A DNA stretch of 63,629 nucleotides, the filler included, from Lenisia limosa (taxonomy: Eukaryota > Protista > Breviatea): assembly GCA_001655205.1 (NCBI GenBank). It is 11 parts of 11 records of this genome, joined end to end, with 100 filler letters (N's around TTAATTAATTAA, not from the genome) between each part and the next. Parts side by side here need not be neighbours in the genome. Positions count along the whole stretch, not along the records: positions 45,938 to 57,232 come from LPNZ01001082.1; 10 more parts are not named here. One strand, given 5' to 3'. Within the stretch, counting starts at the first letter, position 1. Each line of letters begins with the position of its first letter. The notes beneath the pieces are model-generated. The model ran no database searches and was not told where the DNA came from. It saw only the letters and a list, made by a program, of their open reading frames with translations. Made by a program: the position numbers and the translations under genes. Positions 1-63,629 of the stretch are shown piece after piece.

Positions 1-162
1 GTATGTATGTGTGTGTGTGTGTCTGTATGTGTGTGTCTGTGTCTGTATGTGTGTGTGTGGAGGGGGAGGGAGTATTTTTGTCTTTGTATGGTATTGTTGT
101 CTTTGTATGTTGGAAGGGGGGAGGTTCATCAATCATCACTATCACAATCATCACCGATCAGG

Positions 163-2627
163 TCGTGACTCAAGACCAAAAAGAAGCCAAAGTTTGTCTA
201 GGTACCGGCGTCTTAGACCTGAGTGTAGGCAGGGTGGTAGTCTATATCATTAGCTGAGGAAGGAAAGCAATATTATATATCATATAATATGGTTTATTTT
301 GCCACAATTTGATATGATATGGGTATTTTTTTTTAATTTTGTATCTATTGTCTACTTTCTGTTTGTTTGACCACTTAAGGATGGTGTTTTAGTTCACCAT
401 ATGATGTTGAGCGTGTGCCAGACCACCGTAAATGTTGGGGGTATCTATTTGTAGATTTTTATGAGTTTAAATTTAAAAGCTGTCTTACATTGTGTGTGTG
501 TGGGGGTAATATTGTCTTTTTCTTTTTCTTTTTTCTTTTTTGACATTTTTAGTTTACAACTGAATTCGACTTCTACGTAAAGCCTGGTTTGGGGGATCCA
601 ATCAACCCTTTATTGGCAGCAGCTGTTTTTTTATTATTCTCTCACCTTTTTTTCTTTCATCATTTTTAGAAAGCTTTTGGATGTCAGCGTACCATCAGTT
701 TGCCTTGCCCGACCTCTATCTCGTGTAAGCTGGGGGGTTGGGGGATTACGGTGTTACTGTGTTAGTTTGGGGGAGGGTTCTTGTTTTATGTCTTTTATTT
801 GTGTTTATCATATTGAATGTTCCTGAACTATATCTTCAAACAAGGCTTGGGGGGGGGGGGGGTTNNNNNNNNNNNNNNNNNNNNNNNNNNNNNNNNNNNN
901 NNNNNNNNNNNNNNNNNNNNNNNNNNNNNNNNNNNNNNNNNNNNNNNNNNNNNNNNNNNNNNNNNNNNNNNNNNNNNNNATAGGGCTTCACTTCGGTAAT
1001 TTCTTGATAAATCATCGAAAACTATCGATATTTTATCGGACTTTTTCGAACGGAAGTGAAGCCCAAGTATCACTCCTCCAGAGCCTTCACGTCGGAGCAA
1101 GATCAGCCAGATCCAGATGGCGTAACTCGGGTTCCATGGACCTCTGATGAGTACTTCTTCAGTCTTCGTATGCTGGTATTGCTATTATTGTGTACCTATT
1201 GAGAATGTTACTCTGTTGATGTTTCCAATCGCACTCAGAGGAGGTGGTTTGGTCTCATTTCCACATTGTTTTGTTTTGAATGAGATTATTTTTTTGAATT
1301 TTTATTGACTTTGGCAGAGCGCATCCCCATGAAATTCAATCATAAATCGGGTCTTGACATTTTGCCCCAGCCAAAAGAGGGCATATTCGACCTCACGCCG
1401 CCTTATCCCCCTTATAATCCTTGTTTGAGGGCATTGCTTGTTTCATTCATCCGGAATACTATCGATATTCTGGAAGCTCTACCTTTTTTTTTGGATCTGA
1501 GGGAAGTCCAAGGGACTGTTTCTATTGTTTATTTTTTTGCTCTATTCATTTCATACGCTGGTTATATTGTTTCAAAACAATCTCAAAGAAAAGGAAAAAA
1601 AAGTATGTTTCTGGAATATGCTGAGTGTGTTGAGAGTAATTCTCACATCACGTCACTTCGACTCTCCCTACCCTATCAACACTAAATTTTCAGTATCTAT
1701 CGAGACTTTGTCGAATCTTACAGAGAGTCTTATTCTCCATTAGCACGGCAGCCTGAAATCACACATGTCGTGTTCCACTCCGTCCTTACTATGGGTCTTA
1801 CAGACGATGGAAATGACAACTACACCCCAGGTGCTGTGTCCATGTTGGTGGTGGATACTGTTGATTATGGTGTTATTATGCTAATCATATGATTCTGTAT
1901 GTCGTGTAATATATAATGTGCGTATCATATCATATTATATAATACAGCTACACATATGTACGTACATATAGTAGTATATTTGATCCAAAGACAGAAACAA
2001 CTAATTTCCTAATGCTAATTAGGATATCCGAGCTTCTTGAGTCGACTTACCTAGGTCTTTTCACCTCAGATCGAGTATGTTTGAAGTTATCCTCAACGAC
2101 CACGCAATGCGTCTCATAATAATCACCAGAGTCACATATCCGTGTAGCTTCTTGTACATGAGAAACATAAAGAGCACGCTCTATCATAACACACATTACA
2201 TACATGCTACATGCTCTTTATGTTTCTCATTTTGCTACATATTTGTGTTCTCCTTGAATAGACCTGGTGTCCCAGTTGGGTTATAAATTTGAAAAAACCT
2301 CCTCTTTTTTGTGTTTCCACCCAATATGAGCCCCCCACCACCACATTTTCAGTTGGAGACATTTTTCTTCTCCGAAGTTGCCACAATTTCATGAAACGTA
2401 GTCAGTAATCGCCTAGGTCCGGATATACACAGACGATAAGTCAGTCAATTACCGGAGTTTGAACTTCTTCATCGTCGGTTTTGACATTACGTGGGTCCTG
2501 TTTTGCTGACCTTTTTTGGGGGTATTTTTTTTATATCCTTTATTCCATTTGCTACCTTCTCTTTGATTCACTTGTTTATCAAACCAACCAAAACAGGATT
2601 ATGTTGAATGAGCACGATATTTGATTT
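163..2627 (+). CDS. Hypothetical multi-exon gene fragment (span of putative exons)
   Basis: Short open segments bounded by AG/GT, e.g. AFTSEQDQPDPDGVTRVPWTSDEYFFSL (~1085-1168), ARQPEITHVVFHSVLTMGLTDDGNDNYTP (~1744-1830), ISELLESTYLGLFTSDR (~2024-2074). No family recognised. Confidence 0.4.
981..1066. mobile_element. MITE family A copy (internally deleted)
   Basis: TAGGGCTTCACTTCGG...CGGAAGTGAAGCCCAA; left flank in gap. Confidence 0.85.
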
Positions 2628-2787
2628 TTCCAATATATTTCAACATACTAAAATGAATCAAGAAAAAACTCTTCACCATCCATTAATCCGCTCTCTTCAG
2701 AAAATTTTGCATTGTCACTATATTTTAAAATCCCCTCTCAATAAAATAATATGATTCACTTAAATAAACAATTGAGGTACAGCTTTT

Positions 2788-2988
2788 CCACTCTTGGTGC
2801 GGCCAATGGCAGCACGCCTTGGAATGTCAGTGATAGACAGTAGCAGTTGCGAATGTGGCCAGCGTTAGGGTCTTCTCCACTCTTGATGCGGCCAATGGCA
2901 GCACGCCTTGGAATGTCAGTGATAGACAGTAGCAGTTGCGAATGTGGCCAGCGTTAGGGTCTTCTCCACTCTTGGTGCGGCCAATGGC
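2788..2988. repeat. 89-bp tandem repeat, ~2.25 copies
   Basis: CCACTCTTG(G/A)TGCGGCCAATGGC recurs at 2788, 2877 and 2966; units are near-identical. Confidence 0.95.
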
Positions 2989-3253
2989 TCGCTTGGCCTT
3001 GACAGTGACCCAGCCGTCAACCTCACCACAAAGGGTTTGGAGGACAGACAGGTCAAAGTCTTGGCCAGGGTCCACTTTTACAAATCGCAGGAGGCTCTCT
3101 AAGGTGGTCTTCATCTCCTTGATCTTCAGTGGGGGTCAGTGTGAGCGTGTTGCTTGTGGCCATTTGCTTGGAAAGCGCCGCTAGACTGCCATAGCGCAGG
3201 GATATCTTCAAGTTGAGAGCCCGAGTCACAAAACTGAGAGGGGGCTTTTCCAT
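2827..3253 (-). other. Possible degenerate spliced coding fragment
   Basis: Minus-strand ORF pieces (SLRYGSLAALSKQM; IKEMKTTLESLLRFVKVDPGQDFDLSVLQTLC) with plausible short GT-AG introns; no family recognised. Confidence 0.25.
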
Positions 3254-4397
3254 CTAAAATATGAGAAAGTGAGGGATATAATGGATAGGTGGACATGAGG
3301 GATATATTTACCTGTGATGCAAACTATTGTGATTATGCAAACTTATTAAAGACCATGTATATCTAAACTATATTTTATTGACTAATTCAAGGATGTATGA
3401 TTGTGTCAGCGGGAGGAATGCAATATGATTGTGTTATTGATAATGTGAAAGAAGTGTTAAACATAATGTTATAGTCATATCCAGTGACCGGGTAAGTATT
3501 GGCCTATTTTCCCCAATCACAATCATGTCATCAACATTTCTGGATATAATTATGTAATATTATTAACTTGACATGAATACGACAGAAATTGGATTCAATC
3601 ATATGATCCCTCTGCTATGATCCCTATTAGTATTCAACATACCAGTTTTCAGTTCTCTGACCTTGGCTTTCGATAGTTAGTAACTGGTTTAGTCAGAGAT
3701 TGAGAACAAAACAGTTTAAATTTTCAAATATACATAATATACATAATGATATGTCTTTTCGAGTAACTCAAACTTTTCCACAAAGATTAAGCTCGCGGAA
3801 ACAGCTTGCTTATGATGGTTACCTTTGGCCTCACGCTGAAAGGGTCAAAACACACCAAAACCGCAGTTGCGGGAAAGCTCACGTATTTGACCAGAGACAT
3901 AATAGTTAAGTTGACCCACGCCTTGAAATAATTGAATTACACAAACGTCTAGTTGTAGTTCAACTTCTATCGCACCTGCAATGGACTTTTACAGAGGCCA
4001 CCAATTAGAAATGTGAGGTTCAGCTGATTAGTCACCTTTTTTGGTACCGTATCAAGACATTGTCCCCCAAACCAAATATTTGATGATGTAAAAGGTAAGT
4101 CTGGCGTCGCTGGCCCTAGTTGAGGACAGATCGGAGACGGTTGAGGAGAAGTGGGACAACAATGGAGTCAGCCTATATACATAATCAAAAGTGCAAGTTG
4201 AAATATCTTTAACGAAACTTCTGTTTAAAACCCCTTTCTGGACATCTTAACCGCGTTTTCTGTTTGGCCCTGTTTGGCTTTGTAATCCGGCTGTGGATGG
4301 CTTCGGGTCAAATACTCTTTTTTAATTGTCATTTCTACGCAACACTGATTTATTTTTGTTGTTTAATCTTCCAAATTCACCCCCCCCCTTCCCCCAG

Positions 4398-7300
4398 GGA
4401 TCCAATACCGGTCGTCATGATGCAGGACCAAGTTGTTAATATCCAATTCGAAAGCCCTGTGGATATGGTGTGAAGGGGGAGGCTAAATAGATAAAATTTG
4501 GTATGGTTTCATTGAAAACAATTTACATGACATATGTAACTGCCTTCAAAATTCCTATTGATATATTTAAGACACCAAGTTCAAGGAAATAATCATCACA
4601 AATTCAACCTGCAATGCTATTTTTCACTCCTTCAGACAACCTTCAAGCCTCTTGCCGAGGATTGGAATGGCCCGTACCCTATGAATGTGACTGTTGATGG
4701 TGAAAAGGTTGTGCCCACTTTTGCGGTTTGTGGGATTATAGGGGCAGTGGTCGAAAAGTGCATATCCCTAAATGTACGCCTTTTTGTTCAAAAAGCCCAA
4801 CATCAAATACTCCAACTCGCGAGGGGGATCCGATAACTTCAACTAAGTATATATATATTCATAATATGTCAGCGTATCATATGATATTATGTTTATAATT
4901 GTTGTTTTGACATAATATAGTATAATATACTACATGTACAGTATGCACATGATGTATGATGTGCATTTCTGGTGACGTTTCTCACTTTCCAGGTCTATGG
5001 AGTTCCCGTCAACCCCACACAGTACTCCAAATTGGCGACTTACAAGTCTTTTAATGAACGTTAGGCGGGAGAGAGGGGGGGGGGNNNNNNNNNNNNNNNN
5101 NNNNNNNNNNNNNNNNNNNNNNNNNNNNNNNNNNNNNNNNNNNNNNNNNNNNNNNNNNNNNNNNNNNNNNNNNNNNNNNNNNTTTATCAATCACACATGT
5201 TATAATTGGTAATATTCACGCATGGAAAGCGTAATTCTTGTTCTGACATTCTAGATTCATGGACGTCAGACCTTTTGACTATCAGAGGATTGCAGACCAA
5301 TGGCTTGTATCAAAAAATGGTTTGCTCTTTTTTTGAACAAGAGAAATAGTATACATTAGAAATCTAGGGAAAGTACATTGGGATACCATAAATAAATTAC
5401 CATGTCCGCGCCCACCTCGCCATTTTCTATCCCTGTATCCTTATCCCCCACCCCCTTTTTGAGCTTTTATGTTTCATAAATTTCCAATTTCACCCCCTCA
5501 GTACTACCTGATGATTTGTTTGGAAGGCGAAATCAACCCAAATAACTGCCTGCACGTTGAGCATGAGTACCAGCTCTCTACCATGGCCTATTCGACTCTC
5601 AGAGATAGCCAAATCACGTAAGGAGAGGGGACGGCTGTTGTTGTATTTATAAAAATATTGAAAGAGGTTTTTTTTTATTATTATTATTATTATTATTTAT
5701 TTTTTTGTGCGATTGGTTCCTCAAGGTTAATTTCTTTGATGTGACTATTCAAATGATCATTATTATGTGATGTATTTGATAAAATTGATTAATAATTTTT
5801 TAACACTAGTTCTAAAGACAGACTAATGCGATTTAGACCTACGCCGCCAGGAATCACTTTTGAACCTCAGCCGAAGTTGGATCTCTATTGGCCAAGTGAC
5901 AATGGTGGGATTCTATGCGTTGCAACACGCAACATTGCCGTCATAAAACATGTATTTTCCTCTCATCACTGCTTTTTTCCTCACAGACTATCATGACCTT
6001 ACTTTTTCAACACCTTTACCATACTTCACCCTTATGCCTTCAGGAGGTGCTATCATCATGCAAGCCGAGTATTACATCGAAATCTGGGGCAACAAGGATT
6101 CAGGTTAGTTCTTTCATTCTCTCACGTGTTCCTTGAAGAATTGCAATACAAATCATATGGAATATATTCGCTTTTTTTAATCATTAGTTTCATAAATGTT
6201 CTTTATTTACCCTCTTGCCCCTTGTAGAAGTGCTGATTCCAGGGACTTTCAAAATCAGCAAGGGTGCACTAAACCCTCAGCATTACGTACTCGAGTTTAA
6301 GGACTACGGGTTTATCAAGGAGGCGCCTGCAGGGCTTTACCAACTTGCTGTTTAGTGGGGTGGGGGCAAAAAAANNNNNNNNNNNNNNNNNNNNNNNNNN
6401 NNNNNNNNNNNNNNNNNNNNNNNNNNNNNNNNNNNNNNNNNNNNNNNNNNNNNNNNNNNNNNNNNNNNNNNNNNNNNNNNNNNNNNNNNNNNNNNNNNNN
6501 NNNNNNNNNNNNNNNTCAAGCACTTTTCCCTTTTTCCAAAGCTTGCCTTATTCACAATACCCCTATCCAAAGAGCTCTCTCTGACTAACCTAGCTCGTCC
6601 GTTTTCGATGCTAATATGGCTGTTCCTTTCTCTGTAATGGCCCAGGTGGGGATGGCTTTTTAGTTCGCAGTTTAATGAGGTGTAATCATAGGTGTAAACT
6701 TAAGACTGATTTAGTTCACAGTTTAATGAGAGGTGAGGATTATCATTCCCAAATAGTTAGACGTGAACATATCCTTGTTATTCAAGTTTAGGATTAGGGT
6801 TGGGTTTATCATAAATTGTTCTTTTCCCCTTCCTACTTCAGTAATAGTCCTTCTCCTCCTAATACGCACTCCCTTGGGCTTCACTATGGTTCGAAAAAGA
6901 TAGGTAAATTTTCGATAGTTTTCGAGGATTTATCGAGAAATTGAGCCTTTTTTTGAACCAAAGTGAAGCCCAAGCAGCCCACCTTTATTTTTTACCTTTC
7001 AGGATGTACCGGAAGTATTCCTGAACTTTGAAATGTTCCATACCGGTGAGAGAGGGTCCACAGTTGTCGCCAATATTGTTATTATTATGATCTAAATTAG
7101 TGTATTTTAATGTAGTAGAATTATTAGTATCTGTGGTCGGCTTTGACCAGACAATATTCCCTTTTGTTATTTCTCGTTTCTACATTGTATTTGTCATTGA
7201 AATTCTTCATTTCCACATTACTAGGGCTCCGTGAAATGAATCGTTCGGGGAAATTAATTGAAAAAATTCGAAATTAAAGTGGCTGAAAAGGATACTACAT

Positions 7301-8834
7301 TATTTTCACAGAGCCTTGTACATTACGCTATATTTTTCTACCATCCCCTTCTTTACACAGATTCCCTTCCACTCCATGATCACCTTTACATTTCCATAGA
7401 CACAACCGTTCGAAGTTTCATCATAGGAATGAGTGACGTCGGTATTTACGTTGATGCAGCTCTTGCGGTATGTTGTCAAAGTGAAGTGATTTGTATATTG
7501 TAGTATTAACCAATATCCACTAGTGATATGATAATATGACTTTGGAGTCGAAATCATAACCTGAGACCCAATAGGCGAGATTATTAACATAAATTATGAT
7601 AGTTTGTATCTATCAATATAATGACTTTAATAGTTTATTTGAACAGCTAACGTCCTTTCAGACCGGGGATATTGTGCCTTCGTCACTGGTCGATATTTCG
7701 CTTTCACCGTCCATCCGAAGATCCCCAGTAGGCAAATGGGGGAGGGTACTTTGTTGTATTTTGTCATTGGCTCTCCCCTTTTTCTCTGTGTGTGTTATAA
7801 TTGGAAAGTACTCTTTCCTATTATCGTTTGAAAGGTTGTGCTAAAACTGTAAGGGTTTATATTTGGAATCCAAACTTTCACTATTTATTATCACCACCAT
7901 CATCTTCAGCATCACCAGTATCATATTCATCATTACTATCACCACTACGACTATCATCATCATCGTCAGCGTCATCATCGTCATCATCACCACCATCACA
8001 ACTATTATCATCATCTCCATCATCATCATCATCATCTTAGGGTTGTAACGAATGTATTATTGAGGCCGCATCAGCTGAAAGTTTTGACCTGAGTTCCCTC
8101 AGCGATTCATGTCGGGGGGAGGGGGTTGTACATTTGGGCGGTATAATATACCAGGAACACACTTTTTTTTTTTNNNNNNNNNNNNNNNNNNNNNNNNNNN
8201 NNNNNNNNNNNNNNNNNNNNNNNNNNNNNNNNNNNNNNNNNNNNNNNNNNNNNNNNNNNNNNNNNNNNNNNNNNNTTCTACATATTTATTCCAAATGACT
8301 TTACAATTGATTATTTATAAATCATCTCTAGATCTTTTATATTGCACTGGATTATTTACGGGCTCAGACGACCTGTACACGTTGATGGCCTTCAGCCAGA
8401 GAATCCAGGACCTCTGCAAAGACGTGTGTCAGGAGGCTATTAAGCGTGGGGGAGGCTCTTAATTTGTATGCTTGGGTGGTCATGATGGAGATAGAAGAAA
8501 GGAAGGACAAGGGAAGACAAATTGTTTCCGTGATCGGATCTATTTACCTTTTTTTGTGTTTCCTCTTTCTTTTTTTAAGAAAAACAAACTTGTACCAAGA
8601 CTCAACCCAAAATGTTCGATCCCCCCCCCTTCCCTCCGACCCAATGCAAGGGAAAGTTCGGTTCGAAAAATACAGGTAAAATGTCGATAATTTTCTAAAA
8701 TTTATCAGTCTTTTTTCCGAACCGAAGTGAAGCCCTACTAATGACCCTTCTAGTTGGAGAGTTTCTGACAGTCGACACCCCCTCAATGCTTTCTTCAAGG
8801 GTTCAGTACCCGACGTTCACTTCAGGCACAACTG
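4398..8834 (+). CDS. Hypothetical multi-exon protein (partial)
   Basis: About 14 AG/GT-bounded open segments, e.g. DPIPVVMMQDQVVNIQFESPVDM, TTFKPLAEDWNGPYPMNVTVDGEK, EVLIPGTFKISKGALNPQHYVLEFKDYGFIKEAPAGLYQLA, DDLYTLMAFSQRIQDLCKDVCQEAIK. No family recognised. Confidence 0.55.
6874..6973. mobile_element. MITE family A copy
   Basis: TTGGGCTTCACTATGGTTCGAAAA...TTTTGAACCAAAGTGAAGCCCAA. Confidence 0.9.
7890..8035. repeat. Degenerate (CAT/ATC)n microsatellite; similar tracts at 12176-12214, (GT)n 1-58, (GA)n 18876-18912
   Basis: Direct inspection. Confidence 0.9.
8648..8737. mobile_element. MITE family A copy (left TIR degraded)
   Basis: ...TTCGGTTCGAAAAA...CCGAACCGAAGTGAAGCCCTA. Confidence 0.8.
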
Positions 8835-8970
8835 GTGAGGCTATATCGACACGAGAGGGGGTCACTCTACCTATTCCCACGGTTCCGAATATGTAGATCA
8901 GTTCTGGATATAAATAATATACCGTCCGCAAGATTGATATCATGTTTGCCTCGAAATAATATGCTTTGAT

Positions 8971-9100
8971 GGGGAGGCACACAGAAAGCTGTATGCACAG
9001 GGTTGTTATGCAAATGATTGGTGAATTAATATACTGGGGAGGCACACAGAAAGCTGTGTGCACAGAGTTGTCAGGCAAACGATTGGGTGAATTACTATTA
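8971..9100 (+). repeat. Family C structured repeat, 5' half in two tandem copies (period 65)
   Basis: GGGGAGGCACACAGAAAGCTGT(A/G)TGCACAG(G/A)GTTGT..GCAAA(T/C)GATTGG twice; perfect hairpin GCACACAG-AAAG-CTGTGTGC at 9042-9061. Confidence 0.9.
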
Positions 9101-9152
9101 TACTTTAANNNNNNNNNNNNNNNNNNNNNNNNNNNNNNNNNNNNNNNNNNNN

Positions 9153-9164
9153 TTAATTAATTAA
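9153..9164. other. Artificial contig-join linker TTAATTAATTAA (10 in window)
   Basis: Identical 12-mer with stops in all six frames, embedded in ~44 N each side, starting at 9153, 11490, 14377, 20166, 40655, 45882, 57277, 59460, 60790 and 62294. Confidence 0.97.
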
Positions 9165-9208
9165 NNNNNNNNNNNNNNNNNNNNNNNNNNNNNNNNNNNN
9201 NNNNNNNN

Positions 9209-11364
9209 GGACGTTTCTTCGCTGTTGTAGTCAGCAGGGGAGATACACACAAACATCAGAGTCTTCGCGTTACCACCTATCAAGTTAGTTCAGATATGTG
9301 AAAATGAGACAAGAGAAAAGAGAGAAAAGATTCAGATTTTCAAGATCGAAGGCCCTAGTCAATACTATACCAAGGGCTTCACTTCGTTTCGGAAAATAAC
9401 CGGAAAAATATTGATAGTTTTCGAAGATTTATCGAGAAATTAGGTCATTTTTCGAACCGAAGTGAAGCCCTAATTATACCACTACCCCGGCCCGACCTAG
9501 TGAATCGCTCATGAGCATCGTAAGTTTGTTGTTACGGTAAGGGATAAAGGACTCGCCCGTAGACAGGGCCGAGATGACGTCACCTGAAATAATAAGGGAG
9601 AATGTGGGGTAACACTGGAAAGTGTCTNNNNNNNNNNNNNNNNNNNNNNNNNNNNNNNNNNNNNNNNNNNNNNNNNNNNNNNNNNNNNNNNNNNNNNNNN
9701 NNNNNNNNNNNNNNNNNNNNNNNNNNNNNNNNNNNNNNNNNNNNNNNNNNNNNNNNNNNNNNNNNNNNNNNNNNNNNNNNNNNNNNNNNNNNNNNNNNNN
9801 NNNNNNNNNNNNNNNNNNNNNNNNNTCCCCCACTCCCAAACATATATATAATGCACGCTAACCCCCTCTTTTATATTGTGATTTGACAATTTATATGATA
9901 TGGAGTTTTAGAGTATTCCGAAATTTTGTTCCAAATTCTGTTCGAAGTTTCCTCTATTATACCCCCCCCCCTCCTCCTTCGAATTGTTTTTGCAAAACCC
10001 CCTTAAACCATTCCCTTCACCCCACGCACCAAGGGCTGTCAGAGACTTATTGATGCTCTGGGCCTCCTTCAGAGTCTCAGCCGTGGCCCCGGTTTTACCG
10101 ACTCTTTCCGATCCGGCAAGATCCACGAGAGATAGCTTGCCGGAGGTGAGTTTACCTTGAGGGTGAGGGGTACATAATTTATAATAGTATGAATAGAGCT
10201 TCACTTCGGTTCAAAAAAGACAGGTAAAATATCGAGAGTTCGACGATTCATCGAGAAATTCAGTCTGTTTTCGAAAAGAAGTGGAGCCTTAATTATGAAA
10301 CATAAAAACCATAAGGGGTCAAAGGCGGGTAGGAATGTATAATACAAAACTAAAGGGAAAGCTTGCCAACGCTGATTTTACCTGAATAACAATAATAAGA
10401 TCAAGGGCTCCACTTTGGTTCAAAAAGACAGAAAAAAATATCGATATAACGAAGTTTTATCGAGGAATTAAGTCTTGTTCGAACCGAAGTGAAGCCCTTA
10501 TAATAGCCCCCCTTCCTCTCCCACCAGTGGTCAGATTTTTGACTTCAACCAGGATGCCGAGTACCAAATGTGACCTTGAGCTTTCGGCGTTCATTTTAGT
10601 GCAGGAAACATGCCTGGTTGCGGAGCCGTCAGCAAGCTGCTTTTCTAACTCGTCGGCGCTGTTGCACTTCAGGATCGCTGGGGAAGGTAAAATGGATAAT
10701 TTATGATACAGAAAATAAAATCCCAAAAAAACGAAAACAAAAACAACAACCAAGATCAACTATGTTGGCTGACAACAGACGAGGGTTGACAGCAACAAAC
10801 AAACAAAGTCCAGGCCAGTCGCGTCTGTAGCGCCGCATCCACTCCATCGTACGAATGTCATGAAATAATAACAACACTCCCCCCTCCAACTAGCGCCTTG
10901 GATGTAAACCATGCCTTTGTTGTCCTTCTTAATACTGAGGGCAGTTTCCTTTTCTAAACCGGTGAGCGCGGAAGTATGGAAATTTGTTTATAGTATCCCT
11001 ATGTATATATTTGTTTTTTTATATTTCTTTTGCCTAAAAAAACGATGAGTTTGTTGACCCATTAGAAAAATATATGTATGTACGTGAAATGTAAAGGAGA
11101 AATATGAAAAGAGCTGGTAAGAGGTTCGGAGGTGAGAAGGTTATTTGGTTTTTGCAGTATCTGCTATCCAAATCTCTTCANNNNNNNNNNNNNNNNNNNN
11201 NNNNNNNNNNNNNNNNNNNNNNNNNNNNNNNNNNNNNNNNNNNNNNNNNNNNNNNNNNNNNNNNNNNNNNNNNNNNNNNNNNNNNNNNNNNNNNNTTTGT
11301 CGTTGTAGAGCTCAAGTAGATAAGACGTCACCGTCACACGCTGCGTTGCCTTTTGTTCCTCAAT
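9209..11364 (-). CDS. Kinesin motor domain, kinesin-14/KCBP-like (partial, 6 visible exons)
   Basis: Spliced motifs [98 protein letters not shown]. Confidence 0.93.
9372..9472. mobile_element. MITE family A copy with 8-bp TSD
   Basis: TIRs intact; flanks ACTATACC / ATTATACC. Confidence 0.93.
10194..10291. mobile_element. MITE family A copy with 8-bp TSD
   Basis: Flanks AGTATGAA / ATTATGAA. Confidence 0.92.
10403..10499. mobile_element. MITE family A copy with degenerate 8-bp TSD
   Basis: Flanks ATAAGATC / ATAATAGC; same kinesin intron as the previous copy. Confidence 0.9.
10680..10858 (-). repeat. Family B copy (minus, in minus-strand kinesin intron)
   Basis: Reverse complement of the consensus, ending TTTACCTTCCCCAG at the kinesin acceptor. 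Confidence 0.88.
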
Positions 11365-11705
11365 CTGGGAGGGGGGTGGTAACATTGGAACATTTAAGAA
11401 ACAAAAAGGGGTGAAATAATATTAATAAACAAAAAAAAAAAGGGGNNNNNNNNNNNNNNNNNNNNNNNNNNNNNNNNNNNNNNNNNNNNTTAATTAATTA
11501 ANNNNNNNNNNNNNNNNNNNNNNNNNNNNNNNNNNNNNNNNNNNNTTATACATATTACATATATATATACTATATATATATATATATATATATGACTGAG
11601 AATATACTATATCGATATACTATATAATATATCAGATATAGAATGATTTGTGCTTCTTTACATATTATATTTGATATTCCAACATTTGAAGCTCTCACCC
11701 TGCAG

Positions 11706-14332
11706 TATGTTTGCCACCCTTGATCAGATCATTGCTCTCCAGGTNNNNNNNNNNNNNNNNNNNNNNNNNNNNNNNNNNNNNNNNNNNNNNNNNNNNNNNN
11801 NNNNNNNNNNNNNNNNNNNNNNNNNNNNNNNNNNNNNNNNNNNNNNNNNNNNNNNNNNNNNNNNNNNNNNNNNNNATAATGATTTGGGCTTCCCTACGGT
11901 CCGAAAAAGACCGTTAAAATATTGATATTTATCGAGGATTTATCGAGAAATTCAGTCTTTTTTGGGACCGAAGGGAAGCCCTAATAATTATCTATTGTTC
12001 ATAGGTAATTGGGTCTGAAAGGGGGGATGTATGACATAAACACAGCGTATTGCTACAATGACTCTCTAGACCAATGACCTCAAGCCCATTCCCATGCGGC
12101 TGGACAAAGACAAAATCAGGTGGGAGGAGGGGAGGTAAAAATCGGGACAGGATCAATATTTCCAAGATAGCGAGGGATGATGGTGATGATGATGGTGATG
12201 ATGATGGTGATGATGATAGGATGTGGAGGTGATGCAGTTCCTAACCCATGTAGGGAGGCGTCCCAGCTTCCTGTAAGAAACCAGCTGGCCAAGCTCACCC
12301 ATGCTGTTTCGGTCTACACTGAGGGTATGCGGGATGTCGTTGTGCTTATCATTAGGGCTTCACTTCGGTTCGAAAATAGACTGAATTTCTCGATAAATCC
12401 TCGAAAACTATCGATATTTCCCCTGGTTTTTTCGAACCGAAGTGAAGCCCACACCACATCATACAAAAACAACACAAAGAGAAACCCTTTAATCTACAGG
12501 CATCCTTGCCATGGACACAACCCTTGTCGGCGTTATTGAAGTCGACCCAAAGCAGCTCCTTGAGGACGGAATCCGACGCGAACTAGTGAGACAGGTGGGA
12601 GTGGGGTTGTCAGACAGGGGAGGGGAGAGAGAGAGAGAAGTGGCGCAGTTTTGCTTTACAAATGAGGGGGAAAGTACTAAGTGCTTATCAAACTTATGAG
12701 ATCAACTATGTATGAGATAATTGACGCCCCCCCCCCTCCTGAGTNNNNNNNNNNNNNNNNNNNNNNNNNNNNNNNNNNNNNNNNNNNNNNNNNNNNNNNN
12801 NNNNNNNNNNNNNNNNNNNNNNNNNNNNNNNNNNNNNNNNNNNNNNNNNNNGGGCTTGTTTGTTTCCTAAATTTTCCAATTTTACTCCCCCCCCCCCCTT
12901 AGGTTGCTGGAGCGCTCGACAGCATTTTGGTGTTCTCAGGCAAGTCAAACAATGACCTTGAGCAGTGTCTTGATAGGGTCATTGCGCGCCTTGAAGGTTA
13001 CAAACAGTCCTTCGAGTATATTCAGGTGTGTGACGCACCGTTAGTCTGATACATTCATCTTAACCTCAGATCTCATTTCAACATGTTAGTAATCTCTCTT
13101 CACTTCATACACAATGACTTTGTTTAATTGAGACAGTTAGGGCTTCACTTCGATTCGAAAAGACTGATAAAATATCGATAGCTTTCAAGGATTTATCGAG
13201 AAATTAGTCTTTTTTCGAACCAAGTGAAGTCCTAGATACAGTGCGTAGTTCCGTTCATTCTTTTTGTTACCCAAAATGCCAGCGTGCTGTCATATAAATT
13301 CGTCAGAGGATCTATTTGTTGAATTTTCCACATTAACCCCCGCAGGATTACGTCAATGTGTATGGTCTTAAGATTTGGCAAGAGGAATTCTCGCGAATTG
13401 TTCACTATAATGTGCAGCAGGTTGGAGGAGGGAGGGGCAGATTGCAAGTTTTCATGGAAGAAATCATTGGCAAGCTTTGGATAATTTGGGTTTTGAACTT
13501 GGGTTCACCGTTGTTAGATTATTACCGGAGGAATGGGATCTGTTTGTTTTGTTGTTCTCTCCTCTTTATTGTCAGCCAACAGAGTTGATTTTGAGCTCTT
13601 TTTTTTTACATAGTCCAATTTCACTCCCCTTAGGAATGCAACATGTTTGTCAAGAAGATGATCTTTGACTGGCAGTCACAGTATCAGAGCGAAGCCATTC
13701 CAATCCCAAGGTTTGGGGTGGACTGGATTCCCAAATTTTGCCGCGCGTAGCTGCGTAATTTCAAAATCGGCGCGCTGCTGTGGATATCAGGGTGTGGGTA
13801 AGGGTTGAGAGCGAAAAGAGAGGGTGGGCGATGCGGTAGTGCGTGTATAGGTTGTAAACTGAAGACCTACAACTTCTTGGAAAATCCATTCATCTTCCCC
13901 CCTTGCAGTTTCAGATTATTCGGTTCGTGATTAGTAGCTTTACACCAATATTCTTCATCTTCCTTCTTTTTACCCCCCCCCCNNNNNNNNNNNNNNNNNN
14001 NNNNNNNNNNNNNNNNNNNNNNNNNNNNNNNNNNNNNNNNNNNNNNNNNNNNNNNNNNNNNNNNNNNNNNNNNNNNNNNNNNNNNNNNNNNNNNNNNNNN
14101 NNNNNNNNNNNNNNNNNNNNNNNNTCCTTTGCTCCAGTATTCTTGATTGAATTGTCGAAATTTCCCATGTTTACTTCTCTCATAAATTGTCCAATTTCAC
14201 ACCTCTCCCATTCAGGTTTGCCCCCAAAGACAAAGAGTCGACCACGTTCATGGGCAGACTCACTCGTGAACTCCTGCGTATCACAGACCCGAGGCGCACC
14301 ACCTACCTACACACCATGTCATCCTGGTATGA
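11706..14332 (+). CDS. WASHC5: WASH complex subunit strumpellin (internal fragment, 8 visible exons)
   Basis: [83 protein letters not shown] and [16 protein letters not shown] match strumpellin in order. Confidence 0.93.
11884..11983. mobile_element. MITE family A copy with 8-bp TSD
   Basis: Flanks ATAATGAT / ATAATTAT. Confidence 0.92.
12353..12452. mobile_element. MITE family A copy (opposite orientation)
   Basis: TAGGGCTTCACTTCGGTTCGAAAA...TTTTCGAACCGAAGTGAAGCCC; the core is the reverse complement of most copies. Confidence 0.93.
13138..13234. mobile_element. MITE family A copy with 8-bp TSD
   Basis: Flanks GAGACAGT / GATACAGT. Confidence 0.92.
13538..13633 (+). repeat. Family B 5'-truncated copy in strumpellin intron (others at 12852-12902, 13904-13982)
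   Basis: GTCAGCCAACAGAGTTGATTTTGAGC...CCAATTTCACTCCCCTTAG at the acceptor. Confidence 0.88.
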
Positions 14333-14559
14333 NNNNNNNNNNNNNNNNNNNNNNNNNNNNNNNNNNNNNNNNNNNNTTAATTAATTAANNNNNNNNNNNN
14401 NNNNNNNNNNNNNNNNNNNNNNNNNNNNNNNNGAATTTCGGAGGGAGATATGAAGTTTTGCGCGAACTATCGGTTGGCGATATTGGGGAGAAAGGGGGAA
14501 TACAATACTGTTTATGGTTTTGAAACAATTGAGAAAGAAGCACTGAGATAATACGTGAC

Positions 14560-14658
14560 TAGGGCTTCACTTCGGTTCAAAAATTACCGGCAAAATATCG
14601 ATGGTTTTCGAGGATTATCGGGAAATCCAGTCTTTTTTCGAACCGAATTGAAGCTCTA
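14560..14658. mobile_element. MITE family A copy with 8-bp TSD
   Basis: Flanks TACGTGAC / CACGTGAC. Confidence 0.93.
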
Positions 14659-15098
14659 CACGTGACAGATGTTTATTCTTTGAACGGTCAATTGATGCTA
14701 TTTTTCTGGGCTGTCAACATACATGTAATATGTATACTATATATCATATATCACATTTACATAATTTGAAAATACATAACTGACTTTCTTGGGAGCCATA
14801 CAAATATGGAATTCAATGAAGTCGGAAGGAAATAACATATGGGGGTACCGCAAGCCAAACCTCACAATAAAATAAAAGAATAATTTGGTGATATCCATCC
14901 AGGACATGCGAGTTGGAAATTGAAGCGGAAGAGCACGAGGATTACTCCTTCGAAGGCCCCTACCCCACAATAAAACTGGTTTGCCATTTTGGACTTCTTT
15001 ATGGCTACATGAAGCGACTGGCCTTAACTTTTTTTTTTTTTTAACCCAACTGTGTTTCAATCCAACAGAGTTGATTTTGGACTTTTCTGTTTCGATAG

Positions 15099-18028
15099 TT
15101 CACCATTGGTACTCACTCTTACGAGTGAACGCTTATGTGGCACCATCTGCCTTAAATACTAACCTTGTTCAATTTCCAAAGTCTTATTCAGTCCAGAAGA
15201 GCAACAGTATGTCAGATGACTGTGACCGAATGCTGAAACAGTTCCTCAGTGAAAGCGCTTTCCACCTCCAGAACGTCAATGCTTTGGCTGTTCAGTTCAC
15301 CGATAACTCGTGGGTGTTTGTTGGCGTTGTTTGTTTATTGGATGGTCGTGGTTGTGTTTATGCATGTAGATTCTCGTGTGTTGTGTTTTTTGGGGACCAT
15401 TGTATTTTTTGTTCATGTCAATCGATAAGTTGTGAGAAATAGTTGTTATGATGGATAATTTGTAGATTATTTGTTCACTCGTAGATAATACTGTGTAGTG
15501 TTCATGGATAAAGTTTTTTTTTTTTTTACCTTTTAGGATGCAGGAGAGAGAGCAGATTGACCCGTTGCCCTTCAAAGAGGCAGCATACGCGTATTGTCTT
15601 CAGGTCCGTGTACAAAAACTTAAGATCTTAAAAACAAAAGATCTTACAAAACTAAGGATATGATGACAAAACTAAGAATATTTACAAAACAAGAATATTA
15701 CAAAATTCAGTATATCGCAGTGTTGGATATCAATATTATCTAAACGCATACATTCTTTTTCTCTTAATTACATTTTTTCCTGTCCCTTTTATATCTTTGG
15801 TTAAATTGTTCTTCATGTTTATTTTTATTGACAATTTTTTAAGTGTTGTTTTAGAGTTATATGTATATCTGATGCCTCATTCAAAGATTGAGCTACACCC
15901 ACCACCACCACCACAAACAAAAAATTGAAATTAGTCACTCTCTCTCAACGTTATCATTCAGATATCATTTGGGTAAAACACGAGCAGGGCAAATTATAAA
16001 ACAACATATCAGTATTCTCCTTAATCTTCTTCTGTACTCCATCCAGTCAAGTTGTGTATGTAAATCTGCCATTTTACAGAAAATGACGCCGGGTTTCGTT
16101 CATATGCTATATACTATACTATATATTATTCTATTATGATATATCCGAGTAATAACCTTGGAGTTATTCTAAAATATTAATATTTTTTTGAGACTTTATT
16201 CAAAGTCATAATCTCTGCAGTTATTCGGCGTTGTAAGCCCCAATCACGATAAGAGTGTAAACTACCTTCTGTCNNNNNNNNNNNNNNNNNNNNNNNNNNN
16301 NNNNNNNNNNNNNNNNNNNNNNNNNNNNNNNNNNNNNNNNNNNNNNNNNNNNNNNNNNNNNNNNNNNNNNNNNNNNNNNNNNNNNNNNNNNNNNNNNNNN
16401 NNNNNNNTATATTTCTCCAATATCTCTTAAAGCCAGATACTATCATCCAATATCTTTTATAAGCGTGATTGTGTGGACGGCTCGGCCTACAACCTTTTTT
16501 ATCACTAATCTACATTGACCATTATTATACTTCTTAATTCATTACTCCAGACCTTCCTCAAAACCGTGGCTACCCGACCCTACAATGTCACGTGGGGGGG
16601 GGGGGGGNNNNNNNNNNNNNNNNNNNNNNNNNNNNNNNNNNNNNNNNNNNNNNNNNNNNNNNNNNNNNNNNNNNNNNNNNNNNNNNNNNNNNNNNNNNNN
16701 NNNNNNNNNNNNNNNNNNNNNNNNNNNNNNNNNNNNNNNNNNNNNNNNNNNNNNNNNCCCAATAGCAAACAAAACAAGCAGTAAAATGATTGGGTATCTC
16801 ATAAACGTGATATTTCTTATTATCTTTCGAGGTAAACTTATTTAAATCTTTCCATTTCTGGTTTGAATCGTTCCTCACAGTTTTAGAGCGGCAATGATTA
16901 ATGACCTATCCTATGACTTCACTCTCTCGGAAAAGGTGTGTGTGTGTGGGGTATAAGTAGTGCTTCACTTCGGTTCGAAAAAGACCTGGGAATTATCTAT
17001 AGTTCTAGAGGATTTATCGATAAATTCAGTCTTTTTTTGAGCCTAAGTGAAGCCCTAGTTATAAGTTGCTTGAGAATCGGGGGGGGGGGGTTGGNNNNNN
17101 NNNNNNNNNNNNNNNNNNNNNNNNNNNNNNNNNNNNNNNNNNNNNNNNNNNNNNNNNNNNNNNNNNNNNNNNNNNNNNNNNNNNNNNNNNNNNGTGTTGT
17201 TTTTAACCCTTGTGTGTTCCCAAATACTTTACAGAGTTGATTTTGGGCATTTTTGAATCTTAAATATTCCATTTTTACCTCCCCAGGTTCATTTAATTGT
17301 GATTGCGGTTGAGGCGAAAAGACAGGCAAGTCTTGAGTTTGTAGCTCGGGCCTCCAGCATGCTTGACGAGATGGCGTAACGGTCCTGAGATTTTCGTGTT
17401 AAATCTAAGTGGTAACCAGGTTTTGGTGTCTGCTTTCTTTCAACTCAATTTTGATAATTGTGTTTTGGTTGTTTTCTTTGTTTTCGTTTTCTTTATTATG
17501 CCGCGAAGTTGTTTTCTTAGGCCTCCATGTAATATACTCTTTTTCAATTTGTAGTGGGTGTGAGGCATGCGGCTGTGGGGGGTAGTATAACAAAAATCAA
17601 CTCTGTTGCTGTTGTCAAATCGAGGTATCAGCCTTTTGTCAACTCTGTTAGCTGACAACAAAACAGCCCAGGCCAGTCTGCAGCACTTCATACCATCACT
17701 CCAGCTTTGTGTTAAGGTCCATTTCCCTTCTTGCCTTACTCGAGCATTGGTTGTGTCACACTACCAACTCATTTGTTTTACTGAAAATGTCCTCAAAACG
17801 CACTAACTGGGTGAGTTGGAACAGTTTTCCAAAACTCTGGGCGTGGAGTGTTTATTTGTTTCCCTTGATTTTTATGTATATAATTTCTCTTTTTCAAAAA
17901 AAACTCTGGCATGATTATTTAATTGGTTATTGGATGAGTCACCATGCACAAGAAATTTATGGGATTCCCAAGTCGATGCGCCGTGGTGTCTACTTCAACC
18001 CGCCTGGTGTTGATGCCTGGTGTTGATG
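15099..18028 (+). CDS. Hypothetical multi-exon gene fragment
   Basis: AG/GT-bounded open segments SDDCDRMLKQFLSESAFHLQNVNALAVQF, MQEREQIDPLPFKEAAYAYCLQ, AAMINDLSYDFTLSEK, VHLIVIAVEAKRQASLEFVARASSMLDEMA. Strand is ambiguous beyond ~17.4 kb. Confidence 0.4.
16958..17057. mobile_element. MITE family A copy with 8-bp TSD
   Basis: Flanks GGTATAAG / GTTATAAG. Confidence 0.92.
17572..17703 (-). repeat. Family B copy on minus strand ending in CCCCCCACAG
   Basis: GCTGGAGTGATGGTATG...GACTGGCCTGGG...CAACAGAGTTGATTTTTG on the minus strand. Confidence 0.82.
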
Positions 18029-18372
18029 GTAAGAGATCCCAACACATGCCGGGTCTATACCCCAGGTAACCTTTTAATTACTGAGTTCTAGAGAGGTGAC
18101 AACAGAGAGCCGGAAACATAAATCCTGGGGTGTACAGGGAAAGTCACACACCAGTAGTAAAAAAAAAAGAAGCTTAAAGTTGTATTTTTAGAACAGTTTT
18201 TGAAATATAGAGGGGTCATCTACGAGTTCAAAAACAAGTGGACCGACCTCATATTTAGACGAGTCAACTTATGTTGGACTACTGACCCCCTCCCCTGCTG
18301 CCTCAAATTAATACACAGAGACCTACTATACATTACAAGAAGAGATTGCACAAAATACAAGGGTCACACCCC

Positions 18373-18872
18373 TTAGGTACCACTCGCGTCACAGAGTAGC
18401 GCGGTACCCCTCATCACCCAGTGGTCCACCGGGCGATTAGAGGGCAAATGCACCGTCACGATAAAGTTGGTACTGTGTCCTGTTGTACTCAGCGTTCCAG
18501 CGCGCGCACTGGTTTTGTAGAGGGGACACGGGTAGTCGCCTAGAGCGTTTATTTTGCAGGAGAGGGGCTATCTCGAGGCCTTCACTTCGGTTCAAAAAAT
18601 GACTGAATATCGATAAATCTTCCAAATACTGATATTTTATCAGGAACGGGAGTGAAGCCCTTGATATGGATCATCATGATGCTAATTGTTTTTTAATTAG
18701 ATATATCACATTAAATTTTTCATAAAGAGAACTCTCTTATCAAGTAGTTTACCGATTGATCCAAACACCACTTCCAGTTATCTCTAGATCCTTCAACAAA
18801 ACACCCACCAGTCGGCGGCGAGTAGTCGACTTCGGGTTTGAGCCAAATAACGGGCAGCGGCTAAGGGGATAA

Positions 18873-18915
<43 letters not shown>

Positions 18916-20121
18916 AAACACTGTTCTTGAAATGTGGGATGGATAAGTGGCGAGGGTCTCTCCAATTCCATGTATTAATAATATTACCCCCCCCCCCCAC
19001 GGCGCTGGGCTGGCGCTCGAGGGGATCATCAACACCTTGTCCGGACTCCCAACGTCCTCCGTCGAACCAGAGGCCGTGTATGAAGACGCCATCTTCGGCC
19101 GCAGCGGTCACATCCTTTTCGAGTAAGCCACTGGGAAATTTCTGATTGCAGAAAAGCCACTATTGAAAATTGTGTTGATATTGACAAAAACCCCTGTTTC
19201 TTAACTCGAAAAAAGCTGGACGGTTCACTCGCCTACCTCTGCAGAAGTGTACTTGAGAACATGGAAGGAGAACGCGAGGATGTCGACACTGACACGGTAT
19301 TTCCGGGCGTAGTTTTGCAGCGTGGCGGTTAGGAAACCTGAGGGGGTTAGAATTGGGAAAATTAAAAACAAAAAAAGCCCAAATCAACTATAATTATTGC
19401 GTTGATGGTTCAGGATGTTACTGATTTAAGTAAGATTAGGAAAATAAGCCCTCCTTTCATATATTTATATTTAAACGTCTAATACCCTCCCAACCCTGAG
19501 GGAAGAAGAAGGCTGAGAGCCAGAAGGAGTTGGGGTGTCCCTTCTCGATCCAATCACGGAAGAACTCCACTCTCTCTCCAAGGTCCTTGGGGAGTGAAAT
19601 TGGAAAATTTATGAAACAACAAAAGCCCAAAATCAACTCTTGTTGTTACCAACACACGACTGTTGATAACAACAAAACAAAAAACGCCTGATTAGAAAGG
19701 TAGGCTCAACTCAAAAGTTACAATATTAAAAATAACAAATATATTTTTTATTTTATTTAGAAATTACAATAAGAATTAATAACCCCGTACCTTGAACCAT
19801 GCAGACAGGCGGCGAACAGAGGGGTAAGCCACAGCCTCCCATTGCTGTGGTACTGTGTTGTCCAGAAGCGACCGTACCACCTGTTTTTGAGTAAATGACT
19901 GGGGAAAAGTTTGGCAAGATTACTTATGGTCGCTCTCTATGAAGTGTTTGTATTGCACAAAATATGTACAATATATTTTTCCACAAGGCCCTACAATCAA
20001 CAAATAAATTTCAGGCGAAGTTCCCTACCGTTTCGAGGGACGGTGACATCACGACGAGACCCTTGATGGCCTTTAGGAGGGCCTCGGTACTATTTCTGAT
20101 GGCGCGAAGGAGTTTGTTGAA
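18373..20121 (-). CDS. Dynein heavy chain, axonemal type, C-terminal 7 exons
   Basis: Exons 20121-20029, 19880-19791, 19585-19495, 19337-19237, 19114-19001, 18860-18809 and 18539-18373 splice in frame: [104 protein letters not shown], then TAA. Confidence 0.94.
18575..18662. mobile_element. MITE family A copy (deleted, opposite orientation)
   Basis: AGGCCTTCACTTCGGTTCAAAAAA...GAGTGAAGCCCTT. Confidence 0.82.
19586..19690 (-). repeat. Family B copy in dynein intron (another at 19338-19400)
   Basis: GAGTTGATTTTGGGCTTTTGTTGTTTCATAAATTTTCCAATTTCACTCCCCAAG at the acceptor. Confidence 0.88.
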
Positions 20122-20320
20122 NNNNNNNNNNNNNNNNNNNNNNNNNNNNNNNNNNNNNNNNNNNNTTAATTAATTAANNNNNNNNNNNNNNNNNNNNNNN
20201 NNNNNNNNNNNNNNNNNNNNNCCCCCCCCTGTGTGTGGTCAGCCAACACTGCTGATTTTGGCTTTTTTTCTCTCTCATAAATTTCCAATTTCACCCTCCC
20301 TCCCGAAACTGACATCGCAG

Positions 20321-23300
20321 TCGCAGCCTCAGCATGTGCCGTCTCAAGAGGATCTTTTCCAAGCCCTTCAGATGGACGCTGGTGGGAGGCATGTTCTTTA
20401 AAAATTGTGGTGAATGCCATGGACGCACGCAGTGTGTGCCCAGAGTTATAAGGCAAATGATTGTGTGAATTAATATTTTACTATAATCCGATATCTCTAA
20501 TAAGCGTGATGGTGTGGTCGGTTTCGGTAAGATATAACCTTATTTTTTTTATTTCTCATTGCTATATATTTATGTATAATAATAAAAGGGCGTCACGTTG
20601 GCAAAATAGAATCTGGTGTAGATTAGTTTTCAGCAATATTATTAAATTTTCGTCAACTAAAACTTGCAGCCACCCCAGTGAAGCGTGAGAAAAAGAAGTC
20701 AAAAGCTCCGCCGTCCCCTACCCCTGAGAGTATTCTTGCACAAATGATGAATTCGGTGAGGGGGAAAACATCTGTCATGAATCATCTCTCATTTCACTGA
20801 GACTTCCCTTTATGACAGCAGAAATATTTGAATAGTTATCTTTTCTTAATGTTTCCTTTGGTTTAATGTATGCGGGAGGCGCACAGAAAGCTATATTATA
20901 GGCAAATTTGCTCTATAAGCGTGATGGTGTGCGGCTTCGGTCAGATACAACCTTGTCTTATTTCTCATCTTTGATGTTGCAGCAACCGGCGGCAGTTCCA
21001 GCTACTATTTCCGAGGATTCCGGTCGCACGGACTCCTCGTCAGAATCCGAGACGTCTGAAGACGACGTGAGCCTCATGATTATTGAATAGTTATCCCTTT
21101 GGGTTCCCCTCCTTTTCTCAATATTCCCTTGCACCCTCCAATTGCTTTAGGATAGCGCCAGTCCTGGAAATGAGGAGGACACTACACCCAGTCCTGACCC
21201 TTTACCAAGCCCCGATATTAGTGACCCTCGAGCACTTTTGATTCAGGTACATCATTCTGAGCAATTGTCCCGAAACACAATATGATATATCGAATATCTA
21301 TCTATAATATATATATATTATATTATATATATACAACACAATATGATATATCGAACATCTATCTATAATATAGCTATATATATTATATTATATATATACA
21401 TGNNNNNNNNNNNNNNNNNNNNNNNNNNNNNNNNNNNNNNNNNNNNNNNNNNNNNNNNNNNNNNNNNNNNNNNNNNNNNNNNNNNNNNNAGCGTTGACCC
21501 CATTCCCCCCATGAACAGCCATGCAAAATCGTATATCTTAAACTACGTGTAGGTACAGTGACTAGGATATGTCTTGACCGATTTCCCTTGGAAAATCTTC
21601 GAGCAAATCGGTCAAGACTTATCCCGGTCTGTGACTACCCTCAGGGACTGTTTGGTTTTTATGGAATTAACGCGAAGCCTTTTTTTCGTATTGCTGAAAT
21701 GTGTTCAGAACCTGATAATGTTTTAGGATGAAATTTGGCAGTTACGCAAAGACCTTGATTTTTCAAAGGTTAGTAGAAGCTTCTTCCATTATACTATATA
21801 AACAATTGTGAATATTTGGACATTGTTCTGGTCCGAAAAAAAGCGTTGTGCTATTATTACATCGATGAATGATTTTGAGGGAGAGCAAAGTTGACTTCTC
21901 AGTCCGCTGCGTCGCAAAAAACGAAACAGCTGGCTGACACTGAGGCCCAATTAGTTCAAATGAGAGAAAAGGTACGGGGTGGATGGGGGGGGGGACCTCT
22001 GATATTGCCTTGGGGACTCGTTCATGTTCATAACTGTCCAGTAAGTAACGACAAATGCAAGCTAGGGGGGGGGGGCTCTTTCTTGTTGGCTTGAAAAGGC
22101 TCTATTTACCTCTTCAGGAAGCTGAAATGTCGGCATCGTTTATCGAGGCCCAGAACAAGGCCCGAAAAGACATCGAAGCGGCCCAAAGACTGGCGGCACA
22201 AGCCACGACCTCGCGAGCAGGTCTGGCTAAATCTATCATGTCACTTCGATTCGAACAATACTCGAGATAATATCTGTAGTTTTCGAGGATTTATTGAGGC
22301 ATTTAGTCTTTTTTCGAATCAAAATGAAGCCCAAGTTACCGCTCACTCCCGTAGATAGTCTTGACAGTGAGCTTGGCGAAGCATATCGCCGTCTTCAAGC
22401 AGCAGAGGCCAAGGCTGAGACGGCTCAGCAAACTCAGACCGAACTTGACATTCTCAACGAAAAAGTTTGGGCAATATTCAATTCATTTATGACTGGTAGT
22501 TTGACACCTTGGAGGAAGAACACCTTGGAATGTTGGAAGAGCACCATATCACCAAAGCGGAATTTAGAGCGCTCAAAGAGCAGGATGATGCCAACTGCAA
22601 AGAACTGGATACTTTACGTGAGTTTTATCTATGCATTTCATCGCTTTTGATGACACATAAAACACTAATTTCCTTTTCTCCAGTGATATTCTGGATATTG
22701 GTTTCTAACTCCTTAGGTTCGGAGCTTGAGGGTTTGAAAAATGCCTTGGCTGAAAAGACCGACAATGCACAGAGTCTTGAAAACCATCTCACTGTAAGAA
22801 TGCCGTCTTCATTTTTTTTTGTCATTTTAATTGATAACAATACTTCGTCGAAACTGAATATCTATGTATATGATATGTAATATATGATATATAATTATTA
22901 TGCTCTGTCCAGTTACCTCCCCTGAAACGCTGGAGTGATGGGATATGGTGCTGCTGAAGCGACTGGTCTGGGCTGTTTTTTTTTTGTTATTAACACTCGT
23001 GTCTTGTCAGCCAACAGCGTTGATTTGGTTTTTTTTGTTTAATTTTCCAATTACCCCCCCCCTCCCCCCTGAAACTCATCAGTGCAGCGCAGCCGCACTG
23101 AGGCGGAGGAGTTACGCGAAAGAAACACAGCAATCCAGGCGGTAGGTGCAATGAGAGTGAGTGTGACCTTCCAGGACAACAGCAGACTGACCGCCACCAT
23201 ATCCGGCCGCGAGGCTGAGATCGAGTCCCTACAGAGACAGAAGGACCAGTTGCTAAATGCGTCTTCTGAAGCGGCTGAAGCGTCTCAGTCTGGTGAGCAG

Positions 23301-26300
23301 GCTACTTCGACCATATTAGGCCTTTTTTTGCTGGTTCAACATACTGCTATATCACTAGATACATTTAAACAAAGGACGATTTTTTTTAGTGCCGAGCATT
23401 ATTGTTGCAGGAGTTTCTGCATTAGAAGCGTCCCTTGTGACTAGCCATCAGACTGAAGCAGGCCTGAGGGCTCAAGTAAGCCACAGCTTCTGAAACCGCA
23501 AATATGGATTTTTGAAGATTCACAGATCTCCGACAGATCTACACAATTTATCATAATTCCAGATCTGCTGCCCTGTGTCAAAACGTCTTTGCTGACACTC
23601 CTAGATAGCAAGCAAGGACTCGCACATTACCCAGCTGACAAATGACGCTCGTCTGACGTCTATCGGCGCAGAGTCCGACATCAAAAGGCTCAAGGAGGAC
23701 CTTCAAGCCGAAATCGTTCGTGGTTCTCAAATAGCCGTTTGATCGGCGTATAAACAACTCAAATTCGTGCCAATGTAAAGTCATGGTCTTCAGGCTCGAC
23801 ATTCACAAGCAATGATCCAGGAGCAGACCCGGAGTAACGATCTTAAGATCCGCTTAGAGACGACACAGGCTGAAATGGAGAGAGAGTGAGGGGATATGAA
23901 GCAGTTGGTCTTCTCAGTTGGCGTGGCTGCCTTCTCAACTTTTCACAGTGTGTAATGCGTGTTGACATTTGTAGATGCTCAGCACTGAAGGCTCAACTCA
24001 GTTCCAAAGACAATAACATCGTGAGTTGAGTGAACATGATTTTTGAGGTACACATCAGATTTAATCCATGAAGATGTCGCTTTCATCTGAGAGGGACAGC
24101 AGCAGCGCCCGCTCGCAAAGCCTTGAAACCCAGCTTAGCCATGCGCAGCATGAGGTAATCCAAGCAATCATTACCCCTTTCAGAGCCGAGGAATTAATGT
24201 CATCAAAACCCCATAACCCTGAAACTATTATATGTCATCACAACACCCCATAACCCTGATAGTTGTCGGCTCTTCGTGACCAGATATTTGCTGTCGACAC
24301 TGAGAGGGCCGATGCGATGCGTGGCGAAGCCGAGGCTAAGGGCAAAGTGGCCGTGGTCGAGACTCAGCTGGAGGTCGGACCTAGGGGGGGGGGGCATCTT
24401 TTCGTTGTTGAACTATTGCCATCATGTTTGAAACTGTTTAACGCCTCAGATTCTCAAGAAGGAGTCGTCTTCCTCAACCTCAACTTCTGTTCGACGGACA
24501 ACTGAGTTGGAAACTCTGTTGGAAGAGGAACGCGCGAAGTAAGCCATGTTTACTCAACTCACGCCATGTTTACTCAACTCACGCCATGACTCAACTCACG
24601 CCATGTTTACTCAACTCACCTCATGTCCACTCAACTCACGCCATGCTTACTAACTTCTGGGATATATAGTGCTCATAAACAAGCTATCCGTCAAATACAA
24701 GAGCTCTGTTGTGATGGTCCAGGAACAGTGCCATGTCCACCAGTGTGCTGGACTTGGAGTCGAGGCTTCGGTCCGCTGACACAAGAGAAAAACAGGTCTG
24801 ACACAATAATAATATCATCAAAATGGTAACTAAATTAAACCTTTAGTAGGGTATCTTATTATTACAATGCATTTTTGTGACGTTTAAGTCCCAATCAATG
24901 ATGGAGGATATGACCAAATCGCTTGAAGAACTGAACAATGAGCTCCAAGACACTCGCAAGAAACTTGATGATGTCAGTTGGGTTGGTCACTTTTTATACA
25001 TTCTTCGAGTGTGGGTAATCTTATTGCACGTAATACATGATTTCAATAATCGTTTAGACCCTTGTTAAATACGATTCAGCGCACAATACTCTGAAATCCA
25101 CGAGTGAAGTAAGTCAACTGGTTTTTTCGTTATCCCATATGTACATGATCAGAGTGTCATTTTTAAGGACCTAATCCACTGGAGAGAAAGCTGCAATAAG
25201 GCCAACGACAGGGCTCGTGAGAGTGAATCCGCAAATCTTGACCTCCAGGTGAGCAAACTTGGCCAAAAAGGTAATAATACCTATTCTATTCTTGGTTTTT
25301 ATTCTCATTGCTATATATTCTATTCTNNNNNNNNNNNNNNNNNNNNNNNNNNNNNNNNNNNNNNNNNNNNNNNNNNNNNNNNNNNNNNNNNNNNNNNNNN
25401 NNNNNNNNNNNNNNNNNNNNNNNNNNNNNNNNNNNNNNNNNNNNNNNNNNNNNNNNNGAGCAACCAAGCCGGCGAGATCGAGACTCTCAGCTCCAAAATT
25501 AGAGTGAGGGTGTAGCCAAGAGCATAAGATCGGAATGTCCTGTGTGCTCTCTTATTACATTGTGATACTACACTTGAGATACTGCAATTCCTATTATGTC
25601 AGCACCCCTCCCCCTCCATCACGTCATGCGGGGCTGNNNNNNNNNNNNNNNNNNNNNNNNNNNNNNNNNNNNNNNNNNNNNNNNNNNNNNNNNNNNNNNN
25701 NNNNNNNNNNNNNNNNNNNNNNNNNNNNNNNNNNNNNNNNNNNNNNNNNNNNNNNNNNNNNNNNNNNNNNNNNNCCTTATTCTCCATAGATGCAAGAATC
25801 AACGCTGTCCACATCCAAGGGTGAGGCTGACAACCGAGCCAAGAAACAGGCCATCTTGACTGAGACGATTGAGGCTGCCGAACATCGTGCACGCGCTGCC
25901 GGTTGGATATGTCTTCTGAGTATCATATCTTCGGCTTCGTACAAAAAAAAGACCGGTAAAATGTCGATAGTTTTCGAGGATTTATCGAGAAATTTAGTCT
26001 TTTTTCGAATCGAAGTGAAGGCCTACTCATATCACTTTTCGGGCCATTTTCTCAATGCTATGTGAACTACCTTTTTCCACGCAGTGATATGATGCAGCTT
26101 GTTCACTAATATGATAATTGACCATCAAGTCTCATTGATTCTCAAATACATTCGGGGAGAACCCTCGTGTTATCTTTTACCATTGGAAATGGGACAACAT
26201 ATCAGGTACATGATTGTATTCATCCTTCAAGAACATTCGGCCGATACCTTCCGATCGCAATTGACCGAAGCATCGGCGAGATACTCCACAGCCGAAAATA

Positions 26301-29300
26301 AGTAGGTTGCATCCCCCATGTTCTTCCGCATTATTCTTGAGACACTCACCTCCAGACTCCAACATACAGCGCAGAAGTTGGCAGATGCGCGTGACGACTG
26401 CGCAAGATACGAAAAACAAATCATAGATCTCAAGGACAAGCTGAGCCACGACAATAACGAAATAATGAGATCCAGCACTATAATTGCGTAGGCCTGTCCA
26501 TTGGTGTAATCTTCCAGGTCAAGTAACACTGAGACTGACCGTTTGACCAAGGCGCTCCAACTCAAGCAGTCCCAAGTAAGCTGAAACGTCTTAAAAAAAA
26601 CTTCTTTTTTGTGTTGTATTAAGTTGACACAATTACTACTTTTTTCTTATAGCTACATAGATATATTATAATTCCTTTTTCATTTTTCAACATACTGTAT
26701 CATCACATACTGTTCTTCCTTTTTGAAAAAGTGTTCACTTTTTAGTTGGACCAGTGCCTTGGCGAGCAGGCCAGACTTAACACGCGCAACCAGGTGCTGG
26801 CTAAACAGGCTGGGGAGGCCCGGGCTAGTTTGGCTGAGGCCAAGGCGGAGGTTGGGACTGAACGAACTGAAATGAACTGAACCGAACTGAACTGATATTC
26901 TAGACGAAACGTTCGAAGGCGTTGGAGAAGGCGGCGTTAGCGGCACGTGACCAGGCAATAGCCCGACAGCAGAAGGCCGTGGCCGAAGTGGGGGGGGGGG
27001 TTGAGCAAGGAAAATACAGCTACATTATCATTTATCATATCGAGATATGTCTTGACTTTACGGATTTAGACACAAGCCAGTCGCACCCTCGGATCCAGTC
27101 AACTTGCTGAAACTGTGAATAATATCGAGCTCATGCAGAAAAGTAGGCCCCAGGGTTGTTGTAGGCTCTCAAGGTAGAGTTTTCTTCTTTTTTTCTCTTT
27201 TTTTCTTCTTTCAATCACCCCCCCCCCATTCTGCTTTCTGTGTTTCCACATCCCCTCCACTATTTCAGTGAATATATTCCCATTTCCATGCGCAATCCCT
27301 TGTTTCGGGGTTTGTATAAATACCTAAATGAGGCACACAGAAAGCGGTGTGCACAGAGTTGTAAGGCAAATGATTGGGTGAATTTAATATGATACATAAT
27401 TCAAAATATCTTATAAGCGTGATGGTGTNNNNNNNNNNNNNNNNNNNNNNNNNNNNNNNNNNNNNNNNNAGATTCGGATCCCCTCTTTGCATGCAGTTTA
27501 CTCTTCAGATGTTCTGGAGAAGGAGGCAGAGTGGGCCACTGAACGGTCCGACCTCGAACAATCCGTCAATAAACTTAGGGTGGGGTGAGTAGCAATCTTT
27601 GGCTGGTAGTGATATTTCATCTTGTTCTTATAAGGCAATTTTCCTCTTTCCTTTTTATTTGTGTGTATGTAGCCCCTTTTGATAATGTAGTACACAAACG
27701 CGGATCTTGAACATGAGATGGCTGAAGTGAACAGAGAGCTGGTGTCACGTGACTTCCGTGTGTCTCAACTTGAAGCAGAAGTCTCTTCAGTCCTTCAGAG
27801 CGTGGGCTACGGGCGGTATGATGTTGACGTTGTTGGTATTTTTTGGTATTGTTGGTAATGATGGTGTTGTCATTAATACTCTTGGTAATGATGTTCAACT
27901 GATGTTGCTGGTCATGGTGTTCATGTAACAGGTTGAGCTTGGAAAGAGCCAGGCAGTTACAATGCCTCTTCCTCTTGATGTTGACCTCCCCCCTCCGCCA
28001 GCTCACAACTCCCCTACTGCGGTGCGTGATATGGGTTTACCTCCTTCAAGAAAATTCTGTTTCAGCATCACAGTTTTGCTCATAAGCTCTTGAAATTGGT
28101 TTTGAAGTGGGATTCCTTTCACCCCCAGGATTGGATTGTGGCAGTGGCGGCACGGGATCGGCGAATTATGTCCCTCAACCAGGCTAGGGCTTCCTTAGAG
28201 GACGAAATACAGCAGTTGCAGGTGAGACCATACCCCATGTTATTTGTTATTTGTGTTATTTACCGCTTCTTTGACATGTATACATCGGTCCTAGAAAGTG
28301 GTCTATTTTTTAGAGTTCGTTTTCATATGTACTTTCGGGCTCATAACTCATGCAATATTCACACCCAGGATGAACTCATGCACATGGAGGCTCAACTCGC
28401 CGCAGCTGCCACTCAGGTTTGATAATGCAATCTGATTAGAGCACATATAAGTATTGATTGCACATATATATTAGCATTCATAGCACATATTAGTATTCAA
28501 GGGGGGGGGGGGCAATCAACCCGGGTTTAGGCCATCAACTAATTTGGCTATCAGAGGGCAGTAGATCTGGGAATTGTGGTGATATTGTGTAGATCTGTCG
28601 GATCAGAGAAAATGTGCATATCTGTGTTTCCTTGTTGGCCATGTGATACCACAGATTTCAGTAAAAGTGACCCTTTAGGTTGAAGCAGCTCTGCGATGGA
28701 GGGAGGCTGCGGCGCACGAGAAGGTCAGTCAAAATGCTTTTCTCATTATGATTTTTGCATTAGTTGTCTAAGAATATTGACACTCGCTGAGTGCCTTTGG
28801 AGTCAAAAGAAGAATAACTTTTTAGAGCTCTTCGGCAGAAAGGGCAGCCGAAATCCGAAACCTGTTGGATGAAATGGAAGCCAGCAAGAAGCACCTCATC
28901 TCAATCAAGGAGGTGAGCCTACCTACTTGGAATCTGATTACCTCGCATGTTGATGACGTATTTAGGACACCATCCATACTCGGGATGAGCTCACTCAAAA
29001 CCAAAGTAAGTGATGGTGAATCGAACAATCACTGCTGTCCTTTTCCCCTGCGTTGAGATAACACTCATGTATATAAACCCGGGATAAAGACTTAATGAGA
29101 GACATTTTGCATTCCCTGGAGAACTTGTATTGATCCATATCAGTTGATGCGATTTCCTCTGACCTGACCGCTGCCATTCGCGACAAGGAGGCCCTGCAGG
29201 TCAGATTTTGTTTAGTTTGAAAATACTTACTTGCCTTTTTTGGAAGGGTTTTCTCAGGCATCCTTTTTTTTGTTTAATGATCTTTAATTTAAGCTGGCTT

Positions 29301-32300
29301 CTCTTTATCATGGGTTTTCTAGTTTTCCTTACATCAACTCTAATCTTCGAAAATTACTGTTGCTTGGTTCCTGGTACAATACTAGCTTTTTACCCCCCAG
29401 GCTCGAGTTGACGCTGCTGAAGCGGATACTGAGGCTGTTATATCTGCTGTTGCTTGGTAGGACAATTGAGCGTGGTAAATATCACACATCTTCATGTAAA
29501 GTGTCTTCAATCAGTACCTTTCTTGAGACCCCATATTCATTTTGGTGCAGTGAACACTGACAATCCAGCCGTCTGGCATCATTGGACGTTTTGGAGCCTA
29601 AGGAGTCGCAGCGTCTCAGTGACCTCCAGGCGGCCTTCGATGCCCTTTGGGCGGTGCTCAATGATAAGGATTTGGTCGGGGGGAGTGGCCTCAATGATAA
29701 GGACTTGGTCGGGGAGTGGCCTCAGTGATAAGGACTTGGTCGGGGGGAGTGGCCTCAGTGATAAGGGCTTGGTCGGGAGGAGTGGCCTCAGCCTCAGTGA
29801 TAAGGGATTGGTCGGGAGGAGTGACCTCGGTGATNNNNNNNNNNNNNNNNNNNNNNNNNNNNNNNNNNNNNNNNNNNNNNNNNNNNNNNNNNNNNNNNNN
29901 NNNNNNNNNNNNNNNNNNNNNNNNNNNNNNNNNNNNNGTCGGGAGGAGTGGCCTCAGTGATAAGGGCTTGGTCGGGGGGAGTGGTGTCTTAAGCATTTCT
30001 ACCCATCATAAGGCAATTAACTTAACCTTCGTCCCCTGTTTACCTTCACAGAAATCTACAGTGTTGAAGGAGGAGGTAGCACAGAAGAAGGAAGAGGTTG
30101 GCAGTGAAAGAGCTGACATACCATGTTGAACATTATCAGACTATGTATTGAGAGTGAAAAAGTTGACACACTAGGTTGAACATTATCACACTTTGTCGGA
30201 TACATTGAAGGACGAACTAACTGGATCCGAGTCTGCAATGGAGGTACAAAGGGGATAGGGGGGGTCCACAGAGCCATCCCAAAGAGGATTCTTTATGACT
30301 TCGTCATATTATATCAAGTTTGCCGCTCTTTCTTTTGATACCATCATATCAAGTTTGTTGCTCTTTATTGTATCCATTTTTGGATTTGATATGAAAAATA
30401 TATTGAGATAGCAACCTATTGATGCCTCACCATGCAGTCCCTGAGAGCGTCTTTGGCCGTGGTCGAGGGTGAAAACGCCCGGACTAAAGAGAAGTTACTG
30501 GCTGCTCAGTCTGACGCTGCAAATGCGGTATGTCTTCAATGGGTTGTTGGAAGGGCTGCACTCCGGTATGAAAAAGATCGGTAATATGCTGAGATATATA
30601 TCGAGAAATTCAGCTATTGTTTTAAATCAGGATACACAAGTCAGGATTTGTCCGCTTAGCAATTTGGAAAGAACCTGGGGTTGTGACGATTTCAGACCAG
30701 TGATGTTGTGCGGCTGCAATGTGCTCTTGAGGAAGCCGAAGCAATGGCCACACCTGCCGTGCCTGAAGAAAAGGAAAATGTGAGAATACCCTTTTGGAAC
30801 TGCTAATTTTATAATATCTTATGGGATATCAATCTCCCAGAAGCTTACATCTTTAAGCAATATCTATATTCTCTAACATACATCTTCACCAAACTGAAGG
30901 CAAAGCCTCTGCTGACAGACCAGAATACACCCACACCAGAAATCCAGGCTTGGCGTGAAAGAGCGGAATCAGCAGAGGGCGAACTCAAAACAGCCAGGCA
31001 GCTGGTGGGTGGGTGTGGCAGTGGGGTGGCTAGAGGTGATGGCCTGAATTCCAACTATTTTTTTATTATCATAGAGAGAGTTTATGACCATTTAGACTGG
31101 CCGTCTGAAAGCGCTTGTTCGCGAGGATCAGCTTCAGGCAATTGCGACTTCTCTGCAACGTAGGAGATCTTTGGAATAGCTGTGATGATTGTCAAATATT
31201 GGGTGTCATTCTTGATTGGGGGTAACAACTTGGATCTTTTATCTGGGCTTGAAGATGAACATCAGATTTCTTTGTAGTTTCATTTCTGTCGGTCTCTATA
31301 ACTGTTCAGCGCCTCCGTCTGTGTTTGTACCCTCAACATCCGAGCCGGCTGCAGCACTTGTCACCGCCCTTGGCCGCGTAGCCACTCTAGAGGTTGGTTC
31401 TAATGGCTGTTTCATCTCCTACCTTAACTGGATCATTGATTTGACTGTTTAGGCTGCGCTGGAGGAGGCAAAGAATGAGTCATCTTCTAAGACTACTGCA
31501 CTGCACGAGAACAGAACTCTCCTGGCTGTAGGGGTGTCCGCAATGAATAAACAATAACAGATATTAAGCACAATTCTCTTGTGATCGATCTGCAACTGGA
31601 ACTCATAATCTAGGAAGCCGAGGGCCTAGCCAAGGAGCTGGAGCTACAAGCTTCGGAATTTGAGGCGGACTCAAGGGCTAAGGAGAGCAGAATGGAAACG
31701 GAAATCCAAGACCTGAAGGTGCGTAGTACCCCCACATTCCGCTTATTGACGAACTAGGCTCGATATGCATCCCTGGAAGCCCAGCAAACAGATTCGGCTG
31801 AGACGTCTTCGGCCAACCTGGCTCAGCTCGAAGACTCTGTCAGGGAATTGAAGACCAAACTCAACGCTTCGGTTTGTTGGGGTGTTTTGAGAATACTTCG
31901 GATAAAATAGTCGAATGTGTAACATTGGCAAGAGGTCCTATTCTGAATATCTTTTATCAACTCTATATTGTTCCATTCTCTGCTAATTCACCCAATTAGG
32001 CGCAAGACCATGCAACGGAATTGGCTGCGTCAGAGGACCGAATCCTCCGCCTCCAAGAAGGCAGAAAGGTGAGAACTTCAGCGACTGGCTCTAACCTTCA
32101 GGCTTCAAATACTTGTCTCATGATATCGTTAGGTTTACTTGTCTCATGATATCGTTGGGGTTTTTTTTTATTTATATTTTTGGTTACCCTTCGCCTTTGT
32201 AGCCATACCCACTGTAAATTAGCTACATGTTCATTCATGCGATGTTATTCCTAAATTCACAGGTGTTGGAAGAGGCTGTTGATCGACTGACGACGGACCT

Positions 32301-35300
32301 TGAAAGCTCCCAGGTAGCCGAGTGTACTGGATTCTTGTATCTACCTGCTTATCGTTCGCTTTTTGTCCTGATTATCGGCAAATTTCAACCCAACCTTGTT
32401 TTTGTTTCACCATGCCCCAGGTTGTTGGCGACGAGAGCGGCAACAGAGCGGCCGAGGCCGAGTTGGCCACGCGGCATCTGAAGTCCGAACTCGAGGCGGC
32501 TGAGGTGGCCTGGATATTTTTTTTTAAAAAAATGTACCAAAAAAACGACAAGGGAAACAAATATTCGGACCATATGTCGGGGAAGCGTCTTGAAGCGTTT
32601 TGGATATTGTACTATTAGTATATTGTATATTATAATATATTGGGTGGTATTGTCCTCCTAATATATCATACATATGTATCATGTATTATATCATATGCAG
32701 TTATTATGACCTTTGGAATTCAGAGCTCTATGCTAAGTAGTTCAGTGTGGTGAGTGTTGTATAGCGCAGCAGTTTTCCTCATGCACACATATTATATCAC
32801 TCACATTCCAGGTCAAGGTGGTGTCATTGACACGAAAGGTCTCGGAGCTAGAAATTGGCCAGGCTGAGCTAGAGAGGCTCAAGGGGCTTGTTGAGGAAAC
32901 CATGGACAAGAACAAGAGGTAGGGCCATTGTGGGTACACTACAGCCGATATAGCTTTTGGGAATTCGCTCCCAAGTCAATGCGCTGTATTGTATTGGATC
33001 TATCAGTCTTACTTGTCAGATGGAAGGAAAAGGCCGAGAAAATGGCACAAGACAATGCCGACACCGAGGTGGCCCAGGAAGCCCTTTTGAAGGTACATGT
33101 GCTATGTATGGGCAGGTTCTATTCTGTGCTTTCCACTCGTTACAGCACAATAAGATTTCTTTCTTTGCACTTTAGTTTTTTTTGGAAATTCCAACGCTCT
33201 TTATGATATTTATTCACTCCCCCCCCCCCCCNNNNNNNNNNNNNNNNNNNNNNNNNNNNNNNNNNNNNNNNNNNNNNNNNNNNNNNNNNNNNNNNNNNNN
33301 NNNNNNNNNNNNNNNNNNNNNNNNNNGCCGATGCTCGTGCAAGAAACGCAACTAATGCAATGAAGGTATTTGATGTGAGACTTTCTTTTCGATTTACTTT
33401 CCTTTGTCCACTCCCTAAATATCTGCCACCGATTTTTTTTTCATTTTCCCTTAAGCTTGAACGTAATATGCGGGCTCTGTATTTTGTCACTGCCCAGTGT
33501 TTACGTAACCATAAAACATGCTATGTTGTATTTACGTACGCTAGAGTGATGGGATGCGGTGCTACAGAAGCGACTGGCCTGAGCTTTGTTTGTTTTGTTG
33601 TTACCAACCCTTGTGTGTTGTCAGCCAAGAGAGTTGATTTTGGGCTTTTTTTTTGTTTCATACATTTTCCAATTCCCCCCAGGCTGCCCGTGATGATTTG
33701 GACACCGCGGAGGAACAAGTACGTACGTTCAAGAAGAAAAAGGCTCAACTTGAGGCCAAGGTAGAGGCTTTGGAAGACGAAGTCAAGCGGCTGGTAAGAG
33801 GTCCTTTTCCATGTCCTGGGATTACAGGTGTAGGAAACCAGCTCAAAACCAGTCGACGAGATTGATGACTTGGTGGAGGTTATGGACACGGAGCAAAAGA
33901 GACACCTAGAAAAAATTGAGAGACTAAACGCCAGGGTACATGGGGATGCTATCACTGGGAATATGATGCGATTGGGGGAGGATAAGTGGGCTACACCTCC
34001 AATGTGCTTGAATGTAACCAGAAATAACCAGCAGATTGCATCCCTTGAAGAGGAGGTTGGAGAACTGAAGCGCGACCTGGACGAGTGTGAGCAGCGGTGT
34101 GCTGGAGTCGAAGAAAGGAACTCCATCCTTGAAACTGACCTGAGAGAAAAGGAGGTACGTCGAGCTTCATTGAACGTTCCCCTTGTTATCGCTTGTTTTT
34201 TGTTTGTAGAGTTTTGATTATTCGGTTCCTGATTAATCAGCCAATAGTCTTCATTACAATTTTCTTCGTTTACCCCTCCCCCAGGACGAACTTGATCGGC
34301 TGAAGGCCACCATATTCGACGCATCGGCTACCACCGGCAGACTAGCGGACCAAGCCAGCCTCGAGCGGTTTGCCGACACGGATTATTCAATTTCTTGTGA
34401 AATGCGAGTTTTTCCTGTGTTGTTTTTTGAAGATTTTTATGTGCTCTTTTATCCATCATATCTTCTGCCAGTTACATTATGGCTATTTAATTTTTCTCAT
34501 CTGATTAACAACCTGTTTTTTTGAGGATTTATCGAGAAATTAGATTTGATTCTTCGTATCCTAACCCAATGCAGCAAGAGACCAAATACACTTTTATTTC
34601 CTCACATAAATGCAGTTTTGAAAATGTGGCTACACGGATATGAATGAAACATACCTACCAGCTGTGCGAAATGTGTACTCGGCAATAATAGGAACAAACT
34701 TAGGAATACCAGCGAGATGTGCTTCGGGTCCAAGAGGAACCAGTGAGATGTGCTTCGGGTCCAAGAGGAGCTCGGGCCCAAGAGGAGCATTCGTCCCATA
34801 ACCTTCATGCATCAGAGAATTAGCTACTTTGGTCTCAGCCGTTTAAGGAGAGAGACGAATACAGTGTCAATATTCGTTGCGGTGAGACTTTCTCGATTTC
34901 TCAGAGCCTCAGTGGTCATCAAAAGTTTAATGTAGCTTACGTTTGTAGTAACCTGATATCTATAATTCATAAAAATAAACCGTACACTCACCGAGATGCC
35001 AAGGATAAGGTGAGCATGCCTCGATGATATCGTTCCTCTGTTGTACCACGGAATTATTGCACTCGTGATACTTCGTCCCAGAAATCAGGATGTCAGTGTC
35101 CTTGGCTGTGCAAAATGGCTTGTCTGGTGGGTCTCGAAACAGTCACGGTGAACCCCAGCGCATCCTCGGCCTGTGTGATGGCGTCCAACATTGCCTTGAA
35201 TCGGATTGGTCCGTTTACGGCTGCCGTTTGGTATTTGCGCTGATGACTGTCAAAAGCATAGCCTCCTCCCCCCCTAATAACCATTATACGCAGTACATGG

Positions 35301-38300
35301 CTCAGATGAGGTACCTGAATGTCCATCAACGCCCCCGAGGCTTTGAGATCGATACTGGCCGACGTCGGCAATATGGGCGGCGTTGTGTAGCTTGGTTGAC
35401 CGAGGGTACTTACTGCCTTTTGTCTTGAATGCGAGCTGTTGTGATCTAAAACCTTAATTCTGTCTAGAACTTTATCTGAATCAACAGTTGGAGCTCTGAT
35501 AATTCACTTCGGATCTGTATAACAATTTTGAGTATCGGTCCCAGTAACAATTTCTTCTTTGTGATTCAAATGAATTTGTTTTGAAAAAGTCACTTTTATT
35601 AGGCTTAATATATACAATGCACCGCTTAAACAAATGGCCTGGGTCGAGATCTAGCGTTACTAAGATTTCAGCATTTTCAGAAGTTTTATTGATAATTGGA
35701 GTGACTGGTGGAATATTTAGGAAAATGTCAGGGATTTTTTTCTGAATCAACAGCTCGAGCTTTGGGAATTGACTACGGATCTGCATACCAATTTTGAGTG
35801 ACAGTCCCAGTATCATTGTCTTCTGCTACAAATGAAAGTAATGAAAAAGTCACTTGTACTTGATTTTTACATGTATGCAATTAGGCCGAATGGCAACTTC
35901 GCTCTTTGCTATTGCACCCATTTTTCGGGCAATCTCATCCGTGTAATAGGGTGCAATACTACGTAACATAGAAAACCTCTGAGCCTCCTTGACGAAAGCG
36001 GTCTTGAGGTACTCCTTGCGAGTCTTGCGGGCAGTGAAAATGACGCCAAACAATGGTTGATGTCAATATTTAGGTCTACGTAATCAAATTAACAGCTGTG
36101 TATGATTGAAACCGTTTTGGCCATCATTTTAAAAATAGAGAGCTTTGTGGAGTCAATATTTAACGACTTTACTAATGAGTAGACTACTTGATCCAACCTC
36201 GTCACTCAATCCGTCAGAGGCATGGAGGGAGACGACCTGGCTCACTGTCGACTTCAGGACGTGGACTGCCTTCATGCCCATCTCATGCATTAAACATCTA
36301 AATTGACTAAAAGCAGCTCTGCCCATTCAATCCTGCCTTGAGATATCAAAGATGAGGTTGTAGTTTCCCCATATCAGACACGGAAAAACAAGATTCAAGG
36401 TGGTTAACACATTGGAGAATAGCTGATTCTCCAATCACGGAAGAGGACGAAAAGGCATCTTTCCGAAAAGAAACTCCGCTTCCTAATAACACGAATTGCG
36501 GACTGGAAACAGCAAAATGGTGGGCAGCAGCATACAATTGCATTTAGTGCCTCGTTGATGTTGGTTGTGACACCGTGCTGGTACTTGGTAATGGTATTGG
36601 GAGTTGACCAAGCCTATCAGATTAGTAACGGGTAAAGAGTCGTATTAAATAGTGTTATTCGGGAAAATCATGAAAACAAGAATTGAACAACATTATTCAA
36701 TATCATAAACTTTCACATATTTCTGGACGGTATGATACTATATATTATAATATATGATACTATATAATATACACCCGCCCACAACTTCATAGTCAACGCT
36801 CCCAAGCATAGTACATGCTTCTCCATTCAAACGCAAGGGCAAATTCGGCCATCTGGCAGGCCGCTGAAAAACACAAGGTACTACAACGAAAAATATTTGT
36901 TGAGTAATCTAGTAACCATCTTGTCTAACCACATAATGAATTGAAACTGTTCCGCCTACTTCAGCTCAACAACAGTGAGAAGCGCCATGAGCTTCTTAAT
37001 GAGACACAATGAACGTAGGCACACAAACACATACACCTTCTTCTCAGCCGCAGCCCGGCATCCAGCGATGATGTAGCCATTCGATATTGTGAATGTCAGG
37101 TCGGTACTTCAATTCATGGCTCATTAAATGTGTCAGAAGGAGAGATGGTTAATAATCCCCGGACATCTAGACTCAAGATCAAAGCCATGAATGCCATCTC
37201 AAGATCAAAGCCATCAATGACATCTAGTCTCAAGATCAAAGCCATGAATGACATCTAATCTCAAGATCAAAGCCATGAATGACATCTAGTCTCAAGATCA
37301 AAGCCATGAATGACATACTGATGACAAATAGATTTGGTGATTGGTGTATCAACGTCTCATAAAGGTGGTAAGGGATATTACCACGCTCGTGTTACGAAAC
37401 ATATGCATATAAGCTGAACAATTTTTGTCATTCATTCCAAAACATCCAAATGGATGATCTAAGGGTAACTAACCGCAGGTCTGAACGTTATCGCGGTTCT
37501 TAGTGAGGAAACGGGGATAGAGTTTGAAGTCACGGAGAGAACGTAATACCTATCAGTATATCATAGTGTACAGCATCTACGAACCATGGTCTTTCTAGCA
37601 TCCTTTTTTGATTGATCCTTTTCTTTCTCCTGATCTTTGATACAATGACGTTTGCCCCCAGCTTCACTCTTTTTAGGTCTCAGGTCACAGATCGCGGGAA
37701 CTCCTCTGACGACTATCATCAACCCATCAGCTCAAGTGACGAGTGGGTGCATGCATGAGTCAATACATTTTTGTTACTTCCTTGAGTGATTGATGATGGT
37801 TTCTTAATTAATCGCTTTTGTGACAATAATTTTTACTTAATCGCTTTATTGGAGTTTCTTACTTCCTTTAGAGATACAGTTTTATAATTCCGTTTATAAC
37901 CCGAGAGATAGTTTTATTATTCCCTTTAGTGATGAGGGTTTCTTTACTTAGTCCCTTTAGAGATGATGGCTTCATGGACTTTGGAGATGCGGATGACATA
38001 CCTCAAGAAAGTTGGTCAATTTGAAATAAGCCTGCCTTAGTTCTCCCTCGTGATCCACATCCCACCCTCAGGATTAGGCATTATATGTTGTTAATATTAA
38101 GTTAATATTTTTGTGTTTGCTGTGATTCCTTTTGACCAATCTCACGTTCCAGTCCCATGTTCGCTCCCGACCCCGGATGTTGAAGTAAGCGGACGTATGA
38201 TTTTCGCAATCAAGCCCACTAATAGTCCAGCATACTGTTTAATGTAAATCAGCATAAACAGGATCAATTTTATAACAATTAGGCGATTGCATCAGTTGAA

Positions 38301-40610
38301 TCAGTTGCATCCGTAACACCGGTCGGAAGCTCTGAAGCGTCTCCCAACATATCCCCGAGACAGCCAAGCGGCGTATGCGCAAATTGCCAGGATCTTACTG
38401 CGGAGCTGGATGGACTCACTGCCGTCTTATCACGGTACAGGGAGTGGTGTGGATACTGTGGTTTCAATGTAGCTGAACAATAGTACTCATAGTGCAGGGG
38501 TGTGTGAGTAGGTGAATATGGTTCATACAGAAGTAATCAGATACATACAGTAATCACCCAGTGCGGATGCGGAGTTAGCAGCTATTCTCACGAGCCACGG
38601 CCTCTTGCCTTCCACCCAGGACGAGTTGTCGGCTCTCGCTGCTTCCAAGTCCATTTGTGGTAATATCGTAACTCTGGTGAGTGGGTTTGAGAGATCCAGA
38701 AGATCGCATGATTAAGAACATAGTTTATTTTGGGATTTTTTTTGTTTCATAAATTTTCCAATTTCACCCCCCCCCCCCCCCNNNNNNNNNNNNNNNNNNN
38801 NNNNNNNNNNNNNNNNNNNNNNNNNNNNNNNNNNNNNNNNNNNNNNNNNNNNNNNNNNNNNNNNNNNNNNGCCAGCAGAGACTTCTCAGACAATCCACAA
38901 ACTAGGCCTACATGGCTCAAGCACCGAAGATGTGGGACTCTGGGTTAACTTCCTTTCGAAAAAAAGATTGAATTTCTCTATAAATCCTCAGAAACAATCA
39001 ATATTTTTTCGGTCTTTTTGTAGACAGAAGCCCTAGTCTGGGCTTTTTCTTTATCATCCCATTGAAGTTTCCCTTTATTACCTGGGGTCATTACTTTCTT
39101 CCCTTCTGACTTGGCAGTTGGAGGCTGAAATAGTCCGAACCCGGCACGAGCTTGACAGTATGCGTGACGCGATAGAGAATGGCGGCAATGACGTGGGGGG
39201 GGGGGTAGCAGTAGCTCTTCGTATTGCATCTACAGTGTTATATCTCTTCGTGTTATATCTCTTCATGTTTAATCTCTTCATATTACATCTCTTCATGTTA
39301 TATCTCTTCGTGTTTCATCTCTTCATGTTATATCTCTTCGTGTTTTATCTCTGACGATTCAGCTTACTTCCCTCATAACTGCGAACACACATGCGAACGC
39401 TCAAGTAAGCCGCAACGAGAACCCTATTTCAGACACTTTAATTTCTTAATTGTCTCAAACAATTAATTGCACGGAGCCCTGGTAGTTACTAATTAGAACC
39501 CACTCTATCTTGCAAGATAAATGTACCGAGACTTGCACTTTTGACCCCGTTAGATCGACAAGGAGCGTCAGGCCTTGGCAGCAGAGCGCCATGCCCATCG
39601 AATCACAAGGGTCCAAGTATGGGTGGTTTCGATTTTCATGATAATTCGGGACTCTATTTCCGCAATATTCCAAATTTATTAATAGCTATACATTCCAGCA
39701 GTGTCTTTCTTAACATTGCAGGTTGCAGAGCAGAGCACAGTCATTCGAGAGGGCAAAATCGCTATCAAAGAAGTGGGTACTTTTGGGCTTCCCCCCCCCC
39801 CCNNNNNNNNNNNNNNNNNNNNNNNNNNNNNNNNNNNNNNNNNNNNNNNNNNNTGTTGCTGTCTCTGGTCCTCCTCAGCCTTGTTGCTGTCTTTTGGTGA
39901 TTCTTCAACCTCAGTTGATGATACTTTGGACGAACTTAGAGGGAGGAAAAATAGGAACCCCTCACCTCTCTCCCAACAGAATAGTTACTTTTTAATAATA
40001 GCGGATTGATCAAAAGAAAGGCACAACCATTGTGGTGATAGATATAAGCTAATGACCCCCCCTCCCCCCTCAGCTTGCGGTCCTCAAGCCAGCTCTCGAA
40101 GAAATGGTTGATGAGATCAACTACGTCTCAAAAGAGGTGATTGGATCCTAAAGGTTTATATGCAATTACACTGTATTGCAGTTACGCAGGCTGCTTAACC
40201 AGAATGAAAACTCGGAGCGTAAGAATTTTTCCATGGATAAAGGGCCCAGATTTTGTCTACTTTAAACAATTCATGGATTTGGGGCTCGGTTAAGATTACA
40301 TAATGAATCTGGTTTGGAGACCTGCTTTAATTGTTGTAGAACACGGGCTTGAAGGCAGCCCTCGAAGACGCCAATAGACTTAAGGACGGGTCTTCCAGGG
40401 AACTGGCCAACTCAATGAACCGCGTCCTTTCACTCGAAAGAGAGGTACGCCATCATTACTTCCTCATTATTATTGATGGCAATGTGAACTATATCTCTCT
40501 TTGATAACTAACTTCAAAAGAACCAGACAATCATTGACCCCTAGGTTCTTGACATCAAAAGACAGCAAATTACAGCCGAACGTGGTCGAAGCGACGCGGC
40601 CGAGGCTTGC
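20321..40610 (+). CDS. Giant coiled-coil protein, many short exons (partial at both ends)
   Basis: Dozens of ~40-130 nt AG/GT-bounded exons rich in E/Q/K/L/A heptads (DEIWQLRKDLDFSK; SELGEAYRRLQAAEAKAE; IASLEEEVGELKRDLDE; LEAEIVRTRHELDSMRD), with a Ser/Pro/acidic N-terminal part. It could be more than one gene. Confidence 0.78.
20421..20542 (+). repeat. Family C copy (another, internally deleted, at 20874-20954)
   Basis: CAGAGTTATAAGGCAAATGATTG...TAAGCGTGATGGTGTGGTCGGTTTCGGTAAGATATAACCTT. Confidence 0.88.
21556..21633. mobile_element. Family D short palindromic MITE-like element
   Basis: CAGTGACTAGGATATGTCTTGACCGATTT...AAATCGGTCAAGACTTATCCCGGTCTGTG; related copy at 57829-57894, half copy at 3482-3513. 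Confidence 0.75.
22241..22333. mobile_element. MITE family A copy (left end truncated)
   Basis: TCACTTCGATTCGAA...TTTCGAGGATTTATTGAG...TTCGAATCAAAATGAAGCCC. Confidence 0.82.
22926..23088 (+). repeat. Family B copy (full length)
   Basis: Same consensus; the C-tract ends ~18 nt before the acceptor. Confidence 0.9.
24543..24655. repeat. 20-bp intronic minisatellite, ~5.5 copies
   Basis: GCCATGTTTACTCAACTCAC units directly after donor GTAAG at 24539. Confidence 0.92.
25929..26025. mobile_element. MITE family A copy (left end degraded); further remnants at ~30551-30628, ~34518-34556, ~38945-39035
   Basis: GTCGATAGTTTTCGAGGATTTATCGAGAAATT core plus right TIR TTTTCGAATCGAAGTGAAGGCCT. Confidence 0.82.
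27330..27428 (+). repeat. Family C copy (runs into gap)
   Basis: GAGGCACACAGAAAGCGGTGTGCACAGAGTTGTAAGGCAAATGATTGGGTGAATT...TTATAAGCGTGATGGTGT. Confidence 0.9.
29657..29984 (+). repeat. 31-33-bp minisatellite spanning an exon end and donor site
   Basis: Unit CTCA(A/G)TGATAAGG(A/G)(T/C)TTG|GTCGGGGGGAGTGGC; at least 6 visible copies plus an N gap. Confidence 0.93.
33539..33682 (+). repeat. Family B intron-terminal repeat, full-length reference copy
   Basis: ACGCTAGAGTGATGGGATGCGGTGCTACAGAAGCGACTGGCCTG...TGTCAGCCAAGAGAGTTGATTTTGGGCTTTT...TTTTCCAATTCCCCCCAG; ends at the acceptor of the exon AARDDLDTAEEQ. Confidence 0.92.
35477..35852. repeat. Pair of diverged ~115-bp direct repeats (35477-35592, 35743-35852)
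   Basis: TGAATCAACAG...GGATCTG.AT..CAATTTTGAGT...GTCCCAGTA...TGAAAAAGTCA in both. Confidence 0.85.
37162..37317. repeat. 31-bp minisatellite, ~5 copies
   Basis: GACATCTAGTCTCAAGATCAAAGCCATGAAT. Confidence 0.93.
39235..39351. repeat. 15-bp intronic minisatellite, ~8 copies
   Basis: TGTTATATCTCTTC(A/G) units. Confidence 0.92.
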
Positions 40611-40980
40611 NNNNNNNNNNNNNNNNNNNNNNNNNNNNNNNNNNNNNNNNNNNNTTAATTAATTAANNNNNNNNNNNNNNNNNNNNNNNNNNNNNNNNNN
40701 NNNNNNNNNNGGGAGATATGGTGTTGGAAGATGGTTTGGAATTTGGATGGCCGAAAGGATGACGACTGACAGACACAACGTCCCCGTTTTCCTTCCAAGA
40801 GAAGGGGGGAAATCGGAGGAGCACCACCAGAATCAAGTTGGAGAGTCGGATTGTCAAAATTTGTGAACGCTGCGTTGTTTTTGGATACTCATCAAAAAAA
40901 AAAAAAAAANNNNNNNNNNNNNNNNNNNNNNNNNNNNNNNNNNNNNNNNNNNNNNNNNNNNNNNNNNNNNNNNNNNNNNC

Positions 40981-43920
40981 CAGCTACATGAACGTAGCCA
41001 CGGGTGGAACAACCTGCTGGATTTGGACTGCATTAGCGAACCAATATCCAGCTTTCATGACAGCAGCGGGACACTTGCTATTGTTATCAACAAGGAAAGA
41101 CAACAGAAGACACTTGCTATTGTTATCAACAAGGAAAGACAACAGAAGGTTTCTAACAGCTACTAACAGGAGAAGGGGAAAAGGATAAAAAAAAAAGTGA
41201 CTGATGACCTCTTTTTTGAGACTGAGACCCCCCCCACCCCCCATTTTTTTTTGACAGATTATAAAGCACCAAAAAAATGAACTTACGAGGTTAGGGAAGG
41301 CTCTGCTGCCACGGGCTGCGGGGTGTTTATATTCCTTATCATCCCGGGTGCGTACGTCGAAATATGTGATAGTGTGGCTGACGCTGCCCCCATGACCCGG
41401 CTGAAGATCTTTCGTGGGCGAGGGGGTAAACGAAGAGGAATATGATGAACATCATAGAAAATGTCCAAACGAGGTATTTATGGACCATAATTTCGTAGTG
41501 TTTTCCGTAATACTAGTTGAGTCGTTCTTATCCTTTAGTTGCTGGGATTTGGCACAACCTCGTTTTGGCCATAGTCTGCGTGGGGCTTTATGCCATTATT
41601 TACGTGTCTACTGCGCCACTTTTTCAGTTCAACCAGGGTTGGGGTGGCTTTGTACTTCTATTGCTTTTGTTTAATCCCCATTCGTGTTGGCGTTAGTTGT
41701 TTGTTCACTTCTATCCCTTCCCCAGGAATGTACATTGAGTCAGTATTTGCAGATTCGATTCTGATGGCAGATTTCGTAGAAGGTGATGTTTTAATTGTAG
41801 GATTGGAGGAATTGACTCTCTTGTTAAATTTTCCTGGTTGTAGAAATGAGTGTTATAGTCTGGATGAAGCCAACCATGCAATCATACCGTTACAATACAT
41901 GATCAAAACTGTGTCTACAGCCGCCTGTAGTGCTACAAAAGCAACTGGCCTGTGCTTTGTTCGTTTTGCTGTTTTCAACCCTAGTGCGCTTCTAACGTTT
42001 TTTTGCCAACTGAGTTGATTCTGGGGTTATGTGTTCCATATTGTCCATTTACCCCCCCCCCCCCNNNNNNNNNNNNNNNNNNNNNNNNNNNNNNNNNNNN
42101 NNNNNNNNNNNNNNNNNNNNNNNNNNNNNNNNNNNNNNNNNNNNNNNNNNNNNNNNNNNNNNNNNNNNNNGGGGCTCCCTTGATAGCTGCATCGAAACAG
42201 CCCGGCTCACTGCTGAGGTTGGAGATGACAACAGAGTAACTCTTCCAGATAAGAAGAGACCAATACACATTTTATTATATCTATCAACACGTGAATCGTA
42301 TTATATATTCCTGAAATACCTTATCTTGGGGGGAGAGTGAATTAATAGCTGTATAATCTTTTGAATATACATATGATATATATCTTATATAATATGTATT
42401 ATTCATATGTTAAGTGTTCTTATGGGTATTCTGTCTAAACTGCCTGCTTTCTGATCCACCAAAATAGGCAAGTAAGCTTGCCACGTCATCAGAGTTTCCT
42501 TATTTGGGACAAGCCGATGACCAAATTGACGTGTCAGTCACACGGCCAGAGCCAGGCATCTGTGTCCCCCAGCATATTTTACCAGAGGGTGGTGGGAGGG
42601 GCGATAGAAATCAATTTATTTCCTTGTAAAGCACAATGTATTGAATTCATATGTAAAAAATAGAGAAAAGCTCTACTGAGGCATGTAGCCTGATCATCGA
42701 TTCATGCTTTAGGAAACTTAGACTGCTGTGAGCCCAAGAACACCTACAACCGAACGGAAACCTGCTTTGCTGTTTTACCGCTTCATCATGGGTATGCAAG
42801 GGGAGGTTCTCAGACGCCTTGAGACATGCAGTATGTTGTTTTAATCTATGAATTTATATTTACCTCCTTCTCCACAAGACATGGCCCTTATTGCATGTCT
42901 CCACGTAAGGCATATGGTAGCGCCACGTTGACGTGTCAATCACAGTGCCCATCGGGAACCCTTTGTTTGGCTCCCGCGGCCGTCCCGATAGGTGATGCTG
43001 TCACAGCCATCATACACGCTGGTGGGAATGTCTGTTTTACATTCTGTTGGTATGATTAATCACTCTTGGGTTTTGCTACTTTCTACATTCCGATTTTGGA
43101 ACGTTTGCTCTAATACATTTCAACCACCTTGGCGGGGCTCTGTTTCTAATAACAGCTCAGGATCAGGCTATCCTGTGGTGTTTGAAGGGCCACCTGATAT
43201 TGTGCCGTTCCTTTTGAAATTGTCCGCAAGAATACCCAGAATCGGGCATTGTATGTGGCGGATACTCTTGAAGTAGATTCCTTTGTGTATAAAAATTAGT
43301 TCATAATAGTACTTTGGGGATTGTTTGTGATGTTTATTTTTCCATCAAATACCCTCGCATATTGCATATTGGTTTCATAATGTTCCATATTTTCCCCCCA
43401 ATTCATTGATTGTTTAACGGTTTCAGATTCCTTCGTTATTGTGCAGTTTTTCCTTGATTTGATAACGGTAGATGGGGAAGAAAGAAAAGAAAAGAAAATA
43501 GGAAACAAGTGATGGTGATGATATCTGTTTTTTTTAGCGTTGTGTGTCACATCTAACTTTTTGTGTTTTATTATGTCCCTAGGTAACCATGACGGTCAGT
43601 TTGAGTTTAGGCCTTGTTAACGCAGTACCCGCTCTCTACTTGGACGGTAAGGGGCTTTCTACTACTGTTTTCTTGCCCAGTTATTGTGTTCCTGTTATCA
43701 CCTGGTTCATAGTATTATTCCACTAAGGATGGTCAGGGTTGCTTGGCCAAACACTCATTCTCACGTTCCCCCAGGAGGATTTGCACTTCACGCCATAGCT
43801 GACCTGTTCGGACCTGGCAGCTATCTCAAAGGTCACGTTAACACCATTACTCGTATGTGTCTCTACCTTACTGGTTGCACCATGGTCTTCGGCTTTCTTA
43901 TCGTCTTTTTGTTTAGCTAG
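40981..43920 (+). CDS. MBTPS2: Site-2 protease (M50 intramembrane metalloprotease), partial
   Basis: GCGVFIFLIIPGAYVEI, RLKIFLAGIWHNLVL, PDZ-like GMYIESVFADS, Cys-rich exons, SLSLGLVNAVPALYLDG, and TAG at 43918-43920. The HExxH region looks disturbed (see findings). Confidence 0.85.
41071..41148 (+). repeat. 39-bp tandem duplication at an S2P exon end
   Basis: ACACTTGCTATTGTTATCAACAAGGAAAGACAACAGAAG x2. Confidence 0.95.
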
Positions 43921-44105
43921 GTATTATATTATATCATATGATATAATATATTTCTTTAAAATAAGTAGCCACTACACTCTCGATTTTGTCATTGGGTTGT
44001 TGAAATGGAAGAGGTTTAAGCTGGTGTTTTTTTTTTGATTTTTTTAGTGTGTGTGTGTTTTTTGCACAACTAAAATACATTCCAATAAATACCCCACAGT
44101 AAACA

Positions 44106-45837
44106 TTAAAATAATCCCACAGCTTGCTTCTTTTCAAGCTAAAATGGTCAGAAAATGCGTTGATTGAAAAGGTATACTATGGAGGAGGAAAAATGTCAAT
44201 CCCCACCTTTTTCCAAGCAGGTAGTGAGGCGAAAGCTTCACGTGACATTCCAAAGGCGGAAGCAAATCCTGAGTCATCCAAATAATTCTGCGGGGTGAGG
44301 TAAAAGGGAATAAGGCACGTAATAGAATGCCAACGTATCATATGATACTTGGGTAGAGGCAAACCTCCAGATGGCCGGCATCCACTCCTCGAGGCAAAGG
44401 CTTTTTCTTCAGCGTCTCAAGGGTGTACAGGCTTTTGTTGTCGAATGAGGCAAGGTAAGACGCCACATCCGTCTCTCCATCTGTGTCCGACACAGACTGA
44501 TAGATGTTATTCAATCATAAAGATAAAAATACCAGGTAACAAGTTATACCGAAAAAAGCATCGGAGAAGCACCAGTATTACCGTCACCTCCTCCCCCCCT
44601 CTCCCAATACCTTTCTCGCAATTTTTGGTGCTCTTTCAGTGTTCCAGGCGTGGATAACTGCCTCAAACTCCTGAGAAAGGGTGGTGGGGAATGAGAAGGG
44701 GGTGGTGAGGAATATGCATACTATAATGTACATAGAATATACTATCATATTATATGTTGATACTTTCAATAGAATATACTAGATGAGAAAAAAGGTTGTA
44801 TCCGGCCGAAGCCGTCCACGCATTCAACGGGGAATAGTGAATACACAATTACAAAGATTCCAACCCAACCAAAATGTGAGACTCATCGAAGAATGACATC
44901 CTGATATGGATAGAAGCTTTTTTTTTAAAAAAATATACTCGAATAATCTTTCTACCCCCCCACAGCCCCCTCTTTGCCAGGTCGGCAGAGGATGACACGT
45001 TTGGCCGCCGTTTTACTCCGGCCTTTCGGAAGCTACACGGTAAATGGGGTGGCTTAATATGATAATTAATACACTATGTACATACATGTACATATAATAT
45101 CTATATAATATATATGATATACTACATAGTATACATAGTGATATATACTATATTTTTTTACAACTTGCAATTGTCATTGCGAGTGGAGATTGAGAATAAC
45201 AATATTCTTAATTAAGAAGTTCACCCTCAATTTCAACAAAAACAATTGTCCTTGCTGCCTACCTTATTAGGAAGATCAAGAGCAGCCTGGCAAAGAAGCT
45301 TTCTTTCCTTCTCTTGCGCCTCAGAGCCAATCCAAAGGAAAACCTGGATGTCAATGGGAAGGTATGAAACAAAGAAAAACAAGACACGGACTCTTGAATA
45401 ATCTAGCACCCCCTCCCCTCACCATGTTTCCGATATCTACAATAGTGCAGTGTTTGTCTTGGAGGTCCAGCTGTGTGAACTTCGGCAAACCTGGGGGGGG
45501 GGGAGAGAGTAAAACGAAGGAAATTTCGATGAACACGAACCGAATAATCTGAAACTCCAAACAAACAAAAAACAACAAACGTGAGCAACCAACGCTAAAA
45601 CTTGACAAAAGCCAGATGACAAAAACACAAAAACGAGAACAAGCCCGAGCCAGCCTTTGAAGAGTCCCACCACCGCTCGATCACCCAAACGTACCTGTAA
45701 GGCGTTAAAAAGTAAGGGAAATGTTAGAAGATCCGATTTGTTAACGGTCACAATCCAATCATAACGCTTAGAGCCGTCCAAGCATACGACCCCCGAGGGG
45801 ATCAAAGCTGGATGGACAGAGCGCGGACCAGACCAGA
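44106..45837 (-). CDS. Villin/gelsolin-family protein with villin headpiece (C-terminal part)
   Basis: FTQLDLQDKHCTIVDIGNMVFLWIG (gelsolin repeat), then YTLETLKKKPLPRGVDAGHLE-NYLDDSGFASAFGMSREAFASLPAWKK-LEKKQAVGLF and TAA (headpiece). Confidence 0.92.
44792..44820 (-). repeat. Family C 3' hairpin on minus strand in villin intron (other 3' pieces at 16442-16499, 4291-4316)
   Basis: GTGGACGGC-TTCG-GCCGGATACAACCTT. Confidence 0.75.
45492..45694 (-). repeat. Family B long-tail copy, possibly spanning a whole villin intron
   Basis: Begins GTACGTTTGGGTGATCGAGCGGTG (cf. consensus TACGCTGGAGTGATGGGATGCGGTG) and ends TTTCAGATTATTCGGTTCGTG...TTTTACTCTCTCCCCCCCCCCAG. Confidence 0.7.
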
Positions 45838-45937
45838 NNNNNNNNNNNNNNNNNNNNNNNNNNNNNNNNNNNNNNNNNNNNTTAATTAATTAANNNNNNN
45901 NNNNNNNNNNNNNNNNNNNNNNNNNNNNNNNNNNNNN

Positions 45938-46018
45938 AAAATTGAGAAAGAGAAAGCTGAAAAGAAGAAGAAAATTGAGAAAGAGAAAGCTGAAAAGGAA
46001 AAGAAAATTGAGAAAACA
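45938..46018 (+). repeat. 33-bp A/G-rich tandem repeat
   Basis: AAAATTGAGAAAGAGAAAGCTGAAAAG units, ~2.4 copies, at a contig start. Confidence 0.85.
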
Positions 46019-46264
46019 CACAAAAATCGTTATACAAGTCCACATTCAAGGAATAAATGGCAACTATCTGGGAAAGTTTACCCTTGCAGACAGTGCTATT
46101 TTGAGCATTTTTCTCTCAAAATTCACCATTACATAGCCAAAGCAAAGGGAAACCCGGAACCAATTACTCCGAGGAGTGCAAATTTTTGTTTTTTAACACT
46201 AAAAGAGGGTAAGATTTGGAAAAAAAAATCCTGTGAAAAGGCGAAAGGGGGACGGACCCCCGGG

Positions 46265-49200
46265 CAGGGGGCACTTAATCAGGGGGTGCAGACATTATTT
46301 ATAATTCGTGATAATGAAAGATATTTCAAGATCATGAGAGATCATTGAGAGATCAAGGTCAAATTATATTCCTGGTCCCTGTACTCTCCACGGCCTCCGA
46401 GCGTTTGCGCTCCCCTGGTTAAGGGGAGATTTTGGGGGCTCTTCCAGAGTGTCCCTGGTCCACATAATGCTCTTTTTTTGTTTTCTCACCCTCAGTCCCT
46501 CAGTTTCCTGCTTAATCCTTTCCTCCCCTACTCTACTGTATCCTCCGCCCGCTGATTTTTATAATAGCAGCAGCGATAGAGCAGCAGCCAGCAGCATAGC
46601 AGCATTCGAAGTTGGTTTACATACAAATAGCTGACTACTTATCGATAAACATTGTTGAATATTTGAAACTCTTTTTCCTGTTGTTTTTTTTCTGTTTTTT
46701 TTATAGTTTAACATTTATTTCAGGATTTCCAAGTTCTTGGTTGAACTGTGATTGGAGTAACAATTGACGTAGCCATAAGTAGGGGGCTCTTTAGTAATTT
46801 ATTTTATTCAGATTGTATTTTATTTATTTTATTGTTTTATTGTTTTTCTGGAATAACATTGTTTTAGAAAGAAATTTAAAAGTTATTGCTGCTTACAAAT
46901 CAACAACATAATACTAATACTTTAAATAAGAACATAAATAACAAAGGGGTAAATTAAATTGTCTAGATTCTGGGAATCTAGTTGGGGTCAAGTTTATGAA
47001 GAAGGGTACAGATCATAGCCTCTCCCTTTCAAACAATAAATACATGTACTACATATATTTTTCAATAGTAAGAGAATGTAACTTTGCCCTTTCTTTGAAG
47101 TTTATTTTCACAAGAAATCATACCCCTTGTGTTTGTGTTTTACCATACCTTTTAGAGAAAACATGGGGGAAGAAGCTCCCGTTTGGCATTCCTGGATGGA
47201 ATTTATTTTTCCAAGGAAACTCTTTTTGACAAATCTTCGGGAAGACAACTCAAATTCAAATCTGATTGAGCTAACTCATTAAGGGCTTAGCCCACATAAT
47301 TGAAAGATATGGTCTCTTTAACGAAGAAATGGACAGAGTTGAATTCATCAACACAATGCGCAGCGTGTTCTGCACTAAGGGTACCATCTGTCGCATGGCA
47401 AAGGAGATCACAAAAGCAATAACAGAATACAGAAAAATTGATTTCCATTTTTCTGAAATCTCGGCTGCAAAGGAAGTCATTGACTTTCAAATCCAATACC
47501 TTGAAAATAAGACAGATCGAAAGTCTCTGATCATGACTGAGTCAGAGCTGGCTGAATATCTTCGAGTCAACTCTCCATCTAAAATTCCCATCGCCAAGTC
47601 CTCTCCAAAGAAGTCAGCCAAAACCGCCAAAAGCAACATCACACTTGCAGACAGTATCCGGGCATTTACACCCAAAAATTTTACTAACAACCAAAGGTGG
47701 GTCAACTTTCAAGAAGGATGAGAATGATGATGAGGATGATGAGGATGAGCCAAAAAATGAGGAAGGCAGCAAGATGACGGTGTCGCTTATCTTGCTGCGC
47801 AAATTCCCCCACCCCCTGCTCCTCCTAATAATATGGAGAAAAGTGATGATCGGTAAGCTATTCATACCATAATACACAACGATCAAACTTCATAATCTTT
47901 TGAAATGGAAGAAAGTCTCTTTGATACCATAACTGGTAAGGTACATCTCGCCAAATTTTTTTCAAATATGTTCGTTCAGGCATAACATCTGTATTTACAC
48001 AGAAAATGCATTTGATCCTGCCTTTGTTATTCTTCAGGAAATATCAACATCATCAACATATTTCAAATCAAAAGACAATATTGGTATTATTTTCACTCAC
48101 TTCACATTTGAACTAATCCATTTTGTTTGATACAACAAAAAGTAGGCAAATCAAATCTACCTCCCCTCATGATTTTCACAACTTTTTCTCAAAATGTAAG
48201 GTCTATATTCGTTTACTTATGTTATCCACTATTTAATTCCCTAGCACATTTACTTGATCCTGGAACCATTTTGGCCAACGAACAGATCTCCCATCTTCAG
48301 AGCCAAGTTCGATTTTTGACAAGGACAATTGTTGATATAAAGAAGAGAGAATTCACGATTGAAAACTTCCTGAAGAAGGCCGAATCCGTGCGGGTCGAAA
48401 GCTCTTCGCCTCTAATAGACCTAAAAACAACCTTGGGAAATCGCGAATGCTTTCGGCGGTATGGATTTATGTTGGTTTTTGAATACCATTTATTGATTAT
48501 TTTCAGGTAGCCTATGACCTTGGGATGACATCCTTCTGAGAGGTGGCTCAACCCTTCTCACCCATGTAATCTCTGTTGTTCCATGGCTAATACCATCTGG
48601 TGAGTCCCCATTTTTATTTTTCGTTTTCAAGACTGGAATATTATTTGTTAATTTACAATTGGCTTAATAAATTTACCAATAGATTGGCAGTTAATTGGTA
48701 AAAATAATTATTTGGTAATTGAAAGATAGTTCTTATTAAATTTATTTACAGTTACTTGACCAATAAATTTGTTGATAGAGCTTGTGATATTATGTTTCAG
48801 AATCAACTCTTCGCATAAGAATCAAGGACCGTTTTATTGTGGGTTCAGGCCTTAGCAAGGTGGAGGAAAGAGCTGCTGCTGCAAGAGCCTTTTACACCAA
48901 GTAAGGTTCTTTGTTATGTGATTGATAACCATTATGGGATTACAGGAAGGAATTCACCAATCCCAATGGGACATTGCTTCGATGCGTCTCGGAAAAATTT
49001 AAGTCCCGTGTATGTCACTCTCTTCAACACTCTTCACATTTCTGAATTGATCGTAATTCTATTTCTTTTTGATATAATCTCGTTTAGCGCCTCTTAAAAG
49101 ACCCTTCGCACAGCAACAGGGCATCAACATTCTCATCATATGCATCTTGCATCACCCTGTCACTGGAAGACATCATCACATGTACAGAGAAGGGAACAGA

Positions 49201-50103
49201 GACTGCCTGGACTCGCATCGGGAAGTTTGTTCCAGAAACTAAGCCTTCGGACATCACCTCTCTTGCGTTTAAGAACACATTTGGAAAGAAAGCTGAGACT
49301 GCAGAAGAAGACAACGAAGATGAACCTGATGATGAGGCAGAAGAAGTGTTTGCGGAAATTGATGATTTGACAGAGACAACAGAGACGACAGATCAAAGTG
49401 AGTCGTTTGACAATGATACTCTCAAAATGCCTGATAGATCATCCATCCCTATCCGCCATTATCTTAAGTCTCTCTGGGTGCCCATTAAGAAGAGTAACTT
49501 GGGTCATTCAAAGTCGCTAAGCGCCCATCCACTGAGCAAGCCGTCCAGCTCCCCGACTCCTACCCCCACATTACCAACTCCAACCTCACCTTCAACCACT
49601 TCAGTGAACTTCCTGAACCCTGGACATCTCCCCGCTCCTCCCACAATCCCACAATACCCTACTACAAGAAAACGCCTCCGTGTTTAGGTTCAAGTTCAAG
49701 TATTTGGTTTTGTGCAACTAACAGTTGTCAATGTCAAGGATAGTATGGTATGTTTGTTTTTGTTTCTTGTTTGCTTGTTGGTTGGCTAATACGTACTGTA
49801 TATGTATAATGAGCCATCAACTATCCATCATGAGTGCTCTTGGTTTCTATCACTGCACACGCTTTTGTTATACTATTGTTGTTTTAAAATAAATGAATGT
49901 GGCTATATTCTGTTGAAGATTGTAGAATTGTAGATTGACATAGAGAACTTTAATGAAATATTTCGCTTTTGCTTGGTAAAACAACAGGATAACAAAAACA
50001 AAAAAAAAAATGATGGAGAAATCAGATGAAAGATTATGAGAGATCATGAAAGATAATGAAAGATCACGGATTATGTCTACTCCACCTGATTAAGCACCCC
50101 TTG
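46265..50103. mobile_element. 3,839-bp DNA transposon with ~33-bp TIRs and 8-bp TSD (hAT/P-like termini)
   Basis: Left end CAGGGGGCACTTAATCAGGGGGTGCAGACATTA versus reverse complement of right end CAAGGGGTGCTTAATCAGGTGGAGTAGACATAA (26/33). TSD CCCCCGGG (46257-46264) / CCCCCGTG (50104-50111). An empty paralogous site has a single CCCCCGGG at 59601-59608. Confidence 0.88.
47284..49687 (+). pseudogene. Unrecognised spliced gene inside the TIR element, apparently damaged
   Basis: Exon-like segments GLAHIIERYGLFNEEMDRVEF...NNQR, HLLDPGTILANEQ...ECFRR, AFYTKEFTNPNGTLLRCVSEKFKSR, and a ~200-codon acidic/Pro-Ser-rich last exon ending TAG at 49687. Frame break near 47700 and in-frame stop near 48517. 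No transposase motif recognised. Confidence 0.5.
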
Positions 50104-50595
50104 CCCCCGTGAGACCAAATTCAAGGATTTTTGACATTTGCTCAAATTTTTTTAAACAAGTTGGGGAACATTAGGAGGAACATTTCTCTACGTATCTGTC
50201 GAAGCAGATTTTCAAAAAACATTAACAATGGCCTGTACAAAGTGTCAACTTCAAGCTGTCCTCCGGTGAAGTTTGAATGATGTCCGGCGCTTTGAGGACA
50301 CACTATATATATTATATATATATTTATTGGATGACCACTCTTATTCCGTGCCTGAAAGTCAAGCATTCATATGTGCACTGCAATATCACATCAAGCATAG
50401 TCTACAAAAAAGAGGTGTTAAATAAAATGCCACCTCTCATTGTTTTCACTGTTTGATGGATCCATTTGAAAGGATTCCATAATCTATCGGGGGAGCAATG
50501 GGTCCACCCCCCCATCTTATATTCACATCATCCCCTCCTCCATACTATATTCTCCCATCATACCCCCCTCCCATAATGCATTTCCATCTTATGTA

Positions 50596-50735
50596 TGCTG
50601 GAGTGATGGAATGCGGTGCTGCAGAAGCGACTGGTCTGCGCTTTGTTTGTTTTGTTATTGTCAACCCTTGTCTGTAGCCAACAGCGTTAATTTTGGGCTT
50701 TATTTCATATATTTTCCAGTTTTACTCCCCCTCCG
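50596..50735 (+). repeat. Family B full-length copy with no adjacent acceptor
   Basis: GCTGGAGTGATGGAATGCGGTGCTGCAGAAGCGACTGGTCTG...TTTTACTCCCCCTCC. Confidence 0.9.
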
Positions 50736-51260
50736 CAAATACATTTCCACCTACCCCTATACATTCACATTTTGTCTGCCACCCCCCCTCATACCCCCCA
50801 TCACCACCTTCCGACATCATAATTTCACAATTTAGTAATCCAACCAATACCACCTGCGCAGATGGCAAGTAAAAATAGAATTTTGTACATCTATGATGGG
50901 GGGAATGGATAATTATGAGAATGTATGATAGAGTGGAGTAGAGGGGGTGTTAATGGGAATAAATGGTAGAGGGTGTAAAACGAAGCTATAGGAATATGAG
51001 GGAGGATATTATGGTGTATGGTGAAGGAGTATGATGGAGGAATGTATGTCGGGGTGAGGGTATAGCATGGGTAAGTATAATTGTTGATACAATATGAATC
51101 TTGAGGGAGGGGATAGGAATCCGTGAATTGAATACGTGGGGAGAGGGGGTAGTCAGAAAGTATGATGTGATGTATCGGAGAGGGGGGGTAAGTTGGGGCG
51201 TATGTTGTACCATCTCCAGTAGTTATGATAAATACGCCAATTAATCCTTATTTTGCCTCA

Positions 51261-52120
51261 GATTGACATATCTTTACATTGAAGGTCTGACAACACTCAC
51301 ACCAAAAAGAGCCCGCCTGTAACTGACCATTGTTGATGACTATGATACCACTATATCCTGTCTTTGTAGTAATGTTGTTTTTTGCAAATCAAAAAATTCA
51401 TATTTCTTTTATCGTTCTAATTGCTGCAGATTAATATTGGGGAAATTGGGTATTTTTATTAATTTCAAAAAAGCAGTCGCAGTCATGTTACAGGTTGCGG
51501 TCGTATACACCCAATTATGCATATAAATTATATAATATTCTATGATATGTACATAGCATATTACGCTATACAGTGAACACAAGACGTAACATTTTGTAAT
51601 TTACAACCATATATTCAGACAATGGCTATGGTCCTGAGCACAACTAAGACACGTCACTTCGACCTTGTTGCGCTCCGTATTGGCGACTTCAAAGATAAGG
51701 CGGACGGCTGAGTCTCCACTTCAGACCGGTGTCGAAAAAATCCGTTGGCCACTGCAAGAACCATGCTCTTGATAGTATGTTAAGGTTGTAATTGGTGCAG
51801 TGATTTTGTTAAAACACTTATTTATCTAGATGAAACAATTGTCTTCAATGAGTTGACAAGCTCATACGTCATTTCGTATCTTAAGTCGAGGCTAAAAGCT
51901 CTTGCACTCACCAACCCCGAAGGCATCGCAGGCTATCTTTTCTCGCGACTTCAAGACGGCAAAGTGCTCAACGGTGAAGAGCCAATGTCTTATGATGACG
52001 ACAAGACGTTTTTGAAATCACTATTGGCCTCCCATTTCACCAGATGCACAGCTTTCGCCACTTCTTCGCCAGGGAATTCACCCGCAACCACTCCCTTTTG
52101 GAGACTTCAATGTATCGGGA
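51261..52120 (+). pseudogene. Degenerate spliced coding fragment
   Basis: Open AG/GT-bounded exon ~51831-52110 (DETIVFNELTSSYVISYLKSRLKALALTNPEGIAGYLFSRLQDGK...). The upstream exon-like segment at ~51620-51775 has stops in all frames. Confidence 0.3.
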
Positions 52121-52559
52121 TGTTTGTTTTTAAGGGCTTTCAGTGACATTGAATGGTTATGGAACCTCTGAATATATCAATGTAACTCCTTGACAGCCAT
52201 TTTGATAGTAGCACTTGTTTTAATAGGCAAATCAGATAAAAATCCACTTGTCTGACGAATGCACTTTTTGATATTTAGCTCAATTTACGTGAAACTTAAA
52301 CCCCAAGAGTGCCCTAATAATGTGATAAGAGAGTAAAATTGAATAATTGATGAGCCAACCCCCCCCCCCCCAATCAACTCATTATGACATGAAAAAAGGG
52401 GACATCTAGATTTCTAATGTTTATTTTCTGTTGTTCAAGCAATATACTAATGTAGTCCCCGTTTTTTTTAACCAAAAAATGCATTCAACAAAATGAGTGG
52501 GTTGATGGCAATATTCGAGATTTTTTTTGAGAAAATGAATTATCACCACCAATGGTTTC

Positions 52560-54210
52560 AAGAGTATTCTGGCGAAAGAGTCTTGTTAAAGTAATGAACA
52601 AAACTTCACAATAGCGCCAGAAACTTCTTGAGGTGAGGGTAAGTCAGGAATTGACTGTGATTGATGATTAATCTACATTACGAATGAAACAAAAGAACAG
52701 ATTCATAGACAATCTGAGAAAGTGGAGTGTGAAGTCCAATGAATCTAATGATAAAAATAAGCACACTTAGAATTCAAATAAGCTCTTATTGCATGGATTA
52801 CATCTAAGTCTGCTTTTTCTAAAAACAAAAGAACGTTCTTTTCCTGACCGCAATGACTGACAGCAATACGAATAGCTTCTTTTCCATTTAGATAAGAGGT
52901 ACATTTTGTTGATATTGTTGAAAGTCTCTAAAAAAAAAGAGTAAAAAAAGAGAGAGGTAAAAAAAGAAAAAAAAAAAAAAAAANNNNNNNNNNNNNNNNN
53001 NNNNNNNNNNNNNNNNNNNNNNNNNNNNNNNNNNNNNNNNNNNNNNNNTAATCGTTTCGGATTTTCCAAATAAATTGTGGGAAATAGGTTTTATTTTAAA
53101 CAAAAAAACTGTTCAATTGAAATATACATTTTTTCTAGAGTATGAATAGTGAGCACAAAGACTCTCTGTTTTAAGAGATTGACAGAAGTTGAAGGATTGT
53201 ATTATATTTCTGGGCAAATTCCTGTTTTTTTTTTTGATGTTATGCAACTGTTCTCTCTTCTAATGACTGAATTTTTCAATAAAAATAAATTTGGACAGCC
53301 AAGGAAAGAAATCAGGAAATTCAAAATAGAAAAACGATTTAAGAGAAAATACTTGTACAAAGACTCCCTTTCAAAAAGGGGGATGTATTAGAGGGGGTAA
53401 GGGACAAAGGGGATAGAGGGGGNNNNNNNNNNNNNNNNNNNNNNNNNNNNNNNNNNNNNNNNNNNNNNNNNNNNNNNNNNNNNNNNNNNNNNNNNNNNNN
53501 NNNNNNNNNACGGCATCACCATCTCTCATTTGGTGAATTGCATTTGACCCCTTTTAAATGAAAGATCCATGACAATGACTCCTCCGTGCGGAAGTACGTT
53601 GAGGAGGTCTTTCATGCCTACTAGAAAGGAAATGAGTTCCAACGCAAAAAAAAAAAAGAGCTCCATTTGGTTGAAGAAGCTGGTTAAAAACGGAGAGTCA
53701 TATTAGAAGCCTTTTCGAAAGATTGAGGGTGAGGTGAATCAAAAAAGAATAAAACGGACCACTTAATTATGCGAAACCTTTTTGAAGGTTAAGGTGTACA
53801 TGTAGAAGGAAAATCTTTCCGGAATAGGAAGATTACAAAGGTGCAAGATGGGATTTTGAGCCACTTTTGCCCCAAGCAGAGATGCAAGTGTGTTGAAATA
53901 CAGTTTCTTGTGGTAAGTTGAGCCTCAGGTTGGGTTTATTTAAAGTTAAACGTTGTTTGAAATGAGAATCCTGATTACTTGACTTTGTTTGAGAGTTTCC
54001 TCCTCATCTTTTTTTACCTTTTAGGTTGATCATACCTTGCCCCGTTTGTTCTTGTGCACCTGTCTCGATTGCTGCTCTTCTTTCTGTTTTCCCAGCGCCA
54101 AATGTGTTCACCAACCATGTCCTCATCTGCGGCTATCAAGCCCAAGACCCTCTTCCACACATCTCCAGAGTTGAGCCCCCCTCCCCCCAAAGTGACCTCT
54201 CTACTTAGGA
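52560..54210 (+). pseudogene. Possible second, highly decayed Mutator-like transposase
   Basis: SGNSK* (~53313) followed by KIHDNDSSVRKYVEEVF (~53562-53612), reminiscent of GxSxxME and xDxDS motifs; many stops. Confidence 0.25.
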
Positions 54211-57200
54211 CAAACTGAGCGTCTCAACAACAAGGTTTGTGTTTCAAATATTGATGTTGTATTCTTCTTGTTATTGCACACAAATATTTTAACTTCCTTC
54301 TATGTGATACTGTGGTAAGGTGACACGTATTGAGTGTGAAGAGGACTTCTATGCTGGCTTTTCTAGTCAGATCTCTGAGATCCGGATCAAAGCCCCCATA
54401 GAGCCCTATCATGTATTAATATAGTTGTTTGAGACATAAACACATTGGGTGATCAAGGGGTTCGAGGAGGGAGGGGTGCCAGCAATGGGTTTAGAGGTTT
54501 TCTGTAAAAAGGGGGTTTCATAAATACAAGTGAACTGAACTTGAAAATAGTCTCTTTAATTCTTCATTAAATCCTGATAGAATCTGGGGGAATTCTGGTC
54601 AGCTGACCATAACCATGATTTGGATATGATTGTTCTTTGTTTGTGGGTGTCCTTTTCTCCCCCCTGAATACGTAATAAGGAAGAATTAAGACGTTGACAC
54701 TCGAGGTTGTTTGTTCAATATGTGTTGTTCCATACCTCAAATAAAAGCGATAGGCTTTATTTATATCTCGAGTACACTAAAGTCATTTTAAAATCTGATT
54801 TGACCATTTTAAGGGTTTTAGGGGTCTGGCTTTCGGTTTCTAACGTCATTATAAGTTTTAAAGGGTTGTAAGATAAGAAAAAGCTGTTTTTTCGACTTTT
54901 AAAACCCTGTTTTCCCAATTAAGCAAGTAAAGAATTTCTGGAACTTTTGGTCAAATTCACAAAAATATCACAAAAGTTGTTACTTCCGCTAACTTTTTCC
55001 GGAATCTAAGAAAAACGGATAACACCAAAAACAGCAAGATTTTGGGATCTGTCTTTCAAAAAAGGTACCCCGGCCCCGGGCCCCGGGTATAAATTTTTCT
55101 GGAATTTTAAGAAAATTATCAATTTGGTCATTATTTAGTATTTGTTTCAGTTTTTTGTGACATTCAATGGATTTTCACGTTTTTAGAGGCCAATTTCAAA
55201 AAAGAACACCCAATAATCGGATATAATCGGATTAAATGCTCAGCATATGATATCATAAATTGCATAAATATATTATGTACTAGTATATACATGTATGTAT
55301 TCCATGTAATGTGTATATAGATAGATATTCCTAATAATAGGTACATAGCTAGGGGAAAAACGAGTCTTACCGAAAAAATAAGAAGAAGAAGTAATCTGCT
55401 GGCTGAGTGAGGTGGCAAAACAGAAGTTTCCGAAACAAAAAGACTTGATTTACCTGAAGCTCCAACAGAGCATAAAGAATACGTTCCAAAAACTAAAATA
55501 ATAATAATAATAATAAAAAATATTCTTAATAAGAGATCTAAATCTCAATTTTCAACTGTACAAACTATTCATCCTTTATATTCAACCCTTATATATTGTT
55601 GTAAAATTCCCCTCAAGAAAAACAAAGTTATACTTTTTGAGTCATATTTATGACTATTTTTTTGTTATATTTCTCGAGATGATCGAATTATTAGAAAATT
55701 CAGAGCAGGATAAGAGGGGGTGACATAACATTGGAATTTCAACAATAAAAAATTGGTTCCTAGTTCGTCGCTCGGAACCAACTACCAACCGAGAAAACTC
55801 CCTTTGTCATACTTTAAAGAGAAAGGACAGTTAATGAGACACCATGTGCATGTGGCCTGTATAATTACATATTGGGTAGCAGGGTGCAGTTCCTCTTTGA
55901 ACTGAACTATGCTGTTTATCGCAAAACTTTGTTGTAACTGGAACAGCCTTCGTTTACCTTAGATTATATATCAAACTCTTAAAATCCATAATGGAACCCC
56001 AACAAGAGCTGCGGTCAAGAAGAAGCCTGCCGCCACTTTCATCAAGAAGGTGAAGAACACCACTGGTAACACTGCATTGTCAAGAAGAACGCCAAAGCGA
56101 ATGCACCAGCCAAAAGTCAGAAGAAGAACACCACATCAGCTAAGGAAGAGGTCGAAGAGAACGTTACACACTATTTATCAAAGAAACAATAAATACATAA
56201 TAAAAAAAAGCTCTTTAGGCCACAAGAAGAAAAACACATTGAAAAATCGTTGGTAAACCAGATTGTTACCTCTGAGTTTTGTTCAATGCACTAAAATAGG
56301 AAAATATCAGACCTCTTGTTGCTAGTTCTTTTGCGGCTTTTCTCTAGCATACTAACAATCTACTTTTAAATGTATTAACGAAATCTCCAATTGTCTTGAT
56401 TTTAAGATTTTATTAAGTCGAATTGCAGCTGAGCCACAACTTACATATGTTTAGATTGGGCACATTGAAAAGATGTTCTCAAGCTTAAATGTATAAAGTG
56501 GTTTTTACAGCCGAGATCAAAATCTTCTTCTCCGTTTCTGCTTCAGTTTTAAGACAAGTTATATAAATGAGCAAGGTGTAGACTGATTTATGATAACTTG
56601 ATGAATGTTTTTTGAAAATCGAAATACACAGACTGGCTGGGAATCCGAGCCGAGTTTCTTTGATTAGACGTCTATTGACTCCATTATATAGACTGAACAA
56701 GGACAATTCTTGATAAAACCGTTCCAAACGTCTATTTAAATACCTCAAAACCACTACATTTTCTCAAAAAATGGACTTTCGATTCAAATCCTCCTTAAAA
56801 AACTCCGGGGAACTTAACTGTACACGAAATACTGCTATTCTGAAGTATTCTGAAGGAGGGGGTTTTCAAAAAATATTTTGGCGTAAAGGAAAATGGGTGA
56901 CCCTGGCCCGGTTCGATTCTGACCAAAAGATCATTTTTCGATATTTTTTTTTTTTTTAACCTCTCTTCTTTTTTTGGTCAAAATTACTGTATTTTGATGT
57001 TATTGATAGTTTAGTACCCAAAACTGCCAAATTTCACACTTAAAAGGGTGCTATTGAAGTGATTTATGTCGATTTTTAGCTTGTTCGTGGTTTCAATCAT
57101 GTTTTGCGGTTTTGGACACCAACCTACATATATATATGCTACCGCGCAGAATTCCCGTAAACTATCCGTATTTCCGTAAATTATTATTTTCTCTAATTTT

Positions 57201-57344
57201 TTTGGCTTAAATGTACCAAAATTCAACAAAAANNNNNNNNNNNNNNNNNNNNNNNNNNNNNNNNNNNNNNNNNNNNTTAATTAATTAANNNNNNNNNNNN
57301 NNNNNNNNNNNNNNNNNNNNNNNNNNNNNNNNGCAACAAAAGAG

Positions 57345-59115
57345 AGATAATGGGGTGGATATCACAGACAAGCCCCTTTATGAGCCTCCTCATTATCACA
57401 CACACCAGTTCTGACACCCTGTTCATCTTCACTTTTATTTCAAAAAATTTGCCATTTATACCCCCCCCCTCTACCGGATCTCGGAGGGCTTGAAGGGGGG
57501 GTTGCGGGAACATGGTCTTGTGCCTGGGAAGACGCAATAAAGTCGCGCGGTGGGATAGGGTTGAGTGGGTGCTGGGGGTTGAGTGCGGGAAGAGGAAATA
57601 TTGAAAGTAAGCAAGTACTCCCAAATTCAAGGAAGAAAAATAGAAAAAGCATTATTTCGAAGTAAGCAAGCGTACCCCCAAATTTTAATACAATTAAATA
57701 TCATATATGATATAATATAGGAAAAGCACTTCAAACAGTGACCGGGATTAGAAAAATAGGAAAAGCAAATATCATATATGATATACCCCTATGTATGATA
57801 TGTACCAGATATACATGCACATACCTTGACCGGATAAGTCCTGACCGATTTACCATATGATTCCCAAGGAAAATCGGTCAAGACTTATCCTAGTTAGTAT
57901 ATGTACAGTATGTAATATATGTATGTATATGTACATATGTGCAACACGTTTGCACCAAATGAGCTGCAACAATAAAGGAGAATAAGGCGATAAAACTTGA
58001 TGTGGTATGTGTGTTTGGGGGGGGGGGGGANNNNNNNNNNNNNNNNNNNNNNNNNNNNNNNNNNNNNNNNNNNNNNNNNNNNNNNNNNNNNNNNNNNNNN
58101 NNNNNNNNNNNNNNNNNNNNNNNNNNNNNNNNNNNNNNNNNNNNNNNNNNNNNNNNNNNNNNNNNNNNNNNNNNNNNNNNNNNNNNNNNNNNNNNNNNNN
58201 NNNNNNNNNNNNNNNNNNNNNNNNNNNNNNNNNNNNNNNNNNNNNNNNNNNNNNNNNNNNNNNNNNNNNNNNNNNNNNNNNNNNNNNNNNNNNNNNNNNN
58301 NNNNNNNNNNNNNNNNNNNNNNNNNNNNNNNNNNNNNNNNNNNNNNNNNNNNNNNNNNNNNNNNNNNNNNNNNNNNNNNNNNNNNNNNNNNNNNGTGCTT
58401 TGGGCGAGTCATTACGCTTTTGAGCCTCCAAAAGCCTGAATAGTGTTAATAGTGAGAAAATGACTTCAAGGAATATGGGTCAAATGAACAGTGAGAAAAT
58501 GGTAAATTAATAATGTGAAAACTTCCCACGCCACTCAACATGGTCCTTTCCCCCCCACAATAATAATACCACCTATAAATACTATTATACTAATTTTTAT
58601 CACAAAGATCCCCCCCCCCCCNNNNNNNNNNNNNNNNNNNNNNNNNNNNNNNNNNNNNNNNNNNNNNNNNNNNNNNNNNNNNNNNNNNNNNNNNNNNNNN
58701 NNNNNNNNNNNNNNNNNNNNNNNNNNNNNNNNNNNNNNNNNNNNNNNNNNNNNNNNNNNNNNNNNNNNNNNNNNNNTTCGGCTTCTTCTTTTCCTTCATG
58801 GTTTTGAAAGATTTATCTGGGGAGGGCGCTGGTCCAGATCTGGGGTGTTTATATAGGGGTTTTGTTAAAAAACAGGAGTAATTATATACCCTATGTGGGA
58901 TGTAGTGAGTTCAAATAATAGATATGCTTGAGCTTTTTTATCTCGGATTGAACGAGTTTTTTTGCGACCATAAGGAGCCGTACCTGGAGCGGCTCTTTCT
59001 TCCTGAAGGTATCACCTCCTCCTCCTCCTCGTCTTCCGGTGGCGGTGGAGAGGCGTAGTAGTTTGAAAGATCCTTAGGAGGGCGTCGCTTTGCCGAAGTA
59101 ACCTCCAGGACCTTT
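57345..59115 (-). CDS. Hypothetical multi-exon gene fragment
   Basis: Minus exons VLEVTSAKRRPPKDLSNYYASPPPPEDEEEEEVIPSGRKSRS, SGPAPSPDKSFKTMKEKKKP, LLEAQKRNDSPKA; large N gaps. Confidence 0.45.
57829..57894. mobile_element. Family D copy (reverse orientation)
   Basis: ACCGGATAAGTCCTGACCGATTT...AAATCGGTCAAGACTTATCCTAGT. Confidence 0.75.
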
Positions 59116-59515
59116 GAATTGAGAAGAAAAATGGAGAATTTATTATAACCATCAATTCATTCTCATCATTATTATCACATTCATTCTCATCATTATTGTC
59201 ACATTCATTCTCATCATTATTGTCTCATCATTCTCATCACATTCATTCTCATCACGCATTCACATCATTATAATCATGTGCAATACTCACCATTCTCATC
59301 ATTCTCATGTAGTATTTTAAAAATTTATACTCCACCCCCAACTTTAGCCATATCCCCTGATTTGTGCTCCTCCTCCCACCGGACAAATACATATATATAA
59401 TGTTAATTATATCGANNNNNNNNNNNNNNNNNNNNNNNNNNNNNNNNNNNNNNNNNNNNTTAATTAATTAANNNNNNNNNNNNNNNNNNNNNNNNNNNNN
59501 NNNNNNNNNNNNNNN

Positions 59516-59812
59516 GAGGGGTGCAAATTTTTGTTTCTTAACACTTAAAGAGGGTAAGATTCAGAAAAAAAATCCTGTGAAAAGGCAAAAGGGGGACGGA
59601 CCCCCGGGAGACCAAATTCACGGATTTTTGACGTTTGCTCAAAATTGAAAAAAAAAGTTAGGGAACATTAGGAGGACCATTTCTCTTTGTATCTGTCGAA
59701 ACAGATTTTCAAAAAACACTAGCAATGGCCTATACAAGGCATTAACTTCAAGCTGTCCGGGAGTTTTGATGTGTCCGGGAATTTTGAATGGTGTCCGGAG
59801 CTTTGAGGACCC
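59516..59812. repeat. Dispersed ~300-bp repeat, uninterrupted copy (empty site)
   Basis: Aligns to 46172-46264 joined to 50112-50305 once the TIR element and one TSD are removed. Confidence 0.92.
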
Positions 59813-60037
59813 ACATATATATGATATACTATATGATATACTACTATAAATATACTATATAATTATATACTATCATATAGTATATCGATAATATAAATAT
59901 GGAAGTCGCATAACAGGAAATATCTTCGTTTAGTCTCAGATAGTTATAATATATTCTTTTTTTATTGGAAAGAAAGCAACTTCTTCTTTCCTCACTCCCT
60001 TTAACAAATATGTATATAGTCCCATCTCATCCCTTAG

Positions 60038-60730
60038 CCATGCCGAAGCCACATTGAACGCCCAGCAATGTCGATACGTCCAGCTGAGCGATATCATCAA
60101 TAGTCGCATAGCCTTGGCTCATCAGAACGATGAAAAGAAGGGGGACATGCAATTCTGGCAGGTGTGTGATTCAATGCTACAATTACTCCATTGAAGCAGT
60201 TTTTTTATGAACCCAAAACACGAAGCGATAACGTGAACACTCCCGTCCTGACACGTCAGGTCACGAGAGAGCTTCACTCAACTAGAGGAAAACTAGGCCA
60301 TTTAGAGGACGAAATTTTAAATATGCGCAACGTGAGTTTGGCATTCCAATGATACGTTAATGGGTTCAATCGTTTTATTGTATCTATCACCTGAAACTAG
60401 CGATTTATTTCAGTTGCCTAGATTGTTAAATCCGCGAAACTTCTCTCAACCAACTCCCGAACCCAAGCCGCTGAGAGTGAACGTCTTAGATTGGCTTATG
60501 CTGAAAATTGCAGAATCTTGGAGCTGAAGGTAAGAGAGGGGTGAATCTTGGAGCTGAAGGCAAGAGAGGGGTGAATCTTGGAGCTGAAGGTAAAAGAGGT
60601 GAATATAGTGTATGTGGGGGGTTTTTCCGTCCCCCTTTTGTTTTTCTCAGTTTATTAATATACAGGTCTCACAGCTTGAAGCCCGGCTAAAGGACACAAC
60701 AAATGCCCTTGCTGAAGCTCGAAGTGTCAA
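60038..60730 (+). CDS. Coiled-coil protein fragment (4 exons)
   Basis: HAEATLNAQQ...MQFWQ / VTRELHSTRGKLGHLEDEILNMRN / IVKSAKLL...RILELK / VSQLEARLKDTTNALAEAR joined by canonical phase-0 introns. Confidence 0.62.
60513..60604 (+). repeat. 30-bp tandem repeat x3 spanning an exon end and donor site
   Basis: GAATCTTGGAGCTGAAG|G(T/C)AAGAGAGGGGT. Confidence 0.95.
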
Positions 60731-61205
60731 TGTAGGGGGGGGGGGNNNNNNNNNNNNNNNNNNNNNNNNNNNNNNNNNNNNNNNNNNNNTTAATTAATTA
60801 ANNNNNNNNNNNNNNNNNNNNNNNNNNNNNNNNNNNNNNNNNNNNAATCCACACCTGGTTTCAGCTAGATCATAAAAGGGATAAGGTCTTTGTACAATTA
60901 ATTGACAAGTATTGCAAAATTTGAAGTGCGACATGTTGAAATGTTAACTCAATCTCTTTCATTTCAAATTTTGTTGAATAATTTCTTCAAAAAATTAATT
61001 GCACAAAATAAATCCACACGGGCTCCTTTTGGTTGGTTTAGCTTGATCATAATTACGGCATAAAAGTCAGATACTGAGTGGAGGGGGAGAAAAGTTTGCT
61101 CTCAGTTAGAACTTAAAATTAAAAGTTGAACAAATTGGGCTTCCACTTACCAAATTGGCAACCTTCTACTTACCATATTAGGCAACCATTATCTTACCAA
61201 ATTAG

Positions 61206-62151
61206 GCACGTACACGGTCGGGGCCCTCTCGGACAGTTACCCCGAATACCTGCTGAAACAGCACATTTTAATGAACAAAAAGGACTCAGTACCTTTCGAT
61301 TTGTACCGACGGTTTATTGGCGGCGTGCATAAGGTGCGAAAAGGGGGTAAGAAAAGCAAGTTTTTTTATTATTATAAATCTTGGTATTATACCATAACAT
61401 ACCTAGGGATGCCATAAAGACAAATTATCAATCATATCCCCCCGCCCCCCAAGTGATGGGATGCGGTGCTGCTGAAGCGACTGGCCTNNNNNNNNNNNNN
61501 NNNNNNNNNNNNNNNNNNNNNNNNNNNNNNNNNNNNNNNNNNNNNNNNNNNNNNNNNNNNNNNNNNNNNNNNNNNNNNNNNNNNNNNNNNNNNNNNNNNN
61601 NNNNNNNNNNNNNNNNNNNNNNNNNNNNNNNNNNNNNNNNNNNNNNNNNNNNNNNNNNNNNNNNNNNNNNNNNNNNNCGTGACCAGTCTGGGCGGTCATA
61701 AGATGAACAAAATGGAACATCTGGTGAGTGGTGGAATATTAAGCACCAAAGGCATCCCCCTCCCCCCATTATTACAAGCATAAACATTGGCAAGAAGAGA
61801 GGGAAATGAACAAAATGGAATATTGGGGGGGGGGGGCGAAATGTTGAATTATTCGACACACAGTAGTTTTTAGTGATATTGTCATTATTTGTGCTTTGAC
61901 AAATGTTTTCTTAAACAATGTTCTTCCTGTTTCTGTCGTTTTCTGTGGATGTTTCTTTGTGTAGCCAACCGCTGGATCTCTATGATCCTGGTTTCAATAG
62001 AGACTTTACTGCAAAAACATCATAAACTTTATTTTCGAATAATACTTGCTACATCAGAGATGTTTTTATGTTTGTTTTTTTTTTACATTTGTAGGCCTGT
62101 TTCTTCCCAGGACTGCTGGCACTGGGATCGACCGTCCTTCCAGATCTTGAG
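61206..62151 (+). CDS. Glycoside hydrolase family 47 alpha-1,2-mannosidase (internal fragment)
   Basis: YTVGALSDSYPEYLLKQ (61206-61333), NKMEHL (to 61723) and ACFFPGLLALG (62095-62151) match the GH47 GAxxDSYYEYLLK and KMDHLxCFxxGxxALG motifs. Confidence 0.88.
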
Positions 62152-62593
62152 GTAAATTCTAACTATTGTATAATATTTTCTATTTTTACTAATTTTCTAG
62201 TTTTACTCTACCACCGATCTTTCACCCCCCAACAGAGTTGTTTTTGTGCNNNNNNNNNNNNNNNNNNNNNNNNNNNNNNNNNNNNNNNNNNNNTTAATTA
62301 ATTAANNNNNNNNNNNNNNNNNNNNNNNNNNNNNNNNNNNNNNNNNNNNGAATTAATGACACCATTTAGGACCGTGAGCATATATATATATTATATAATA
62401 TATATCAAAATAAATGATAAATGAAGTAGCGGATATATGAGCGCTATAGTGAATCCCCCTTTTAATAAAAAAACGAATAACAATTTATAGTCAATAATCC
62501 AGTATTTTTTAAATGAAAATATAAACGAGAGTTATTTCGATGGTCATTTTGGGACCAAAAGTAGGTCTTCTCTACTGCAGTGTAACTACCAAC

Positions 62594-63266
62594 CTTTTTC
62601 CGAGCAAGACGCTTGGCTTGACTTCGTGGTGCAGGGTGGTTAGGCCACAATACCTGCGGAATGAACTTACAAGCTCTATTTGTCGAAGGCGAGTACAAAA
62701 CAGACTTAATACAGCTACACTTTTGACTGTTTTTTCTTCCTGTATTATAGCCCCCCCCCCCTACTCCTACCTCAGGATTCTTTGAGTAGTAGCGTAGAAT
62801 TGGTTGGTCACGAACGGGGCGGTAATAAGGGTCTTCGTAGGGCTTGGGTGGTCGGACTGGAGGAGGGGGGGGGGAGTAAAACAAAGAAGATTTCGATGAA
62901 GAATGTTGGCGTAAAGGTACTTTATGAAACAAAAAAAGCCCAAATTAACTCTGTTGGCAGACAAAACACAAGGGTTGATACAACAAAACAAAGCCCAGAC
63001 CAGTCGCTTCGGTAGCAACACAAGATAATGAACACACACATGACCAATAATTAACCCCAATACCCCACTCACCAGCGGTATGTACTCCAGCAGAATGGTC
63101 GTGTCCACAGTCCTCGCGCATAAACTGACGCATTTTCAGCATAACAGAAGCGTGGTGCTCGTCCTTTTCCCTCCGTAGATCCTTCTCGTCCATCGAATCA
63201 AAGTTGCGGGTGTTTAACAGGGCAAGTTGCTGGTATTCTACGACCTTCTCGTTTGCCTTTGTGTCG
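62594..63266 (-). CDS. Hypothetical protein fragment (3 exons)
   Basis: 63266-63073, 62857-62770 and 62653-62594 splice in consistent phase: ...HASVMLKMRQFMREDCGHDHSAGVHTA-VRPPKPYEDPYYRPVRDQPILRYYSKNPE-VLWPNHPAPRSQAKRLARKK. Confidence 0.58.
62858..63020 (-). repeat. Family B copy, long-tail hybrid (minus, in minus-strand gene)
   Basis: GCTACCGAAGCGACTGGTCTGGG core plus CTTTACGCCAACATTCTTCATCGAAAT tail, ending CCCCCCCCCTCCTCCAG. Confidence 0.88.
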
Positions 63267-63629
63267 CTGGATTACGTTAATCTGTGACACCCCCAAATTA
63301 TGTGTAATAAAATACTTATAATTGCCTATCAGGTTTTATTCTAAAAAAATATATGTTTTGGAGGAGGCCTGGCTGCATATTTATTCTCTATCAATTCTAT
63401 TACATCATATCACTGCGTGGAAAATGATAGTTCATTTTTCAAGAAGTGATATGTATCAGTATCATATACGCTTCCCTCGATAAGTACTGAAACAATTGAC
63501 TAAAGATAAAGCTCAATATCCGTATCGCAGTTCAAGTAATATAAGTTTTGAATGTCCTGAATGTCCTGAATTCCATAGCTTGACGTGTATTTAACTAATA
63601 CATCCACTTCACCCCATTATTGTCTTGCG

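Follow-up and report, generated by a model that had tools for sequence, protein, structure and literature searches.

The window comprises 63,629 nucleotides of Lenisia limosa DNA (assembly GCA_001655205.1), filler included, joined from 11 records, and the analysis covered 57,288 bases of it. Within the part that comes from LPNZ01001082.1, an older repeat is interrupted by a transposon of 3839 bp, whose limits are set by terminal inverted repeats (TIRs) and a target site duplication (TSD) and whose interior carries a predicted seven-exon reading frame followed by a possible polyadenylation signal (Table 1).

Table 1. Features of the transposon and of the repeat in which it lies (positions in the window)
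Feature	Position	Strand	Evidence and remarks
Left half of older repeat receiving the insertion	46040-46264	+	tblastn: P0003 87% over 63 aa, P0004 72% over 54 aa
Left TSD copy, CCCCCGGG	46257-46264		7/8 identical to 50104-50111
Whole transposon	46265-50103	+	TIRs and TSD; missing from the loci encoding P0003 and P0004
Left TIR, tip CAGGG	46265-46298	+	Inverted-repeat search, sequence, TIR-core count
Left subterminal repeats, units ATGAAAGAT / GAGAGATCA	46310-46358	+	Tandem, 10-11-nt units
Model exon 1, ATG start, 122 codons + 2 bases	47329-47696	+	Open frame 47275-47718; donor AAG/gtgggt; codon-position bias chi2 20.3
Model exon 2, 53 nt, weak acceptor; the model is least secure here	48143-48195	+	Splice sites, frame
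Model exon 3, 214 nt, helical or coiled-coil-like	48245-48458	+	Splice sites, frame
Model exon 4, 59 nt, acceptor ttctgag/	48541-48599	+	Splice sites, frame
Model exon 5, 100 nt	48801-48900	+	Sites tttcag/ and /gtaagg, phase-compatible
Model exon 6, 64 nt	48946-49009	+	Sites ttacag/ and /gtatgt, phase-compatible
Model exon 7, 199 codons + TAG stop, acidic tract, Pro/Ser/Thr-rich tail	49088-49687	+	Longest open frame of the element; codon-position bias chi2 25.4
AATAAA, possible polyadenylation signal	49888-49893	+	200 nt past the stop; inferred from sequence
Right subterminal repeats, ATGAAAGATA x 3.9	50026-50066	+	Orientation as at the left end
Right TIR, tip CAAGG on the minus strand	50070-50103	-	Inverted-repeat search, sequence, TIR-core count
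Right TSD copy, CCCCCGTG	50104-50111		7/8 identical to 46257-46264
Right half of older repeat	50104-50312	+	P0003 (residues 150-187) and P0004 (residues 65-138) extend into this half, with changes of frame

The ends of the element form the longest inverted repeat found in the piece by a repeat search (37 nt, 81%); counted from the tips, the TIRs are imperfect, with matches at 27 of 34 positions. A 22-nt TIR core occurs at only two sites in the piece, both of them element ends, against a chance expectation of 0. When the piece was scanned for inverted arms matching at 27 or more of 34 positions with adjoining 8-mers matching at 7 or more of 8, exactly one pair was returned, namely the element ends, and none of 80 first-order Markov simulations produced such a pair. 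The TIR transposon of about 3.84 kb and the 8-bp TSD described in an earlier note on this DNA were therefore both confirmed. Additionally, subterminal repeats of 10-11 bp are clustered at both ends in direct orientation. Three matches to the TIR core in metagenome contigs all proved unrelated on inspection and are ascribed to chance, and a literature search for the core returned primers only.

The same boundaries are given by two database proteins from other public contigs, P0003 and P0004, in which the left flank of the element runs straight into the right flank; judged from these sequences, their loci are independent empty sites. The paralogous empty site that the earlier note placed at 59601-59608 lies beyond the 57,288 bases covered. 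Residues 54-64 of P0004 match 46221-46253 and residues 65-78 match 50105-50146; therefore, the window holds 3851 extra bases, accounted for by the element (3839 bp), the TSD (8 bp) and an indel of 4 nt. In the same way, P0003 links 46228 to 50106. The limits implied by the two proteins agree with the TIR tips and a single TSD, the 4-nt indel being the only discrepancy, and P0004 implies a single-copy state of the 8-bp target. Searches with P0004 against IMG/VR and against GTDB genomes found nothing, and Pfam returned only sub-threshold noise on the flanks. Rfam and tRNA scans of the piece were also empty. A C-rich/G-rich block at 50480-51250 was considered as a long palindrome and rejected, its arms barely aligning and forming no inverted repeat.

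No transposase domain is present in the element. Pfam searches of the 44 open segments of at least 40 aa on both strands gave no match at E<=1, with sub-threshold noise only and no DDE, THAP, BED, RNase H, hAT dimerisation or Tnp_P_element signal in any frame; the earlier impression that no hAT, P or other DDE transposase could be recognised was thus upheld. Since none of the open segments shows a transposase domain, be it of hAT, P or another type, the element is non-autonomous. The junction of exons 4 and 5 resembles 'IP.STL.R', which we take to be a possible helix-turn-helix motif; the two exon segments meeting there had no Pfam match.

The gene model consists of seven GT-AG exons on the plus strand (47329-49687) encoding 485 codons (1458 nt) with no internal stop; open frames of 199 and 148 codons lie on this strand. 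Its codon-position bias (chi2 39.7, p 5e-7) exceeds the maximum of 18.9 among 60 control windows outside the exons; exons 1 and 7 each show a coding-like bias above every control window, and the bias of exons 3-6 is not significant (chi2 8.3). For exon 4 the weaker acceptor at 48540/48541 was taken, since use of the better-looking site at 48506/48507 brings in stops in all three frames; the choice was made in retrospect so that the frame stays open. Of the multi-exon gene proposed in the earlier note at 47284-49687, the plus-strand reading frame and, closely, its extent were retained, with the reservation that one acceptor was chosen post hoc. Because splicing at the consensus-like acceptor runs into stops whatever the frame, this copy may lack function, an outcome that we regard as possible but somewhat unlikely.

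Ser, Thr and Lys are abundant in the predicted product, according to the residue composition of the model. AlphaFold2 was applied separately to exons 1 and 7, which together make up two thirds of the predicted protein; it gave low-confidence helices with coil or disorder and no beta strands (pLDDT 45 and 48). A full HMMER search of exon 1 against 1.84 billion protein representatives returned two low-complexity matches (E ~2e-4) and no real relative. A word-index search with exons 1 and 7, covering proteins 0.55-1.75 times the query length (110-348 aa for exon 7), gave no match. No usable match to either exon was found in the ESM Atlas, nothing was found in IMG/VR scans with the two, and in a PDB sequence search with exons 1, 3 and 7 no match had an E value under 0.07. 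The language-model recognition scores of exons 1 and 7 (1396 and 1917) fall under the level reached by 91% of known families.

The insertion is probably a non-autonomous cut-and-paste element of hAT or P type with a putative passenger gene, and its 8-bp TSD and CAGGG/CAAGG tips agree with the earlier assignment of the ends to these superfamilies. The hAT tip consensus is 5'-YARNG, to which both tips conform, and the TIRs are short as in that superfamily. The hAT transposase, with BED finger, RNase H-like core and C-terminal hAT dimerisation domain, is absent, and the element is therefore at most a non-autonomous hAT member. Its target, CCCCCGKG, does not follow the nTnnnnAn pattern of the Ac/Hermes type; one site is weak evidence. 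In the hAT superfamily, TIRs are imperfect, TSDs measure 8 bp and subterminal repeats are asymmetric, and the target preference is nTnnnnAn (PMC10368747). In P elements, TIRs of 31 bp and TSDs of 8 bp are accompanied by internal binding sites (PMC7776569). The ends agree with the TSD of 7-8 bp and the TIRs of 13-31 bp starting with CA that are expected of a P element (PMC7776569); a THAP-domain transposase with GTP-binding insertion is absent. The search for subterminal inverted repeats of 11-12 bp, a further P trait, yielded outside the TIR core only low-complexity exact inverted 9-mers between the 600-bp end regions; one further inverted 9-mer (46509 versus 50088) partly overlaps the right TIR.

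Combined, the results make it probable that the locus holds a non-autonomous hAT/P-type transposon that lies in an older repeat, carries a seven-exon passenger frame and was moved by a transposase acting in trans. The element landed in a copy of an older, dispersed repeat, where it duplicated the 8-bp target CCCCCGKG. A transposase made elsewhere in the genome would have moved it, presumably binding at the inverted ends of ~31-34 bp and at the clustered 10-11-bp subterminal repeats. The ~3.65 kb of passenger DNA between the ends would contain the 485-codon frame, or a recent relic of it, as a putative gene. Its predicted protein, rich in Ser, Thr and Lys and made up mostly of helices and disorder, would have no role in catalysing transposition. 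This frame may have been picked up from host DNA, most likely by the joint mobilisation of two neighbouring ends, a route put forward for Pack-type elements. Among the possible origins, a captured host gene is suggested tentatively and at less than even odds, a non-functional passenger is slightly less likely, and descent from an accessory gene of the family itself is doubtful.

An ordinary non-autonomous element with a non-coding interior, in which the open frames and the splice path are due to chance or to a decayed relic, is rather unlikely. It would account for the lack of relatives of the exons, the low recognition scores and low-confidence folds, the stops that follow the best acceptor at 48506/48507, the poor acceptor of exon 2 and the insignificant codon-position bias of exons 3-6 (chi2 8.3). 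However, a 199-codon open frame is improbable by chance in DNA of ~40% GC, exons 1 and 7 each surpass all control windows, exons 5, 6 and 7 have strong splice sites in compatible phases, and the open frames and splice sites share one strand and are followed by AATAAA. We also consider it rather doubtful that the frame is an expressed, lineage-specific gene travelling as intact cargo with its own regulatory DNA; this would be either an entire orphan gene moved and copied in a non-plant eukaryote or a hitherto undescribed, non-catalytic accessory protein of the transposon family.

The frame could also be a second, non-catalytic gene of the family, the present copy being a deletion derivative of a larger autonomous element and having lost the transposase gene; we judge this distinctly unlikely. 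Elements of the hAT and P superfamilies normally have a single transposase gene, which argues against a second one, as does the fact that the product has no likeness in Pfam to the DNA-binding modules known for either. On the other side, it is usual for P and hAT elements to have non-autonomous copies with internal deletions (PMC7776569), and the search with exon 1 found no host parent gene. The divergent or novel transposase also suggested in the earlier note, by which the element would be autonomous, is very improbable. The sole point in its favour is that the frame is the only sizeable one in the element and is unrecognised, whereas DDE, THAP, BED and hAT-dimerisation signals are missing, Ser, Thr and Lys dominate the composition, the large exons 1 and 7 have predicted folds of helix and coil that lack strands, a catalytic core would have to fit into the remaining ~165 residues, and the search with exon 1 found no relatives, whereas transposases are usually multi-copy and widespread. 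Least credible is that the locus holds no transposon at all, the inverted ends and direct repeat being coincidental and the difference between paralogues an unrelated indel. One copy was seen, its TIRs are 79-81% identical and its TSD is imperfect, but against this stand the 80 simulations without such a pair, the agreement of the P0003 and P0004 limits with the TIR tips plus one TSD within the 4-nt indel, and the matching subterminal repeat clusters at both ends.

If the passenger is a real gene, the locus exemplifies the transport of an entire gene, introns included, by a cut-and-paste transposon, which is among the ways in which genes are duplicated and orphan genes spread. Should the frame prove not to be a gene, the locus adds a further non-autonomous element inserted within a repeat, of use only for repeat annotation of this genome.

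Compared with known systems, the element shares YARNG tips with Hermes, hobo and Ac-type hAT elements, and its TIR is longer than their usual 10-25 bp. It is further like them in its 8-bp TSD, imperfect short TIRs and asymmetric subterminal repeats of the kind that serve as binding sites, and unlike them in a target that misfits nTnnnnAn and in the lack of BED, RNase H and hAT dimerisation domains (PMC10368747). With internally deleted P elements, it has in common the 8-bp TSD, a ~31-bp TIR starting with CA, a multi-exon gene, a G+C-rich target and short repeated motifs just within the ends whose spacing differs between the two (PMC7776569). In contrast to these, no THAP or P transposase domain occurs in any frame, comparison of the 600-bp end regions yielded no clear pair of 11-bp subterminal inverted repeats, and the TIRs of P elements are perfect whereas those of the present element are 79-81% identical.

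Gene capture by transposons offers parallels for the passenger. A whole histone H3 gene was captured by hAT elements in Dothideomycete fungi (PMC6710886), where a complete non-transposase gene is likewise carried as a passenger. Those elements have a recognisable housekeeping passenger, their own transposase and tens or hundreds of copies, in contrast to the present element with its orphan frame and no transposase. Pack-type elements, including the Pack-hAT elements that represent gene capture of the hAT type, are defined by identifiable fragments of host genes, whereas the cargo found here resembles one complete transcription unit, not an assembly of shuffled pieces, and has no parental gene or homologue among the proteins searched (1.84e9 for exon 1; those of 110-348 aa for exon 7). 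The Pack-type elements of plants nevertheless resemble the L. limosa element in their TIRs and 8-nt TSD, in the lack of a transposase, in internal genic-looking DNA with introns, and in a proposed origin by mobilisation of the DNA between neighbouring ends (PMC8903248).

The ends of the 3839-bp element form the longest inverted repeat of the analyzed piece (45938-57232), at 37 nt and 81% with part of the target site duplication included. Counted from the tips (CAGGG, and CAAGG on the other strand), the terminal inverted repeats (TIRs) match at 27 of 34 positions, leaving seven differences, and the 22-nt TIR core occurs only twice, both times at the element ends, where chance predicts no occurrence. 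When the piece was scanned for inverted arms matching at 27 or more of 34 positions and bordered by 8-mers agreeing at 7 or more of 8, a single pair was found, namely the element's ends, and the same scan of 80 first-order Markov simulations returned no pair. The earlier note's description of a TIR transposon with an 8-bp duplication is structurally sound. Just inside the ends lie clusters of 10-11-nt subterminal units, including ATGAAAGAT and GAGAGATCA, whose orientation is identical at both ends. Additionally, the 9-mer TGCTTAATC at 46509-46517, approximately 245 nt inside the left end, is inverted relative to 50088-50096, which overlaps the right TIR core and adjoining tip-side bases; this 9-mer may represent an additional, incomplete TIR copy. 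Elsewhere in the piece, ATGAAAGAT recurs only within 53557-53585, a 29-nt stretch that adjoins an assembly gap and is 76% similar to the right subterminal region at 50055-50083. The stretch may be what is left of the end of a related element, or the resemblance may be due to chance.

The boundaries are further supported by independent empty sites. The open frame of the left flank matches two proteins called on public ENA contigs, P0003 (87% identity) and P0004 (72%), both of which pass from left-flank straight into right-flank sequence. Residues 54-64 of P0004 correspond to 46221-46253 and the following residues 65-78 to 50105-50146, so that the window holds 3851 extra bases, a surplus accounted for by the element plus a single 8-bp duplication and an indel of 4 nt. 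P0003 likewise joins 46228 to 50106. Because the alignments shift frame several times, the two "proteins" are probably not genuine products but erroneous calls on a dispersed repeat that is non-coding. Pfam detected no domain in this repeat across 46040-46264 and 50104-50312, and the two contigs carry further copies of it, with protein-level identities of 72-87%. These copies provide separate support for reading the 3.84-kb segment as an insertion whose limits are those set by its inverted repeats. What is shown is the insertion of the element into an older repeat, with duplication of the target.

The surrounding piece (G+C approximately 38%, with N runs at 52985-53048 and 53424-53509) has the look of a eukaryotic scaffold, with no sign of human DNA; tRNA and Rfam scans of it returned no features, and when the ten largest open frames of the flanks were compared with Pfam, no family exceeded threshold. 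A 33-nt tandem repeat at 45938-46015 (2.4 copies, 95% identity, cut by the piece edge) encodes a Lys/Glu-rich KIEKEKAEK stretch in a part not common to P0003. Downstream, the strand is rich in C at 50480-50870 and turns abruptly G-rich at 50880-51250. Since these two arms scarcely align, this is a switch in composition, not a true inverted repeat.

Features of the element, its target and the modeled reading frame it carries
Feature	Position	Strand	Remark
Dispersed repeat that received the element	about 46040-46264 + 50104-50312		
8-bp duplication, left copy	46257-46264		CCCCCGGG
Transposon element	46265-50103		3839 bp
Left subterminal repeat cluster	46310-46358		10-11-nt units
Second-largest open frame	47275-47718	+	148 codons
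Exon 1	47329-47696	+	canonical splice sites
Exon 2	48143-48195	+	poor acceptor
Exon 3	48245-48458	+	canonical splice sites
Exon 4	48541-48599	+	requires acceptor 48540/48541
Exon 5	48801-48900	+	strong sites, compatible phase
Exon 6	48946-49009	+	strong sites, compatible phase
Exon 7	49088-49687	+	strong sites, compatible phase
Largest open frame	49088-49684	+	199 codons
Right subterminal repeat cluster	50026-50066		10-11-nt units
8-bp duplication, right copy	50104-50111		CCCCCGTG

Sizeable open frames in the element are confined to the plus strand. The unrecognized spliced gene proposed earlier is borne out in part: canonical splice sites can be linked into seven exons that give a stop-free frame of 1458 nt (485 codons; introns of 446, 49, 82, 201, 45 and 78 nt, in order), but two acceptors, those of exons 2 and 4, are weak. 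For exon 4, the more convincing acceptor at 48506/48507 would introduce stops whichever of the three frames is read, which led to the choice of 48540/48541; this copy may therefore be defective. The region 47700-47852 encodes an acidic stretch (Asp/Glu run), open in a frame other than that of exon 1, and the good donor that closes it (47852|gtaagc) is in phase with exon 3. The route through this stretch needs an assumed frameshift in exon 1; the stretch may serve as an alternative exon, or it may indicate that this copy carries a frameshift. Codon-position composition of the model is heterogeneous (chi2 39.7, p 5e-7), with exon 1 alone at 20.3 and exon 7 alone at 25.4; among 60 control windows, each 600 nt long and lying outside the exons, the maximum was 18.9. 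Exons 3-6 were not significant in this test. AATAAA lies 200 nt downstream of the stop. Overall, it is fairly probable that the frame is a genuine gene or the recently decayed remains of one. If age were the cause of the seven TIR differences, several stops and indels should have accumulated in a 1.46-kb frame evolving neutrally; either the two TIRs were not identical to begin with, as is the case for Hermes, or constraint has acted on the frame.

The product is rich in Ser, Thr, Lys, Leu and Glu. A search of 1.84 billion representative proteins with exon 1 returned no meaningful relative. Word-index searches with exons 1 and 7, whose reach is limited to proteins between 0.55 and 1.75 times as long as the query, were blank, and neither Atlas and IMG/VR searches with exons 1 and 7 nor PDB searches with exons 1, 3 and 7 gave a usable match. 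AlphaFold2 models of each exon alone, without an alignment, reached pLDDT 45 (exon 1) and 48 (exon 7), and both show helices and long coil with no strands. The passenger frame of this single copy is an orphan. Given its composition, size and predicted helices, it is most improbable that the product would be a catalytic transposase. All stop-free segments of at least 35 aa were translated from both strands of the element, and the 44 of at least 40 aa were compared with Pfam families (E up to 1). The BED, THAP, RNase H-like DDE, hAT dimerization and P-transposase families were all absent from the results, and no other family reached its threshold. The earlier statement that the gene inside shows no recognizable hAT, P or other DDE motif therefore holds, and the element is consequently non-autonomous in its present form.

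An 8-bp duplication and such termini fit both hAT and P elements. YARNG is the hAT tip consensus, and the tips here fit it. Further points in favor of hAT are the imperfect TIRs and the asymmetric subterminal repeats, comparable to the ones to which Hermes binds through its BED domain (PMC10368747). Against hAT, the target does not fit nTnnnnAn. P elements prefer G+C-rich targets, and the target here is G+C-rich. The TIR length of approximately 31 bp and the short motifs just inside the ends at unequal spacing also resemble P elements (PMC7776569). Against P, a comparison of the two 600-bp end regions revealed no 11-bp subterminal inverted pair; apart from the TIR core and the 9-mer at 46509, its exact inverted 9-mers were of low complexity. 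From this one insertion, hAT would be an even bet, P a somewhat less probable assignment, and another superfamily rather unlikely.

The element is a non-autonomous transposon of an already known kind. Its excision and its integration across 8 bp would have been carried out by a transposase encoded elsewhere that recognized the TIRs and the subterminal repeats, and the 3.65-kb interior would be passenger DNA. The closest documented routes for such passenger DNA are Pack-type capture, which mobilizes the DNA lying between neighboring ends (PMC8903248), and the capture of a whole gene by a hAT element in fungi (PMC6710886).
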